Source: Candidatus Yanofskybacteria bacterium (GTDB lineage: Bacteria; Patescibacteriota; Minisyncoccia; 2-02-FULL-40-12; IGHO2-01-FULL-4-A). Taken from it: a stretch of DNA of 64,000 bases. The first letter of the stretch is position 1. Each line of letters starts with the position of its first letter. Under the pieces are notes generated by a model. That model searched no databases, was not told the DNA's origin, and worked only from the letters and a program-made list of their open reading frames with translations. A program made the position numbers and the translations under genes. Shown here in pieces: positions 1 to 64,000 of this stretch. The stretch is from positions 51,299 through 115,298 of the forward strand of contig JACPNJ010000002.1 in NCBI GenBank assembly GCA_016185545.1, given 5' to 3'.

Positions 1-1
1 T

Positions 2-322
2 CGAGGCACACGATTGCATATGTGGGTTCAGGCCAAATTAACTAGTGAAGAATTGGATTATTTGCTCCTTAATAGACTTTGCTTTTTTACAAAAATTGAT
101 GAGGATGGTCATAGACAATATTTTTCTTTTAATGACTTCTCTGATATTTTTAATCAAACAGTAACAAAATTAATACAACATGACGAAAAATTCAGAGAAA
201 AAATGATTCTTGTAAGATTTAAACAATTTATTGAGGAAAAGAAAATAATAGAAGCCGGGGAAAGCAATGGTGAATTAGTATATCTTCCCGTTCATATTCC
301 TACTTATCAAAAATTGCTTTAA
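2..322 (+). CDS. hypothetical protein, probably 5'-truncated at the window edge
   Basis: ORF 14..322 (TTG start) stays open in frame back to the window start; no recognisable motifs. Confidence 0.4.
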   Translation, partial: RGTRLHMWVQAKLTSEELDYLLLNRLCFFTKIDEDGHRQYFSFNDFSDIFNQTVTKLIQHDEKFREKMILVRFKQFIEEKKIIEAGESNGELVYLPVHIPTYQKLL

Positions 323-611
323 CCTTAACAAAATTATCTTTACTATCCGGTACCGTTTTAATCAACTTCTCCGCATCCGCCGCTTGTTCGCCAAGCGGTT
401 TTTCATTTATTTTATCTTTACGCAAAATATTCTCCAAACCAGTAATGTGCGCGATGGGCTCTACATTATCAGTATTAACTTCCTTAAGCTTATCAATATA
501 ACCCAAAATCGCCCTGAGTTCCGAAGCCATTTTTTCTTTCTCTTTCTCGTTCAAGTGTATTCTGGCTAACTCAGCGATGTGCTCTACTTCTTTTTTATTG
601 ATATAGCTCAT
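300..611 (-). CDS. gatC: Asp/Glu-tRNA amidotransferase subunit C
   Basis: 103 aa; sequence typical of GatC (EVEHIAELARIHL...LRAILGYIDKLKEV...DNVEP). Confidence 0.8.
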   Translation of the reverse strand: MSYINKKEVEHIAELARIHLNEKEKEKMASELRAILGYIDKLKEVNTDNVEPIAHITGLENILRKDKINEKPLGEQAADAEKLIKTVPDSKDNFVKVKAIFDK

Positions 612-615
612 GATG

Positions 616-2685
<2,070 letters not shown>

Positions 2686-2723
2686 TCAAAAATTACCACA
2701 TTTTGGGTTAAATTAAAATGCCA

Positions 2724-2757
2724 AGAGGCTCAACCTCTTTAAAGAGGTTGAGCCTCT
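2724..2757. terminator. perfect 17-bp palindrome agaggctcaacctcttt/aaagaggttgagcctct between ligA and the surface-protein gene
   Basis: inverted repeat read directly; sits downstream of the minus-strand gene ending at 2802. Confidence 0.6.
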
Positions 2758-2801
2758 AAGTTGACTACTCCGCGTTTTCCGGCCTTCCACGCTTTTGTGG
2801 T

Positions 2802-5800
2802 TTATTTCGGGCTTACCTCCTCCCAGACAGGAATAGGTTTTTCAATACCAATTGGTTTAGTAAGGGCGCAAACATAACCATCTTTATCAGTTACGGTCTC
2901 GGTAATATTATACGTCCCAGTGGTGGTATAAGTATATGCTGGATTTTGCAAAGTTGAAGAAGGCGTGGGCGCGGGAGCTTTAAACAGCCAACTCCAAGCG
3001 CGCTGGCCTACACCACCGGCATCAAAAAACTGTGTCGTATCAGTAAACTGGACTGATTGGTTGACGGCTGGCTGTAATGGTGACCAAGAAAAATTAACCT
3101 TGGGATAAGCATGCTTTGGAGTTTTCCAGGAAGATGATACAGACCAATTGGAAACGGAATTTTGGGAATCCCAAACCCTTACTCTGGCTTTGAGCGTTTT
3201 ATCAAAGGGCAAGTTATTAGCAAAATATGATGTACCGCCAGATGATACCTTATTTGAATCAAACTCGGGAGAATTAAAAGACGCCAGATCATCAACCTGA
3301 ACCTGAAAAGCAGATTGCGGCTGTCCCTCCGGGTCAGAGTACACCCAACTTACGGTGGCGCCCGGACCGGAAACGCAATAATCTGATTCGGTAACGGTAA
3401 CGGAAGAAGCGGAAGGAGGCGAGGAGCACGCCTGTTGCAGCACCGGACCATAAACATTACTGGGAGTGGATTCATTAGAGCCTTTATAAAAAGTTACTAC
3501 ATAATAAGCGCTTTTACCAACGGCGGCAGGATTGAATATATTAAAATTAACCGGGCCGGTATCTGAGCTGGTAGAATTAACCCAACCGTTATCAACCGGA
3601 GGAACCCACTCGTCAATTTCGTTCCAATGTCCCGGAGTGATATCCTGGAAACCATTGGCAGGCAGGCTTGACAATAAAGTATAAGTGCGCCCGCCATAAT
3701 CCAAAGAAGGCCCGCCACTGGGCATGCCTTGATAGCTTGTCCAGACATGGAAACCATCCTCAATCACGGAATTGTCAAAAAAACTGGCGGGCATGTTAAA
3801 ATTACCGCCCGATGGAATACAGGACGCAGAAACAGAAATCGAAAAACTTGTCGGCCCACCATCCAACACTGTTAAATTAGTGAATCTGAAATCAGTATTA
3901 TTCAGACTATAAGCCACGGCATTGTCAACTGGGCTTTTGGCCTGCGCGCTGACCTGATAGGTTTTGCCAAGTTCGCTGTCCGGAACGCCGGCAGTACTTA
4001 CCGGAACGGAAACGGCATTGGCAGAACTGTTATTGCCGCAAGTCAGAGAAGGAAAGGTTTGCTGGCTGGCGCCGCTCACCAATCCGTTTAGCTTGTAAGT
4101 TAAAGTATAATTATTAAAAACCCAATCTGGGAAATTCGAACAATCCAACCAGACTTTAAATATCGCGGTGTCGCCTTTTTGCGGGGCAAGACTCGGGGGT
4201 GAAATGAAAACTTTAAAATTTGCCGGAATGACTGTTACGGTAATATTACCGAAAACATTACTTCCCGTGCTGCCCGTGGGAGGAAAACAAGCTACACTAA
4301 ATCCGGTGGTTTCGGCTAATGCAAAACTTTTATTCTCTGACCAGGCAAATGCCCCAAACTTTGACCCGTTCCAGTTGGGATTGGGCAAGCCGGTCACTAA
4401 TCCTACAGAACCCATTTTGCATTCAGAGGGAGTTTCTGATCCAATTAACTGATAAGCAACGGTTTCTGTCTGCCCGCTATTCACCGGATTAGGGAAAGCC
4501 TGCATTATAATATTTCCAAGATTAACAGTTTTCTGGCCGCCTTGAAGTATGCAGTTTGTCTTCACGCCAACATTGTCTTTCAAATTTATGATCCACTGCT
4601 GTCCTTCACCACCGACGGGCACTTGCAAAGTAAGGAAGGGCGCCTGCCAATCGGAATAATTGAAAGGTGGTCCGACTGACCAGAAATAAGGCGCTTGCCC
4701 TCCGCTGGCGGTAAAGGTAACTTTTCCTCCAGGCATACTAATACCTGTGGATGGCGAGCAAGTCAGGGTAAGAGGAACAGGAGTGGGGACGGGAGCAGCC
4801 ACCAACCTGACAATTACCGTGTCCGAGGCGCTGCCGCCTGGACCGGTTACGTTGTAGGTAATGGTATAAGTAAAACCGCCGGCGGTAGCACAGGTTGGAG
4901 TGGGAGGAATATTTCCGCCAGTTCCGGTAATCGTCCAATTGTTTGAATTGGTGTTGCCGCAAGGGTCAGGTGATGTTGGGCTAATAGTTAAAGTGGAACT
5001 GCCGGAAGTGGCATTGGCTGATGAGGTCCAAGAGTAACGTACGTTACCACCGGCAGTAATTGTTACATCGTCATCACTTTCGTCGTTAGCCACAAGATCT
5101 GCGGTAATGGTTTTAGGCAAGACGGAGGAAACATTCACTGTGGTAGTTGCTTCAGTAGACACGCCCTGCCTGTCAACAAGCGCATGCACTGTATAAATCC
5201 CGGCGGAAGGGTAATTACAAAGGTCAATTGCCGTATATGGTTCAAGGGCATTCGTGACATCGTGTTCGTATGTTCCATCATTTGTACAATCAAATCTGTA
5301 GCGAATATCGCCGACAGCGCTGCCTTCCACGTCAGCCGTTAAATCAACACCGTTAAGCGGAGCGGTACCGAAGGAAGGATTAGCAGAAAGAGAAACGGAA
5401 AGGGTAGGACATCCTGCCGCAGTATGAGTTACCATAATGCTATCCAAAACATTTGAAGTTCCTCCTTCAAGCAAGTAAAATGTCATGCCGTCGGTTACCT
5501 GATCACCGGAAGTTACTGTATAGTTGCCTGAAACGCCGGATGCAAACAGTTGGCCGATCGTCGGGCTATTTAAACGTATTTCCCAGCCGACATTGGCAAA
5601 ACCGGATAAAGTAGTGACGCCAGTAGTATCAGGCGAGCAGACCTGAATTGGATTGGGATCGGCAGAGATGGTGCCAATAGACGGAATATGGCTCGTGTTC
5701 ATGCCGACCATGGATACATTCGCATCATTTGCCAAAGAAATGCCAACCGCGACAATAACTTGTCCCAAGGGCGCTGTTATTTTACCTCTTATCCAACCGG

Positions 5801-6332
5801 GGAGATAACCTCGTTCGTTACAGGTACCGTCGAATGCGGCGCCCCAACCGGTTCTATTATTGATGTCGTTTAAAGGAGCGTATTCTTGATAATAACACTC
5901 ATCAGGTGGAAAACTGCTATCTCCTGAATGACCGCCGCCGGTTGCAGCGCCCCAGGTCCAACCTGTTGTGTAATGATCCGGTATGGGCTCAACTCTGGGG
6001 CCTGGATTGCCGTCGTCACCACCGCCAGAAGGACAGATAGTAGTTTGATAAAACGATACCGCGGTAAAGTCTACCAATCCGTTAGAATCAACCGGGGCTG
6101 TCCTGATAAATACCGAACAACGGTCGTCATCCGATCCATAAGCAATGGCAGTCAAGCCAAATCCGTCGGGCACGGTCTGAAGACCGCCGGCACTAGCGGG
6201 ATTTGTTCCCGACCACTCAGCATACTGCGTGGGATGGGCCGAAGCTTCCGGAGAAATGACAAAAAAAACAACGGTACCAATAAGAACAGTACAAATAATT
6301 ACTAAAGATTTTATGATAAACTTGCGGTTCAT
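2802..6332 (-). CDS. large secreted cell-surface protein with PKD/Ig-like repeats
   Basis: 1176 aa; N-terminal signal peptide/TM (KSLVIICTVLIGTVVFFVISPEASA); Thr/Ser/Gly-rich beta-repeat architecture; C-terminal PKD-like segment (VNFSWSP...GTYNITETVTDKDG). Confidence 0.7.
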   Translation of the reverse strand: MNRKFIIKSLVIICTVLIGTVVFFVISPEASAHPTQYAEWSGTNPASAGGLQTVPDGFGLTAIAYGSDDDRCSVFIRTAPVDSNGLVDFTAVSFYQTTICPSGGGDDGNPGPRVEPIPDHYTTGWTWGAATGGGHSGDSSFPPDECYYQEYAPLNDINNRTGWGAAFDGTCNERGYLPGWIRGKITAPLGQVIVAVGISLANDANVSMVGMNTSHIPSIGTISADPNPIQVCSPDTTGVTTLSGFANVGWEIRLNSPTIGQLFASGVSGNYTVTSGDQVTDGMTFYLLEGGTSNVLDSIMVTHTAAGCPTLSVSLSANPSFGTAPLNGVDLTADVEGSAVGDIRYRFDCTNDGTYEHDVTNALEPYTAIDLCNYPSAGIYTVHALVDRQGVSTEATTTVNVSSVLPKTITADLVANDESDDDVTITAGGNVRYSWTSSANATSGSSTLTISPTSPDPCGNTNSNNWTITGTGGNIPPTPTCATAGGFTYTITYNVTGPGGSASDTVIVRLVAAPVPTPVPLTLTCSPSTGISMPGGKVTFTASGGQAPYFWSVGPPFNYSDWQAPFLTLQVPVGGEGQQWIINLKDNVGVKTNCILQGGQKTVNLGNIIMQAFPNPVNSGQTETVAYQLIGSETPSECKMGSVGLVTGLPNPNWNGSKFGAFAWSENKSFALAETTGFSVACFPPTGSTGSNVFGNITVTVIPANFKVFISPPSLAPQKGDTAIFKVWLDCSNFPDWVFNNYTLTYKLNGLVSGASQQTFPSLTCGNNSSANAVSVPVSTAGVPDSELGKTYQVSAQAKSPVDNAVAYSLNNTDFRFTNLTVLDGGPTSFSISVSASCIPSGGNFNMPASFFDNSVIEDGFHVWTSYQGMPSGGPSLDYGGRTYTLLSSLPANGFQDITPGHWNEIDEWVPPVDNGWVNSTSSDTGPVNFNIFNPAAVGKSAYYVVTFYKGSNESTPSNVYGPVLQQACSSPPSASSVTVTESDYCVSGPGATVSWVYSDPEGQPQSAFQVQVDDLASFNSPEFDSNKVSSGGTSYFANNLPFDKTLKARVRVWDSQNSVSNWSVSSSWKTPKHAYPKVNFSWSPLQPAVNQSVQFTDTTQFFDAGGVGQRAWSWLFKAPAPTPSSTLQNPAYTYTTTGTYNITETVTDKDGYVCALTKPIGIEKPIPVWEEVSPK

Positions 6333-6335
6333 TTT

Positions 6336-6848
6336 TTAGTTTTGTTTTTTGGCAATAATAATTGTCACTACCGTCTCTTCAGTGCCGGCGTAAATAGTAA
6401 TATTCAGTTTTTCGTCATCGCCCTTGCTTGCAAACAAAGCCATGGAAAGACCGTCTTCTTCTGACTTTACGGTAAAGCCATTGCGCGCCGCATAGTCTTT
6501 CAAAACATCAAAAGTTTCTTTAATATCTTGCCGGGTAACATAAGAGTAAGCGATCAGGTTATAATCGGGATCGGGCGGTTGATTCTGTGAACTCCTGACA
6601 GAGCTTTGCAAGACTCGCACCGGTTTGGGGTCTATGGGCATATCAGATGGGAAACCCTCTGGAAGCTCGTTCCCGAAATTAATCTGATTCTGGGGGTTTA
6701 AAACTTCGACCGGCGGCTTATCCATCAGCACTACTTCATCCGGCTGCCAGCCGATAGGTTTGGATCTAAATTCGGTAATATACAAAAAAACGGCGATTAT
6801 AATCGCAAGAATAATAATCAGGATTAGATTTTTTTTACTTAAAATCAC
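6336..6848 (-). CDS. membrane-anchored hypothetical protein
   Basis: 170 aa; N-terminal TM helix (LILIIILAIIIAVFLYI); no catalytic motifs. Confidence 0.5.
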   Translation of the reverse strand: MILSKKNLILIIILAIIIAVFLYITEFRSKPIGWQPDEVVLMDKPPVEVLNPQNQINFGNELPEGFPSDMPIDPKPVRVLQSSVRSSQNQPPDPDYNLIAYSYVTRQDIKETFDVLKDYAARNGFTVKSEEDGLSMALFASKGDDEKLNITIYAGTEETVVTIIIAKKQN

Positions 6849-6988
6849 TGCTTAAATAATACCACAGTTCATTTATCAATGTTATCCACATAGAAAACAC
6901 ATTTAAATACATGCTATCCGGTTGGTGCAACCCACCTAATACCGAATGCAGTTAAAAAAACCCTGACTCATTAAATCGTTTTACCGAT

Positions 6989-8533
6989 TCAATAAATCAG
7001 GGTATCAATCTCTCCCCTATCCAGGGCAACGTTAATGAGGGAACCGGAAAACTTGGGTATGTCGGGTATTAGGGAACTGGCGAAAAAACCTAAACCGGAA
7101 TCTTTATCTTCCCGGCCTCTGGTGAACATAAGGTTAGCATAAACACCAGGAAAATAATCATCCAGCTGGTTTGAGTGAGGAAGGCCAAGCATGTGACCTA
7201 TTTCATGCGCTGCAGCTTCCACACTACTCGCTATTTTCCAACGAGTAAGACCGCGAATAGTGTCAGCATTGCATGGAAAACAACTTTTGTAATCTTTATT
7301 CCTTAAGTAATCTGCATTAAGGTTTTTAAAGGAATATTCGGGAAAAGTGTTGCTTCTTCCGATTGTAAACATGGCGAAACTATACCCACCAAAAGCGATT
7401 TCTATTCCATTAGTCTGAATAGCAATGAGCAGGTTTCTATTCGGATAAACAGCTGCCAATTCCGCCAGCATCTTGTTGAGGCCATTGCCAGTGGTGGGAT
7501 TGTTAAAATCCGTGTAAACAACTAGATTTTCTTGGCCGTTTACCAGACCCACACTGACTTTCTGGTCAAAATCGCGAGCGAAATCAACCGAAGAAGTGAG
7601 GTCCTGCTGACCGGAGCGTTGAAGTTCTATGTCATACCAGTTGAGAACTTCTTGAGCGAGGAACCGCAGGCCACTAACATAATCGGGATCGGACGCGATG
7701 CCTTTCGGCACGAAGTAAACAGCCTGAATTGAATGCTTGCTAATCTCGGCCATGTCAAGATATCGCGGCGGGAGGGGTGAGGCATTATCCATCAGGAAGG
7801 CGCCGTTCGGTTGCCCTTCAAATTCCAGCGCCAAGACACTGATATTTCGTTCGGCCACCACTTCAACCGTGCCATGAAATTCTTCTCGGCCATTGAGGAA
7901 CTCCGGAAAGAAAGCCGTCCAATCAAGCAGTTCAGCGATGTGGCTTCTGGGCTGGAGCGTAATTCTTTTTTGGGTAACTTTTATGCCACCCTCATCAACC
8001 AGAGTCAAGTCAACGTAACTTGGCTTGTCCTGCGAATTAGCCAAGGCGATACCGGTGTTTCGCCAAAAAGCCGGATGTTTGACGTAATTGGCGAAAATTG
8101 TGAACGCCCTCCGGGTGGGGCTGGGCGGAACCGCGGTCCTGATTCTGAAAGCCGGGTAGTGGTACTCAATCTTTCCGGCAATCCTAACATCGGACTCAAC
8201 TATGGCCAAGCCCTGGGTTGAACCAGTACTTCGGCCAAGTGTTGTTATCGTAATTGCTCCCCCCTTGGGGAGGCCAAATGTTAACGGCGTCATGCCCTTG
8301 TCAGTTTCAACAGCCACTTCGTTGCCAAAGTTATTGTAGAACCGCAGGGTTGCTCTGCCGGCATGGGTCCGCAAAAGGTTTGTAAATTGAAACTTATTGA
8401 ACCACCCATCTCCGTCTGTCCAGTGAGGAAAGTGGAGAGTTGTTTTTAATGGCGATTCTTGATCTTGAGCAAATACTGGCGAAACTACAAAAAATAACAA
8501 AACCGCAAATACAACAGCAAGTAATTTTTTCAT
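6989..8533 (-). CDS. secreted metzincin-like zinc metalloprotease
   Basis: 514 aa; signal peptide (MKKLLAVVFAVLLFFVVSPVFA); HExxHxxGxxH motif (HEIGHMLGLPHS). Confidence 0.7.
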   Translation of the reverse strand: MKKLLAVVFAVLLFFVVSPVFAQDQESPLKTTLHFPHWTDGDGWFNKFQFTNLLRTHAGRATLRFYNNFGNEVAVETDKGMTPLTFGLPKGGAITITTLGRSTGSTQGLAIVESDVRIAGKIEYHYPAFRIRTAVPPSPTRRAFTIFANYVKHPAFWRNTGIALANSQDKPSYVDLTLVDEGGIKVTQKRITLQPRSHIAELLDWTAFFPEFLNGREEFHGTVEVVAERNISVLALEFEGQPNGAFLMDNASPLPPRYLDMAEISKHSIQAVYFVPKGIASDPDYVSGLRFLAQEVLNWYDIELQRSGQQDLTSSVDFARDFDQKVSVGLVNGQENLVVYTDFNNPTTGNGLNKMLAELAAVYPNRNLLIAIQTNGIEIAFGGYSFAMFTIGRSNTFPEYSFKNLNADYLRNKDYKSCFPCNADTIRGLTRWKIASSVEAAAHEIGHMLGLPHSNQLDDYFPGVYANLMFTRGREDKDSGLGFFASSLIPDIPKFSGSLINVALDRGEIDTLIY

Positions 8534-8611
8534 GGTTTTTCTCCTTGTTTTGAAAGTACTTTCCTACATATTCCCATATTAGCACAAAAATAAACAAAGG
8601 TCAAATTAAAG

Positions 8612-8662
8612 AGAAACTTAGAGGCTCAACCTCTCAAGAGAGGTTGAGCCTCTAAGTTTCTA
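8612..8662. terminator. ~23-bp stem hairpin gaaacttagaggctcaacctctc/gagaggttgagcctctaagtttc, same palindromic family as 2724..2757
   Basis: inverted repeat read directly; downstream of the metzincin gene. Confidence 0.6.
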
Positions 8663-8686
8663 AGCCGTAGTTTATAGTTTTATGGT

Positions 8687-9097
8687 TTATATGTTCACCT
8701 CAAATGATCTGGTTACACCCCGGTAAGTACCGGTAGATTTAATCGGGAATGCTGCACAATCGGCCTCTATGAACGGGGCATTGGTAGCGCCATTAATAAA
8801 AGTCGCGCCGTTGCTCATAGTCGGCTGCGCGGTTGAACCGACCCTATTAATGTATAAGCACCATTCAATCCCGCTTTCAGCCGCATATAACGCTCCTACT
8901 GAACTTTTGACATCAGAAGACACTCGTATTTTGGGAATAAAAATCGCTGAGAGCGTAAGGCTGATGGTTAACAAAATATCCATTAAGAGTATGGCAAAAA
9001 TAACGGCTACCCCTTCTTGACCAGGTTTTAGGTTTTGGGTTATCCTCCTTCGCATAAAGCTTCGGATGGACACCGTAGGTTTTAGGTTAAAAATCAT
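8687..9097 (-). CDS. hypothetical small membrane protein at the distal end of the pilus locus
   Basis: 136 aa with one TM segment; predicted N-terminus is encoded by heptamer-repeat DNA, so the true start is probably downstream. Confidence 0.35.
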   Translation of the reverse strand: MIFNLKPTVSIRSFMRRRITQNLKPGQEGVAVIFAILLMDILLTISLTLSAIFIPKIRVSSDVKSSVGALYAAESGIEWCLYINRVGSTAQPTMSNGATFINGATNAPFIEADCAAFPIKSTGTYRGVTRSFEVNI

Positions 9098-9152
9098 AAA
9101 TTGAGCAGGTTATAGGTTATAGCAACCCACTCTATTACCTGTCAGCTTTCAC

Positions 9153-9674
9153 CTAATTTGAAAGAAATCTCTGCGATACTGTAGTCTGTATATCTATTGT
9201 CGCCTGCTGTCTGGTTTTGGCACTTCTAAGACTAGCAATAATGGTAACGTGCGGCTGTCGTTGATCGTCAACACTAATACCGGAAGGACAAAACTCTAAA
9301 CGAGTAAATTCAACAGTATTGGAACTTATAACACTATCGGTGCCATTTACTATCCGATGGACTGCATTTCCTGAAAGCGCATAGGTAATGCTTCCATTAA
9401 CCGGATGGGTAATACTCAAAGTATTTACGGGACAATCGGAAGCCGGACCGACAATTTGGCTCACGCGAATTTCTTTGGTCATAAATTCAAGAATAAAACC
9501 GGCATTTTCTACCGCTTGTTGAAGATTAAACGCCCGTCTTTGCAAATCCAAAGAGCTGATAAAAACTCCACCCATTAAAACTGCCAACACAGAAAACAAG
9601 AAAACAACCAAGATGGTTTCAACCAGGGTAAAACCAGCGTTTAGCGTTGAGTGTTTAGCGTTTAGAAATTTCAA
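9153..9674 (-). CDS. prepilin-type minor pilin/pseudopilin
   Basis: N-terminal cleavage/methylation motif GFTLVE followed by a hydrophobic helix. Confidence 0.7.
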   Translation of the reverse strand: MKFLNAKHSTLNAGFTLVETILVVFLFSVLAVLMGGVFISSLDLQRRAFNLQQAVENAGFILEFMTKEIRVSQIVGPASDCPVNTLSITHPVNGSITYALSGNAVHRIVNGTDSVISSNTVEFTRLEFCPSGISVDDQRQPHVTIIASLRSAKTRQQATIDIQTTVSQRFLSN

Positions 9675-9752
9675 TCAAGCTAGCGTTTAACGTTTAGCAT
9701 TTAGCGTTTAGTAAGTTCGACTATACGCTAGCCGCTAATCGCTAATTGCTCT
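9636..9752. repeat. TAGCGTT heptamer tandem array with a complementary GCTAATC arm (hairpin)
   Basis: tagcgtt units repeated more than 8 times, then gctaatcgctaattgc; overlaps the 5' end of the pilin gene. Confidence 0.7.
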
Positions 9753-10256
9753 TTATTTCCAGTTAAAAAGATGCTCCTCCGCGCTGATTGACTTGGACGC
9801 TCCACCACGTTCAATCCAAACTACATCCACAACAATTTTTTTCTCTACATCAGCAACCACGGTGTCAATTTCAATAGTGCGTTTAAATATCGTATCGCTG
9901 CCCATATCATAACTAAAAATACCGCTACCAGGATCTCTTTTTAAATTCGGATTGCTACCCAAGTCAATTAGTGCTTGTGAATCCCATTGAATCCTGTAGG
10001 TGCCATCGGGTATTGATGAACCAAAAGGACCGCCCAAAAACCAGTCTTGGTCACGCAGGTTTCGCACCACTTCAAACCCCTCTTGCGCAAGACCGCTAGC
10101 AATAAAATTATTTTTGATAGCGGTGGCACTTCTGTTGTTCATTGTCAAAATGAAAGTTGTCGCCGTAGAGGCCAAACCAAAAAGAAAAATAGCAATTAGA
10201 ACCTCAATCAACGTAAACCCATTTTTGATTTTTGATTTTTGATTTTTGATTTTCAT
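9753..10256 (-). CDS. prepilin-type minor pilin
   Basis: N-terminal GFTLIEVLIAIFLFGL motif. Confidence 0.7.
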   Translation of the reverse strand: MKIKNQKSKIKNGFTLIEVLIAIFLFGLASTATTFILTMNNRSATAIKNNFIASGLAQEGFEVVRNLRDQDWFLGGPFGSSIPDGTYRIQWDSQALIDLGSNPNLKRDPGSGIFSYDMGSDTIFKRTIEIDTVVADVEKKIVVDVVWIERGGASKSISAEEHLFNWK

Positions 10257-10822
10257 TTAAGATCTATCTGTCCTGACGTAAAAACATTTATTTCCGTGCA
10301 GGTGTTTTGCGCGCAATTATTCTGGTTTTTAAGCTGAATGGTTAAAGTTGCGGGTGGGATATTCAAAGAAGATTTGTTATTTATATATGTCTTCGGATCC
10401 GGTGGTTCAAAGAATATGTCATTAAATGATGAACGAAATTCCATGTTAGTATTGATTAAAATTTTATTTTCCGTGATCGGGTCGCCCGACTGATAGTTGT
10501 GGGTAGCGACCGAAGAACACGGCCCTGAAACTGGCACTGTTTTGACATAAATAAAATAAGAAGTTGGGTTTACATAATGAAAGCCGTAGCCGCATACCAG
10601 GTTACCCTGATAGCGGCTACCGGATAAAGCAAGGGACTGCGCCCTGCGAATATCCGACAAAACCACGGAGGCCGTTTGGACACGGGCGGTCTTACTTGTG
10701 GGCGATGACCTGAAATTTAAAATTAAAACCACTGAAAAAGTGGCAATAATAGCACTTACAACGAGTAACTCTATTATACTAAACCCGCCGTTCCCTGTAA
10801 TTATACCCCTCTCTTTTTTCAA
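10253..10822 (-). CDS. prepilin-type minor pilin
   Basis: N-terminal GFSIIELLVVSAII motif. Confidence 0.65.
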   Translation of the reverse strand: MKKERGIITGNGGFSIIELLVVSAIIATFSVVLILNFRSSPTSKTARVQTASVVLSDIRRAQSLALSGSRYQGNLVCGYGFHYVNPTSYFIYVKTVPVSGPCSSVATHNYQSGDPITENKILINTNMEFRSSFNDIFFEPPDPKTYINNKSSLNIPPATLTIQLKNQNNCAQNTCTEINVFTSGQIDLK

Positions 10823-10825
10823 CGA

Positions 10826-10905
10826 AGGTGTCAGGTGTCAGGTGTCAGGTGTCAGGTTTAATTTTCTGTAACCTGAAACCTGTAACCTGCAACCTAAAAC
10901 CTAAT
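10826..10905. repeat. GTCAGGT x4 heptamer array plus complementary ACCTGAA/ACCTGTA arm (hairpin)
   Basis: ggtgtcaggtgtcaggtgtcaggtgtcagg ... aacctgaaacctgtaacctgcaacct. Confidence 0.7.
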
Positions 10906-11309
10906 TATTCGTATTTTACCTCAATCAAATCTCCGGTTTTAATTTTAATTTTATTTATATCTGCCGTATTGACCGATTTTTTATTCAAATAAAAATTCCA
11001 AGTCAGGTTTCCAGGGTTAGTTGTACCATCTATTTTGGTCAGAACCACGCCGCTATTTTCCTGAATTGTGTACCTTAATTCAAAATCGCCGCCCAATGAA
11101 GAAGAATACAGGGCTTCAAGAATACTCATGTCGGCCATTACGGGACCCTTGAATTTTCTGCTCTTGCCGTTTTCAAAATTTATCACCATCTGCGCTTCGG
11201 CGCTTGCCTCAGGCAAGTTAAACTTAAAATAGAAAAAAACTCCGCCCAAAACTAAAATAGCAACTCCCGCGATCAAACTATTTCTTAATATTTTGTTAAT
11301 CTTACCCAT
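10905..11309 (-). CDS. hypothetical membrane-anchored protein
   Basis: 134 aa; N-terminal TM; 1-nt start/stop overlap with pilD. Confidence 0.45.
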   Translation of the reverse strand: MGKINKILRNSLIAGVAILVLGGVFFYFKFNLPEASAEAQMVINFENGKSRKFKGPVMADMSILEALYSSSLGGDFELRYTIQENSGVVLTKIDGTTNPGNLTWNFYLNKKSVNTADINKIKIKTGDLIEVKYE

Positions 11310-12109
11310 TACTTCAAAATAAATGGTACCGAAAAGAATAATGGCTTTATTTTTTCCAAAATCCCCTGGCCTAAGAAAATATAAGCGGTTGCAGAAAAAC
11401 TAATAAATGTTCCCAGTGGCAGCTTTGTTTTTAGGTTTGCCCGATAACTTGCTAACAAAACCAGCCCCGCCACCGTTCCCGCTATTATCGCGCCGTAAAT
11501 TATAATCAACCCGCCCCAAAGCCCAAAAATCAATCCAATCAGACCGGCCAATTTGGCGTCACCCAGTCCAAGCCAAGTTCCTCTTGATAAAAACCAAAGA
11601 AGAAAAAACGCTGAAAATAAAACGGCCGCACCGATAAAATTGTTAAAAGAAAAAATATTAAACCCGTAACCGCTAAATACCTGTTCAAAAATTCCATACC
11701 ACAAGACACCAAAAATCATTACGATCATTATTGAATCCGGCAGAATAAAATTTTTAAGATCAATCAGGGCGAGTATGAATAAAGATTCTAAAATAAAAAC
11801 CGTAAATAACCAATCAACAACTCCGGCCCGGTTAGTGAAGTAGAAAGACAGTAAAAAAATAGTTCCGGAATACAACTCAACCGCCGGGTACAGCCAAGAA
11901 ATCGGCTGGCGGCATTGCCGACATTGAGCTTTCAGCAAGAAAAAACTAACAACCGGGATTAAATCATGCCACGATATTTTTTTACGGCAGTTCGGACAAG
12001 CAGACCGTCCCCAAAAAATCCCCCACCCGCGCGGAACTCTGTAAATAACAACATTAGCAAAACTACCGACAACCAGACCAAGGAGGAAGATATAAATGAA
12101 CAGCAACAA
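11309..12109 (-). CDS. pilD: prepilin peptidase (A24 family)
   Basis: N-terminal CxxC...CxxC zinc-binding region (CPNCRKK...CRQCRQ); polytopic membrane protein of typical length. Confidence 0.85.
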   Translation of the reverse strand: MLLFIYIFLLGLVVGSFANVVIYRVPRGWGIFWGRSACPNCRKKISWHDLIPVVSFFLLKAQCRQCRQPISWLYPAVELYSGTIFLLSFYFTNRAGVVDWLFTVFILESLFILALIDLKNFILPDSIMIVMIFGVLWYGIFEQVFSGYGFNIFSFNNFIGAAVLFSAFFLLWFLSRGTWLGLGDAKLAGLIGLIFGLWGGLIIIYGAIIAGTVAGLVLLASYRANLKTKLPLGTFISFSATAYIFLGQGILEKIKPLFFSVPFILK

Positions 12110-12215
12110 AGTTTATAAAGTTCATCAAGTTCATAAAGTTTATCAAGCAAAAAACAACATTACTTTATTACTTTATAAACTTTTAACTTCAGGAACTTTT
12201 AACTAGCGCTTCGCG

Positions 12216-12782
12216 CTAATTCTGTCCTGCATCGTATATGCAATCATTTACAGCTGTCGTACATGTTTCAGTGATGCCAGGTGTGTCTGCCCCCCCCGAC
12301 GGAATCCCCCAGCCAACAACAGGTATGTCCCCGTCACTTTGAAGAGCGTTTCTGTTGTTTTGCTCTAACTCTGCCGAAACCCGCATCTTGGTTGGAGTGG
12401 TAGCTGGATCGGCAGTATATTCATAACACCTTACAGAAGCAGTTACGGCTCCGCTAAGCGTATTCGTGCAACCAACGGCCAACGGGTCTCGTGGAATATT
12501 TGTTAAGTAGGTCGGTGTGAGAGGGGTCATATCGGTCGTAACCATGTATTTACCTAGGTCATCAAAATAAAGCTCCAATGCCGAACGGATCTGATTAACA
12601 TCAGCAATACGCTTGGCATCTCTGGCCTTGGCGCGCGCCACGCCTAATTGCAACAATAACAAAGTTGCCAAAATTGAAATAATGGCAATAACAACCAACA
12701 ATTCGACCAGAGTGAAACCACGCATATCCTTTCTGCCCAGGTTAGGACTCTTAAAACCCAAAAAACTTAAAAGATTCGACAC
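12216..12782 (-). CDS. pilA: type IV pilin, probable major pilin
   Basis: RGFTLVELLVVIAIISILA class III signal/pilin N-terminus. Confidence 0.8.
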   Translation of the reverse strand: MSNLLSFLGFKSPNLGRKDMRGFTLVELLVVIAIISILATLLLLQLGVARAKARDAKRIADVNQIRSALELYFDDLGKYMVTTDMTPLTPTYLTNIPRDPLAVGCTNTLSGAVTASVRCYEYTADPATTPTKMRVSAELEQNNRNALQSDGDIPVVGWGIPSGGADTPGITETCTTAVNDCIYDAGQN

Positions 12783-12985
12783 TTTTTGACTAGCGACAGC
12801 GATTAGCGATTAGCGATTAGCAAAATACCAGACGCTAATTACAGCAAGCTATGCGCTTAATTAATAAAAAGATAATTAATAAAAAGACCTTTAATGAATT
12901 ATAAATCGCTTGAAAATTAAGGGCAAATGGAGTTATGCACAATGGGGCAGGGCTTAAGGTTTAGAAAATTTTACTATACCCTAGT

Positions 12986-14194
12986 TCAGGCGCCTCCAAC
13001 CAAACTATAAATCGGCAACAAAACTGCTGAAACCAAAAGGCCGACGCCTAGCCCCAAAATTAATATCAATACCGGTTCTATCAATTGTGAAAGATTCTGG
13101 ACGCTGTTTTCCGATTCTGCTTTATAGAAATTAAAAATATTTTCAAGCATAAAGTCGGTTCGGCCGGTTTTTTCGCCAATGGCCAGCATAGAAACAACCA
13201 GCGGCGGAATTTCTTTGTATTTCTCAAAGACTTCGGAAATTGTGCCCCCTCCTTGGACATTTTCCTTTGCCCTAAGCAAGATGTCTTGGTATGTGGCGTT
13301 TCCTACCACATCTGAAGTAATACTGATCCCATCTAGAATCGGCACGCCTGATTTTATTAGGACGGAAAGTGTCTCGGCAATGCGCGCCAGATAAAAACTT
13401 CTGATCGTTTTGCCAAATTGCGGCATTCTTAGTTTAAAATTATCAAACTGGCTGTGACCACGCGGCGTTTTAATGTAATAAAAAAGTAAAATTATTGCGC
13501 CAATTATCAAAATCAGCAAAAAAACAAAGTATTGGTTGATAAAACTGGTTACAGCAATTAAAACTTTGGTGGTAAATGGAAGATCCTGAACCCCGGCGTC
13601 CTCAACGATTGAAAGCAGTTTAGGCAAAACAGTGGTTATTAAAATTATCGTGACTACGACCATTGCAAAAAGAATAAAAATCGGATACGCCAGCGCTCCT
13701 TTGATTTTTGAATTCAGAGACGCGCTTCTTTCCAAGTAATCGGCAAGATAAGACAGCGTAGTCTGTAATTTACCCGCCGCCTCGCCAGCCCTTACCAAGC
13801 TGATGTAAAAACGGCCAAAAATTTTCTGGTGCTCGTTCAGGGCCAATGACAACGAGGCGCCACCCTCAATTGAGGAAATGATGATTAAGACAACTTTGCG
13901 GAACGCTTCTTTCTCTATCTGTCTGACCAACGCATGCAAACCCTCAACCAAAGGGACATCGGCTTCAACCAATGTCGCCATTTGCCTGGTGAATAACACA
14001 ATGTCTTTCTGCGACGGCCTGCTGAACGCTGTTGTCAAATCTTGAAGCATTAAGCCCTTTCTAGTTTCCTCCAAGCTTAAAATTGCCAAATTTTTTTGGT
14101 GTAAAACGTTAACTGCCTGGTCTTCAGAGGGTGCTTCAACCTTGCCAGTTATCAGCTCGCCGGTTTGAGTTTTAGCCTGATATAGAAATTCCAA
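12986..14194 (-). CDS. pilC: type IV pilus platform protein (GspF family)
   Basis: 402 aa polytopic protein with duplicated GspF-like domains. Confidence 0.85.
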   Translation of the reverse strand: MEFLYQAKTQTGELITGKVEAPSEDQAVNVLHQKNLAILSLEETRKGLMLQDLTTAFSRPSQKDIVLFTRQMATLVEADVPLVEGLHALVRQIEKEAFRKVVLIIISSIEGGASLSLALNEHQKIFGRFYISLVRAGEAAGKLQTTLSYLADYLERSASLNSKIKGALAYPIFILFAMVVVTIILITTVLPKLLSIVEDAGVQDLPFTTKVLIAVTSFINQYFVFLLILIIGAIILLFYYIKTPRGHSQFDNFKLRMPQFGKTIRSFYLARIAETLSVLIKSGVPILDGISITSDVVGNATYQDILLRAKENVQGGGTISEVFEKYKEIPPLVVSMLAIGEKTGRTDFMLENIFNFYKAESENSVQNLSQLIEPVLILILGLGVGLLVSAVLLPIYSLVGGA

Positions 14195-14195
14195 A

Positions 14196-14276
14196 ACTAG
14201 GTTCTAGGTTCTAGGTTCTAGGTTCTAGGTTCTAGTTAAATTCAAACTAGAAACTAACAACCAGAAACTAGCAACT
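14196..14276. repeat. AGGTTCT x5 heptamer array plus complementary AGAAACT arm
   Basis: taggttctaggttctaggttctaggttctaggttctag ... aactagaaactaacaaccagaaactagcaact. Confidence 0.7.
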
Positions 14277-15444
14277 ATTTGAGGAGGGTTCTTAATTCCG
14301 CCGGATGCAATGAATAAAACTCGGCTTGTTCATATGAAATTTCGCCGCGGCGCACCAAATCAGCCAAGGAACGATTCAGTGAAATCATACCTGAATCAGA
14401 ACCGGTTTCTATGGCCAAATTTAATTGTTGGGTCTTGTTTTCGCGAATAATATTCCGTACGGCTGGAGTGGCAATCATTACTTCAATTGCCGGTATTAGT
14501 CCGCCTTTAATTCGTGGAATTAATCTTATGGAAACAACACCTGAGATGGTACTGGCTAATTGGGAAATAATCTGCCCTTGCTGTCCCGGCGGAAAAATAT
14601 TAATAATTCTTTCTATGCTTTGGGCGGCGTTATTGGTGTGGAGAGAAGCAAAAACAAGATGTCCGGTTTCAGCCGCCGTCACGGCTGTGCTGATAGTGTC
14701 ATAGTCGCGCATCTCCCCCACCATTATTACATTTACATTCTCGCGAAAAGTCGAACGCAAGGCTTTATTGAAAGAAACTGTGTCAAAGTAAACCTCGCGT
14801 TGGTCAATTATACTTTTATCTGAAGTAAAAATGTATTCTATGGGATCTTCTATGGTTATTATTTTTTCAGCCCTTTCATGATTAATCAAATCGATCACGG
14901 CCGCCATGGTCGTGGACTTGCCGTGGCCATTGGGTCCTACCACGAGCACAAAGCCCTGTGATAACTTGGCAAATATTTTTAAAATGGGCGGCAAATTAAG
15001 TTCTTCTATCGATTTAATATCTTCGGGAATAAGACGGAAAGCGGCGGCAAAACTGCCCCTAGTTTGATAAACATTAACCCGAAAACGAAGCTTACTGCTT
15101 ATTTCATAAGCGAAATCAAGCTCTTTTTCGATCAGAAATTTTTCTTTCGGCCCATCGGTCAGCAATGATAAAACCATATTATTAAGCAATTGCTTATCCA
15201 AAATTTTATGGTCAATCAGCGGTATTAACCGCCAGTCTACGCGAATAGCCGGATAATAACCGGGCGATAAATGCAAATCGGAACCGCCTTTCTGCGCGGT
15301 AACGTTCAGGAGCTCGTCCAACTGCTTTTTGTAATCTTGCAAATCAGCGGCATGTGAAACTGGCTGCGGGACAATGATCGGCTGCGGAGTTGCAACATTT
15401 TTAGCCATCGCTTCCTGTATTTTTTGTGATGTATCGTCGCTCAT
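14275..15444 (-). CDS. pilT: type IV pilus retraction ATPase
   Basis: 389 aa; Walker A GPNGHGKST; PilT-like length and motifs. Confidence 0.8.
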   Translation of the reverse strand: MSDDTSQKIQEAMAKNVATPQPIIVPQPVSHAADLQDYKKQLDELLNVTAQKGGSDLHLSPGYYPAIRVDWRLIPLIDHKILDKQLLNNMVLSLLTDGPKEKFLIEKELDFAYEISSKLRFRVNVYQTRGSFAAAFRLIPEDIKSIEELNLPPILKIFAKLSQGFVLVVGPNGHGKSTTMAAVIDLINHERAEKIITIEDPIEYIFTSDKSIIDQREVYFDTVSFNKALRSTFRENVNVIMVGEMRDYDTISTAVTAAETGHLVFASLHTNNAAQSIERIINIFPPGQQGQIISQLASTISGVVSIRLIPRIKGGLIPAIEVMIATPAVRNIIRENKTQQLNLAIETGSDSGMISLNRSLADLVRRGEISYEQAEFYSLHPAELRTLLK

Positions 15445-15524
15445 AGCGATAAGTTAAAAGTTTATAAAGTTAAAAAGATAATCACCCTCACTTTAAAAAC
15501 TTTATGAACTTGATAAACTTTTAA

Positions 15525-17279
15525 CTAATTCTCTTCGGCTTCCTGCGCCACCGTCAGCAACTCTTCCAGTGAGGTTACGCCGTTTAATACTTTTATTATA
15601 CCGTCCTGGAACATGGTTATCATGCCCTGGCGTTTTGCTTCCGCGCGCAGTTCTTCCTCGGAAATATTAGTCAGTATTATTTTTTCAAGCTCATCGGTCA
15701 TCGCTAATGTTTCAAATACACCGACTCGTCCTTTATAGGCACGGCCACCGCATTCTTTACAACCCTCGGAGCCTGGCTTATAAATCTCAAAATTGCCGTT
15801 GGGAAGATCCTTTTTGGTCACGGAAGGCATTTTTTCAATGGCTTGGCGAATCATAAACTCTTCGCCCTGATTGGCTCTTTCCTTAACCTTGCAAACCTGA
15901 CAAAGACGCCTTGCCAGTCTTTGAGCTACGACAAGATTGAGGGTTGGGGCAAGGAGGTATTTTTCAACATTCATATCTATCAATCGCGGAATTGCACCAA
16001 TAGTATCATTTGTATGAAGCGTTGAAAGAACGACATGGCCAGTTAAAGCCGCCTGTGTTGCTAAACCGGCAGTTTCACTGTCGCGTATTTCTCCGACCAT
16101 GATAATATCCGGGTCCTGCCGCAAAATATGTCTTAAACCGTTTGCAAAAGTATACCCGATTTCTTCATGAGTTTGCGATTGATTAACTCCGTCCACAAAA
16201 TATTCAATCGGGTCTTCTAGAGTAACTATGTTTACTTCTTCATCGTTAATTTCACGTAATACCGCCGCTAGTGTGGTTGATTTGCCGGAACCGGTAGGTC
16301 CGGTAATCAGAATTTCGCCAAATGGTTTAACCATATTCTCACGAATCAGTTCCAATGATCTTCCCTCAAGCCCCAATTCAGTCAGTTTAATGTCGCCAAC
16401 CAATGGATCTAAAATTCTTAATACAACCTTTTCCCCGTTTCTGGTAGGAAAGGTAGAAACTCTGAAATCAACCCGTCTTTCCCCCACCTTAGTGGAAAAT
16501 CTGCCGTCCTGTGCCAGACGGGTTTCGTCAATTTTCAAATCCGAAAGTATTTTAATTCTTGTCACTATTGCTGAAAGCAATCTGATGGGCAAAGAAAGGA
16601 CTGTCCGCAATACGCCGTCAATGCGAAATCTCAACCGGATCTTGTCTTCAAACGGTTCAATATGAATATCTGAGGCGCGGGTCTCAACTGCATGTTTGAC
16701 AACAATGGCAACAATGCGGGTTACTGGGGCTTCGGCGGTTATTTCTTCCAAGCCACCGGTTTTTTCGCTGATTTTGAGTTCTTTTTGGGTCGCTTCTTCA
16801 GTCAGTTGTTCCAGCGCCCGACCCACTTCGGATGTCAACGTACGCACGTTTTTGCTCAAATTATCAAAATCCTTGTAACTTATGAGGTATTTTTCAAGAT
16901 TAAGGCCGCGATCAAAAGCGATAAACTTAACAGCCTCAAGAGCGTTAATATTTTCAGGATCTATGATGCCGACTTTCAATACTGAGTTATCTCTGGCAAA
17001 GGGTAAAATTTTATAATAACTGATTATATTTTCCGGAATATCCTTAACCACCTCTCTGTCAATTTCAACGCCTGAAATATCAGTAACCGGAAGCTGATAA
17101 ATCCTGGATTTGATTTTTAAAAGTTCGGGGTCGCTAATTAAATTCTTTTTAATCAAAATTTCTCCGAAATCTTTCTGATTTTCGGCTGCCTCTTTTTCAG
17201 CATCATTAACAACTTCGGGACTTAAAAGTTTCTGCCTTTGTAGTTCCTCTATTAATAATTGTGGGAGTTGATAAGCCAA
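15525..17279 (-). CDS. pilB: type IV pilus assembly ATPase (GspE family)
   Basis: 584 aa; Walker A GPTGSGKST; C-terminal tetracysteine motif (CQVC...CKEC). Confidence 0.9.
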   Translation of the reverse strand: MAYQLPQLLIEELQRQKLLSPEVVNDAEKEAAENQKDFGEILIKKNLISDPELLKIKSRIYQLPVTDISGVEIDREVVKDIPENIISYYKILPFARDNSVLKVGIIDPENINALEAVKFIAFDRGLNLEKYLISYKDFDNLSKNVRTLTSEVGRALEQLTEEATQKELKISEKTGGLEEITAEAPVTRIVAIVVKHAVETRASDIHIEPFEDKIRLRFRIDGVLRTVLSLPIRLLSAIVTRIKILSDLKIDETRLAQDGRFSTKVGERRVDFRVSTFPTRNGEKVVLRILDPLVGDIKLTELGLEGRSLELIRENMVKPFGEILITGPTGSGKSTTLAAVLREINDEEVNIVTLEDPIEYFVDGVNQSQTHEEIGYTFANGLRHILRQDPDIIMVGEIRDSETAGLATQAALTGHVVLSTLHTNDTIGAIPRLIDMNVEKYLLAPTLNLVVAQRLARRLCQVCKVKERANQGEEFMIRQAIEKMPSVTKKDLPNGNFEIYKPGSEGCKECGGRAYKGRVGVFETLAMTDELEKIILTNISEEELRAEAKRQGMITMFQDGIIKVLNGVTSLEELLTVAQEAEEN

Positions 17280-17356
17280 AGAACTGAGGTTTAGAGTTCA
17301 GAGTTTAGAGTTTAGAAAATAAACTACACTCTATATCCTGCGCCCTATACCCCGTC

Positions 17357-17644
17357 TTAGAATGGCGCAAAGGGATCAGCGCGCCCCGTTGAACCGGGTT
17401 GAACCGGAGATTCCCCAAAAATCCGCAAAGCCTTAAAAGCCAAGCCGTCCAATACGGAAAAATCAAGCTTTAAGTCTTTAAATTTGGCGAGTCCGTCATC
17501 GGCAGAAATATCAATTGGTGAAATTGGAATAACCTGATCTTGCAATGCCTGGCTGTAATAAAAATAACCAACAATAAGACCAAACAGGGCTATTGCAACT
17601 AATATTAATAAACTAGTTGTGTTTCTGGTTGGAGCAATCGGCAT
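17357..17644 (-). CDS. small membrane protein, pilus-locus associated (PilP-like?)
   Basis: 95 aa; single TM; position between pilO and pilB. Confidence 0.35.
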   Translation of the reverse strand: MPIAPTRNTTSLLILVAIALFGLIVGYFYYSQALQDQVIPISPIDISADDGLAKFKDLKLDFSVLDGLAFKALRIFGESPVQPGSTGRADPFAPF

Positions 17645-17714
17645 TAACTAAGTTGTGGGTTACAGGTTATAGGTTATAGAAAACTTACTATCACCCATCA
17701 CCCGATTCCTATTC

Positions 17715-18236
17715 CTACTTCAAATAATATGCATTCATCTTAATCCCAAAATTAATATTACCCAAAGAGATAGTGGAAGACACGGCAGTGATGTCAAAAA
17801 TGTCATAAAGCCGAAGGCTTTGCTCCGCTAACTTAAGAAAATTAATAAAGGCCGGATAGGTACCGACAATATCTGCGCCGATAAAAATCTTTTTATATTC
17901 CGATTCTCCCACAAACAGCGCCTCCGAAGTGGTCAAACCTGATAATTGCATACCAGATTGCTCCATAATTTTATGGATACTTGATACTAACTCGTCAATC
18001 TGTTTACGTTCCGGCAGGAACGCCTTGATTTTACTGATATCCGCCTGGCGCAAACCGGCTTGACGATCTAATTCAAAAATATTATCTAAAAGCGCCGTTT
18101 TCCCATTTAAAAACAGCTGTCTGGAATTAACTGCCTCTTTGGCAGCTTTAATCGCGTCGTACTGAGGCAAAACCAAAACAAAAACCAAAAAAAGCGCGAA
18201 AGCAAAAATAATTGCGGCAAGGGTGTTCTTCTGCAT
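17715..18236 (-). CDS. pilO: PilO-like pilus biogenesis protein
   Basis: 173 aa; N-terminal TM plus coiled region; synteny with pilM/pilN. Confidence 0.55.
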   Translation of the reverse strand: MQKNTLAAIIFAFALFLVFVLVLPQYDAIKAAKEAVNSRQLFLNGKTALLDNIFELDRQAGLRQADISKIKAFLPERKQIDELVSSIHKIMEQSGMQLSGLTTSEALFVGESEYKKIFIGADIVGTYPAFINFLKLAEQSLRLYDIFDITAVSSTISLGNINFGIKMNAYYLK

Positions 18237-18331
18237 CGCTTATGCTTAGCAACGCCAATATGCGAATTGCGTATCCTGTTTGCAAAGCAATCTAGGAACA
18301 TCTTAATTCGCGCATTTGCGTCAGGTTTTAT

Positions 18332-18880
18332 TTATTTCTTCATCAAAAACTTATTCGAATCAAAAAACAATTGCATTGTTAATTCCACTTGCCCCGTGGG
18401 TTGGCTTTGAACTTTGTTTAAGATTATGTCTGTTAGGGAATCAACGGTATAAAACGACGCAATCTGTCTGGCAATTACGGTATAGTTGGCGGCTACAGCG
18501 TTAATTATCATCTTCTTGCCTAAAGCATCGGCGCTCACCGATGTGAATTGCACTTGCGGCTGTACCAAACTTTGAATCTTGATAAAAGCTTCGGACCAGA
18601 AGAAATGTGAACTTATGAGTGGATTCACCACGGTTAACTGTTTATTTAAACCCAAAAGCCGTGTCTCCAATTCTTTATTTCTGGATTTTTCCAAATCTAC
18701 CAGCTGGTCATCTATAGAAGAAAGGGTAGAAAACAATGACTGCCTATATGTCAATAAGATAAAATAAAGACCCAGTGTCAGCGCTAAAATAATAAAACTA
18801 AAAACCAGGAATCTGTTTTGTCCCGGCAATTTTACTTCTATTTTCTTCCTAGTTTCCGGAAGAAGTTGTAATCCTCCCAC
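18332..18880 (-). CDS. pilN: PilN-like fimbrial assembly protein
   Basis: 182 aa; N-terminal TM; synteny after pilM. Confidence 0.6.
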   Translation of the reverse strand: MGGLQLLPETRKKIEVKLPGQNRFLVFSFIILALTLGLYFILLTYRQSLFSTLSSIDDQLVDLEKSRNKELETRLLGLNKQLTVVNPLISSHFFWSEAFIKIQSLVQPQVQFTSVSADALGKKMIINAVAANYTVIARQIASFYTVDSLTDIILNKVQSQPTGQVELTMQLFFDSNKFLMKK

Positions 18881-18881
18881 A

Positions 18882-19068
18882 TCAGGCAGAGTTAGGTTAT
18901 AGGTTATAGGTTATAGGTTTTAGGTTTTAATTATCCGAAAACCAAAAAGACTAACAACCCTCCTTTTATTATAAACTAAGGCGTTGATTTTGTTATGCAC
19001 ATATGCGCCTAGGGTTAGATTTTAGATTTGATTATCTAACACCTATCACCTATAACCTAACACCTAGT
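18882..19068. repeat. AGGTTAT/AGGTTTT heptamer array plus complementary CACCTAT/AACCTAA arm between pilN and pilM
   Basis: ggttataggttataggttataggttttaggtttt ... cacctatcacctataacctaacacctag. Confidence 0.7.
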
Positions 19069-19069
19069 T

Positions 19070-20191
19070 TCAGATTTCTCTCATTGCAAGTCCGATGGCT
19101 AAGGTAAGAGTAGTATTAAGTTCCGACTGTATTTTTTCTAATTCCTTGGGTACAATGAGCCGGGCTGAAGGATTGCCAATGGCCAACGGGAGTCCAAGTT
19201 TGGTTCCAAAATAATTCGCAAAATTAGGCATATTGGCAAGACCGCCAACTAAAATCACTCTGCTAATTTTGATATTTTTAAGTTCTTCGTAACTATGGAT
19301 TGTTTTTTTGGTCTCAAAGGCCATCATATCAATAAGAGAACTCATGGCCTGTTGGATCACATTATTATTCGCGTCTTTAATCCCGAGGCTTCTTTTCAAT
19401 TCTTCGGCCCGCTTTAAACTAATATTCAAGGAGTTGGATATCGTTTTCGTTATTTCGAATCCCCCGATTTCGTAGTTGTGGCCTATTCTCTCATAGCCCC
19501 CATCTACAATCAGGATTGAAGTGCTACGTCCGCCGATATTGATTATGGCAGCCGGACTTAAATCATTGCCCAAAAGCGCTCTTATTAAAGCTGAATTTTC
19601 TAATTCTAAAGCTCGGAGATTCAAACCGGCTAGTTTCATGATATCCCTGTAGCGCTCCGTCTCCTGTTTCGGTACCGCGACAAGAAAAACTTCCACAACT
19701 GGCGGCTTGGCACCGCCGGATATCGGAGGTACGAGATTAGAAGTTGAAATTGATTGATTTAACTTCTGATTTGCTATATTAATTATTGACCAGTCAAGAA
19801 CCACATCATTGATCGGCAGAGGGATATATTTGCGGGCTTCAAACGGGATACTCTTGGCCATGTCTTTTTCTGAAAGGTACGGCATAGTTATTATAGTGGA
19901 AAATGTTGAAAAAGAGGGAATAGATGCTACAGCGTCGCGAGTTTTGATTTTACTGCGCTTAAGAACCTCGCGCATTCCCCATGCTAAGTCCTGACTGGAT
20001 AATTGCGCCGCCCCGCCTGCGGAACGGTTTGCCGCATTTAACGCCTCGTCGACTGATTCAAGCTCAAAAAGGCCGTAATTTTCCAGCTTGAAACGTCCCG
20101 CCTCTTTCGATAATTCTACTATCTTAATAGAAGCCGTACCGATATCTATGCCAAGTTTACTTTTGGGTTTGCCAAAGTCGAAAAAAGACAA
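19070..20191 (-). CDS. pilM: type IV pilus assembly protein, actin-like ATPase fold
   Basis: 373 aa; LGIDIGTASIKIVEL N-terminus. Confidence 0.85.
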   Translation of the reverse strand: MSFFDFGKPKSKLGIDIGTASIKIVELSKEAGRFKLENYGLFELESVDEALNAANRSAGGAAQLSSQDLAWGMREVLKRSKIKTRDAVASIPSFSTFSTIITMPYLSEKDMAKSIPFEARKYIPLPINDVVLDWSIINIANQKLNQSISTSNLVPPISGGAKPPVVEVFLVAVPKQETERYRDIMKLAGLNLRALELENSALIRALLGNDLSPAAIINIGGRSTSILIVDGGYERIGHNYEIGGFEITKTISNSLNISLKRAEELKRSLGIKDANNNVIQQAMSSLIDMMAFETKKTIHSYEELKNIKISRVILVGGLANMPNFANYFGTKLGLPLAIGNPSARLIVPKELEKIQSELNTTLTLAIGLAMREI

Positions 20192-20195
20192 AAAA

Positions 20196-20268
20196 GGTGT
20201 CAGGTGTCAGGTGTCAGGTGTCAGGTTTTTTATGTAACCTGAAACCTATGACCTGTAACCTATTTCAA
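20196..20268. repeat. GTCAGGT heptamer array plus complementary arm, in the divergent pilM/comF intergenic region
   Basis: ggtgtcaggtgtcaggtgtcaggtgtcaggtttttt atgtaacctgaaacctatgacctgtaacct. Confidence 0.7.
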
Positions 20269-20296
20269 CTATTGTCATTATACCACTAAAGGTTTT

Positions 20297-21112
20297 ATGG
20301 TTTATGCACATCCCGTACAAACAAGTTCGTTGGGGAATACTTCATTCGGGGCACATATGTCATCTTTCAAAGAACAATTTTTGGATATCCTTTTCCCGCG
20401 GCACTGTTTGGGCTGTGATGTTTTATTGGGAAAAGAAGCGGTTTCTTATGTTTGCCGGCGCTGTTTAAAGACCATCCCTTTCACTGAAAGTTTTGCTTGC
20501 ACGTTTTGCAAATCGCCGGTTAAAAACGGCAAAACTTGTCCGTATTGCATTAAAAATCATTTTCTGGACGAACTGTTTGTTACAACTTCTTATGAAAATC
20601 CGCTGGCAGAAAAAATGCTGAAAACCATGAAATACCGATTCGTCGCATCACTGGCAAACGATATTGCCGATCTAATGATCGGGTATCTTAAAAAGAGGGC
20701 AGTAATCGGACTAGGACCTTACTCAACGCCTTCCTTAGTTGTGCCGGTACCGCTGCATTTTAAAAGATTGAATTGGCGCGGATTCAATCAGGCCGAGATT
20801 ATCGGCCGGCAAATCAGCAATTATTTAGAATTGGATTTTGCCGCAGACGCACTCAAACGCGTCAAGAATAAAAAGCCGCAAGCCGATATGCCGAACCGAT
20901 TTTTACGCATTAAAAACGCTCAAAATGTTTTTAAACTTAATTCAATTCATATACATCATAAGACAATAGATGACACATTAACTGGCAAAATAGTGCTCCT
21001 TGTGGATGATATCTCAACTACCGGTTCAACGTTAGACGATTGCGCCCGCGCCTTAAAAGGCGCGGGCGCGAAAAAAGTGATCGGTTTCGTCTTTGCAAGA
21101 AATAAAATCTAA
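20297..21112 (+). CDS. comFC: ComF-family competence phosphoribosyltransferase
   Basis: N-terminal Cys4 zinc finger (CLGC...CRRC...CTFC...CPYC); C-terminal PRTase motif VLLVDDISTTGST. Confidence 0.8.
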   Translation: MVYAHPVQTSSLGNTSFGAHMSSFKEQFLDILFPRHCLGCDVLLGKEAVSYVCRRCLKTIPFTESFACTFCKSPVKNGKTCPYCIKNHFLDELFVTTSYENPLAEKMLKTMKYRFVASLANDIADLMIGYLKKRAVIGLGPYSTPSLVVPVPLHFKRLNWRGFNQAEIIGRQISNYLELDFAADALKRVKNKKPQADMPNRFLRIKNAQNVFKLNSIHIHHKTIDDTLTGKIVLLVDDISTTGSTLDDCARALKGAGAKKVIGFVFARNKI

Positions 21113-21987
21113 TCTAAAATGGTTTTGGCAATTTTATTCAATTCTTCGAGTGTAGAAAACTTAATAACAATATTGCCGCCGTTGATGCCGGTTCTGATGA
21201 AAACCGCCGCGCCGAGATTTTTGGACAGATTCTGCTGAAGTTCTTCAAACTTGGACCCCGCTGTTTGCGGCATTTCCCTTCCGGCTGATTTGTGCGCCTT
21301 TGCCGCTCCCTCAAGATCCCGCACCACGATATTGCCGGTAAGGATTTGCTTATACATCTCTCGCTGTTTACTCTCGTCCTTGAAAGCCAAAAGCGTTCGC
21401 GCGTGAGTTCGGCTGATTTTACCCACTCGCAATGCCGCTTTAATATCAGCCGGCAAATCAAGCAGCCTTATGGCATTGGCGACAACTTCGCGGCTTTTGC
21501 CGACTTTATTTGCAATATCTTTCTGGGTCAGCTTAAACTCGCTGGCTAACCTGGCATAAGCCTCGGCTTCTTCAAGCGGATTAAGGTCTTCGCGCTGAAT
21601 ATTTTCAACCAACGCCACCTCTAATTTAAGCCGGCTTTCGTCAAAATTATCTTTCACGATAACCGGCACATGCGGCAATCCAGCCATTTTTGCCGCGCGC
21701 CATCGGCGCTCCCCCGCCAGCAGTTCGTAACTGACATCCAGCCCCCTTTCGGTTTCCTCCTCCATCTTTGTAACAAGCAATGGCTGCAAGATACCGTATT
21801 TCTTGATTGAAGCCGCAAGTTCCTTGAGCCCGTCTTTATCAAAATCACGCCTCGGCTGATTAGCGTTGGGCTTAATTTTATTTATCTCAATATAAAAGAC
21901 GTTGTCCTGAATTTTTGGCGTAACCTTATTTGTCTTAGCCGGTATCAGCGACTCAAGGCCGCGACCCAGACCGAATAACTTCTTCAA
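21109..21987 (-). CDS. parB: chromosome partitioning protein ParB
   Basis: GERRWRAAKMAGL ParB box; HTH; 292 aa. Confidence 0.9.
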   Translation of the reverse strand: MKKLFGLGRGLESLIPAKTNKVTPKIQDNVFYIEINKIKPNANQPRRDFDKDGLKELAASIKKYGILQPLLVTKMEEETERGLDVSYELLAGERRWRAAKMAGLPHVPVIVKDNFDESRLKLEVALVENIQREDLNPLEEAEAYARLASEFKLTQKDIANKVGKSREVVANAIRLLDLPADIKAALRVGKISRTHARTLLAFKDESKQREMYKQILTGNIVVRDLEGAAKAHKSAGREMPQTAGSKFEELQQNLSKNLGAAVFIRTGINGGNIVIKFSTLEELNKIAKTILD

Positions 21988-22056
21988 ATTAGGTTTTAGG
22001 TTTTAGGTTTTAGGTTTTAGGAGTTTATCTAACACCTAAAAACTAACACCTAACAC
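21988..22056. repeat. AGGTTTT x4 heptamer array plus complementary AACACCT arm between parB and parA
   Basis: aggttttaggttttaggttttaggttttagg ... aacacctaaaaactaacacctaacacctagg. Confidence 0.7.
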
Positions 22057-22818
22057 CTAGGCAAGCCGAAGTATTTCTTCGGCGAGCTCTTTGTATGCTT
22101 GCGCGCCTTTGGACTTTTCGTCAAATTGCAAAATGGTTTTGCCGAATCCAGGGGCTTCGGCAAGAGAAACCGAACGCGGGATTATTGTTTCAAAAACATG
22201 GCCGGGAAAATTCTTTTTTACTTCGGCCACAATCTCATTGGCCAGTTTGTTTCTCTTATCATACATTGTAAGCAAAACGCCCAAAATCTGCAATCGCGGA
22301 TTAAGCGAGGTACGCACCAAATCAATGGTTTTAAACAGTTGGGTCAAACCTTCAAGCGCGTAATACTCGCACTGAACCGGTATAATTACCTGCTCCGCCA
22401 CCGCAAGACCGTTAATGGTAAGTAAACCCAGCGATGGCGGACTGTCTATTAAAATATAATCATAATTGGTGCGAATTTTGTTGAGGGCGTTTTTTAATTT
22501 AAACTCCCGCTCTTCCATATCAACTAGCTCAACGGTGGCGCCGGCAAGGCTTGCCGCCGAAGGTAAAATATCAAAACCGAAAATTCCGCTTTTTCTTATG
22601 ATTGCCTCCGGTTCTTCGCCGGCAACCAGCGTGTGGTACAGATTGACATGATCGTCTTCCAGTTTGACGCCAAGCCCCGATGTCGCATTTGCCTGCGGAT
22701 CCAAGTCCACCAGCAAAACATACTTGCCCATCGCCGCAAGATAACTCCCTATTGAGCAACTTGTAGTTGTTTTCCCAACGCCCCCTTTCTGATTGAAGAT
22801 TGAAATTATACGGGCCAT
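22057..22818 (-). CDS. parA: ParA/Soj partitioning ATPase
   Basis: deviant Walker A KGGVGKTTT; 253 aa. Confidence 0.9.
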   Translation of the reverse strand: MARIISIFNQKGGVGKTTTSCSIGSYLAAMGKYVLLVDLDPQANATSGLGVKLEDDHVNLYHTLVAGEEPEAIIRKSGIFGFDILPSAASLAGATVELVDMEEREFKLKNALNKIRTNYDYILIDSPPSLGLLTINGLAVAEQVIIPVQCEYYALEGLTQLFKTIDLVRTSLNPRLQILGVLLTMYDKRNKLANEIVAEVKKNFPGHVFETIIPRSVSLAEAPGFGKTILQFDEKSKGAQAYKELAEEILRLA

Positions 22819-22907
22819 AGATAAACTAATCTTATTATATTTTCATTTGAAAAGCCAGCACAAAAATGTTAAAATAGATTATTCGTAATGTAATACCACC
22901 AGCTGGT

Positions 22908-22992
22908 GCCCGAGTGGCGGAATTGGTTTTACGCGCACGACTCAAAATCGTGTGGTCTCACGACCATGTGGGTTCGACTCCCACCTCGGGCA
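22908..22992 (+). tRNA. tRNA-Leu (anticodon CAA), long variable arm, CCA not encoded
   Basis: manual fold: acceptor GCCCGAG/CTCGGGC; anticodon stem CACGA/TCGTG with loop CTCAAAA; T-arm GTGGG-TTCGACT-CCCAC. Confidence 0.75.
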
Positions 22993-23310
22993 CAATGTCT
23001 TATTATAGAGTTCCCAAATTAAATCTGGCAAAGGATGTTGAAAATATTATTATCTCACTAGGTTTTACGCCGCACAAATATCGCATATTCAAAAAGATCA
23101 GTGCGCCGTTCAAGTACCATGTACGTATATCAAAAGATACTCAAAGATTTATAGATCTCATAAAACTCAATAAAAGTTAATAACTCCACACAATACCAGC
23201 CATATCGGCCCGGACTGCATTTTAATTTTGGGAAAAGAAAAATTTTAATCATAAGATTTAAGAGTGAAAAATGGCCTGAAATAGGGCTGTTTTTTTATTT
23301 GTCCATATGC

Positions 23311-23339
23311 TTGACGCCTGTTAAATACTATGCTATATT
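23311..23339 (+). promoter_or_regulatory. sigma70-like promoter (TTGACG, 17 nt, TATATT) for the GC-rich ORF
   Basis: hexamers read directly; AGGAG RBS 8 nt before the ATG at 23388. Confidence 0.4.
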
Positions 23340-23387
23340 AGCCAAAGGTACCGAAAGGAAACCTAAACCACAGAAAGGAGATTAGCC

Positions 23388-23906
23388 ATGCTAAACGAGT
23401 TCTTTCAGAAGTTGTTCAGGCAGCCGTCAGTTCAGGCAAGCCGTGGAGAAGTACAGGAACCACGACGGAGACCCTACGAGTTCATGCAGACGTTCTCTGA
23501 CGAAACGAGCCAGGAGTACACTATTCTCGGTCTCCAGAGAACATCTGGTATTCTCGATGAGTACCACTTCTTCAGTCGTGAAGATAATAAGGAGATAGTT
23601 ACTCAACTCGCTGTCGAGGAGAATGGCCAGCAACGAGAGCTGACATTCCCTGGCGCGATTCCGGAATCGTACTTTCCGCAACTCCTGCGACAACGGGTCA
23701 AGCTCTCGATCAAAGAGAGTGCCTCCTACGATCGGGGGGTCGGCTTCCTGAGCGGTTGTGAGTGGCGCTGTACTCAAGACCATACTCTCGACGTACTCAC
23801 CGGTGAATTAACCGGTCAGAAGTTCAAGGGTCACAAGTACTGGCTCGACGACTACCCGCTCGTAGTGGTGCGAGTGAAGAATCAGCCCAAACAGGTCACT
23901 GTCTAA
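23388..23906 (+). CDS. hypothetical protein, compositionally foreign (~52% GC)
   Basis: 172-aa ORF whose GC content and codon usage (CTC, GAG, CGG) are clearly atypical for this AT-rich window; lies next to tRNA-Leu; followed by a terminator. Confidence 0.6.
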   Translation: MLNEFFQKLFRQPSVQASRGEVQEPRRRPYEFMQTFSDETSQEYTILGLQRTSGILDEYHFFSREDNKEIVTQLAVEENGQQRELTFPGAIPESYFPQLLRQRVKLSIKESASYDRGVGFLSGCEWRCTQDHTLDVLTGELTGQKFKGHKYWLDDYPLVVVRVKNQPKQVTV

Positions 23907-23926
23907 CGCCAGAATTTCTGGCACAA

Positions 23927-23960
23927 GCCCCAAAAACGAAAGTTGGAGGGGCTTTTATTT
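23927..23960 (+). terminator. intrinsic terminator (GCCCC ... GGGGC + TTTTATTT)
   Basis: GC stem followed by a T-run directly after the stop of the GC-rich ORF. Confidence 0.5.
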
Positions 23961-24126
23961 TTAACAATTTGGAAGAACAAATAATTTGTCGCCACTTCTT
24001 CGCTAAAGCTTCGGAAGTGCGAAGCAAAGCCAGTAAATTTTTCAATCATTTTTACTCTTGAAAATATAACTAAAAAGTCTTAACTTTACTTTGTAAGGTT
24101 CGCACTTTAACAAAAAGGGGTAGTTA

Positions 24127-26421
24127 GTGAAAATACCCGCAAATAAGAATTTTTGGAAGGTTTTTATAAAAAATCGGCTTAAAAAAGATTACTGGGTCAT
24201 AATGATTAAACGGCGACCGTGGCTTAAAAGAATCTTGCTCTCGCTTATACTCACGCCTGCGGTAATCATAATCATGCTATTTTGTTTTATGTATTTTTAC
24301 GGGAACCTCAAAGATTCCCAGGGCAAACCCATTGACTGGAATAAAATTAAAAACAATGATTTTAAAAAAACATCTTATGTTCTGGCATCAAATGATGAGA
24401 TTATTGACAGATTTTTTATTGAGAACCGTGACCCCTTAAAAGAAAATGAGATTCCGGAATTGCTTGCCGATGGTTTTGTGGCCGCCGAAGACGAGAATTT
24501 CTGGATGCACCCGGGCATTGACCCGATTGCTATAGCCAGAGCCGGCGCCGGATATTTATTGCGTTGGTGCGGAATTGAACTTTGGCCTCCATCGGGCGGC
24601 AGCACAATCACCCAGCAGGAAGCACGACTCATGTATACCGATGGCATTCCCGAGTTCAAAACTCGTGAACATTCTCTTAAAAGAAAATTCAAAGAGGCGC
24701 ATTTCGCGATTCAATTAACCAGAAGATATTCCAAAAAACAACTGTTGACGGCGTTTCTAAATACTCCCTATCTTGGTCACGGCGCTAATGGTGTCGCCGA
24801 AGCTTGGTATATTTATTTTGGAGAAGATATACGCAACAGCAAAGCACTGAAAAAAAACAGGATAGAATTCATACAAAAAATAGCTGTGGTTGTCGCTCTT
24901 AATAAATCGGCAGAGAGATACTGCCCGATTTTTCACGAACCGGCAAAGTCCGTAATAACTCCGGAAATGGCCGGAAAACAAATCACTGAACTGGAAAGAA
25001 AATATAAAAACTCTCTTGACAAAGAAAAATTCCGCGTCCGCGACGCTAGGAAAAGAGCCAACTGGGTTCTTTACCAAATGTTTGAAGAAGGTTATATAAG
25101 CAAGAAAGAATACCAAGCGGCATTGTTTGATGAAGAACAAAATTTAACCACCCTTGATATTTTAAAAATCACTCCATTGAAAAATTCCAGTTTCGGTTAT
25201 AGCGGCCGCATGGCAAAAGAAATGTTATTCGGCATCGGATTGAAAGACGAGGAAATAACTCATTACGGCGGCTTCAAGGTAAAAACCTGCATTAACGCCG
25301 GAATTCAAAAAATCATTAATGAAGAGCTCAGCCAGCATCTGGCAAAACTCAATGAAGAAGTGGAAGATAGAACCAACCCTAATGACGGCTCGGCGGTGAT
25401 GATTGAGGTCAAAACCGGCTGTATTGTCGCTTTGACCGGCGGACATGACTATGCCGAAACACCATACGACCGCGCTATGGCCTTGCGTTCAGGCGGATCG
25501 CTTTTTAAGCCGTTCGTCTATGCCACGGCGTTTGAGGAGGGTAAGACATTTAATGATTATATTAACAATCGTCCTTTCAGTATGCGCGGGGCTAATGGAA
25601 AAATTTGGTCTCCGCAAAATTTCAGAGAAGACCACCCGGTACCGGACGGTCTGATTCCGCTTTATGTCGGTCAAATAAGATCAGTTAACAGACCAACTTT
25701 GCTTCTTGCCAATGAAATAGGGATGGGAAAAATAGCAACCCTTGCCCATCGCATGGGTTTGTGGGGTATCCGGGGAATAATAAAAGACGCTCACGGCAAA
25801 ATTATATTCCGAATGCCCGGGGTAAAAGATACCGGCGACGGCATTGTTCCCCTGCTCCCCACCGCTATCGGCGCTTCCGACATTAATCTGCTGGAATTAG
25901 CCAACGCGTATGCCATATTTTTCAGAAAAGGGTTGTATCTGCCGCCAAAACTCGTTTTGGAAGTTAGAGACCAGGACGGCAAAGTACGGTATAAAGCGCC
26001 TGAACTTGAACCATTCCGGTCCGTTTCCGAAGAAACCGCGCTTAAAGAATTAATCATGATGCGGGCCACGACTAAAATCGGCACCGCCAAGATATCAATG
26101 CACGGCATTGAACAGCAAGTTGCTTGTAAAACCGGCACCTCTAACGGGCCTACCGATCTTGGGATAGCTTGCGGCAATCCTGACTTTGTTTTGATTATAA
26201 GAATAGGCCACGATATTCCAAAACCAATTGAACTGCCCCAATATATGAAAAAGGTTAGCGGCCGCGCCAATATGCAAGTATCCGGCGGCTGGGTAACCGG
26301 CCCGCTATCACGAAGGATTTGGGATCGTATCTATGCCGAAAAGCCAAAAGTAAAATTTTCCCAAAAAGTTGAAGCCGGTTTACAAGAACTGCTGTCTGTT
26401 TATCCGGATAAATACAAATAA
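24127..26421 (+). CDS. class A penicillin-binding protein (transglycosylase + transpeptidase)
   Basis: GT51 motif EDENFWMHPGID; transpeptidase SxxK (SLFKPF) and KTG(T/S); real start may be the ATG near 24202 (MIKRRPWLKR, TM helix). Confidence 0.85.
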   Translation: MKIPANKNFWKVFIKNRLKKDYWVIMIKRRPWLKRILLSLILTPAVIIIMLFCFMYFYGNLKDSQGKPIDWNKIKNNDFKKTSYVLASNDEIIDRFFIENRDPLKENEIPELLADGFVAAEDENFWMHPGIDPIAIARAGAGYLLRWCGIELWPPSGGSTITQQEARLMYTDGIPEFKTREHSLKRKFKEAHFAIQLTRRYSKKQLLTAFLNTPYLGHGANGVAEAWYIYFGEDIRNSKALKKNRIEFIQKIAVVVALNKSAERYCPIFHEPAKSVITPEMAGKQITELERKYKNSLDKEKFRVRDARKRANWVLYQMFEEGYISKKEYQAALFDEEQNLTTLDILKITPLKNSSFGYSGRMAKEMLFGIGLKDEEITHYGGFKVKTCINAGIQKIINEELSQHLAKLNEEVEDRTNPNDGSAVMIEVKTGCIVALTGGHDYAETPYDRAMALRSGGSLFKPFVYATAFEEGKTFNDYINNRPFSMRGANGKIWSPQNFREDHPVPDGLIPLYVGQIRSVNRPTLLLANEIGMGKIATLAHRMGLWGIRGIIKDAHGKIIFRMPGVKDTGDGIVPLLPTAIGASDINLLELANAYAIFFRKGLYLPPKLVLEVRDQDGKVRYKAPELEPFRSVSEETALKELIMMRATTKIGTAKISMHGIEQQVACKTGTSNGPTDLGIACGNPDFVLIIRIGHDIPKPIELPQYMKKVSGRANMQVSGGWVTGPLSRRIWDRIYAEKPKVKFSQKVEAGLQELLSVYPDKYK

Positions 26422-26480
26422 CCTACCGGGCTTAGCTCGGTTTTTATTATTTTCCAACTTGCACATAGGTTCTGTATCTC

Positions 26481-27566
26481 TTGCGTTGGGTAAGATCTTT
26501 TATGTATAATAGAGGCATGGCTAAGTTGAGTAATAAATTTAAGGGGAATAAGCGAGTTGTGTTTTCGCACGGTAAGCAGAAAGAGTTTTTAGAAAAAACA
26601 CGATTTTCTTTAGGACTAAACAATGATAATTTCGCTAGATTAATAGGGGTTAGTCCAAGAACTCTAAATGACTGGAAAAGGGAAAAGTTTTATTTGCCTT
26701 TAAATAGCTTAAAAAAATTATGTGACAAGTCGGGTATATCTATGCCGAAGTATCTAGAAACAAAAGACCCATTTTGGTACACTTCACTGGGCGCGCATAA
26801 AGGAGGCATCGCATCTTTTAAAAAATACGGACACATAGGAGGAGATCCCGAATATCGCAAGAAAAAATGGCATGAATGGTGGCAAAGTAGCGGTAGATTC
26901 AGAAAAGATATGATAACTTTTCCTATTAAAGTTATAAAACCGTCCAAATCTAAAGAGCTAGCAGAGTTTGTCGGTATTTTACTAGGAGATGGAGCAATCA
27001 CTAAAAAACAGATTACTATAACTCTTCATAAAGTCGACGATAGGGATTTCACCGATTATATCTGCTACTTGATTGAAAAACTTTTTCATTTAAAACCAGC
27101 TCTTTACGAACGAGAAAGTGTCAATAACATAGTTATTTCCAGAACAGAATTAGTTAGATATTTTGTAAAAAATTTAGGCTTACATATTGGCAGTAAAATC
27201 CGACAACAAGTAGATGTTCCGATGTGGATTAAAAAGTCGGGGATATTTTCTAGGGCATGCTCGAAAGGATTGTTTGATACAGATGGATGTTTTTATATTG
27301 ATAAGCATAAATATAACAACAAAACTTATCTAAATTGTGGTATGAATTTTACAAATCGAGCCCTACCACTCCTTTCTTTTTTTAAAGAAACCTTACAAAA
27401 ATACAATCTCTCCCCTACTCAAAAAACTCATTACAGTATCTTTTTAAGAAGGGAGGAAGATATAATAAAATACTTTGATAAAATAGGGTCGTCTAATCCG
27501 AAACATTATAATAAATTCAATAATTTTTTAATAAATAAACACGGTGAGGTACCGAAGTGGTCATAA
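26481..27566 (+). CDS. HTH (XRE-like) + double-motif LAGLIDADG homing-endonuclease-like protein
   Basis: N-terminal HTH (LGLNNDNFARLIGVSPRTLNDW); two LAGLIDADG-type motifs (LAEFVGILLGDGAI and SKGLFDTDGCFYID); 3' end overlaps tRNA-Ser by 24 nt. Confidence 0.75.
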   Translation: MRWVRSFMYNRGMAKLSNKFKGNKRVVFSHGKQKEFLEKTRFSLGLNNDNFARLIGVSPRTLNDWKREKFYLPLNSLKKLCDKSGISMPKYLETKDPFWYTSLGAHKGGIASFKKYGHIGGDPEYRKKKWHEWWQSSGRFRKDMITFPIKVIKPSKSKELAEFVGILLGDGAITKKQITITLHKVDDRDFTDYICYLIEKLFHLKPALYERESVNNIVISRTELVRYFVKNLGLHIGSKIRQQVDVPMWIKKSGIFSRACSKGLFDTDGCFYIDKHKYNNKTYLNCGMNFTNRALPLLSFFKETLQKYNLSPTQKTHYSIFLRREEDIIKYFDKIGSSNPKHYNKFNNFLINKHGEVPKWS

Positions 27567-27633
27567 CGGGGACGCCTCGAAAGCGTCTTGCTCCGAAAGG
27601 GGCCCGTGGGTTCGAATCCCACCCTCACCGCCA
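27543..27633 (+). tRNA. tRNA-Ser (anticodon CGA), long variable arm, CCA encoded
   Basis: acceptor GGTGAGG/CCTCACC with discriminator G and CCA; anticodon stem GACGC/GCGTC with loop CTCGAAA; T-arm GTGGG-TTCGAAT-CCCAC. Confidence 0.8.
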
Positions 27634-27657
27634 GATGTCCAAGTTAGAACCTAATTT

Positions 27658-28353
27658 ATGCTAGTACAAAAATTCGATAAATTTCTACAATCAGTTGACC
27701 TCAAATCCTATCGTGATCAGTATAGGCCTATTAAAATTGTAGAAATGGATATGCCCAAAGAGGTTCAAGCTATCAATATGCTTTACAAAGTATATTGGGA
27801 CCAAAAGAAATTCTTGTCTTTTGAAGATTTTTACAAAGAGTACTTAAATTCTCTAAAAACAGAAATTGAATCCTTCAGACAAAGAACAACGATGTGTAAA
27901 GATTGTTTTTATCGAGGATTGCCCGCAAGAATTTATCGTACTTGGGCAAGTATTATCACTCAAATCCACGCTGGTTATGTAGCTGAGTCGGTTTTTGGCG
28001 AAGGTACAATTGCGATGTCAGGTGAGCTTGATCATCAAGGAGCTGATTTTCAAGTTAAATATAGAGGGAAGATTTTAAACTACCAAGTTAAAAAGAAATC
28101 ATTTAGTGGAGAAGTGAGGCGTGGTAAGGGTGGAGTTAAAAACAAAATCGATGGAGAATTTATTGATATTAACTATGAAGTTCCAAGTGGTGATTATTTC
28201 GAAAATCCAAAGAAAAAAGATGGCACTGATAAATTACCATACGCCAGGTTTATGGCAAATAAAGAATTAGAAAGATTCCCGAATGGTTTTGTGGTTTTTA
28301 CCCCTTATCCTTTTGAACAAAAGAAAAGAGAGATAGATAACTCTCTAAAATAA
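27658..28353 (+). CDS. hypothetical protein; candidate nuclease partner of the adjacent methyltransferase
   Basis: 231 aa; convergent with the MTase gene with a 9-nt 3' overlap; weak PD-(D/E)xK-like segment ELD...DFQVK; function unverified. Confidence 0.35.
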   Translation: MLVQKFDKFLQSVDLKSYRDQYRPIKIVEMDMPKEVQAINMLYKVYWDQKKFLSFEDFYKEYLNSLKTEIESFRQRTTMCKDCFYRGLPARIYRTWASIITQIHAGYVAESVFGEGTIAMSGELDHQGADFQVKYRGKILNYQVKKKSFSGEVRRGKGGVKNKIDGEFIDINYEVPSGDYFENPKKKDGTDKLPYARFMANKELERFPNGFVVFTPYPFEQKKREIDNSLK

Positions 28354-29868
28354 TTTAGCAACGGACTTTTTATCACCTACCATTTTTTCTGCCAGCCTTA
28401 CATAATCAGGATTAATCTCAAAGCCAATATAAGATTGACCTAATTCTTTGGCCGCCGCGCACTCCGAGCCGGTGCCAACGAAAGGCACTAACACAACACC
28501 ATCTTTTTTCGGCATAGCAGATTTTATCAATTTTTTAGATAATTCAAATGGTTTTTGTGTTGGATGCTTCATTATTTCATGTCCATCATGATTTTTTAGT
28601 TGTCGTGGCTCACATACAGAGTCGCAGGTTTTACACAAAAACCATCTTTCATTCATTCCAGCTCCACCGGCGAGGGCAGGAACTTTGATAACATCTCTTG
28701 GTAAAGCTCCACCCTCGTGGGCTTTATAAACGGTTTCCAAACCGCTACTACTGAATCTCCCCAGTGTTCCTTTTCTTACCTTTCCAGCGGCTCCATTTAG
28801 AAATCCCTCTGTATATGGTTCTCTAACATCATCTCTGTTGAAAACAGGTTTATCTTTCCAAGCGCAAATGATAGCTTCATGGCTTCTTTGCCAAAAATTT
28901 AGAGAGGCAACATTTTTATTAGTGTAATGCCATATAAGCCATCTTTTTTGTATAGGAATTTCAACAGAGAGATACGCTAGAATTTCACTAAAACCATAAA
29001 TAAAAATTGTTCCGTTTGGTTTTAGTGTTCTTATGCTTTCGTTTATCCAACTTTTACACCACTCAACATATTCTCCAAGTTCTCGTTTATCTATATTATT
29101 CCCAAAATCCTTTCCGATATTATAAGGTGGATCAATTATGATAACATCACAACTTTCGTCAGGAAGTTTTCTTAATTCTTGAATTGCGTCTCCCAAAATT
29201 ATTTGATTGAGAGATAATTTCTTATCCTTCTTTATTTCTTTTGTTATCGTTATTTCTTCCGCCTGTAATTCCTCTTCGTTTTTAATAACATCAATAACAA
29301 TTCCTTGAATTTTTATGTCTCGATCCCTCCTTATTATAATTGGCTCAAAAGTTTTATTTGCGGGTTGTAGCCGAATATGTCCTCGTTCTTTATAAAATCT
29401 CTTTAGTGTTGCCTCGTGATTGTCTATTAATGCAACAACTCGCTCGCCGTTTTCTGCAACATCTTGCTGTTTTACCAAAACAACATCTCCATCTTGAATA
29501 TTCTCGTCAATCATACTGTTGCCCATTACGCGCAAAGCGTAAAGATTGCCAGCGCTAGGCAATATATTTTTAGGAACAGCAATAAATTCGTCTTGACGAA
29601 TTGCCTCTATTGGCTCCCCAGCGGCGATAGTTCCTAAAAACGGAATTTTGACCATTGGTTTCTTAGAAGCAATGCTGATGGCACGGGCTTTATTTTCTAT
29701 ATTCCCCAAATAACCACCTTCTTTAAGTTTTGAGATATGAAAATGAACAGTTGAAACAGAGGCGAGTTTAAGTCGTTTTCTAATTTCCTCAAATGAAGGA
29801 GAATACCCCTTCTTTTGTGAGTAACTTTCTATGAAGTCGAGGACTTCTTTTTGGCGCTTTGTGAGCAT
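28345..29868 (-). CDS. LexA (HTH + S24 peptidase) fused to an N4/N6 DNA methyltransferase
   Basis: residues ~1-200 are LexA-like (winged HTH; RVMGNSM Ser; ATLKRF Lys); residues ~210-507 are MTase (motif IV DPPY, motif I FVGTGS); single uninterrupted 507-aa ORF. Confidence 0.75.
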   Translation of the reverse strand: MLTKRQKEVLDFIESYSQKKGYSPSFEEIRKRLKLASVSTVHFHISKLKEGGYLGNIENKARAISIASKKPMVKIPFLGTIAAGEPIEAIRQDEFIAVPKNILPSAGNLYALRVMGNSMIDENIQDGDVVLVKQQDVAENGERVVALIDNHEATLKRFYKERGHIRLQPANKTFEPIIIRRDRDIKIQGIVIDVIKNEEELQAEEITITKEIKKDKKLSLNQIILGDAIQELRKLPDESCDVIIIDPPYNIGKDFGNNIDKRELGEYVEWCKSWINESIRTLKPNGTIFIYGFSEILAYLSVEIPIQKRWLIWHYTNKNVASLNFWQRSHEAIICAWKDKPVFNRDDVREPYTEGFLNGAAGKVRKGTLGRFSSSGLETVYKAHEGGALPRDVIKVPALAGGAGMNERWFLCKTCDSVCEPRQLKNHDGHEIMKHPTQKPFELSKKLIKSAMPKKDGVVLVPFVGTGSECAAAKELGQSYIGFEINPDYVRLAEKMVGDKKSVAKLF

Positions 29869-29894
29869 ATAGATTTGACTTGTTTACTATGCAT

Positions 29895-29935
29895 CTATTA
29901 TAATAGAACAAAAATAGAAAATCAAAGCTACTTAT
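29895..29935 (-). promoter_or_regulatory. promoter (-35 TTGATT, 16 nt, -10 TATAAT); the -10 lies inside the 12-nt perfect palindrome CTATTATAATAG, a candidate operator
   Basis: read on the minus strand ~30 nt upstream of the lexA-MTase start; palindrome at 29895..29906. Confidence 0.35.
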
Positions 29936-29954
29936 CCACACCTTAAATAAGACC

Positions 29955-30833
29955 ATGGAAGACTCCAATATAGAAATTTCATTTGAACTCTCGGTTTGCC
30001 TTCATTTAGATAAAGAGGCGGTGTTTTTACTTAAAATCAACGAGCGAGATGTAGAGATAAAAACAAACGATGTCATATATGAAAATACTAGATTTGGTCG
30101 GGCACAAAATACAGAAATCTACAGTGATACAGATTCTGGTTTTCGTTACACCAAAATTACAATTTCATTTAAAGATACCAACCCAAAGATACCCCTTGAT
30201 AATTTAATTTTGGCATATAAAGATTTAATACTTGAAAGTGTTAATAAATTTATAGATGCATATCGATTTATTACTGGACGAGTAGCAATTTCCAATATTG
30301 CCTCAATATCAGATTTGTTCGGATTATCGTGTTTTAGACGAAATGCCAAAGGCGGCGGAACTGGAATGATAACTATAAATTTTGGAGGAGTAGGAATTGC
30401 TGGAAAGCAGGTTGCTATGGGACAATTTAAAACAGATCTAGATATTAAAGATAACGAAAAGATGCAGAACCTATTAAAGACAGGAGGGATTCCCCTGGAA
30501 GATCTTTTTATAATGGATGCAAAAAGACATCTTCAAATCGGACATAAAATTCAAGCATTGATTAGCGCAGTTATAGCCACTGAAATTGTTGTTAGATCAA
30601 AAAATAATTGGTTTGTAAGATTTTTGTATAAAGGAAAATTACTAGAATTTAATTTAATAAAAGAACTAAAGTATAAACTTCCGAAAGAAAGTCTATCTAT
30701 AATAATTGGAGGTATAAAAGAAAGAAATCGAGTAATTCATGACGGCAAGAGAGATTTGACGATTGATATTTCTAAGTACATAAAGGAAACAGAAAAAGCA
30801 ATAAATAAATTGAGAACTCCCGTTATTATTTAA
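29955..30833 (+). CDS. hypothetical protein (very AT-rich orphan)
   Basis: 292-aa ORF with no recognisable motifs; sits between the MTase locus and the DGR-like cassette. Confidence 0.5.
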   Translation: MEDSNIEISFELSVCLHLDKEAVFLLKINERDVEIKTNDVIYENTRFGRAQNTEIYSDTDSGFRYTKITISFKDTNPKIPLDNLILAYKDLILESVNKFIDAYRFITGRVAISNIASISDLFGLSCFRRNAKGGGTGMITINFGGVGIAGKQVAMGQFKTDLDIKDNEKMQNLLKTGGIPLEDLFIMDAKRHLQIGHKIQALISAVIATEIVVRSKNNWFVRFLYKGKLLEFNLIKELKYKLPKESLSIIIGGIKERNRVIHDGKRDLTIDISKYIKETEKAINKLRTPVII

Positions 30834-30991
30834 CAGAATAATCGACTGCGTTTTTGCCCTTATCTGACTTCGGCTTTGGTACCTCAAACCACTCGGGATG
30901 CACTTTGTAGATAGCCCTCAATTCTTGTATACTCCTATCAATATCCTTGAATTTAAACCACGTTTTCGGTTCTAACTTGCGGACATCGTCC

Positions 30992-31069
30992 CCGCCAAGT
31001 CGAGATAGGTTATCCCGCTGGAGGAGCGTCGATAACATAAAACCATCTAACGGTGGTTTTATGTTATCG
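30992..31069. repeat. boundary motif M1 (ccgccaagtcgagataggttatcccgctggagga) plus 16-bp perfect-stem hairpin (cgataacataaaacca/tggttttatgttatcg)
   Basis: a second copy of the motif sits at 38787..38820 with a different hairpin. Confidence 0.5.
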
Positions 31070-31122
31070 TTTGTAGTAATAGATTAACCAAATATTTTCT
31101 GATACTATAAAAATAACAACTT

Positions 31123-31222
31123 AGCCTAAACCTGCTTAACGGCTGGCATGGCACCAAACCACCTGCATACCAAACTTGTCGTTTGGCTTCCACACATGTG
31201 GTTATAGAGGAAACTCTATAAG
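31123..31222 (+). repeat. boundary element R1 (agcctaaacct ... ggcatggcac ... cacctgcat-hairpin-cacatgtggt), imperfect direct repeat of R2
   Basis: shared blocks with 38205..38313 read directly; possible structured ncRNA or att-like site. Confidence 0.45.
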
Positions 31223-31695
31223 AGAGCTTCTGCTCTCAGCCAGACGACTTTTTTATTGCTTGTTTAATCGAAAAAAGATCTGATTTTCAAGATCTTGCTG
31301 AAGAATAAAAGAATTACTATGACTTAAGATCCCCATATAGGAATGGATGGTATGGTCAAGTGACTCATAAGACAACGACCCTTGGTTTAAAAGATTCTCC
31401 CCCGAATTTTACCTGGTAGCAGTCCTTTAGTTTTCTCGGGACATCTACGCTGAAATAAAACACGTAGTTTCGTAGTTTTTACTACTTTCCGGCCACGCCA
31501 CTTCTTATAGCCAGGGCCATAAGAACTCCGGTGGATATCAAAAAGAGGAGGTTCGTAAGATTAAACCAGCCTGAGCCGGGCCCAATCTCTATTAACAAAA
31601 CTCCATGACATTATCACATAAAATACCCAGCCATAAAAGGTCTGGTAAAATTCTTCTTTAGGCTGTATATTTATATGTAAAAGTCCAATCTCACT

Positions 31696-32523
31696 ATGCC
31701 GTTCGAAGCCTATAAAATCTACGAAGAATACGAGCCGGACAAATTTAAAACATCAACCCAGAAAAAGGTTGAGCAGGCTTTAGATACCGCTAAAAAAGAA
31801 GGGCTGGTACCGGAGGGCAAAGAGATTAACATCGAGTTCGACGAGGCAAGAGAGATATTCGGCAAAGATTTTCTAGGTCCGGAAGCTATCAAGACCACAT
31901 ACGGAATAGAACTTACCCCGGATGAATTGCAAGAAATTGAGAATATACCATTTACCAGAGAAGAATTAGAACAAGCCAAACAACTGGGCATGATGTTAGT
32001 TCTTCGAGTGCCAAATATAGGCGAGGGCAAGGAAGCCAAACCTCTAACCATTGATCGAATCCGTGAGAAGTTTTCTGGCGGTGATACTTTTGGCGATCCC
32101 AAGAAAAAGAAGAAGAAAATGTTTTATCGAAGCAAAGGTGATGGGTGGTTTGATAAGGAAAAGTTTGCTCTCGAAGGAACTCCCAAGCTTGGCTGGGGCC
32201 TAGTAATGAAATCTGTCTTGCCTGACTCACTGAGCAAGAATTGGGATCAACAAGAGGAAGTACTAAAAAACTGGGCTAAGCAAAATAATATTGATCCGGC
32301 GTTAGTTAAACGCAGGACTCCTGTAGAAATTGCCTATGATACATTTCTCTACTATGGAGAGAATAAAGAAACTCTCTTAGAAGATAAGTGGGACTGGTCA
32401 GGCGTGCAGTCTTCCGGCGGCTACTTCGTCTTCGTTGGCGGCTTCGACTCGGGCGGTCTCTTCGTCAGCTACGATTCCCGCGACAATGCGGGTTCGAATC
32501 TCGGTGTCTGCCCCTCTCGGTAG
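31696..32523 (+). CDS. cassette paralog P1 (275 aa) with a hypervariable GC-rich C-terminal region
   Basis: first ~110 nt identical in all three paralogs; conserved end LGVCPSR; variable region at 32413..32502. Confidence 0.7.
   Translation: MPFEAYKIYEEYEPDKFKTSTQKKVEQALDTAKKEGLVPEGKEINIEFDEAREIFGKDFLGPEAIKTTYGIELTPDELQEIENIPFTREELEQAKQLGMMLVLRVPNIGEGKEAKPLTIDRIREKFSGGDTFGDPKKKKKKMFYRSKGDGWFDKEKFALEGTPKLGWGLVMKSVLPDSLSKNWDQQEEVLKNWAKQNNIDPALVKRRTPVEIAYDTFLYYGENKETLLEDKWDWSGVQSSGGYFVFVGGFDSGGLFVSYDSRDNAGSNLGVCPSR
32413..32502 (+). other. candidate DGR variable region (VR1)
   Basis: A-depleted, GC-rich 90-nt block; differs from VR2/VR3 only at codon positions 1-2 of NNC/NNT codons. Confidence 0.55.
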
Positions 32524-32590
32524 TTTCGCCTTGGGCGCTTGGATGCCTTGATCCTTATTGATCCCTTGGGGTATTCGAAAAAAAATTTAA
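32503..32590 (+). repeat. conserved post-VR element (IMH-like): ggtgtctgcccctctcggtag tttcgccttggg.gcttggat.ccttgat.cttattg
   Basis: about 80% identical after all three paralogs, including the non-coding part. Confidence 0.5.
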
Positions 32591-32629
32591 GACTGGTAAA
32601 ATCTTTATATAACTTGTAACATTTATTAT

Positions 32630-34315
32630 ATGTCTAACTCAAAAGAATCACTTCCCCCAATGCCAAATATGCCCACTACTCCTGAACGAATCATCGAGGA
32701 GAAGGGCATCGATAAAACAAAGAAGAAGGAAAAACTTTCTCCAGAGCAGCTTGAAGCTAGAGTCCAAGAACTTATGGACTTATCGGCCGCTCGAGCCGAA
32801 GCTTCTAAGCATATTCGTGAGTCTTGGGGCGGTTTGACCAAAAGCGAGCGAGAAGAACTGGCAGAGAAGGGAGATGATGCCACAGCAGCTCAATTCGACG
32901 CACTCAAAGTTGATCCGGAGCTGGCAGAATTTTCTGAAAATGTCCTTGCTGAATACGATAAGCGTATTCAAGAGCTTGGCAGCAACCCCAAGGTCATGGA
33001 GGCCTATAATGAACGCTTTGAAGGAATGAAAGACGCCTTAGCTAAAGTTCTCGAGTACGAACATCTCCATAAAGAGCTTGATGCAATCATCAGCAGTGAA
33101 CAGAAACTTTGTCTGATGTATGAAAAGGTCGGACGTTCGCCTGGGCCGATTGAGCGAACCAAACTGACTGATCTGGTAAAACGTAAAGAAGAATTACAAA
33201 AAGAAATAAACGGTTTTAAATTGGATTCGGCATCGATCAATATGCTTCGACGCCGAGAGGTTCGGGGTATGCAGCGAGATTTGGAGCGTTACAACTTTGC
33301 TGAAACTGAATCCCGCACCGAACTCATACGAGAAGTCTTGCCTGACTTGCTTCATGGCGCACCGATTCTGTTTCAAGGCGAGACTGGCTCTGGTAAAACC
33401 CAGTTGGCTAAATATATTTCTCATAGATTCCTTGGCCATGAAGTTTCGCCGATTTCTATCTCTGAACAAATAAAAGAGTCCCAAATCATGGGTCGGGTCA
33501 CCTTGAAAGAAGGTGCCACCGATTTTTTGTATTCTGAATTAGTCAAAAGCATGAAGGAGGGTCGCCCAGTAATTATGGATGAAATCAATTTAATGCCCCA
33601 TGAATTTCAGGGCATTCTCAACGAGATTTTCCAACTACGAATTGGCAGCACTTGGAAACACCCATCCACTGGCGAATCAATTAAGATTGCTCCCGGTTTT
33701 GTGATCTTTGCTACCGCCAACCTTAAGTCAGAGCGCTACAAACAACGTTACGAACTTGATGTTGCTACTCTTCGTCGTTTCATCGGTGGTGCCGGTGCGC
33801 GTGAAATCCACTACTTAGATTTAGGCAAGAAAAGCAAAGAGGGAGAATATATCGCACCCGAGACTCTTAAGATTCTAGCCTCGGTATTGGCAGATCGAAA
33901 CGGCAATATTACTTGGAGCGAACAAGAATCGCCTCAAAAACTTGATGAGCTAAAGAGATTTGTGGGTGCTTGCCGTAAAATCCAAGAAGACTTTACCTTG
34001 AGCGTCCGAGAAGGTTCTGAAGACTCATTGGCTCGAGGCGACAAGCTGGCTTTCAAAGAACTGGTCATCACCCTCAAGGATCAGATTGAGATTATGAAAG
34101 CATGGAAAGCGTCTGGTTTTGTCGAACCGCTAGAAAGTATTGTTCTGCGAGAATTCTTCAGAAAAGCTGAAATCAGCGGTCGAGCCGCCAAAGACCGAGA
34201 AAATATGGTCAAAGTATTTATGGCCAATAAGTTTTTCCAAGATACTAAACCTGAAGATTTTAATATCCAAGGCCTATCGGCTAAAACAGTTCGCCAATGG
34301 CAAGGAAAAGAATAA
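32630..34315 (+). CDS. MoxR-like AAA+ ATPase with an N-terminal coiled-coil extension
   Basis: Walker A GETGSGKT; Walker B VIMDEIN; sensor FATANL; ATLRRF. Confidence 0.8.
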   Translation: MSNSKESLPPMPNMPTTPERIIEEKGIDKTKKKEKLSPEQLEARVQELMDLSAARAEASKHIRESWGGLTKSEREELAEKGDDATAAQFDALKVDPELAEFSENVLAEYDKRIQELGSNPKVMEAYNERFEGMKDALAKVLEYEHLHKELDAIISSEQKLCLMYEKVGRSPGPIERTKLTDLVKRKEELQKEINGFKLDSASINMLRRREVRGMQRDLERYNFAETESRTELIREVLPDLLHGAPILFQGETGSGKTQLAKYISHRFLGHEVSPISISEQIKESQIMGRVTLKEGATDFLYSELVKSMKEGRPVIMDEINLMPHEFQGILNEIFQLRIGSTWKHPSTGESIKIAPGFVIFATANLKSERYKQRYELDVATLRRFIGGAGAREIHYLDLGKKSKEGEYIAPETLKILASVLADRNGNITWSEQESPQKLDELKRFVGACRKIQEDFTLSVREGSEDSLARGDKLAFKELVITLKDQIEIMKAWKASGFVEPLESIVLREFFRKAEISGRAAKDRENMVKVFMANKFFQDTKPEDFNIQGLSAKTVRQWQGKE

Positions 34316-35134
34316 ATGCCATTTGAAGCCTACAAAATCTACGAAGAATACGAACCGGATAAATTCAAGACCTCAACCCAGAAAAAGGTTGAGCAAGCTC
34401 TCGATACCGCTAAAAAAGAAGGACTAGTTCCGGAGGCAAAAGAGGCCCATGTTGAATTTGAAGAAGCCCAAGAAATATTTGGGCTAGATTTTCTTGGTCC
34501 CGAATCTGTTGGGACAACTTTTGGTGTTGAGTTTTCCCAAGAAGAGCAAAATCAGATAGAAAACATCCCATTTACTCGTGAAGAATTAGAAAAAGCCAAA
34601 GAGCTTGGAATGATGCTGGTTTTGCGAGTGCCACGAGTTGGCAAGGACAAGACTGCTAAGCCCCTTACGATCAAGCAAATGCGAGGTGCATTCAAAGGAG
34701 AAGATAAACTTGGCGATCCTAAAAAGAAAAAATCCCAAATCTTCTTCGATCAGGATTGGTATAACAAGGAAGAATTCGCCACCAAAGACACTCCATCCCT
34801 TGGTTGGGGTCTTGTTACGAAGAAAATACTAGAAGAATCAAGAAGTAAAAACTGGGATCAGCAACAGGAAGTACTTAAAAAGTGGGCAGAAGAAAATGGC
34901 ATTGACCCCACTTCAATTAAACGCCGAACTCCAGTTGAGATAGCTTACGATACACTTCTTTATTATGGCTCGAACAAGGAGTCATTGTTAACAGATACCT
35001 GGGACTGGTCCGGCGTGCAGTCATCCGACGGCGGCTTCGTCGGCGTTGGCTACTTCGACTCGGTCGGTCTCAGCGTCTACGACAATTCCCGCGGCAATGC
35101 GGATTCGGATCTCGGTGTCTGCCCCTCCCGGTAG
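34316..35134 (+). CDS. cassette paralog P2 (272 aa) with a hypervariable C-terminal region
   Basis: start abuts the MoxR stop; same N-terminus and LGVCPSR end as P1 and P3. Confidence 0.7.
   Translation: MPFEAYKIYEEYEPDKFKTSTQKKVEQALDTAKKEGLVPEAKEAHVEFEEAQEIFGLDFLGPESVGTTFGVEFSQEEQNQIENIPFTREELEKAKELGMMLVLRVPRVGKDKTAKPLTIKQMRGAFKGEDKLGDPKKKKSQIFFDQDWYNKEEFATKDTPSLGWGLVTKKILEESRSKNWDQQQEVLKKWAEENGIDPTSIKRRTPVEIAYDTLLYYGSNKESLLTDTWDWSGVQSSDGGFVGVGYFDSVGLSVYDNSRGNADSDLGVCPSR
35034..35123 (+). other. candidate DGR variable region (VR2)
   Basis: see VR1. Confidence 0.55.
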
Positions 35135-35214
35135 TTTCGCCTTGGGAGCTTGGATCCCTTGATTCTTATTGGTTCCATTGGGTATTCGAAAAATTTTTAT
35201 ATAACTACACCTAA

Positions 35215-37209
35215 ATGCCAGAATCATTTCCCATAAATAGAATAGAAACTCCTCAAGACGAACCTAAACCAGAGGTTCCAAAGCAGGAAAGCGAAATTGA
35301 TGCTCAAGCAGTTGAGGAATTTTTAAATAAGGAAACTGAAATACTAGGAGCTTACGGGTTACGAGGTGATATTACACTGGAACGAGGGAATGGCGGTTGG
35401 GCATTTGATTTTCAGAATCGAAAGTTAATTTACGATCCAAAGTTCTTCATAGAACGTGGCTATAGCCTCCAGGAAACTCTCTTTGCCACCACTCACGAAC
35501 TCATGGCTCACTACGGTGAGCTTATGCGTGATCCGGAGCTTGTCTTAAAGGAAGCTAAGAGATATAGCGCAAAAGGTCACCTCCATCTTTTATACAATAT
35601 CTTTGAAGATGTGTTGGGCAACAGACGTATTGTTGCCGAATTGCCGTTCTTAGAAGAAACTCGCGAATCGCTTTATCGAGAAAAGATGTTTCCACCGACT
35701 GACTACACTGATAAATCTTCTCATGTTCAGTTTACTTATGGTTTTATTCGCCAGATGATGGTGCCTGGAGAGGCAGTACAACTTGGGCCGGAGGCGCAGG
35801 CCGCTTTGGATAAGCTGAGAAGCTTTGGTTCAGATAAAATAGATATCCTTGATCTAGTTACTACACCAACCATTGACCCCAAAGATCGCTTTCAAATAAT
35901 GCGAACAATTGTTGAACCTATTTACCGAGAACTCTATGAAAAGGATTTAGAAGAAGAAAAGAAAAGCGGCAAAAGCAAGGATCAGGGCGAAGGGTCACCC
36001 ACGGATACTCAAGTTTCTGATAAACCTCAACAAGGCCAAGGTTCTGGCCAAGATAAGAAAAAATGGTGGCAAAGAAAAAAGGAAACACCCCAAGAAGGAA
36101 AAGGTAAAGAGGAACAACCTGGCAAAGGTGGGGATAAAAAATCCAGTGAACGAGCCGCTAGAGAAGCGGCTGAAAAGAAATTTAAGAAAGAATATAAAAC
36201 CTATCACGACGGTCATCCGGAACCCATAACTCATGCCGAAGAAAAGGAGATCAAGAAGTTGATGGAAGAAATAGTTGCTAAAAAGGGCGGACAACCTACT
36301 CTAGAGCAAAATATTCTTGAGGAATGGGCTCGTGAGCATGGAGTCAGCGCCGAGGATGTTCTTGGCTATCGCAAAGAGTATGAAGAGATCGCTCCCCTAG
36401 TAGCTGAGCTAAGGGAAGTTTTTAAGAAGATCATTGCCAGGAGATTAAAAGAACGATGGCAGTTTTCGCCTCAGCTCAAAACAGAAGGCGAAGAACTAGC
36501 CGAAGATACGCTAGTCGACTCTTCAATTGAATCTCGAGCCGGAGGCCAGCCAAGGGCATTTAGAGAGATTGAGAGACATAAACGAGAGCAGGAGGGCTAC
36601 GGCATGCTTGATATGTCTTTGGTTAATGATTTATCCGGTTCTATGAATGACGGGGATGGCAGTAAGCTTGAGATGGACCGCAAGAGCAAACTCCTATTCT
36701 TGGAATCTCTGGCCGATTTTCAAAAAGAAATAGAAGAAGCCGAATTTGAAAGTGGTGTTTCGTTGGGTCTTCAAGTTAGAACCGAAACCAGAGCTTTTGG
36801 CGATTTTGGAGATGTAGAATTAAAGTCGTTATCACCTGATCTTTCTGAAAAAGATAGAATTGGGATTTGGAAAAAAATGCATAAAGCTGGTGGCGGTACG
36901 CCGGATTATCTTTCTCTTGAAGAAGTTTTAAACTCAATTACTCCTGAACAAGAAAAGGAGTTAAGAGAGAAATTAAGAAGAAAAGTTATCGTCGTACTTT
37001 CTGATGGTGAAAGCCAAGATTCAGGGAAAGTTCAGGCTGTTTTACTCCAGTTAAGGAATAAGGGGGTTATTTGTTTAGGATTGGGCATGACTGAATCAGG
37101 TCAAGCTGTTAAAGAAACATATAAACCGGATGCCGAAGTAATAACAGATATCAAGGCGTTGCCTCAAGCGGTTCAAAAAGTTATTCTAAAATATACCCAA
37201 GATTTGTAA
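35215..37209 (+). CDS. zincin-like (HExxH) + low-complexity linker + von Willebrand factor A domain protein
   Basis: HELMAH motif near residue 95; Lys/Glu/Gly-rich linker; MIDAS DxSGS (DLSGSMND) and VVLSDGES. Confidence 0.75.
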   Translation: MPESFPINRIETPQDEPKPEVPKQESEIDAQAVEEFLNKETEILGAYGLRGDITLERGNGGWAFDFQNRKLIYDPKFFIERGYSLQETLFATTHELMAHYGELMRDPELVLKEAKRYSAKGHLHLLYNIFEDVLGNRRIVAELPFLEETRESLYREKMFPPTDYTDKSSHVQFTYGFIRQMMVPGEAVQLGPEAQAALDKLRSFGSDKIDILDLVTTPTIDPKDRFQIMRTIVEPIYRELYEKDLEEEKKSGKSKDQGEGSPTDTQVSDKPQQGQGSGQDKKKWWQRKKETPQEGKGKEEQPGKGGDKKSSERAAREAAEKKFKKEYKTYHDGHPEPITHAEEKEIKKLMEEIVAKKGGQPTLEQNILEEWAREHGVSAEDVLGYRKEYEEIAPLVAELREVFKKIIARRLKERWQFSPQLKTEGEELAEDTLVDSSIESRAGGQPRAFREIERHKREQEGYGMLDMSLVNDLSGSMNDGDGSKLEMDRKSKLLFLESLADFQKEIEEAEFESGVSLGLQVRTETRAFGDFGDVELKSLSPDLSEKDRIGIWKKMHKAGGGTPDYLSLEEVLNSITPEQEKELREKLRRKVIVVLSDGESQDSGKVQAVLLQLRNKGVICLGLGMTESGQAVKETYKPDAEVITDIKALPQAVQKVILKYTQDL

Positions 37210-37210
37210 T

Positions 37211-38038
37211 ATGCCATTTGAAGCCTACAAAATATACGAAGAATACGAACCAGATAAATACAAAACCTCAACCCAGAAAAAGGTTGAGCAGGCCTTGGAT
37301 ACTGCTAAAAAAGAGGGCCTGATACCCGAAGCCAAAGAAGTTAATATCGAATTCGACGAAGCCAAAGAAATATTTGGCAAAGACTTTCTCGGCCCCGAAG
37401 CAATTCAAACTACTTTCGGCGTAGAATTAACACCAGACGAGCTCAAAGAAGTAGAAGACGTTCCCTTTACCAGAGAAGAACTTGAGCAAGCAAAACAACT
37501 CGGCATGATGCTCGTTTTAAGAGTACCTAGACTTGGCGAAGGCAAAACAGAGCGTCCTCTAACAATTGATTCTGCCAGAGAACTATTTACCAAGGGCGAT
37601 TCCTTGGGTGATCCTAAGAAAAAGAAACAAAAAGTATTCTATAGTAAAAAGGGCGAGAGTTGGTACAACAATGAAAAGTTTGTGACCCAAGACACTCCTA
37701 AACTCGGCTGGGGTCTAGTCATGAAATCGGTATTACCAGATTCGCTAAGCAAGAATTGGGACCAGCAGGAAGAAGTTCTCAAGAAGTGGGCAAAGGATAA
37801 TAACATAGACCCTGCCCTAGTTAAAAGAAGAACTCCTGTAGAAATTGCCTACGATACCCTTATATATTACGGCGAGAATAAAGAATCATTGCTAAAGAAT
37901 AGATACGACTGGTCTGGCGTGCAGTCTTCCGGCGGCGACTTCGTCTTCGTTGGCCACTTCGACTCGGACGGTCTCCTCGTCAGCCACGATTCCCGCGGCA
38001 TTGCGCATTCGTATCTCGGTGTCTGCCCCTCTCGGTAG
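37211..38038 (+). CDS. cassette paralog P3 (275 aa) with a hypervariable C-terminal region
   Basis: ATG 2 nt after the vWA stop; same architecture as P1 and P2. Confidence 0.7.
   Translation: MPFEAYKIYEEYEPDKYKTSTQKKVEQALDTAKKEGLIPEAKEVNIEFDEAKEIFGKDFLGPEAIQTTFGVELTPDELKEVEDVPFTREELEQAKQLGMMLVLRVPRLGEGKTERPLTIDSARELFTKGDSLGDPKKKKQKVFYSKKGESWYNNEKFVTQDTPKLGWGLVMKSVLPDSLSKNWDQQEEVLKKWAKDNNIDPALVKRRTPVEIAYDTLIYYGENKESLLKNRYDWSGVQSSGGDFVFVGHFDSDGLLVSHDSRGIAHSYLGVCPSR
37928..38017 (+). other. candidate DGR variable region (VR3)
   Basis: see VR1. Confidence 0.55.
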
Positions 38039-38204
38039 TTTTGTAGGGTGCTTGGGAGCTTGGACCCCTTGATTCTTATTGGTTCTCTTGGGTATTCGAA
38101 AAAATTTTAAGATTCTCTAGTTGGTATCTCATTTTACTAATTAATTGACCTAAGCTAAGGTTGGACGCAATGGTCGTTTTTTGCTATTATTCTCTTAACA
38201 ATTA

Positions 38205-38313
38205 AGCCTAAACCTAGAGATTATTCTATAGGCATGGCACTAAATATACCCACCTGCATTCTGAACCCGTCGTTCAGCTCCATGCAGGTGGTCTATATCC
38301 GAAAGGGTATAGG
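38205..38313 (+). repeat. boundary element R2: nested hairpin CCACCTGCAT[tCTGAACccgtcGTTCAGctc]CATGCAGGTGG, followed by GNRA-tetraloop hairpins
   Basis: imperfect direct repeat of R1; inverted repeats read directly. Confidence 0.45.
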
Positions 38314-38388
38314 AAGGCGAAAGCCTTCGGCTAGCGGCGGGCTTTGAGTTTAAAGAAGCCCCCCGTTGGTTAAGAAATCCACCTGCGT

Positions 38389-38646
38389 ATGAAAAACATT
38401 AAAAAAATTGTTCTTTTCGGTTTTGGAGCATTTGTTCTCCTGGTCGTTGTAATCCTAATAGTTCCTTCTTCTGATAAAAAAGAAGGTGTACAAACAGTAC
38501 AAAATTTACCAAGTGTAAGTCCTAGCGTAAGTGCAAGCCCTGTTGTTAGTAATAAGGCGACTGTAAAAGCAACTCAGAAACCCCAAGCGTCTGGAGAATA
38601 TGCAGTCGTTAAAGTTGTTGACGGTGATACTGTTGATTTAAATTGA
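38389..38646 (+). pseudogene. N-terminal fragment of a secreted thermonuclease (SNase)-like protein
   Basis: signal/TM then YAVVKVVDGDTVDL (SNase N-terminal motif), then a stop after 85 aa; the rest of the domain is absent. Confidence 0.4.
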
Positions 38647-38786
38647 AAAATTCACTGAATTGAGTTATACCTAACTTAATTAAAAACTTGAAATTGTTAA
38701 TGTTCACGCTGGAGCCGCTCGGATTTCTGCCCGCCACCCACGCCGCCTTCGGCGGCGAAATGCGTTCGAGCTAATTCAAGAATACA

Positions 38787-38870
38787 CCGCCAGGTTGAGA
38801 TAGGCTATCACGCCGGAGGAAGATCGAATAAAACGCGCAATTAAAAACGGCTTCAGCCGTTTTTAATTGC
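38787..38870. repeat. boundary motif M2 (ccgccaggttgagataggctatcacgccggagga) plus terminator hairpin gcaattaaaaacggc-ttca-gccgtttttaattgc
   Basis: direct repeat of M1; a GC-rich UUCG-loop hairpin (gccgccttcggcggc) lies just upstream at ~38742. Confidence 0.5.
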
Positions 38871-38902
38871 TAAAAAACCAAAAAAATGATAAAATTTTCC
38901 TC

Positions 38903-40459
38903 ATGTTTGCAAAACAAACAACTAGAAACCAGCAACTAGAAACTAGCAATTACGCCCCTCGTCCTCCCATTGTGGTTGTTTTAGGTCATGTTGACCATGG
39001 CAAAACAACGATATTGGACAAAATCAAGCAAACAAAAGTAGCCGAAAAAGAAGCGGGTGGAATTACTCAGCATATCGGAGCTTACCAGGTCAGCCATAAT
39101 GAAAAAAAAATAACTTTTCTTGATACGCCCGGACATGAGGCATTTAGCGCGATTCGTTCGCGCGGAGCCAAGGTCGCCGATATCGCCATCCTTGTGGTCG
39201 CAGCCGATGAGGGTGTCAAACCGCAAACCAAAGAAGCGATACAAATAATCAAAGAAGCTGATATTCCCTTTGTGGTAGCAATAAATAAAATGGATAAAGA
39301 AGGGGCAAACGCAGACAAAACAAGGCAGGAATTGGCGGAATCGGAAGTACAAGTTGAAGATTATGGCGGTACCGTACCGGTTGTTGAACTTTCGGCTCAA
39401 AAAAACGAAGGCATAAGGGAACTTTTGGAAATGATTCTGCTCGTAGCCGAAATGGAAGAATTTAGCGCGCCTACGGAAGGATTGGCTAAAGGCGTGGTAA
39501 TAGAATCTCATATGGATGCCAAACGAGGTTTAGTTGCTACGCTTATAGTGCATGAAAGAGAATTAAAAACTGGCGATTGGATTGCCGCTGGCTCCGCGTA
39601 CGGCCGGGTAAAATTGCTTGAAAATTTTTTGGGCGAATCAATAAAAATCGCTACGGCTTCACAGCCATGTGTAGTGTTTGGCTGGGAAAGCGCGCCCGGC
39701 GTCGGATGTGAATTCCAAGCCGTATCTTCCAGACAGGAAGCGGAAAAAAACGCCGCTTTAAAAGCAGAATTGGGACCGCCAACTTTATTCGCCAAAGAAA
39801 CCGGAAGCGAAGAACAAAAAACAAATAAAAGAATTGCCAATTTAACCATTAAGGCCGATGTTCAAAGCTCACTTGAAGCGATAGACCAGACACTTAAAAC
39901 CATACATTCCGATGAGGTTGAGTATAGCGTTATTAATTTTGGAGTCGGCAATATCGGCGATAACGATATAAAAAACGCACGAGCCACCGGATCAACGGTA
40001 TTGGGTTTCCATGTTGGCATAGATGGCTCTGCCAAACAGTTGGCAGAAAGGGATCAGGTTAAAACTCAAACCTTTGATATAATATATGAGCTGGTTGAAG
40101 CAGTGCGTTCAATTATGTCAGACCTCCTTGATCCTGAAATTAAACGGATTCCTCTGGGTAAATTAAAAGTTTTGGCCACATTTAAGAACATGCCTAAATC
40201 ACAGATTGTCGGCGGTAAAGTAACACAGGGCAAGATTGAACGCGGCGCTCTGATTGATGTGATTAGAAACGGCGCCTTGCTTATAACTGGCAGACTCGGC
40301 CAACTCCAACACAACAAAGCAGATGTTGCCGAAGTAAGCGAAGGACTCGAAACCGGAATTAGATTTGATTCCTCCGCACAACTAACATTGCAACAATTAA
40401 TAAAAGAAGGTGATATGCTAGAAGTTTATCAGGAAGAAAAAATTAAACGAACCATTTAA
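38903..40459 (+). CDS. infB: translation initiation factor IF-2 (short form)
   Basis: G-domain [22 protein letters not shown]. The ORF track starts at 38867 inside the terminator hairpin, so the more likely start is the ATG at 38903. The 5' coding region contains a heptamer-repeat copy at 38918..38947. Confidence 0.9.
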
Positions 40460-40803
40460 TGTCAGAACGGATAAAAAAATTAAACGATCTTCTCCGCGAT
40501 GAAGTCGCCAAAATACTTTTAGCCGGACTAGAAAAAGATGATAGCATTTTAGTAACTGTAACCGGCGCCGATGTCTCCTCCACCCTGGAACACGCTACAA
40601 TAAAAATATCTGTATATCCAGATAGTAAGGCAAGGCAGATTCTCAAAAAAATCAACCAAAAAATTTATAATGTCCAGCAGTTGCTGAATAAACGGCTGGC
40701 TATGCGGCCGATACCCAAAATCAGATTTGAAATTGACCAAAGAGAAGAACAAGCCAGTAAAATTAATGAGTTATTTAAAAAACATGGCCACGTGGCGAAG
40801 TAG
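40459..40803 (+). CDS. rbfA: ribosome-binding factor A
   Basis: 114 aa; typical RbfA sequence; 3' end overlaps tRNA-Cys by 18 nt. Confidence 0.8.
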   Translation: MSERIKKLNDLLRDEVAKILLAGLEKDDSILVTVTGADVSSTLEHATIKISVYPDSKARQILKKINQKIYNVQQLLNKRLAMRPIPKIRFEIDQREEQASKINELFKKHGHVAK

Positions 40804-40858
40804 CAAACGCATCGGTCTGCAAAACCGACATTCATGGGTGCAAATCCCATCGTGGCCT
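40786..40858 (+). tRNA. tRNA-Cys (anticodon GCA)
   Basis: acceptor GGCCACG/CGTGGCC; anticodon stem TCGGT/ACCGA with loop CTGCAAA; T-arm with GCAAATCC. Confidence 0.75.
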
Positions 40859-40859
40859 C

Positions 40860-41573
40860 ATGATTAAAGGAATAATTCTTGCCGGGGGCAAGGGTACACG
40901 GCTTTTGCCATTGACTAAAATTACTAATAAGCATTTACTACCGATATTTAATCGAGTAATGATTGAGTACCCGCTTCAGACATTGCTGAAAGCTGGCATT
41001 AAAGAAATCCTGATTGTTTCCGGCCGCGAGCACGCCGGCGATTTTGTTGAATATCTTGGTTCAGGCAAAGATTATGGGGCTAATTTTACATATAAGGTAC
41101 AGGACGAAGCCGGCGGCATCGCCCAAGCGCTTCTTTTAGCTGAAGATTTCGCCGATGGAAAAAAGGTTATGGTGATATTGGGTGATAATATTTTTGAAGA
41201 TAATATTTCACGGGCAGTAAAAAATTTCCGCAGTGGTGCAAGGATTTTTTTAAAAAAAGTATCTGACCCAGAACGTTTTGGGGTAGCTGTACTGGAAGGC
41301 AAGCGGGTAGTAAAGATTCTGGAAAAACCGGAAAAATCGCCAAGTCCTTACGCCGTTACCGGTTTATATCAATACGACAAAAATGTTTTCAAAACAATTA
41401 AACGTCTCAAACCATCAGCCCGTGGCGAACTTGAAATAACAGATGTGAATAACGCTTACATAAAGCGCGAGGCCATGAAAGCAGAATTCATCCGCGGTTT
41501 TTGGTCGGATGCCGGCACTTTTGATTCTCTCGCCCGCTCGGTCAGTTGGGCATTGAAAAAATCAAAAAAATAA
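40860..41573 (+). CDS. sugar-phosphate nucleotidyltransferase (RmlA/glucose-1-phosphate thymidylyltransferase-like)
   Basis: N-terminal GIILAGGKGTRLLPLT motif; 237 aa. Confidence 0.75.
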   Translation: MIKGIILAGGKGTRLLPLTKITNKHLLPIFNRVMIEYPLQTLLKAGIKEILIVSGREHAGDFVEYLGSGKDYGANFTYKVQDEAGGIAQALLLAEDFADGKKVMVILGDNIFEDNISRAVKNFRSGARIFLKKVSDPERFGVAVLEGKRVVKILEKPEKSPSPYAVTGLYQYDKNVFKTIKRLKPSARGELEITDVNNAYIKREAMKAEFIRGFWSDAGTFDSLARSVSWALKKSKK

Positions 41574-41587
41574 CCTAGAATTTTGTT

Positions 41588-41675
41588 GCGCCGCCGTGGT
41601 GGAACTTGGTATACACGATCGACTTAAAATCGATTGCCGAAAGGCATGTCGGTTCAAATCCGACCGGCGGCACCA
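41588..41675 (+). tRNA. tRNA-Leu (anticodon TAA), long variable arm, CCA encoded
   Basis: acceptor GCCGCCG/CGGCGGC with discriminator A and CCA; anticodon stem ATCGA/TCGAT with loop CTTAAAA; T-arm GTCGG-TTCAAAT-CCGAC. Confidence 0.8.
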
Positions 41676-41689
41676 AAACTAAAAAATTT

Positions 41690-42526
41690 ATGTCAAAAGA
41701 AATTCCAGAGTGGAAAAAACAACTTTTAGAAAAAGAGCCGCAAGAAGAACATCCGTCTTTAGATACCGAGGCGTTGGCGCCATACAAAGAAAAAATAAAA
41801 ATTTTAGAAAGAGACTTGGCGGCACTGGATAATTTTTTGAACTTGCATTTTGACGCTAAAACCAAACCGCAAAAATATGACTTTGTAGAAGTTTACAAAA
41901 ATATCAATGTTTTAGCTCCGCCTCAAATTGATCCAACCGCTACTGCCTTATCCGACGATATCCTGGAAAGAATTTTGGTTTATATGGCCAATCGTCTGCG
42001 ATATCCGCCGCTAGTTATGGAAGAAATTTTAAATGAATTGGGGGACAAGGAAGATGACAAACCGTTAAAACAAGTTTTTGAATACGTCAAAACGCTTTAC
42101 TTGGGCATGGTTGAAAACAAAAAGAAAGTTCTGTGGCAATTGACAGAACATGTTGGAATAAAAAAATCGGCGGCAATTTTTGAAGAACAAGATTTAATAA
42201 AAGAACGGGCTTATCCTGATTTTTTGGATTATTTGGATCAAAATTTAAAACCTGAGGATAAAAAATGGCTGGGAAAAGGAAGCCCGGAAGCAGTTGAAAC
42301 TGCACGGTCAGTGTTTAATGATTGGTATGAAAACAATAAAAACAAGTTCTTCTTAGGCCATGAAAAAATCCGAGGCGAAATTGTGAATATTGCCGGAAAA
42401 TTAGATGATAAAACCGCTTATAAAATAATTGAAAAGCATTTATTTACCAACCCCAGAGAAATTTTTGAACTTTTTGAAAGCCAAGCAGAGTTAAGCCCGT
42501 TAAAAAGGGCGTTCAAAATAAATTGA
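41690..42526 (+). CDS. hypothetical protein
   Basis: ORF track 41606..42526 begins inside tRNA-Leu; the in-frame ATG at 41690 (MSKEIPEWKK) is the plausible start. Confidence 0.5.
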   Translation: MSKEIPEWKKQLLEKEPQEEHPSLDTEALAPYKEKIKILERDLAALDNFLNLHFDAKTKPQKYDFVEVYKNINVLAPPQIDPTATALSDDILERILVYMANRLRYPPLVMEEILNELGDKEDDKPLKQVFEYVKTLYLGMVENKKKVLWQLTEHVGIKKSAAIFEEQDLIKERAYPDFLDYLDQNLKPEDKKWLGKGSPEAVETARSVFNDWYENNKNKFFLGHEKIRGEIVNIAGKLDDKTAYKIIEKHLFTNPREIFELFESQAELSPLKRAFKIN

Positions 42527-42588
42527 CGCTCAAAAACAATAGGAGTATAACAAAAGAGTTATCTTCAGAACCTTAACAAAAATATGGG

Positions 42589-44241
42589 GTGGGTAAAATG
42601 AGAGGAAGCAGGAAGACATTTTCTGTTTTTTTGTGTTGGATCATTTTATGGGGCCAAACCGCAAACATTTGCGCAAATCAGATAAATGAGGACAATCCCC
42701 ATCCGCCATCTCTTGACGAAATTATAAAATTTTCATCTTGGAAAATCAGGGAAATTGCCGAAAAACACGATTTTGTCAAAGACAAAATTGACAAAAAAAA
42801 GAAAGAAATTGAAAAAGCGGGTAAAGCCGAAGAAAAAAATGCTAAAAAAATTGAAAAAGACGCGAAAGCAAGAATTAAAACTAATGAGGACAAACTAAAG
42901 GATATACCGCAATCCGTTACTGACCCCAAAGCAGTTGCCGCTCGCCAAAGCCTGAAATGTGATATCGTAGCCCTCAAAAAAGAGGCCACGAAACAAATTG
43001 TTGCTTCCAACAATAAGCAAATCGCCTACGACGTTTCGGATTCTAAACTTACACTTTTAAGAGACTGGAAAGACACCGCAACAGAGATTGATAAAAAAAT
43101 AAAAGATGGAACGATTTCCCAAAGAACCCTTGGCGATTCTAAGACCCAGGTCGGCAATGTCCTTGATATAGGATCGCGCAGTTCCGAATCGCCGTTTAAT
43201 GGGCAGGAAAAAGATATACAATTGGGTGCCGATGATCTAAAAAGGTTAAAAATGTCGGGACAATTCCCCAAAGAAGTGATAGATCCGGTAATCACGGAAT
43301 ACGTGAATCGTTTGGCGCAGAATATCGCAAGAAATAGCGACCTCACAGTACCGCTTAGTGTGACAGTTGTGAGCGAAACTGAGAAATGGAACGGCCGTTC
43401 TGTTTTGGATAAGAATGGCCGGGAGCAACAAATAGTGAACGCTTTCGCTGAACCAGGCGGGTTTCTTGTGGTTTATGCCGGTCTTATTTTGGAATCGGAA
43501 AGCGAATCAGAATTTGCCGGCGCTTTGGCTCATGAAATTGCCCATGCGGCCGCTCGCCATGGCCATCGTATTCTGAGCCGGGCCACCAAGTTCAACATTT
43601 TAAAAACAGCCGGGCAATTATTTACCCTATTTTTTCCTATGGCTTATTGGATATATCTTTTGGCCCAATACGGCTTTAGCGGTTTAGATATTTTTCTAAA
43701 CTTAAACCTCCTGGGCATATCAAGGGATTTCGAACTGGAAGCTGACCAGCTTGGAATGCAATATGTTTGGCATGCCGGTTACGATCCGGCGGGTTTCACA
43801 ACATTGTTTGACCGCATGGCTTCGGAATTCGGTTATGCTAGCCATACCTCATTTTTCAGAACCCATCCGGCTTTTGGAGACAGAATACTTGTAGCCAGCA
43901 AAGAAGAAAAGGCGCTTCGCTCGGTTGATCCGTATAGAGAATATACCGCCAATAGTTCCGAATTTGACGGAATCCGAGAGCGTGTGCGCGAGCTTGTTGA
44001 TATTAATTACAGGGAAGAAGCGAGAAATCAGAATGAATATACGCCTTCTCTTTACGCAAAAGAGCGTAAGGAAGAAGAGGCGTGCAAAGATATTTTGCCA
44101 ATGGCACCACCATTATCTTCGGTAAGATCTGTACCCAATACGCCCCCAGTTACTTCTATTCCAAAACCGGATGAGACCGTACAACCAGAAGCGGAACCGG
44201 ATGAAAAAGATAAGCCGCCAGTACTGAAAAGAAAAGAGTAG
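42589..44241 (+). CDS. secreted M48-family zinc metalloprotease with an N-terminal coiled-coil region
   Basis: signal peptide; HExxH (ALAHEIAHAAARHG) and a downstream ELEADQLG glutamate motif. Confidence 0.75.
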   Translation: MGKMRGSRKTFSVFLCWIILWGQTANICANQINEDNPHPPSLDEIIKFSSWKIREIAEKHDFVKDKIDKKKKEIEKAGKAEEKNAKKIEKDAKARIKTNEDKLKDIPQSVTDPKAVAARQSLKCDIVALKKEATKQIVASNNKQIAYDVSDSKLTLLRDWKDTATEIDKKIKDGTISQRTLGDSKTQVGNVLDIGSRSSESPFNGQEKDIQLGADDLKRLKMSGQFPKEVIDPVITEYVNRLAQNIARNSDLTVPLSVTVVSETEKWNGRSVLDKNGREQQIVNAFAEPGGFLVVYAGLILESESESEFAGALAHEIAHAAARHGHRILSRATKFNILKTAGQLFTLFFPMAYWIYLLAQYGFSGLDIFLNLNLLGISRDFELEADQLGMQYVWHAGYDPAGFTTLFDRMASEFGYASHTSFFRTHPAFGDRILVASKEEKALRSVDPYREYTANSSEFDGIRERVRELVDINYREEARNQNEYTPSLYAKERKEEEACKDILPMAPPLSSVRSVPNTPPVTSIPKPDETVQPEAEPDEKDKPPVLKRKE

Positions 44242-44250
44242 TTTAAACCC

Positions 44251-45240
44251 TCAATTAAGGGTTTTTTTATATAAGGATAATAAATTTTTCAAAACCGCGG
44301 CAATGACGATCGGCCCGACTCCGCCAATGTGTGGAGTTATTAGACCAGTTTTTTTTGAGACCGTTTCAAAATCAACGTCTTGGCCAAAATCTATAACAGT
44401 TGCCCCTTCTTTTACCATATCAGCAGTAATAATGGGTTTGCTCGTCCCGTTAGAAGTAGCCACGCCGCGGTCCTCCGGACTCGTCCCGTTAGAGAGAGCT
44501 AGTGGTCCAAGTTTATTATAAATACTGGTAATGCTATCTTGTCTGGACTCTCTAACGGGACCAACGCCGGATATTATAATATCGGCTTGGTGCGACAGCT
44601 CGGCTGGATTTGGCGTAAATTCATTAATTATGCTAACCGTTGCGCCCTGACTAGCCAGCCAGTGGCTTATCGGTTTGCCAATCAGCAAACCATAACCGAA
44701 AACAACGCAATTTTTGCCTTTTGGATTAGTGCCATATTTTTCAAAAATTATTTTTACCGCCTCAACTGCCGGAGGTAGAATTGCCGAGCGACCGACCCCC
44801 AAAAGCTTCGCCTCGGGGCGAGCAAAAAATGACCCCTGTGACTTTTCAGACAAAACATCAACATCTTTTTCCGATAGAATCGCATTTAATATGTATTGGG
44901 TATTGATATGCGCCGGCAGAGGCAGTTCAATCAGTACCCCCTGGTTAACCCCCGCCTTAGCGATGCTAACAATTTCTTTGCGCAATTTTTGAGTTGTAAT
45001 CTCTGCCTGAAATTCGTACAAGCGAAAATCAATGCCTACTTTCTCAGCGGCTTTTTTCTTTAGCTCCAAAAACTTGCGCAACCCGCTTAGAGGTTGAGCC
45101 TCCAATGAATCCCGAGGCTCAACATCTGGATTTGAACCAACCAAAACCGCCACCAATCGCGGTTGTTTTGGAAGTTTTTTTACTTCTTTGCTCACTTCCA
45201 TCAATATTTCTTCCGCTATTTTTTTTCCGTCAATTATCAT
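44251..45240 (-). CDS. folD: methylene-THF dehydrogenase/cyclohydrolase with two in-frame repeat insertions
   Basis: FolD N-terminus MIIDGKKIAEEI; 329 aa versus a typical ~285; insertions at 44440..44562 and 45086..45128. Confidence 0.85.
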   Translation of the reverse strand: MIIDGKKIAEEILMEVSKEVKKLPKQPRLVAVLVGSNPDVEPRDSLEAQPLSGLRKFLELKKKAAEKVGIDFRLYEFQAEITTQKLRKEIVSIAKAGVNQGVLIELPLPAHINTQYILNAILSEKDVDVLSEKSQGSFFARPEAKLLGVGRSAILPPAVEAVKIIFEKYGTNPKGKNCVVFGYGLLIGKPISHWLASQGATVSIINEFTPNPAELSHQADIIISGVGPVRESRQDSITSIYNKLGPLALSNGTSPEDRGVATSNGTSKPIITADMVKEGATVIDFGQDVDFETVSKKTGLITPHIGGVGPIVIAAVLKNLLSLYKKTLN

Positions 45241-45245
45241 TGTCT

Positions 45246-46418
45246 CTATTTTAACAAAATTTTTTTAATTTTCCTTGCGATTTTAACCATTTCCTTTTCT
45301 TTCATGCATTGAGTAGTCACGGCAGGGGTGCCAAGGCGGATGCCGGATGGGTCCCAAGGTTTGCGAGTGTCGTAGGGTATCATATTCTTGTTGACAATGA
45401 TGCCTGCGCGTTCTAATCGCTCCCCTGCTTGTTTGCCGGTCAAACCAAGCGGAGTTACATCCATCAACATCAGGTGGTTATCCGTACCGCCGGTAATAAT
45501 TTTAAAACCCAGCCGTTTTAATTCTGTCGCCAATTCTTTGGCGTTAGCCACAATCTGTTTGGCATATTTTTTGAAATTTGGCCGCAACGCTTCTTCAAGA
45601 CAAACCCCAATTGCCGCAATCGTATGCATCTGCGGCCCGCCCTGCAATCCCGGAAACACAGTTTTATCAATTTGATCGGTAAGATTAATTACCTGGCCCC
45701 TGTCACCTGAAACCTGTAACTTGGATATTATGATTGCTCCGCGAGGACCTCGGAGAGTTTTTTGAGTTGTGGTGGTAATTATATCGGCATAAGAAAAAGG
45801 ACTGGGGTGCACTCTTACAACTACAAGACCGGCAATATGCGAAATGTCGGCCATGAGCAATGCCCCGACGGAATTGGCAATTTTGCGGAACTTTTTGAAA
45901 TCAAGTTTGCGCGGATAGGCGGTGGCACCGCAAACAATTAGTTGGGGTTTGAAATCGCACGCACTGCGTGCGACTTCATTATAATCAATCAGACCATCGC
46001 GTCCCACCCCGTAATGCTTAAACTTAAACAGTTTGCCGGTCATACTGACATCGTGCCCATGCGTTAAGTGGCCACCGTGCTCCAGTGACATAGCTAGTAT
46101 CCGCCCGCCAATTCCAACAGAACCAACGTATGAAGCCAGATTTGCGATACTGCCAGAATAAGACTGAACATTCACGCCATATTTTTTCGGTGAAATTTTA
46201 AAAACTTCATAAACTAACCGCTTGACCTCATCTTCTAGCCGGTCAACGACTTCATTGCCAAAATAATATCTCCGGTGCGATCTGCCCTCTGCGTATTTAT
46301 TAGTTAACGGCGACCCCAAAGCCGCCAGGACATTCTTAGATACATAGTTTTCCGAAGGAATCAGATTTATCACCTTTTTTTGACGTATAATCTCTTTTTT
46401 GATGAGTCTTTTTATCAT
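45246..46418 (-). CDS. glyA: serine hydroxymethyltransferase
   Basis: PLP-site motif TTTTQKTLRGPRG and HLTHGH; in-frame heptamer-repeat insertion at 45691..45724. Confidence 0.9.
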   Translation of the reverse strand: MIKRLIKKEIIRQKKVINLIPSENYVSKNVLAALGSPLTNKYAEGRSHRRYYFGNEVVDRLEDEVKRLVYEVFKISPKKYGVNVQSYSGSIANLASYVGSVGIGGRILAMSLEHGGHLTHGHDVSMTGKLFKFKHYGVGRDGLIDYNEVARSACDFKPQLIVCGATAYPRKLDFKKFRKIANSVGALLMADISHIAGLVVVRVHPSPFSYADIITTTTQKTLRGPRGAIIISKLQVSGDRGQVINLTDQIDKTVFPGLQGGPQMHTIAAIGVCLEEALRPNFKKYAKQIVANAKELATELKRLGFKIITGGTDNHLMLMDVTPLGLTGKQAGERLERAGIIVNKNMIPYDTRKPWDPSGIRLGTPAVTTQCMKEKEMVKIARKIKKILLK

Positions 46419-47064
46419 ATCCCCAACAACTTCATTAATTGTTCCGGCTTAGACGGTCCTACCCGCAAAATTTTTGGTTTTATGGTTGAGAGGTCCAAAA
46501 TGGCCGATGGCAATGATGGCGGCAAAATCCCGGCATCTAAAATCAAATCGGGTTTCCAAATTTTCCTTCTGAAAGATTCTACAATCTTATTGATGTCGCC
46601 CGAAACTTCCTTTCCGGTTATATTAGCGGATACAGCCGTCAAAGGATAACCGAATTTCCCAAGAAGTTTATCAACCAAAAGAAAATCAGGAATCCTGACG
46701 GCGACAGTGTTCACACCGGCAGTTACAATGCACGGGATAACGCTCTTTTTTGGTAAAATACAGATGTGGTGCTAGGCCAGATATTCTCCAGCACGCTTTC
46801 CAGTTTGGGCGGAACAAAAGCCAGTTCCTTTACCCATTTTATATTGCGCACAATTATCGGCAGAGGTCTAACCAACGGCCGTTTTTTTATTTTAAAAACC
46901 AGTTCCACGGCGTGTTTATCGCAAGCATTTGCGCCAAAACAATAAACCGTGTCAGTCGGATAAACGATAATTCCGCCCGTTTGCAAAATTTTAACCGTCT
47001 CTGATAAAGCACCTGTATAGTTTTTATTTAAATCGATTGGAATAATTTTCATCCCGGGATTCAT
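46415..47064 (-). pseudogene. tsaC: threonylcarbamoyl-AMP synthase split by a -1 frameshift near 46772
   Basis: N-part (46723..47064: TVYCFGANA, ENIWP) and C-part (46415..46771 frame: LPKKSVIPCIVTAGVNTVAVRIPD, SANITG) are both YrdC-like but in different frames. Confidence 0.6.
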
Positions 47065-47118
47065 AAGTAATTAAAATGCCGCCAGAGCGGCAAAATAACC
47101 AACAATAAGCATTTAGTC

Positions 47119-48066
47119 TTAGTTTAGTAACGATATCAGTATCTTGGCCAGCTTCTTTTTCGGATTATGGCGCACAAAATTACCAATGTCAAGCAAATTA
47201 GCCGAGATGAATTTGGGTTTTCTGCCGTTATCGCGCAAACCTGATATTTCTACAAAGTGTGAATTCTCTTTAAGATAGCGTTTCAAAACTGAAGCTGACG
47301 GTTTCTTGTTATTGAAAACTGCGTAATCTAGGATACCCCTGCTAAGATATTTCTCAACTGTATTTACAAAATCTTGGGCCTTAAAGCCGTGGGTCTCGCC
47401 AAATTTTGTCATCAGGTTGCAAATATAAACTTTCCGGGCTTTTGAATTTTTAATCGCCGCTGCCATTCCTTCAACCAATAAATTGGGAATAATGCTCGTA
47501 TAGAGATCGCCCGGACCGATGACTATCATATCTGCCGCCAATATCGCTTTTATTGCTTCAGAATTAATATGGGCCGGCGGATCAAGCCAAACCTTTTTGA
47601 TAGGAACAGTCGGATCATGTTTTGGGATGTCTATATTGGTCTCCCCCCGAACCACTGCGTCGCTGGCAAGTTGAGCATGCAACGTGGTGTTATCCAAAGT
47701 AACCGGAATAACACTGCCTTTGATATTTAAAATCTCCGAACCAAGCTTAACGGCATCGCCGAAATTACCTGTTATTTTTTCCAGCGCGCTTAAAAAAATA
47801 TTCCCGAAATTATGACCGCGCAAATCCCCAGAAGAAAACCGGTAATTAAAAAGGCTGCGAAGGGTTTGGCTCGTATCAGATAGGGCAACTAGCGCCCGGC
47901 GTATGTCGCCGGGCGGCAATACGCCGTACTGATCCCGCAATCTACCCGTTGAACCGCCATTATCGGCCATAGAAACAACTGCGCTAAGTTCAACCGAGTA
48001 GTCGCGCAGTGCCGTAAGTACAACAAAAGTCCCCGTACCTCCACCTATAACCACAACTTTTTTCAT
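47119..48066 (-). CDS. YvcK/CofD-family (gluconeogenesis factor / UPF0052) protein
   Basis: N-terminal VVVIGGGTG and IGPGDLYTSIIPNLLV. Confidence 0.75.
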   Translation of the reverse strand: MKKVVVIGGGTGTFVVLTALRDYSVELSAVVSMADNGGSTGRLRDQYGVLPPGDIRRALVALSDTSQTLRSLFNYRFSSGDLRGHNFGNIFLSALEKITGNFGDAVKLGSEILNIKGSVIPVTLDNTTLHAQLASDAVVRGETNIDIPKHDPTVPIKKVWLDPPAHINSEAIKAILAADMIVIGPGDLYTSIIPNLLVEGMAAAIKNSKARKVYICNLMTKFGETHGFKAQDFVNTVEKYLSRGILDYAVFNNKKPSASVLKRYLKENSHFVEISGLRDNGRKPKFISANLLDIGNFVRHNPKKKLAKILISLLN

Positions 48067-48153
48067 TTATATGAATACCCGATCAGAGTTTTTATGTCTT
48101 CAAAATGGCCAATTGGCAATCAGAAATAGATATAATACAGCGCAATTGGTATC

Positions 48154-48546
48154 CTAGGCTATTTTAATAAAAGAGGAACCCAAATCACGGCGCAACTTGT
48201 TGGCTCTAAGAAGAAAAGCCAAAATACCAAGCGCTAAAAGTATATAAAGAGCGGCTGGAGAGAGGAAGAATTTATATACTCCGATTATTAAATTACCCAA
48301 TGGCAACGATGAGGCGGAAAAATAATCACCGCGGACAAACATCCATATTTCACGTACGGCAAGCGGGGTCATAGACAACACAACAGCCGCAAAATACCCC
48401 ATCCAGCGTCGGTGTCTCTCCAGTACTTTAATACCGTTCATTACACGACGGGTAAAATCAACCGACGGCTCTATAAAGTATCTCGGTTTGAGTCCGGCAA
48501 CTTTTGATTTTATTAAATTGTCCAGTTCAGTTTCCTGCTTAGTCAT
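48154..48546 (-). CDS. small membrane protein, putative anti-sigma factor
   Basis: 130 aa with two TM helices; 8-nt overlap with the upstream ECF sigma gene. Confidence 0.4.
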   Translation of the reverse strand: MTKQETELDNLIKSKVAGLKPRYFIEPSVDFTRRVMNGIKVLERHRRWMGYFAAVVLSMTPLAVREIWMFVRGDYFSASSLPLGNLIIGVYKFFLSPAALYILLALGILAFLLRANKLRRDLGSSFIKIA

Positions 48547-49084
48547 ATTCCAATACGATGTCCTTAAGGGCGGGGCTTGTTTCTATTGAAGCAAGCAGTA
48601 TTTTTCTTGCCCTGTGGAGACGGCTTTTTAACGTATTCTGATTAATATGCAAAAGTTCACCTATCTCTTTATATGAAAAACCTTCATAATAAAGCAGTTT
48701 TATTATCGCCCTATCCTCTTTTACTAGTTGGTCAATGCAATGCTCCAGCTCTTTGGAAACCTCCATATTGGCAACTCGCTCTTGATAATCAACGGCTGCA
48801 GTTTCAGGAATATTCTCCAGAATCGCGCTATCCAGCGCAAACGGCTTATTCTTGTTTTTCCTAAAAAAATCTATAACCGTATTGCGCGCAATCTGGAAAA
48901 GCCAGCTTTTTAATTTGTCCGGTTCTTTGAGCGTACTGAATTTCTTATAAACCTTAATGAACGTTTCCTGCGCTAGATCTTCCGCCTCATAACGATTGCC
49001 CACAAAACGGTAATGAAAATTCACCAAATCCCGCTGGTACTGATTGACAATCTCCTCAAATTTTCTTAGTTCATTTGGCTGCAT
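48539..49084 (-). CDS. ECF-type RNA polymerase sigma factor
   Basis: region 2 (AEDLAQETFIKVYKK) and region 4 (IGELLHINQNTLKSRLHRARK) signatures. Confidence 0.8.
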   Translation of the reverse strand: MQPNELRKFEEIVNQYQRDLVNFHYRFVGNRYEAEDLAQETFIKVYKKFSTLKEPDKLKSWLFQIARNTVIDFFRKNKNKPFALDSAILENIPETAAVDYQERVANMEVSKELEHCIDQLVKEDRAIIKLLYYEGFSYKEIGELLHINQNTLKSRLHRARKILLASIETSPALKDIVLEYD

Positions 49085-49355
49085 GTCCCTTAAAACATAC
49101 TAGCAAGAAACCATCGTAATTACCAGCTAATAAGACGCTGGCCATTAAAATTTGGTTGCGTACGCAACCCCAGTTTAAAACAAGCGTCATATCTAGCAAT
49201 GGTTATCCAATATATCCACTATATTCACCCCAAAAGAAGCTTCGCTTCCAACGGGGCAAGCAATCGCGGCCCTCCGGTTTACGGAGAGATACCGTTGAAA
49301 CACTTCCTTTTTTAAATAAACGCACAGCCGATAGGTTATGCGTTTATTATTTTAG

Positions 49356-51962
49356 TCAAATTATAAAATTAATCAAGCGGTTTTTGACGAAAATAATTTT
49401 TTTGATTTCCGTACCGGCGATGTGCTTTTTTATATTTTCTGACCCCAATGCTACCTCGCGGGCGGCAGTTTCATCAAGACCCGCCATCACCTCTATTACA
49501 TCTCTCGCCTTACCGTTGACTTGTACTACTAGTTTAATCGTTTCTTCAACTATAAGTTTAGGGTCATATTCCGGCCATTTTTCCAAATGAATTGATTTTT
49601 TATTACCCAGAGTATTCATCCATAATTCTTCTGTTAAGTGAGGGACAAATGGAGCGAGAAGTCTTAGAAACGTCTCAAGCTGTGGCTTAGAGATGCCCCT
49701 TGTTTTAGTGTGGGTAACCTTAAAACCCCCCGGACTAATGTCTGTCGTTTCCTCTTGTATTGAATTGAGTAATATCATTAGGGCGGAAACTGCGGTATTA
49801 AAACTTAATTTTTCGATATCTTCTGAAACTTTTTTTATTGTCTTGTGAAAAATATTAGATAAATCTATATTTCCTTCAGCGCTTTCATAAAATCTTAGGC
49901 TTTCTTTTTTGGATTTTATATTGTTTACGCTTGTATCTTCTCTGTAATTTTTTGACCAGGTATCAGCTAGCTTAACTATTCGATTCAATAGATTGCGCAC
50001 CCGTTCCATAAATCGACTGATTCCAATTATTCCTCCGGGGTTCCATGGTCCACCTTGTTCATACGGCCCCATAAAAGCCAAATACATTCTTACGGCGTCG
50101 GCGCCGTATTTTTTAACCAAATCGTCTGGGTTTATTACATTACCACGCGATTTAGACATTTTCTGGTTATCGGGTCCAAGGATTATGCCGTGATTTCTAC
50201 GTACAACAAACGGCTCGTTGAATTCAAGCAATCCAAGGTCATACATCGCCTTGGTAAAAAATCTCGAGTAAAGCAAATGCATGGTGTTGTGCTCCGCTCC
50301 CCCGACATAGAGATCAACCGGTAGCCAGTTTTTCATTTTGTCGGAATCTGCAAATGCCTTTTTATTGTGCGGATCAGCATAACGCAAGAAATACCATGAG
50401 GAATCCACAAATGTATCCATCGTATCCGTTTCCCGCTCTGCCTTACCGCCGCAATTTGGACATTTTACTTTCAGCCACTCCTTTGCTTTAGCTAATGGCG
50501 AACGGCCATCAGTTGACGGTTTGTAATCATCCAGTTTGGGTAGTTTAACCGGTAAATCTTTTTCGGGTACCGGCTTGTACCCGCATTTCGGACAGTTAAT
50601 CATCGGAATCGGCGTTCCCCAATATCGCTGGCGCGATAAAACCCAATCATGCAGTTTATAATTTGTCTTCCTTTCCGCCAAACCTTTTTTAGCCAACTTT
50701 TCAACAATTTCTTCACGGGCATCTTCTGACTTAAAACCAGTAAATTCTCTGGAATCTACCAAAACTCCATCTCCTTCATATGCCGAATCTCCGGACACCG
50801 AATGTTCAGAAGGTACATTCGATGTCCCCATATTGGACAACTCTTTAATTACCTGTTTCATCGGCAATTTGAACTTTTTCGCAAACTCAAAATCCCGTTC
50901 ATCGTGCGCCGGCACCGCCATCACCGCTCCGGTGCCGTACCAGCCAATCACATAATCGGCAACCCAAATTGGTATTTTTTCATTGTTAATCGGATTGACG
51001 GCATAAGCGCCGGTAAAAACACCTGTCTTTCCTTGCCCTTCCGTAGCTTTATGCGAAGGAGGGTCTTTTTCTAAACCCAAACGTTCAAGCTCTGATTTTT
51101 TCTTCGTTGTCTCAAGATATCTGCTGACCGAATCAAGGTACTGGTCTTTAGTAAGTTTTGTAATCAATGAATGTTCAGGAGCAAGCACTATATAAGTCGC
51201 GCCATATAGCGTATCGGCTCTTGTAGTAAAAACCTTAATGGTTTCGGTGGAATTTGGCAAAAGGAAATGGATTTCGGCGCCGCGCGAACGGCCTATCCAG
51301 TTACGCTGGGCAGTTTTAGTTACCTTCGGCCAATCAACTTTTTCTAAGTCATCTATCAGCTTATCAGCATAATCAGTAATTTTGTACATCCATTGGAACA
51401 TCTCTTTTTGCACTACTTCCGTACCACAACGATCGCAACAACCGTTAATTACCTGCTCATTTGCCAGCACCGTCTTGTCTTTTGGGCACCAATTAACAAA
51501 AGTTTTAGCCCGATAAGCCAAGCCCTTTTTATAAAACTGCAGGAAAATCCATTGTGTCCATTTATAATAATCTAGATCCATGGTTGATACCGCGCGTGAC
51601 CAGTCAAAAGCTGCCCCCATGCTTTTGAGCTGTTTGGTCATATAAGCAATATTTTTGCGGGTCCAATCTTCCGGCTGGAGATTGTTTTTTATTGCGGCGT
51701 TTTCTGCCGGCAAACCGAAAGCGTCAAAACCAATCGGATACATCACATTCTTGCCCTTCATCCGCCAGTATCGCACGGCGATGTCCGGCACTGAAAACGC
51801 GTACCAATGTCCGATATGCAAGTCACCCGACGGATACGGAAACTCTACAAGAAAATAAAGGTTTTCTTTTTTGGTGGCTTTATCCTTAACAGCATAAAAC
51901 TTCTTGGCTTCCCAGTATTTTTGCCACTTTTTTTCTATTTTTGAGGAATTATATTTAATCAT
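49356..51962 (-). CDS. leuS: leucyl-tRNA synthetase
   Basis: HIGH-type motif (GDLHIGHWYAF); KMSKS (QKMSKSRGN); 868 aa. Confidence 0.95.
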   Translation of the reverse strand: MIKYNSSKIEKKWQKYWEAKKFYAVKDKATKKENLYFLVEFPYPSGDLHIGHWYAFSVPDIAVRYWRMKGKNVMYPIGFDAFGLPAENAAIKNNLQPEDWTRKNIAYMTKQLKSMGAAFDWSRAVSTMDLDYYKWTQWIFLQFYKKGLAYRAKTFVNWCPKDKTVLANEQVINGCCDRCGTEVVQKEMFQWMYKITDYADKLIDDLEKVDWPKVTKTAQRNWIGRSRGAEIHFLLPNSTETIKVFTTRADTLYGATYIVLAPEHSLITKLTKDQYLDSVSRYLETTKKKSELERLGLEKDPPSHKATEGQGKTGVFTGAYAVNPINNEKIPIWVADYVIGWYGTGAVMAVPAHDERDFEFAKKFKLPMKQVIKELSNMGTSNVPSEHSVSGDSAYEGDGVLVDSREFTGFKSEDAREEIVEKLAKKGLAERKTNYKLHDWVLSRQRYWGTPIPMINCPKCGYKPVPEKDLPVKLPKLDDYKPSTDGRSPLAKAKEWLKVKCPNCGGKAERETDTMDTFVDSSWYFLRYADPHNKKAFADSDKMKNWLPVDLYVGGAEHNTMHLLYSRFFTKAMYDLGLLEFNEPFVVRRNHGIILGPDNQKMSKSRGNVINPDDLVKKYGADAVRMYLAFMGPYEQGGPWNPGGIIGISRFMERVRNLLNRIVKLADTWSKNYREDTSVNNIKSKKESLRFYESAEGNIDLSNIFHKTIKKVSEDIEKLSFNTAVSALMILLNSIQEETTDISPGGFKVTHTKTRGISKPQLETFLRLLAPFVPHLTEELWMNTLGNKKSIHLEKWPEYDPKLIVEETIKLVVQVNGKARDVIEVMAGLDETAAREVALGSENIKKHIAGTEIKKIIFVKNRLINFII

Positions 51963-52716
51963 TTAAACCAAAAAGTTTTAGAGTATTTTTTGTGGTTTGT
52001 TCTGTTACTTCTTCAACGGGGATATTTTTCAGTTCAGCAATTTTTTTGGCGACTTCTATAACATAGGATGGCTCATTGCGCTTGCCACGATAAGGTTCGG
52101 GGGTCAGATAAGGCGCGTCTGTTTCAATAAGGGTTCTGGTTAATGGCGTATTGATTACCGCTTCATTGTATTGATCAGTAAAAGTTATTATACCATTGAA
52201 ACCGATAAAGAATCCTTTAGCTAAAAATTTTTCTGCCGTTTTAAAGTCGGAAGTAAATGAATGAATAACACCGGAAATTTTAGAATTTCCAATGATTTTA
52301 AGCAGGTCATCATAGGCTTCTCTGCAATGAATTATCAACGGTTTCTTGTTTGACATGGCAAGGTCAAGAAATTCTATAAACATTTCTTTCTGTTTGTTTT
52401 GCAAGATCTTGTCTTTGATTCTATAATAGTCAAGCCCAACTTCTCCAACCGCAACAACCTTGTTGTGTTTAATAAATTTCTCATAAGCAGCTCTTGTTGG
52501 TTCCTGGACTTCCGATACTTCAGTAGGGTGCAATCCGGCGCTTGCCCATATGCTGTCGTATTTTTCTGACAACTCAACCGCCTTTTGGGACATCTCCAAA
52601 TCCGTTCCAACACAAATCATGTGGACATTGGTATCCAGCGCGCGTTTAATTACTTCTTCTCTGTCTTGGTCGTATTGAGAAAATTGCGGATGACAATGTG
52701 AATCAATAATCGTCAT
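51955..52716 (-). CDS. tatD: TatD-family metal-dependent hydrolase
   Basis: IDSHCHPQF N-terminus; 253 aa. Confidence 0.85.
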   Translation of the reverse strand: MTIIDSHCHPQFSQYDQDREEVIKRALDTNVHMICVGTDLEMSQKAVELSEKYDSIWASAGLHPTEVSEVQEPTRAAYEKFIKHNKVVAVGEVGLDYYRIKDKILQNKQKEMFIEFLDLAMSNKKPLIIHCREAYDDLLKIIGNSKISGVIHSFTSDFKTAEKFLAKGFFIGFNGIITFTDQYNEAVINTPLTRTLIETDAPYLTPEPYRGKRNEPSYVIEVAKKIAELKNIPVEEVTEQTTKNTLKLFGLND

Positions 52717-54206
52717 TTTAATCTGGGAAACAGTGGTTCAATTTTTGTAACCGCAAACTTTTTACCAGCTAATTTCTGGTCTTGCGATGACCAGATATTT
52801 GAACCAAAGGTTTTATAAATTTTGTCTGCGGTTTCGGGCAGGAATGGCTTGATAAACCAAGCGGCATTCAGAATAATGCCAAGCGTGGTGGTCAAAGTTT
52901 TTAATAAATGACTGGGGTCGTCATCTTTTGCCCAGGGCTTATGAAAATCAATAAAAGAGTTGGCATAGCCAAGCAAATCCCAAACCGCAGTCAACGCTTC
53001 GTGCAAACGAAACTCATCAATAGCTTTTTTATATTTTTCTGCCGTTTCTTCAATCTTTTGGCGCGATTCGCTGTCAAAAAATTTATCATCAAAATTTAAC
53101 TCGCCGTTAAGTTTTGTTTCAATCAGTTTTGCCACTCGGCTCACTAGATTGCCGAGGTTATTGGCGAGGTCGCCATTATATCTGTCCTCCAGTTTTTTAT
53201 ATGAAAAATCACCATCTTCGGTTGAAGGTATTTCACGCAAGAGATAATAGCGGACCGGATCAACGCCGTATTTTTTGACGGCTTCTTCAGGCGAAATAAC
53301 ATTGCCTAGCGATTTACTAATTTTTTCACCATCAATTGAAACATAACCATGGATATAGATTAACTTGGGCAATAGTAAACCAGCAGCAAGAAGCATAGCC
53401 GGCCAGTAGATCGCGTGAAAGCGCAAAATTCCCTTACCGATAGCATGGACATCTGCCGGCCACCACTTTTTAAAATTTTCCTCGTCTCGGCCATATCCAA
53501 TAGCGGTAATATAGTTGGCTAACGCGTCAAACCAAACATATTGCACCTGCGTCGGGTCGTCCGGCACGGGTATTCCCCAGCTTAGCTTTTCTATCGGACG
53601 TGAAACGCTGAAATCTTCCGCGTCTTCAAGTAAGTTTAGCACTTCATTGCCGCGGTTTTCAGGTACAATTTTAAGTTCACCCGACTCAACTAACTTTTTA
53701 ATTTCCTTCTTGTATTTTGTCAGTTTAAAAAAGTAGTTTTTTTCCTTGACTACTTCGGGTTTGCTATGATGTTCCGGGCACTCGCCATCAATCAGATCTT
53801 TTTTGTTCACGAATGCCTCACAGCCAACACAATACAGGCCCTCGTATTCTTTAAGGTAAATATCCCTGGAACAGGCGCGCCAAAGTTTTTGCGCTCCCGG
53901 CCAATGCCGTACCCTGTCGCTTGTCCTGATAAAATCATCATATGAAATATTGAGAACCTTTTTGAGCTTGGCAAATTCAGCAGAATTACGGTCAACATAT
54001 TCTTGGAAGCCGATTCCCTCCTCTTGGGCACTTCTATATACCTTAAGGCCGTGTTCATCCACGCCAGTCAAAAACCATACATCATTACCCAGAGCACGAT
54101 GATAACGAGCCAAAACATCCGCTTGCACAATCTCCAAGCCAAAACCAATGTGCGGCTTGCCATTCGGGTAAGGAATCGCGGTTGTAATATAATATTTACT
54201 AATAAT
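52713..54206 (-). CDS. metG: methionyl-tRNA synthetase, start upstream of the tracked ORF and non-ATG
   Basis: KMSKS-type motif GEKISKSLGN. The in-frame extension upstream of the tracked TTG start encodes the conserved YITTAIPYPNGKPHIGF HIGH-region. No ATG/GTG/TTG lies between the stop at 54225 and this region. Confidence 0.8.
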   Translation of the reverse strand: MISKYYITTAIPYPNGKPHIGFGLEIVQADVLARYHRALGNDVWFLTGVDEHGLKVYRSAQEEGIGFQEYVDRNSAEFAKLKKVLNISYDDFIRTSDRVRHWPGAQKLWRACSRDIYLKEYEGLYCVGCEAFVNKKDLIDGECPEHHSKPEVVKEKNYFFKLTKYKKEIKKLVESGELKIVPENRGNEVLNLLEDAEDFSVSRPIEKLSWGIPVPDDPTQVQYVWFDALANYITAIGYGRDEENFKKWWPADVHAIGKGILRFHAIYWPAMLLAAGLLLPKLIYIHGYVSIDGEKISKSLGNVISPEEAVKKYGVDPVRYYLLREIPSTEDGDFSYKKLEDRYNGDLANNLGNLVSRVAKLIETKLNGELNFDDKFFDSESRQKIEETAEKYKKAIDEFRLHEALTAVWDLLGYANSFIDFHKPWAKDDDPSHLLKTLTTTLGIILNAAWFIKPFLPETADKIYKTFGSNIWSSQDQKLAGKKFAVTKIEPLFPRLK

Positions 54207-54209
54207 ATA

Positions 54210-54234
54210 AAAGTAGCCCGCGGGCTACTTTTAT
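54210..54234. terminator. perfect palindrome aaaagtagcccg/cgggctactttt
   Basis: sits between the AI-2E transporter stop and the metG start region. Confidence 0.55.
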
Positions 54235-54265
54235 ATTATACAAAAAGTTAAGAAAAATCCATTTT

Positions 54266-55318
54266 TTACTCCACCACAACCGCCTTGCGGCTTTCTTTGT
54301 GTTTGGCAATATCATCGAGAATTTCCACAATGATTACTGCCACTGGCACGGCTAATATTATACCCAAAATTCCGGCAATTTTACCGCCAACAAGCAGGGC
54401 AATAATTACTGTCACCGGATTGAGACCAAGCGTTTTGCCGAGTATTAGCGGCGCGAAAATATGGCTTTCAATTTGCTGGACCGCAACATAGAAAACTACT
54501 ACCCACATACCCAAAGCTGGCGATTGAGTAAAAGCAAAAATAACTCCCGGGATAGCTGATATTACCGGCCCAACAACCGGAACAATTTCCAAAATCATAG
54601 CCAACACGCCAAGCAATAAGGCATATTTAACATGAAACAAGGAGAGACCCACGAAAACTATAAGTCCCACCGAAAGAGCCATCAAAAGCTGTCCCTGCAA
54701 CCAGCGTCCCACTTTATATTCCGCTCTCTTCCAAAGACTTATGACATAATCCTCGTATTTCTCCGGTAATATCGAGCCAATAAATCCGATTATACCGCGA
54801 CGCATTACCGAAAGATAAAAAGAAATGATGATAATAGCGACAAAAGATAGGACGCCGCCAAAAATATTAACCACTAAATTAATCGCCGATTGGGAATAAG
54901 CCTGCAAAAGTTGGGAAAAACTATCCAGTAAATTCTGGATTTCACTAAAAAAGTCAAAATAACGGCTTGAGGTAGTCTGCTGAGCCTTTTCAAGAGCTCC
55001 TGAAAGACTGGAAACAAATTTGGGTAGAGCTTGGGTTAGCTGGCCTATTTCAGATGCTAAAAATGGCACTACCAGCGAGAGCAGGAAAATCACCAGTCCG
55101 AAAAACGCCAGATATAAAAACAATACTCCCAAAAGGCGAGGAATTTTTTTCTCTTCAAGCCAGTTGGCGAAAGGTCCAACAGCGGAAGCGATAATTATCG
55201 CCAAAAACAAAATAACAATCACGTCCCTGACCAGATACAGAAAAACCAAACCCAGGAGGACAAATACCACCTTGAAAATTGCGGATGTATGGATGTCAAT
55301 GGTTTGATGCTCGTTCAA
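54266..55318 (-). CDS. AI-2E family transporter (PerM/TqsA-like)
   Basis: 350-aa polytopic membrane protein with a characteristic AI-2E profile. Confidence 0.75.
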   Translation of the reverse strand: MNEHQTIDIHTSAIFKVVFVLLGLVFLYLVRDVIVILFLAIIIASAVGPFANWLEEKKIPRLLGVLFLYLAFFGLVIFLLSLVVPFLASEIGQLTQALPKFVSSLSGALEKAQQTTSSRYFDFFSEIQNLLDSFSQLLQAYSQSAINLVVNIFGGVLSFVAIIIISFYLSVMRRGIIGFIGSILPEKYEDYVISLWKRAEYKVGRWLQGQLLMALSVGLIVFVGLSLFHVKYALLLGVLAMILEIVPVVGPVISAIPGVIFAFTQSPALGMWVVVFYVAVQQIESHIFAPLILGKTLGLNPVTVIIALLVGGKIAGILGIILAVPVAVIIVEILDDIAKHKESRKAVVVE

Positions 55319-55395
55319 TCAGGTTACAGGTTACAGGTTACAGGTTACAGGTTTTTACTGGCACCTGAACCCTGACACCTGAAACCTAGTTTATA
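55319..55395. repeat. AGGTTAC x4 heptamer array plus complementary CCTGAAC/CCTGACA arm
   Basis: caggttacaggttacaggttacaggttacagg ... cacctgaaccctgacacctgaaacctag. Confidence 0.7.
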
Positions 55396-56727
55396 CTACC
55401 ACGAATTCAAAATATTTTTAATCTCCGGCTGTTCGCCCTCCAGTGGCCCGATGATGGCAAGATTTAATTTTTCCGGTTTGAAAACATCGCGAGCGACCTC
55501 CAAAATATCCTCGCGCGTTACCGCTGTTATTTTTGCCAGCCGCTGCTCGGGTGTCTCAATTTTATGTTCCAATAACTCCTGCTCACCGTAGAAAGACGCC
55601 ATATCGTCCGACTGTTCAAGACCGATTACGAATGATCCCTGAATTTGATCTTTTACTCTTTTTAGTTCTTTTTCGCTTACCGGTTCTTTTGTCAGTTTTT
55701 TATGTTCAGCTAAAATCACTCTTAATCCTTCGAGTAAGTTAGCATTATTGAGGCCGGCATAAGTTACAAGGTTGCCGGTTTCATTGTAAGCAGTTACGCC
55801 GGTGCGAACCCTATAAGCCAAACCGAGTTTTTCTCTGACTTCCACAAAAAGCCGCGAGCTCATTCCTCCGCCGAGTATTATTGCTAATATTTCCAACGCT
55901 TCGTATTTAGGATGAAAGCGGCTATAAGAACGGAAGCCGATGTTTATATGGGTCTGGTCTGTCTTTTTGTATTCAACTATCAGCCGCGGTTCTTTTTGAT
56001 CTTCGCTTACTATCAGCGGCTCGGTTCGTTTGCCTTTGCGGATGTTATCAAAATATTTGTTAATTTTTTTCTTTATCTCATCAGTATTTATATTACCGGC
56101 AACGGCGATAACAGTATTATTATCAAAATAGTGAGTTTTAAAATAATCAAGCAGGTCTTGGTGGCGCATTTTGTCTATATTTCCCTTGGTACCACCGACA
56201 TCCCAGCCCAATGGCTGGTCACCATACATAAGAGTTTCAAAAATCTCGGCAACCCGTCGCGACGGATTATCCATGTACATATTGAGTTCCTCTTTTATCG
56301 GCCCTCGTTCCTTATCCATCTCTTTTCCGTCAAATTTTGAATTCAAGAAAATATCCGAAATAACATCCAGGGCGGTATCAATTTTATCAGCGGCGCATTT
56401 TACATAATAACCGGTATATTCTTTGGAGGTAAAAGCGTTATATTCGGCGCCTAAAGAATCTAATTCCTGCGAAATATCCAGAGTCCCCGGGCGTTTTGTC
56501 GTACCTTTGAACGTCATATGTTCAAGGAAATGAGAAATGCCGTTTACTTCTTTGGTCTCATAACGCGAGCCGGTTGCAACCATTACCAAAACCGTCACAC
56601 TCTTGGTATACTCCATCGGCACAGTTACCAATCTTAACCCATTGGGGTAGGTGTGGAGATTGAAATGGTTATGAGAACTTAGAGAAATCATTGACCATAT
56701 TTTAGCATAGCCACAATGTTTTGACAA
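55396..56727 (-). CDS. M16-family (insulinase-like) zinc peptidase
   Basis: inverted zincin motif HxxEH (HFLEHMTFKGT). Confidence 0.85.
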   Translation of the reverse strand: MSKHCGYAKIWSMISLSSHNHFNLHTYPNGLRLVTVPMEYTKSVTVLVMVATGSRYETKEVNGISHFLEHMTFKGTTKRPGTLDISQELDSLGAEYNAFTSKEYTGYYVKCAADKIDTALDVISDIFLNSKFDGKEMDKERGPIKEELNMYMDNPSRRVAEIFETLMYGDQPLGWDVGGTKGNIDKMRHQDLLDYFKTHYFDNNTVIAVAGNINTDEIKKKINKYFDNIRKGKRTEPLIVSEDQKEPRLIVEYKKTDQTHINIGFRSYSRFHPKYEALEILAIILGGGMSSRLFVEVREKLGLAYRVRTGVTAYNETGNLVTYAGLNNANLLEGLRVILAEHKKLTKEPVSEKELKRVKDQIQGSFVIGLEQSDDMASFYGEQELLEHKIETPEQRLAKITAVTREDILEVARDVFKPEKLNLAIIGPLEGEQPEIKNILNSW

Positions 56728-56797
56728 ATAAATTCGGGATGTTATACTAAAAAAAGTTGTGATATTTTGCCAATGAAATTTTTTGGAGGCATAAAAA

Positions 56798-57118
56798 ATG
56801 ATTGGAAATCAGCAACAACAGATCATTGACATTATTCAACGTGCCACAAGAAAACCACAAGGCCAAGAGTGTTGGCAATTAAGAAAATCTGGGGGATGTC
56901 TTGAATGTGGTGGGTTTGCCACCAAGACTGTCCTAGGATGTCATGATTACCATTGCCCACAGACCGATCATAGAAGCTGTGGGGAAACAAGTATTACTTG
57001 CCCCCACTGTGCCGGAACGGGTCTGGGCGTTGTGGCGCTTTTCCAATTACTTCACGATATAGGGCAAATTGTCGGCATTAAAGTTAATATTCCAACAAGA
57101 CAAGACCTTCGCGGATAG
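56798..57118 (+). CDS. small Cys-rich protein with DnaJ-type CxxCxGxG zinc-finger motifs
   Basis: CLECGG and CPHCAGTG motifs; 106 aa. Confidence 0.45.
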   Translation: MIGNQQQQIIDIIQRATRKPQGQECWQLRKSGGCLECGGFATKTVLGCHDYHCPQTDHRSCGETSITCPHCAGTGLGVVALFQLLHDIGQIVGIKVNIPTRQDLRG

Positions 57119-57163
57119 ATAATAGATTTACGTATAACTGTGCCCATGTTAAAACTGGGCTTT

Positions 57164-58558
57164 TTAATTATTTAACTTTTCAGTTAAGTGGTCTGGTAGC
57201 TGGTCAACTTCTACTCTCTCCTGTTTCATTGTATCGCGGTCGCGGACGGTAACCTTACCATCCTTTGGGGAGTCAAAATCAAAAGTTACGCAAAATGGCG
57301 TGCCGATTTCGTCTTGGCGGCGATAGCGCTTACCGATAGATGCCGTCTCGTCGTATTGGCACATGAAATGTTTTTGCAAGTCACGGTAAATTTCATAAGC
57401 TGGCTTGGTCAGTTCCTCTTTACGCGATAATGGCAAAACCGCGATTTTTATCGGCGCAAGCATCTTCGGCAATCGCAGAACTACTTCTTTTCCATGCACC
57501 GCCTCTTCGTCGCCGCTTCTTGGTTCAACTTCGTCATAACTATTGATCAATACTGCCAGCATTAACCTTTCCAAACCAGTTGTCGGCTCCACTACATAAG
57601 GCAAAAATTCTTCGCCAGTTTCCGGATCTTTATATTTCAAATTCTGACCCGATAACTTTTCGTGGTTTTTTAAGTCAAAATCGGTCCTTGAAGCCAAACC
57701 GGTCAACTCGCCCCAACCGAAAGGAAACTCGTATTCCAAATCCACGGTACCTTTTGAGTAATGCGCCAGTTTTTCTTTAGGATGTTCATATCTTCTGACT
57801 TTATTTTTGACCAATCTCAAATCATCAATTAAAAATTTCTCAAGAAGTTTATCCCAGTTTTTATAATGCTCGTCTTCAGTGCCGGGTTTAACAAAATATT
57901 CCAGTTCGGCAATAGTAAATTCCTTGGTGCGAAAAATAAAGTTACCGGTGGTAATCTCGTTACGGAATGCTTTGCCGATCTGTGCTATGCCGAATGGCAA
58001 CCGCTTGCGCGTTGTTTCAAGAACCGTCTTAAAATCGGTAAACATTGTCTGGGCCAGTTCCCCTCGTAAATAAGCAACATGCTGCTGGTCCTCTACCGGA
58101 CCGATATAGGTTTTGAAAAGCAAATTAAAATTCTTAGGTTCTGTCCAGATGTCGCTACCCCGAGGTTGAACCTCTTTACTTAGAGGCTTACTTAGAGGCT
58201 CAGCCTCTAAGTGATTTTGGGCGTGTTCTTTTAGTTCATCCTCCTTATCGGAACGGAACCTCTCATGGCAAATTTTGCATTCTACCAATGGGTCGGTGAA
58301 ACTCTGCAAGTGACCTGACGCTTCCCAAACTTTAGGATTCATAATGACCGGGCCACGCAAGCCGACCATATCATCGCGTTCCTGAACAAATTTTCTCCAC
58401 CATAAGCTTGCGATATTATTGAACAGCTCATTGCCAAGATGTCCGAGATCCCAGCTATTGGCCAGCCCGCCGTATATCTCGCTTCCAGGAAAAACAAAAC
58501 CACGCCGCTTGCTTAGCGAAACGACTTTTTCCAGTAAATTTTCTTTTTCTTTAACCAT
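57164..58558 (-). CDS. glyS: glycyl-tRNA synthetase (alpha2, archaeal/eukaryotic type)
   Basis: N-terminal RRGFVFPGSEIYGGLANSWDLGHLG; class II motifs; in-frame palindromic-repeat insertion at 58161..58207. Confidence 0.9.
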   Translation of the reverse strand: MVKEKENLLEKVVSLSKRRGFVFPGSEIYGGLANSWDLGHLGNELFNNIASLWWRKFVQERDDMVGLRGPVIMNPKVWEASGHLQSFTDPLVECKICHERFRSDKEDELKEHAQNHLEAEPLSKPLSKEVQPRGSDIWTEPKNFNLLFKTYIGPVEDQQHVAYLRGELAQTMFTDFKTVLETTRKRLPFGIAQIGKAFRNEITTGNFIFRTKEFTIAELEYFVKPGTEDEHYKNWDKLLEKFLIDDLRLVKNKVRRYEHPKEKLAHYSKGTVDLEYEFPFGWGELTGLASRTDFDLKNHEKLSGQNLKYKDPETGEEFLPYVVEPTTGLERLMLAVLINSYDEVEPRSGDEEAVHGKEVVLRLPKMLAPIKIAVLPLSRKEELTKPAYEIYRDLQKHFMCQYDETASIGKRYRRQDEIGTPFCVTFDFDSPKDGKVTVRDRDTMKQERVEVDQLPDHLTEKLNN

Positions 58559-58560
58559 AA

Positions 58561-60399
58561 CTATTGCTGTATTGTTCCGCTTTCGTTGCTATCGCTCACA
58601 TTATTCGTGTCTATATCCGGTAGCGTACGTAAAATTTTCTCTTTGGTAAAGGTGTCCACGCCTTCAAATTTTATGTTTTTCAAAAGGGGCGCCGATTGGC
58701 CGACTTGATTAACCGAGGGAGTAAACGATATCTGGAAATATGATTCGTACTTAGAAAAATTGACACCGATGCCAGCCGGCAGAGTGCCTAAATCCCAGCT
58801 AACCATATTAAGCCGGCTATCATAAGTCGGTTCAATGCCCGTACCATTTGACCTCTTTCGATTTTCCCAGCTGACTCCTGGTGCCAAAGTCGCCATAACC
58901 TTGGCCTTTGACAAATCATTTGAAGGATTAACCAATCCCCAGCTAACAGTAAATGCGCTTTTCCGATTAACCTTTGGCGGGAATTGCCCGCTTGAACCAA
59001 AAACGGAATCATTTACTAAAAGTTTTTGATCAAAGGTTGGCGCCGTTGATATGCGGGTTACCAATTCGCTGTTTGCGGTTAATTTATCAAGGTCAAGTTC
59101 GGACGGAACATTCGGCGTTTCCAAATGCGCGGTTATCTTAACAAAAGAGTCGCGCGCGCCAGTACCGCCGGAAAAACTGTCTTTGAGCCGAACTTCAAAC
59201 TCAACGGTTCCGGATTGATTTCTCGGCAAAAGATTAAGCATTGGCAGAGCAGAAGCATTCCAAAATATTGTATTCGAGCGACCGTCAAAAAATCCATCGG
59301 ATTTTACGGTGGCAAAATCATACATGCCACCTTCTAGACGCGCCGATAAACTCAAACCGGTTATATCAACGCCATTGTTATTTTGAAAACGAATTTTATA
59401 CCTTAATGTATCGCCAATATGAGCCACGTAATCGGACAAGCCATTGATCTTCAGGTCAAGAGATAAGAGAGGAGTTGAAATTACCGATGATGCTTCCGAT
59501 TTTTCAAAATCAAGATAAACATCACCGTCGGGCGTGGTTATTTTTTTCTGAAGAATCACCGAAATTGTCTTGGTCTCACGCTCATTTCCGTTAAGCACAC
59601 CCTCAATCGTAATTCTTGAACCGTCGCCCAGTTTGAGTTTAGCAACATCCCATAAATCTTGCCCGGAATTGCGCACACTGGGTTGTGGCGAAAATTTAAC
59701 TGACACAAAGCCGGCCGGATACTTTACCACAAAACGGAGATTTTCCAGGTCTTGATTAGATTGATTGCGGTAATCTATAAGATAGCTGGTGTTTTGGCCG
59801 CTTATTACGGTAGGGGTAGCAACCAACGTAATCGGTACGGCAAGCGAAGTGATAGTGGCCGCAAGGGCCGCTTCTTTTTGAAAAACAGAACTAAGATTGC
59901 CGGCTTTATATGTAAGGGCGGCTTTGAGAGTTTTAATATTCCCCCTGTCGCCCACAAGATAAACAGTTAATTCTTTTTCACCCATTTCGTTACTGCCAAT
60001 TGTTCCAATATCAAAATTTTCGGTTGTTAAATCGGAAATATTACCGTCTTTCGCAACAATTGAATCAATCGGGTATAATATGTTCAATTTAACATCCGAT
60101 AATGAAACGGCATTGCTGTTTTTATATGTCAATTTGTAAGTTACCAGCTCGCCACCGGTTATCTCGCTTGGGCCTTCAATTTTCAACTCAACATCATTCT
60201 CACGAAACGACCCGCGCCCCAGAAAAAACGAAACCAATGCCACTACCAAAATCAACGCCAGGCCCCAGATGACATATTTGATGCCTATTTTCTTAATCAA
60301 ATCCAAAACCGACCGTTTCGGCGATGGTGTTGGCAGTTGCATCGGCGGCTGCGGCTCAACGATATTCGGATTTTGCAGGGGCTCTATTTGGAAATCCAT
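58561..60399 (-). CDS. large membrane-anchored beta-rich surface protein
   Basis: 612 aa; TM after ~40 residues; repetitive beta-strand-rich domains. Confidence 0.5.
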   Translation of the reverse strand: MDFQIEPLQNPNIVEPQPPMQLPTPSPKRSVLDLIKKIGIKYVIWGLALILVVALVSFFLGRGSFRENDVELKIEGPSEITGGELVTYKLTYKNSNAVSLSDVKLNILYPIDSIVAKDGNISDLTTENFDIGTIGSNEMGEKELTVYLVGDRGNIKTLKAALTYKAGNLSSVFQKEAALAATITSLAVPITLVATPTVISGQNTSYLIDYRNQSNQDLENLRFVVKYPAGFVSVKFSPQPSVRNSGQDLWDVAKLKLGDGSRITIEGVLNGNERETKTISVILQKKITTPDGDVYLDFEKSEASSVISTPLLSLDLKINGLSDYVAHIGDTLRYKIRFQNNNGVDITGLSLSARLEGGMYDFATVKSDGFFDGRSNTIFWNASALPMLNLLPRNQSGTVEFEVRLKDSFSGGTGARDSFVKITAHLETPNVPSELDLDKLTANSELVTRISTAPTFDQKLLVNDSVFGSSGQFPPKVNRKSAFTVSWGLVNPSNDLSKAKVMATLAPGVSWENRKRSNGTGIEPTYDSRLNMVSWDLGTLPAGIGVNFSKYESYFQISFTPSVNQVGQSAPLLKNIKFEGVDTFTKEKILRTLPDIDTNNVSDSNESGTIQQ

Positions 60400-61163
60400 T
60401 ATTTAATAACTTCCCACCCATCCGGCACATCACAAGGTGTGGGAAAATCCCTAGCTTCTCCGGTTTGCGGATTCCTCGCCGGGGTAATCACTTGGATACA
60501 AACTTTATCTTCTTTTAAAGTTGGCTCAATGAATTTAAGAGTGGACAGGATTTGGTTATAAACCTCTACATATTTACCTTCAGGATTTTCTGGCAAATCG
60601 AGTTCTATACCAAATAATCTCTTATCTTTTTCGAATGTTGTAATCACATAAGAAGTTTTATTCCCTTTTGTATAAATGCGCTGTTGCGCTTCAGTGGTTC
60701 CAAAACGGCGTGTTACAATTTCCTCTTTCCAATCAAAGGGCAAACCGTGGCCACCTGTGCCAAGTATAATATAGTAGCTCTGGCCAATGGGATTTTGAAC
60801 TCTCACTGCTTCACCGATGCCTAAACTTTCGGTGTAAATCCCGACATATTCCCACGACTGCGGATATTTTACCTCAAACCCATATTCTTCATTCCAGTAG
60901 GTTTTCCAGCCCGCGGTAGCCAAAGAGTCGTCAATTCTTCTTTGCTTCAATTCTTCTTCCTGCTTTTTGCCCTCCGCGGCCAGTCTGGAGACTTCATTAA
61001 AATTCTTTTTGGCTAGATATGTGGCATAACCGTAAACAATACCTCCGATAATAAAAATCCCCAAAATAACTGCAATAAATTTAGGGGTGAAATTCCTCTT
61101 GATGAAAGAGTTTTCCGGCTGAACTGGTGATTGTTGATTTTGCATTAAATTAGGTTCTTCCAT
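60399..61163 (-). CDS. membrane-anchored hypothetical protein
   Basis: 254 aa; N-terminal TM. Confidence 0.5.
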   Translation of the reverse strand: MEEPNLMQNQQSPVQPENSFIKRNFTPKFIAVILGIFIIGGIVYGYATYLAKKNFNEVSRLAAEGKKQEEELKQRRIDDSLATAGWKTYWNEEYGFEVKYPQSWEYVGIYTESLGIGEAVRVQNPIGQSYYIILGTGGHGLPFDWKEEIVTRRFGTTEAQQRIYTKGNKTSYVITTFEKDKRLFGIELDLPENPEGKYVEVYNQILSTLKFIEPTLKEDKVCIQVITPARNPQTGEARDFPTPCDVPDGWEVIK

Positions 61164-61168
61164 TTTAT

Positions 61169-61747
61169 TTATTTTATCACTTGTCGAGCAAATTGTAACG
61201 AGCGAAATTGTGAATTAGCGAGATGCTCAATCGGCATGCTTGAGTCATAACCTAGAATTTTAAGCAATTCCTGACGTGAATCGGCTATTACAAGAGCCGT
61301 CCTTGTAGATTCAAGCGGCGTGTCATAATAATGAAGTTTGGAAATCAAAAAATTCCAAAGTTTGGAATCAGGTTCGCCTTCAAAAATCAATTTGTCAAAA
61401 CATTCAAGCAAAAAAAATGCCGCGGCCATGGCGGAAAGCGATGATTTGAGTCGCGGGAACGCCTCAAGACAATAGGCGCTGGTTATAATGGGGTGCGAGT
61501 TTTTGCTTTGCCCCGAGGCAAAGCTTTTCGGGGTGACCAGTGAAAAATCAACCAGATTCAATATATCCAAATGTCCCGCCTGTTTGGATGTCGGCAACAG
61601 TACGCTCTTGACCTGATAAACCTGCTTCCCCGCGTCTTTGGTATAACAAATCACCAGTTCATCATATTCCCGTATCGGAATTTTTTTGAGAACCACCGCT
61701 TGCATTTTTTTGAGAGGGGCCTGACTAGCAATACCTCCTATCACCAT
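61169..61747 (-). CDS. recO: RecO-like DNA repair protein (N-terminal OB-fold region)
   Basis: MQAVVLKKIPIREYDELVICYTKDAGK resembles the RecO N-terminus; weak. Confidence 0.45.
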   Translation of the reverse strand: MVIGGIASQAPLKKMQAVVLKKIPIREYDELVICYTKDAGKQVYQVKSVLLPTSKQAGHLDILNLVDFSLVTPKSFASGQSKNSHPIITSAYCLEAFPRLKSSLSAMAAAFFLLECFDKLIFEGEPDSKLWNFLISKLHYYDTPLESTRTALVIADSRQELLKILGYDSSMPIEHLANSQFRSLQFARQVIK

Positions 61748-61866
61748 TTGTCCGCCCAGCGAGCGGACTGCATTCCGTCAAAAGCGTGGATTTTGCTCGC
61801 AGTGATGAATATTATACTGCTCGCAAACCGTGCAATCCACTCTTTTGACGGTGCTATGAGGCATTA

Positions 61867-62361
61867 CTAGTCAGACCCCAGCAACTCTTTTGTAATTTTA
61901 CTAACTATTCCGCCATCTGCTCTACCTTTGAGTTTTGCCATAACCGCGCCGATTACTTTACCCATATCTTTGACTCCGGCGGCACCGACTTCGGCTATGG
62001 TTTTTTGCACTTCAGCGCGGACCTCGCTTTCACCAAGCTGTTCTGGCAGATAAGACAGCAAAATATCCATTTCCGATTTTTCTTTCTGCGCCAATTCATC
62101 CCGTCCGCCGGTTTTAAACTGCTCCATCGCCTCTTTGCGCTTCTTAACCTCTCCGGCAATTACTTCAATAACCTCTTCGTCCGTCAACTGGCTCTGCTTT
62201 TCCAACTGCACGACTTGCGATGTCGTACGGCTTAATTGAACACGTTTTGTCAACTCTTTATTCTTAACCGCCGTCATCACCATACCCAAAACCAACCGCT
62301 TGAGTTGGTCACCCGATTTCAACGACTCATTAAGGTCTTTTTGTAGTTTTTCTTTTAACAT
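61867..62361 (-). CDS. GatB/YqeY-domain protein
   Basis: 164 aa; YqeY-family sequence. Confidence 0.75.
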   Translation of the reverse strand: MLKEKLQKDLNESLKSGDQLKRLVLGMVMTAVKNKELTKRVQLSRTTSQVVQLEKQSQLTDEEVIEVIAGEVKKRKEAMEQFKTGGRDELAQKEKSEMDILLSYLPEQLGESEVRAEVQKTIAEVGAAGVKDMGKVIGAVMAKLKGRADGGIVSKITKELLGSD

Positions 62362-62399
62362 TGACTCAGTTAGTAATTTTGTTAGGATGATTCTGCCTT

Positions 62400-62466
62400 G
62401 GGGCTGGTCTGGGACGAGCCCAATCTTGACAGTTGGGTCTCGGGGGTTCGATTCCCCTCGGCTCCA
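62400..62466 (+). ncRNA. tRNA-like / tmRNA tRNA-like-domain-like element (no D or anticodon arm)
   Basis: 5' GGGGCUG pairs with 3' CGGCUCC including a G3·U70 wobble; discriminator A; canonical T-arm GGGGG-TTCGATT-CCCCT; D-loop analogue GUCUGGGACGAG resembles the tmRNA 5' region; only a short hairpin replaces the anticodon arm / helix 2. Confidence 0.4.
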
Positions 62467-62577
62467 AGGCTGAAAGAAATATCAACAGGTATTATTATTG
62501 ACTTTTGAAATAGGCCTTGCTACAATTACATTAACTGTCAAGATTGGGCTTCAGAGTTCCAGATGAGACTCGCCATT

Positions 62578-62598
62578 ACCCGCATCAGCGGGTTTTTG
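62578..62598 (+). terminator. intrinsic terminator acccgc-atca-gcgggt + TTTTT
   Basis: ~110 nt downstream of the tRNA-like element, same strand. Confidence 0.55.
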
Positions 62599-62828
62599 GT
62601 TATTCGGGATAAAAACTTTATCTTTAGCTGTAAAAACCCTTATTTTTAGGCATTTTTGAGCATTTTCCCTACAAAATCTTTTACCATCCTACCACTCAAA
62701 CAAAAATTGATTTGAAATCTCAAAAATTACAATTACTGGAAGCCACGCCCTTTTTGCAAAAAGGGCGGGGTGATTTTTATCACTCCGATCCAGCCGTTCT
62801 CTATCAACAAAAGTTGTGCTACGCCGAG

Positions 62829-62983
62829 CTAGGGGGATGATCCTCTGGGGACTTCTGGGGTTGCCGCCAGCATGGTTTTGTCAATGACCGAACGAAGTGA
62901 GTGTCTTGACAAATGGCGGCAATCACAAAAGATGAAAAAATCTCGCTGGGATTTTTGAAGTTCACCAGAGGGTCATCCCCTAG
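62829..62983. repeat. 155-nt element bounded by 19-20-nt inverted repeats (ctagggggatgatcctctgg ... ccagagggtcatcccctag) with nested internal inverted repeats
   Basis: inverted repeats read directly (internal TTGCCGCCA/TGGCGGCAA and TTGTCAA/TTGACAA); lies immediately 3' of rpsU. Confidence 0.4.
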
Positions 62984-62989
62984 CGAGGC

Positions 62990-63253
62990 CTATAGCCCGA
63001 GCTTTTGTTTAACTTTTTTCTTTTCATCTTCAAACGTCTCCTCATCATATTGCCCCAGCCGTTCCAGCCGTTTTCTCAATCCACGCAATTCCTCACGCAT
63101 AATCGCGCGGTTCTTCTCAACGCGCTCAGTCGGTTTCTTGCGAAAATACCTGGCAGATTTGGCGCGAACCAAAAGACGGCTCTGTTGAACCAGCCGGCTG
63201 AATCGCCTCATCAGCGACCCGATACTCTCATTTGGTTTTCGTTTAACCTCCAT
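62990..63253 (-). CDS. rpsU: 30S ribosomal protein S21
   Basis: SIGSLMRRFSRLVQQSRLLVRAKSARYFRKKPTERVEKNRAIM matches the S21 family. Confidence 0.85.
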   Translation of the reverse strand: MEVKRKPNESIGSLMRRFSRLVQQSRLLVRAKSARYFRKKPTERVEKNRAIMREELRGLRKRLERLGQYDEETFEDEKKKVKQKLGL

Positions 63254-63327
63254 AGATTAACCTCCCTCCAAATTTGTCCAAAAGGACAAGCGTAATCGCG
63301 CAGTCCGATTGGTTAACAAATTTAGGA

Positions 63328-63367
63328 CCCCGCCCTCTATGCACCCTTAATAGCTTAGAGGGCGGGG
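63328..63367. terminator. hairpin ccccgccctct ... agagggcgggg
   Basis: 11-bp inverted repeat between the HIT gene and rpsU. Confidence 0.5.
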
Positions 63368-63416
63368 TTAATTTCGTTAACCGATGCTCGCTTCGTTACA
63401 CTTGCTGCGCTCGGAC

Positions 63417-63764
63417 TCAATTAACAATTTTAGCTCCCAGCCGCTTCCCTCCCAATAAATGTATGTGCAAATGCGGAACCAGCTGGCCACCGTGTTCACC
63501 ATGATTTATTATCAAGCGGAATCCTTTTTCTTCCAGGCCGAGTTTTTTGGCGACTTTACTCGTAGCCATCAATAGTTCGCCCAATAATTTTACATCGTCT
63601 TGCGTGGTGGCGCAGATATCCGTCAGGTGTTTTTTGGAAATAATCAAAATGTGTACCGGCGCTTGCGGATGAATATCGTTGATTGCCAGCCAATCGTCAT
63701 CTTCCGCTACCACATCAGCCGGCAGTTCTTTGTTTAAAATTTTGCAGAAAACATCTTGAATCAA
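63417..63764 (-). CDS. HIT-family (histidine triad) hydrolase
   Basis: HLHIHLLGG histidine triad. Confidence 0.85.
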   Translation of the reverse strand: MIQDVFCKILNKELPADVVAEDDDWLAINDIHPQAPVHILIISKKHLTDICATTQDDVKLLGELLMATSKVAKKLGLEEKGFRLIINHGEHGGQLVPHLHIHLLGGKRLGAKIVN

Positions 63765-63765
63765 G

Positions 63766-63836
63766 GTTACAGGTTACAGGTTACAGGTTACAGGGAAATT
63801 TTTCTTACCTGGCCCCTGAAACCTGACACCTGAAAC
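63766..63836. repeat. AGGTTAC x4 heptamer array plus complementary arm (acctggcccctgaaacctgacacctgaaacct)
   Basis: read directly; the 3' arm shares acctggcccctg with the glyA intragenic insertion. Confidence 0.7.
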
Positions 63837-64000
63837 CTAGTTTTTTAGTCGTTGTTTTACCATTTCTAAAATTTTATCCTGCAGTACGGTTTCCTGCACC
63901 CCTGAATTCATCTCACGTAATATAACCGTACCATCTAACGCTTCTTTCTGACCCATAATTAAAGTATATTTAATCCCAAGGCGATTAGCGATTCTTAATT
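63837..64000 (-). CDS. C-terminal anticodon-binding domain of a class II aminoacyl-tRNA synthetase (His/Pro/Thr-type), partial at the window edge
   Basis: translated C-terminus ...GIKYTLIMGQKEALDGTVILREMNSGVQETVLQDKILEMVKQRLKN* resembles the HisRS/ProRS anticodon-binding domain. Confidence 0.45.
   Translation of the reverse strand, partial: LRIANRLGIKYTLIMGQKEALDGTVILREMNSGVQETVLQDKILEMVKQRLKN

What the first reader, a model, noticed from the sequence alone, without database searches (positions are those of the whole stretch)
62400..62598. tRNA-like element with a tmRNA-style acceptor, T-arm and G3·U70 but no D or anticodon arm, plus a 16-nt long-range complement and a terminator
At 62400..62466 the sequence GGGGCUG-GUCUGGGACGAG-...-GGGGG-UUCGAUU-CCCCU-CGGCUCC-A forms a 7-bp acceptor stem. 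The stem contains the G3·U70 wobble, the alanine identity element shared by tRNA-Ala and tmRNA, and ends in discriminator A. There is a canonical T-arm and a D-loop analogue resembling the 5' region of tmRNA (E. coli GGGGCUGAUUCUGGAUUCGACGGG). In place of the anticodon arm there is only a short hairpin (GAGCCCAAU[CUUGACA]GUUGGGUCUC), and the whole element is 67 nt. The 16 nt AGCCCAAUCUUGACAG (62417..62432) is perfectly complementary to 62535..62550, which sits ~100 nt downstream. An intrinsic terminator follows at 62578..62598, so a ~200-nt plus-strand transcript with alternative foldings is likely. Candidates are a highly reduced or unusual ssrA (tmRNA) gene, a tmRNA remnant left by island integration into ssrA, or a novel tRNA-like RNA. 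It does not fit a standard one-piece tmRNA, which would have its T-arm at the 3' end. It does not fit the permuted two-piece layout either, where the 3' acceptor should precede GGGGCUG.
Basis: partly seen in the sequence, partly recalled or inferred. Interest (0 to 1): 0.6.

Follow-up and report, generated by a model that had tools for sequence, protein, structure and literature searches.

The report
tmRNA-like mini-RNA with antisense partner
A 67-base RNA gene that looks like only the tRNA-like end of the ribosome-rescue RNA (tmRNA) lies next to a second small RNA gene whose 5' end is its exact antisense. The same two-gene RNA pair, with co-varying sequences, recurs in many unrelated bacteria, which points to an undescribed RNA-against-RNA control (or toxin-antitoxin-like) module aimed at the translation machinery.

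Summary
Positions 62400-62466 (+) encode a 67-nt tRNA-like RNA with a 7-bp acceptor stem, G3.U70, discriminator A, a canonical T-arm and a tmRNA-type D-loop analogue. A 9-bp hairpin stands where an anticodon arm or tmRNA body would be. The complement is 18 nt perfect (62417-62434 vs 62533-62550) and is followed by a terminator.

It is not one 200-nt transcript, a relic or a split tmRNA. A strong promoter (62498-62526) puts a transcription start exactly at the complement. This defines a separate ~65-nt sRNA that is antisense to the 5' half of the tRNA-like RNA.

About 35 loci from other lineages carry the same pair: Saccharibacteria, other Patescibacteria, Gracilibacteria, Eremiobacterota, Pirellulaceae, many metagenomes and a few viral contigs. 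Their sequences differ but always match their own partner. The partner occurs in all four gene arrangements, and helix mismatches are mostly G.U. Rfam's tmRNA model is the best hit for these mini-RNAs but stays below threshold.

Related Yanofskybacteria lack the module at the same site. No tag ORF, smpB or conserved protein neighbour was found.

Best reading: a TLD-only tmRNA homologue held in check by a dedicated antisense sRNA. The anatomy is shown; the function (SmpB/AlaRS decoy, toxin-antitoxin-like) is inferred.

The parts
62361..62388 (+). Promoter-like site of the tRNA-like RNA gene (TTGACT-16-TAGGAT with TG). The predicted start is about 62395, which gives a ~5-nt leader.
   Evidence: Conserved in L003/L004. 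Most family members have a -10 box 5-30 nt upstream of G1.
62395..62399 (+). Short 5' leader GCCUU. With the discriminator A73 it can pair with the trailer AGGC (62467-62470) and extend the acceptor stem in the precursor. Removal by RNase P is inferred.
   Evidence: Read directly from the sequence. Similar leader/trailer pairing followed by a U-run in L209 and L191. Inference only.
62400..62466 (+). 67-nt tmRNA-TLD-like RNA. Acceptor 62400-62406/62459-62465 with G3.U70; D-loop analogue 62407-62415; hairpin 62416-62441 (loop 62425-62431, CUUGACA); T-arm 62442-62458; discriminator A 62466.
   Evidence: [quoted passage not shown]
62498..62526 (+). Promoter of the antisense sRNA (TTGACT-17-TACAAT, extended -10 TG, 10 of 12 consensus matches). 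The predicted start is 62532-62534.
   Evidence: Conserved in L003/L004. In 17 of 24 family members a -35/-10 pair ends 2-7 nt before the start of the complement.
62533..62598 (+). Antisense sRNA of about 65 nt ('anti-TLD'): 5'-terminal antisense segment, a short spacer, then the terminator hairpin.
62533..62550 (+). Core antisense segment. It is an 18-nt perfect complement of TLD 62417-62434 (5' strand of the hairpin, the whole loop and 3 nt of the 3' strand). With G.U pairs it extends to 62531-62551.
62556..62571 (+). Weaker continuation of the antisense. GUUCCAGAU (62556-62564) pairs with the D-loop analogue GUCUGGGAC (9 bp, 2 of them G.U). GAGACUC (62565-62571) can pair either with the acceptor 5' strand (5 of 7) or with the hairpin 3' strand GGGUCUC (7 of 7, one G.U).
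   Evidence: RNAcofold dimer: -77.5 kcal/mol, 27 kcal/mol better than the two monomers, with TLD nt 2-36 engaged. The same pattern appears in L242, L110, L170 and others.
62578..62598 (+). Intrinsic terminator of the sRNA (ACCCGC-AUCA-GCGGGU plus U-run).
   Evidence: Every family member has a comparable hairpin plus U-run 40-90 nt after the start of the complement.

Best explanation
The locus is a two-gene, all-RNA module.

Gene 1 (62400-62466) makes a stable 67-nt RNA homologous to the tRNA-like domain (TLD) of tmRNA. It keeps the acceptor stem with the alanine identity pair G3.U70, the discriminator A, the T-arm and the D-loop analogue. Helix P2 is closed by a 7-nt U-turn-type loop. It has no pseudoknots, resume codon or tag frame.

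Gene 2 (about 62533-62598) has its own strong promoter. It makes a ~65-nt sRNA whose extreme 5' end is antisense to the TLD loop and hairpin 5' strand, and more loosely to the D-loop analogue and acceptor 5' strand.

Proposed mechanism:
1. The single-stranded 5' end of the sRNA nucleates on the exposed loop.
2. It then invades the hairpin and zips through the D-loop analogue.
3. This abolishes the L-shaped fold. The elements needed by AlaRS, EF-Tu, RNase P and SmpB are lost, and the duplex is possibly exposed to RNase III.

The TLD RNA itself most likely acts on the trans-translation or translation apparatus. A TLD-only molecule can titrate SmpB and block tmRNA, or can accept a stalled peptide without tagging it. 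The pair therefore works as an antisense-gated inhibitor or modulator of ribosome rescue, organised like a trans-encoded type I / type VIII toxin-antitoxin pair.

Status of the steps:
- Shown: the anatomy, two transcription-unit signals, partner-specific co-variation at the RNA level, and sporadic module-like distribution.
- Inferred: unfolding of the TLD by pairing.
- Speculative: the cellular target (SmpB/AlaRS/ribosome) and any toxicity.
For: 1. tmRNA-TLD nature. In the window, RF00023 aligns end to end with the middle deleted. For 14 of 15 other members tested it is the best hit in the tRNA clan, at 21.5-46.1 bits and E down to 3e-15, beating the tRNA model. The junctions between helices are 0-2 nt, as in a TLD.

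2. A family exists. Of 120 metagenome loci found with a TLD-shape pattern, 23 carry a 13-24-nt complement of their own hairpin 24-86 nt downstream on the same strand. The same holds for L110 (Saccharibacteria), L092 (Patescibacteria) and L093 (Eremiobacterota).

3. Partner specificity. Cognate complement scores are 12-22 (median 17). The 552 non-cognate pairs have median 6 and maximum 13.

4. Pairing is selected in RNA, on this strand. Mismatches inside the best diagonals, scored blind to wobble, are 18 G.U, 3 A.C and 6 other.

5. The sRNA is an independent, trans-acting transcript. In 17 of 24 members a -35/-10 pair ends 2-7 nt before the complement, and all have terminators. The partner gene also occurs convergent (L096 Gracilibacteria, L153, L229, L090), divergent upstream (L248, L205, L138) and upstream on the same strand (L223, L351), always starting at the loop complement.

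6. Predicted dimers. 23 of 24 pairs hybridise, with 22-37 TLD nt engaged. The D-analogue UGG is covered in 17 of 24 and the acceptor stem is lost in 23 of 24. ddG is -8 to -29 kcal/mol.

7. The TLD structure itself co-varies. Acceptor pairs 5-7 are canonical in 70 of 72 cells and the outer T-stem pairs in 47 of 48, using GC, CG, UA, AU and GU. Hairpins are 8-10 bp with quite different sequences.

8. Module-like, sporadic distribution. In five related Yanofskybacteria-like genomes rpsU and yqeY are 3-32 nt apart. A sixth has a different insert without the TLD. Only the window and L003/L004 carry the ~275-nt module. Neighbouring genes differ in every lineage.

9. Literature. A TLD-only RNA strongly inhibits tmRNA, perhaps by titrating SmpB (Hudson et al. 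2014, PMC4131195, citing Mao 2009). The phage DS6A TLD-only gene has no antisense partner within 600 nt. That would fit an offensive inhibitor needing no antidote, but it is a single case.
Against: - There are no expression data. The promoters, terminators and transcript ends are predictions.
- All members outside the Yanofskybacteria clade were retrieved with a pattern that forces GGGG...CUCCA (hence G3.U70), UGG and the T-loop. Conservation of those features across the family is therefore not an independent result.
- No family member reaches the RF00023 gathering score. Three pass the tRNA gathering score marginally (29.2-31.3 bits), and ARAGORN calls a few of them odd tRNAs. Descent from a compact tRNA-Ala rather than from tmRNA is not excluded. 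The window loop CUUGACA and the L110 loop CUUGCCA resemble the tRNA-Ala loop CUUGCAA.
- No smpB, alaS or other conserved protein gene lies nearby, so nothing ties the RNA to SmpB.
- Toxicity, charging with alanine and SmpB binding are all untested.
- In the window there is no terminator between the two genes. Read-through would give a cis hairpin (-91.3 kcal/mol, z -7.2), so cis and trans pairing may coexist.
- About three quarters of the TLD-shaped hits have no detectable partner.
Confidence: 0.6

Rival explanations
1. Reduced, sole tmRNA. In these genomes the 67-nt RNA is the only ssrA product. It performs tag-less ribosome rescue with SmpB, as proposed for CDS-less mitochondrial tmRNA. The antisense sRNA merely tunes its level.
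For: CDS-less tmRNAs are accepted in mitochondria and in some plastids. One Patescibacteria group ('9FT-COMBO-53-11 sp001772805') is listed as possibly lacking a tag frame (Nawrocki et al. 2025, PMC11915505). No standard tmRNA is seen in the 64-kb window or in the member loci.
Against: A standard tmRNA was found in 5252 of 6765 Patescibacteria genomes and in 148 of 202 Eremiobacterota genomes, which is about MAG completeness. The module is absent from the same site in five close relatives, which is odd for an essential rescue RNA. Only 64 kb of a 125-kb contig of an incomplete MAG was visible, so the absence of ssrA here says little.
Confidence: 0.15
2. The roles are reversed. The sRNA is the effector with mRNA targets elsewhere, and the tRNA-like RNA is its sponge or decoy.
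For: tRNA-precursor-derived sponges for sRNAs are known in E. coli (own knowledge). The sRNA carries its seed at the 5' end, like many regulators.
Against: The antisense sequences are unrelated between lineages and track only their own TLD. No other site with 3 or fewer mismatches exists in the 64-kb window. The minimal sRNAs are just antisense plus terminator (L177, L197). Complementarity of 22-37 nt covering the whole 5' half is far more than a seed.
Confidence: 0.08
3. One transcript with alternative folds. The downstream complement acts in cis and decides whether the tRNA-like fold forms or is processed.
For: The window has no terminator between the TLD and the complement. The 206-nt read-through RNA folds into the long-range helix at -91.3 kcal/mol, z -7.2.
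Against: A near-consensus promoter ends 6 nt before the complement, and this holds in 17 of 24 members. Some members terminate directly after the TLD (L209, L191). The partner is on the opposite strand or upstream in at least 9 loci, which excludes a purely cis mechanism for the family.
Confidence: 0.08
4. An unusual decoding tRNA. It would be a D-arm-reduced, alanine-accepting tRNA whose long 'anticodon' helix replaces the D/anticodon stack. It might deliberately mistranslate, with the sRNA masking its anticodon loop.
For: The loops are 7 nt with U at position 2 and a purine in the middle of the triplet (NUNRNCA). The hairpin length of 8-10 bp equals the D plus anticodon stack of a tRNA. ARAGORN calls L092 and L090 tRNAs. 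Three members pass the tRNA gathering score marginally.
Against: Position 37 is C in most loops, whereas it is a purine in functional tRNAs (own knowledge). There is no variable loop and no U8/N9. The 'anticodons' differ freely between members while the alanine identity is kept. The tmRNA model outscores the tRNA model in 14 of 15 members. ARAGORN and the tRNA model reject the window copy.
Confidence: 0.05
5. A feature without RNA function: a decaying ssrA/att relic, or DNA-level inverted repeats (an inverton or MITE ends) flanking a promoter.
For: tmRNA genes are frequent integration sites. The 18-bp inverted repeats do flank a promoter.
Against: The pair is conserved with co-variation in about 35 loci from several phyla. 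The G.U over A.C excess (18 vs 3) shows selection on RNA pairing on one strand. The repeat sequence differs in every lineage, unlike recombinase sites. No integrase or invertase lies nearby.
Confidence: 0.02

Closest known systems
TLD-only ('no CDS') tmRNA genes: mycobacteriophage DS6A, ~65-bp Mallomonadaceae plastid genes, CDS-less mitochondrial tmRNA, and the 9 'Standard, no CDS' entries of the tmRNA database (Hudson 2014, PMC4131195; Nawrocki 2025, PMC11915505)
   Same: Little more than the acceptor stem with G3.U70, the D-loop analogue, a stub of helix P2 and the T-arm. No pseudoknots and no tag frame. The size is 65-80 nt. The DS6A gene (JN698994 28478-28557) has the same layout.
   Different: The window RNA comes with a dedicated, co-varying antisense sRNA gene. 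DS6A has none within 600 nt, and none is mentioned in either paper. The module is chromosomal and found in several bacterial phyla, not in a phage or an organelle.
Standard one-piece tmRNA (Rfam RF00023) with SmpB
   Same: The 5' GGGGCUG-(N)UCUGG and the 3' T-arm/acceptor consensus. Alanine identity. It is the best-scoring Rfam model.
   Different: 328 of 374 model positions are missing: no PK1-PK4, no resume codon, no tag ORF, no stop. The score is 18.2 bits against a threshold of 47. No smpB lies nearby.
Two-piece tmRNA from circularly permuted genes (RF04321; alpha-, beta-proteobacteria, cyanobacteria)
   Same: Two RNAs held together by base pairing, encoded side by side.
   Different: The gene order is not permuted. 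The TLD is a closed, complete unit. The second RNA is antisense to the TLD's own 5' half rather than supplying a missing strand. It carries no coding part: there is no tag-like ORF in any of 24 partners, and 4 have no stop codon at all. RF04321 scores 14.1 bits.
Trans-encoded antisense pairs of type I toxin-antitoxin loci (zorO-orzO, tisB-istR1; hok/sok-type recognition of a U-turn loop by the 5' tail of the antisense RNA) and all-RNA type VIII pairs (SdsR/RyeA, CreT/CreA) (own knowledge, not tested here)
   Same: A small two-gene cassette with neighbouring but non-overlapping genes. Complementarity of about 16-23 nt located at the 5' end of the antisense RNA. The target site is presented in a YUNR-like loop. 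The antisense promoter is stronger. Distribution among close relatives is sporadic and the genomic contexts vary.
   Different: The target is not an mRNA for a toxic peptide but a tRNA-like RNA. Toxicity is not demonstrated. The complementarity extends over the whole 5' half (22-37 nt).
mascRNA / MEN-beta tRNA-like small RNAs (RF01684, eukaryotic)
   Same: A compact cloverleaf-like fold with a reduced D region. It is the second-best Rfam score (29.6 bits).
   Different: Eukaryotic nuclear transcripts released from long ncRNAs. The score is below threshold (42.5). This is a resemblance of shape only.

Membership tests
tmRNA (RF00023, standard form) | tRNA-like domain: 7-bp acceptor stem with G3.U70, discriminator A, T-arm, D-loop analogue with GG | tested here: met
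   (5' and 3' ends align to the model consensus).
tmRNA (RF00023, standard form) | mRNA-like domain with resume codon, tag reading frame and in-frame stop | tested here: not met
   Only 26 nt lie between the D-analogue and the T-arm. The neighbouring sRNA and its 23 homologues have no tag-like ORF.
tmRNA (RF00023, standard form) | Pseudoknots PK1-PK4 and a long helix P2 | tested here: not met
   328 of 374 model positions are deleted in the alignment.
tmRNA (RF00023, standard form) | Covariance-model score at or above the curated threshold (47 bits) | tested here: not met
   18.2 bits in the window; 21.5-46.1 bits in 14 relatives.
tmRNA (RF00023, standard form) | Charged by AlaRS and bound by SmpB | not testable with these tools
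   No smpB in the window or in any fetched locus by tblastn with E. coli SmpB. This is not informative about the rest of the genome.
Permuted two-piece tmRNA (RF04321) | The 3' acceptor/T-arm segment is encoded upstream of the 5' acceptor plus coding segment | tested here: not met
   The order is 5' acceptor ... T-arm-3' acceptor in one closed unit. RF04321 scores 14.1 bits against a threshold of 47.
TLD-only / CDS-less tmRNA homologues | A 65-80-nt gene consisting of the TLD plus a closed P2 stub, closer to tmRNA than to tRNA models | tested here: met
   (the tmRNA model is the best hit in clan CL00001). The layout matches DS6A.
tRNA (RF00005) | Cloverleaf with D-arm, 5-bp anticodon stem, 7-nt loop with U33 and purine 37, variable loop; model score of 29 bits or more | tested here: not met
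   No ARAGORN call and no RF00005 hit at gathering. The stem is 9 bp, position 37 is C, and there is no variable loop. Three relatives pass marginally at 29.2-31.3 bits.
Trans-encoded antisense RNA pair (type I / type VIII TA-like) | Two adjacent independent transcription units, one RNA complementary to the other | tested here: met
   Promoter and terminator scans; four gene arrangements; cognate specificity; G.U bias. Transcripts are predicted, not observed.
Trans-encoded antisense RNA pair (type I / type VIII TA-like) | The target RNA (or its product) is toxic and the antisense RNA neutralises it | not testable with these tools
   Only indirect support: a TLD-only RNA inhibits tmRNA in E. 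coli according to Hudson 2014, citing Mao 2009, and the distribution is sporadic.

The most novel reading that the evidence does not exclude
This would be a widespread all-RNA toxin-antitoxin-like or checkpoint system. The 'toxin' is a TLD-only tmRNA mimic that shuts down trans-translation by sequestering SmpB (and perhaps AlaRS or EF-Tu), or by accepting stalled peptides without offering a resume codon. A labile, strongly transcribed antisense sRNA keeps it unfolded. When sRNA synthesis stops (stress, phage-induced transcription shut-off, loss of the cassette), the stable tRNA-like RNA refolds and ribosome rescue collapses. It would be the first natural antisense regulator of the tmRNA pathway and the first TA-type module whose toxin is a tRNA mimic.
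Probability: 0.3. Interest if true: 0.88.

Novelty: new variant of a known kind. Interest (0 to 1): 0.72.

Why it matters
Trans-translation is the main ribosome-rescue pathway of bacteria and is a drug target. No natural RNA regulator of it is known, and TLD-only tmRNA genes have been treated as curiosities of phages and organelles.

Here a TLD-only homologue is found in free-living and episymbiotic bacteria of several phyla. It is always packaged with its own co-evolving antisense RNA. That gives three things:
- A directly testable hypothesis of RNA-level gating of ribosome rescue, or an RNA-only addiction/defence cassette.
- A natural design for specifically inactivating a tRNA-shaped RNA.
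- An annotation lesson. These genes are missed by ARAGORN and Rfam thresholds, or are mis-called as odd tRNAs or 'tag-less tmRNA'.

The pair is also a clean example of intermolecular co-variation that could seed a new RNA family.

Tried and rejected
1. Split tmRNA with a trans-supplied mRNA-like piece. Rejected: partner sRNAs can be as short as antisense plus terminator (44-52 nt). None has a tag-like ORF and 4 of 24 have no stop codon. The pairing also destroys the TLD rather than extending P2.

2. My first idea that the sRNA is a circular permutation of the reverse complement (pairing with loop, D-analogue and hairpin 3' strand as a pseudoknot). Replaced by the simpler colinear antisense of TLD nt 1-36 seen across the family. 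The GAGACUC segment remains ambiguous between two partners.

3. Inverton or MITE. Rejected.

4. Conserved protein partner. None found. No smpB by tblastn in any of about 360 loci, and Pfam on 27 flanking ORFs gave unrelated housekeeping genes, one IS1595 transposase and one LAGLIDADG protein.

5. The first genome-contig scan used too loose a pattern and was swamped by tRNA-Tyr.

6. MAFFT alignment of the 24 TLDs mis-registered the 5' ends. Structure statistics were therefore computed by script from anchored positions, and no covariance model was built.

7. Looked for a canonical tmRNA near members: none. This is uninformative, because only 1-14 kb per locus is held.

8. Literature searches for an antisense partner of tmRNA or TLD-only RNAs found nothing relevant. 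The one hit concerns cis-antisense reads in Aquifex.
Full report
**What is there.**
The window comes from a metagenome-assembled Candidatus Yanofskybacteria genome (Patescibacteria/CPR). Its GlyRS, YqeY and a neighbouring protein are exact matches to MBI2669766/70/67 on a 124.7-kb contig. The finding lies in a 630-nt gap between yqeY (61867-62361, minus strand) and rpsU (62990-63253, minus strand).

- acceptor stem 62400-62406/62459-62465 with G3.U70 and also U6.G67;
- discriminator A at 62466;
- D-loop analogue GUCUGGGAC;
- a 9-bp hairpin with one bulged U and the loop CUUGACA;
- T-arm GGGGG/UUCGAUU/CCCCU.

The long-range complement is 18 nt perfect (62417-62434 vs 62533-62550). These are the only two sites for that 18-mer in 64 kb even when 3 mismatches are allowed; chance expectation is 0.04. 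The terminator at 62578-62598 is picked up by the scan.

ARAGORN calls nothing here, and no Rfam family reaches its threshold. Below threshold, the tmRNA model RF00023 aligns end to end with its 328 central positions deleted (18.2 bits, threshold 47). mascRNA scores 29.6 bits.

**Two genes, not one transcript.**
The promoter scan finds two sites:
- TTGACT-16-TAGGAT at 62361-62388. This places a start about 5 nt before G1.
- TTGACT-17-TACAAT with a TG extension at 62498-62526. This one matches 10 of 12 consensus positions, and its -10 box ends 6 nt before the first base of the complement.

The complement is therefore the extreme 5' end of a predicted ~65-nt sRNA that ends at the terminator. Near-identical relatives from other samples (L003, L004) keep both genes and both promoters. 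Their only changes are G7-C66 to G7.U66 in the acceptor stem and two substitutions in the sRNA outside the 18-nt core.

**The same pair elsewhere.**
A shape pattern (GGGG..G, UGG, a short interior, T-loop, CUCCA) was scanned against GTDB genomes, JGI metagenomes and IMG/VR.

The first scan was mostly wasted on tRNA-Tyr. It still returned mini-RNAs from Saccharibacteria (L110, L124), another Patescibacteria MAG (L092), Gracilibacteria (L096), Eremiobacterota (L093) and Pirellulaceae (L090).

Among the 120 metagenome loci, 23 carry a 13-24-nt ungapped complement of their own hairpin 24-86 nt downstream on the same strand. The rest score at background.

The complementary sequences are unrelated between loci but always match their own partner. 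Cognate scores are 12-22 (median 17), against a median of 6 and a maximum of 13 for 552 non-cognate combinations.

Inside the best diagonals, scored without regard to wobble, the mismatches are 18 G.U, 3 A.C and 6 other. The helix is therefore selected at the RNA level, and both RNAs are read from the strand that carries the tRNA-like gene. This rules out a DNA-level inverted repeat.

In 17 of 24 loci a -35/-10 pair ends 2-7 nt upstream of the complement. All have a terminator hairpin 40-90 nt later.

In further loci the partner gene is convergent (L096, L153, L229, L090), divergent upstream (L248, L205, L138) or upstream on the same strand (L223, L351). Each time it has its own -10 box, and the loop complement is at its 5' end. 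A cis-only alternative fold cannot explain these arrangements. The sRNA is an independent trans-acting RNA.

In IMG/VR only about 5 of 105 hits have a partner. Most of the other viral hits are compact phage tRNA-Ala genes.

**Nature of the tRNA-like RNA.**
Features not fixed by the search pattern co-vary:
- acceptor pairs 5-7 are canonical in 70 of 72 cells;
- outer T-stem pairs are canonical in 47 of 48 cells, using five pair types;
- every member has an 8-10-bp hairpin, often with a 3'-strand bulge;
- the loop is usually 7 nt and fits NUNRNCA;
- junctions between helices are 0-2 nt;
- the D region is a 3-4-bp mini-hairpin or an unpaired stretch around UGG.

With permissive thresholds, RF00023 is the best hit of the tRNA clan for 14 of 15 members tested (21.5-46.1 bits, E down to 3e-15). 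It always matches end to end with the middle deleted. At gathering thresholds three members scrape past the tRNA model, and ARAGORN calls a few of them odd tRNAs.

I therefore file the RNA as a TLD-only tmRNA homologue, not as a tmRNA. The defining mRNA-like domain, pseudoknots and model score were tested and not met.

One limitation matters here. G3.U70, UGG and the T-loop were imposed by my pattern on all members except the window clade. Only the window, L003 and L004 show them independently.

**What the sRNA does to it.**
The sRNA is roughly a colinear antisense copy of TLD nt 1-36. In the window it has the perfect 18-mer, a 5-nt internal loop, then GUUCCAGAU opposite the D-loop analogue. 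GAGACUC follows and can pair with either the acceptor 5' strand or the hairpin 3' strand.

RNAcofold predicts heterodimers for 23 of 24 pairs:
- 22-37 TLD nucleotides are engaged;
- the UGG of the D-analogue is covered in 17 of 24;
- the acceptor stem is lost in 23 of 24;
- the gain over the two monomers is 8-29 kcal/mol.

The loop resembles the U-turn (YUNR) recognition loops of classical antisense systems, and the antisense RNA presents its complement at a free 5' end (own knowledge of hok/sok and CopA/CopT). This suggests loop-tail nucleation followed by strand invasion.

I infer that pairing unfolds the TLD, so that it can no longer be processed, charged or bound by SmpB. This step is not shown.

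The sRNA is not a trans-supplied coding piece. Some partners are only antisense plus terminator (44-52 nt). None has a tag-like ORF, and four have no stop codon in any frame.

**Distribution.**
In five related genomes rpsU and yqeY are separated by only 3-32 nt (L355, L356, L358, L359, L360). A sixth (L357) has a 664-nt insert with other promoter- and terminator-bounded RNAs but no TLD. Only the window and L003/L004 have the ~275-nt module (62362-62636). No Rfam family matches any of these inserts.

In other lineages the module sits next to unrelated genes: histidine kinase/gyrA, serS, holA/tsaE, infB, nusG, and once an IS1595 transposase. No smpB lies near any copy.

The pair therefore behaves as a small, self-contained, sporadically gained or lost cassette.

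**Comparison with what is known.**
The tmRNA database recognises three gene forms (standard, intron-containing, permuted) plus a handful of CDS-less sequences. These are ~65-bp plastid genes, the TLD-only gene of mycobacteriophage DS6A, mitochondrial forms, and two bacterial groups that 'may lack tag reading frames', one of them a Patescibacteria species (Nawrocki, Petrov and Williams 2025, PMC11915505).

Hudson et al. 2014 (PMC4131195) note that a molecule like the DS6A RNA strongly inhibits tmRNA, perhaps by titrating SmpB.

Neither paper mentions a companion antisense RNA, and my literature searches found none. I located the DS6A gene (JN698994 28478-28557). It has no partner within 600 nt on either strand.

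Most Patescibacteria and Eremiobacterota genomes have a standard tmRNA (5252 of 6765 and 148 of 202). The mini-RNA is therefore more likely an extra gene than a replacement, but I could not check the carriers' full genomes.

**Most likely function.**
Combining the anatomy with the reported inhibitory effect of TLD-only RNAs, the best-supported model is an antisense-gated decoy of the trans-translation/alanylation machinery. It is organised like a trans-encoded type I or all-RNA type VIII toxin-antitoxin pair: a stable tRNA-shaped RNA, a strongly promoted antisense RNA, and sporadic distribution.

Rivals, with my estimates:
- a reduced sole tmRNA doing tag-less rescue under antisense control (0.15);
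- sRNA as effector with the TLD as its sponge (0.08);
- a cis alternative fold (0.08; it may coexist in the window, where read-through would fold at -91.3 kcal/mol, z -7.2);
- an unusual alanine-accepting decoding tRNA (0.05);
- a relic or DNA repeat (0.02).

**Verdict.**
The feature is a member of a previously unreported, phylogenetically broad two-RNA module. The architecture and RNA-RNA co-variation are well supported. The biochemical role is inferred and needs the experiments listed under next steps.

Noticed in passing
window 62823-62990 (+): A ~165-nt near-perfect long hairpin lies next to the rpsU stop codon. It folds at -91.1 kcal/mol (z -9.2) on the + strand and -74.3 (z -7.2) on the - strand, so G.U pairs favour the + strand. 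No Rfam match. L003/L004 have a different GC-rich hairpin at the same place.
   Followed up: partly
window 62637-62780; L003 1940-2310 (minus strand); L357 2100-2500 (minus strand): The rpsU-yqeY gap acts as a small 'sRNA island'. A conserved block (AAACCCTTATTTTTAGGCATTTTTGAGCATTTTCC) and a hairpin terminator (62746-62767) are shared with relatives. L003/L004 and L357 additionally carry promoter- and terminator-bounded RNAs of about 230-270 nt. These differ from each other and match no Rfam family. Most relatives have no gap at all.
   Followed up: partly
window 38205-38328 and 31123-31237 (+): Two LOOT RNA (RF03000) copies, scoring 79.8 and 49.9 bits.
   Followed up: no
window 63766-63845: A short tandem repeat (GGTTACA x3) and repeated CCTGAAAC motifs lie between the HIT-family gene and the next gene.
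   Followed up: no
IMG/VR loci such as L252, L258, L268, L273, L277, L278: A large group of almost identical 71-nt phage genes (GGGGCAGTAGTGGGCTACGG...CCTTGCAAG...). They look like compact tRNA-Ala(UGC) with a reduced D-arm and have no antisense partner. They may be the kind of ancestor from which partnered mini-RNAs with CUUGACA or CUUGCCA loops arose.
   Followed up: no
L111 6982-7150; L180 305-452; L210 4512-4757: Tandem pairs of mini tRNA-like genes with G3.U70 but no detectable antisense partner. About three quarters of all TLD-shaped hits are partnerless. Their nature (odd tRNA-Ala, partnerless TLDs, or a distant partner) is open.
   Followed up: no
L242 1-642: One family member sits about 230 nt downstream of the 3' end of a 16S rRNA gene, that is, in or next to an rRNA operon spacer where tRNA-Ala usually lies.
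   Followed up: no
L209 8732-8975 (minus strand); L191 1280-1385: In these members the leader and trailer extend the acceptor stem by 5-6 bp and are followed directly by a U-run. The whole tRNA-like RNA then forms the terminator hairpin of its own gene.
   Followed up: no
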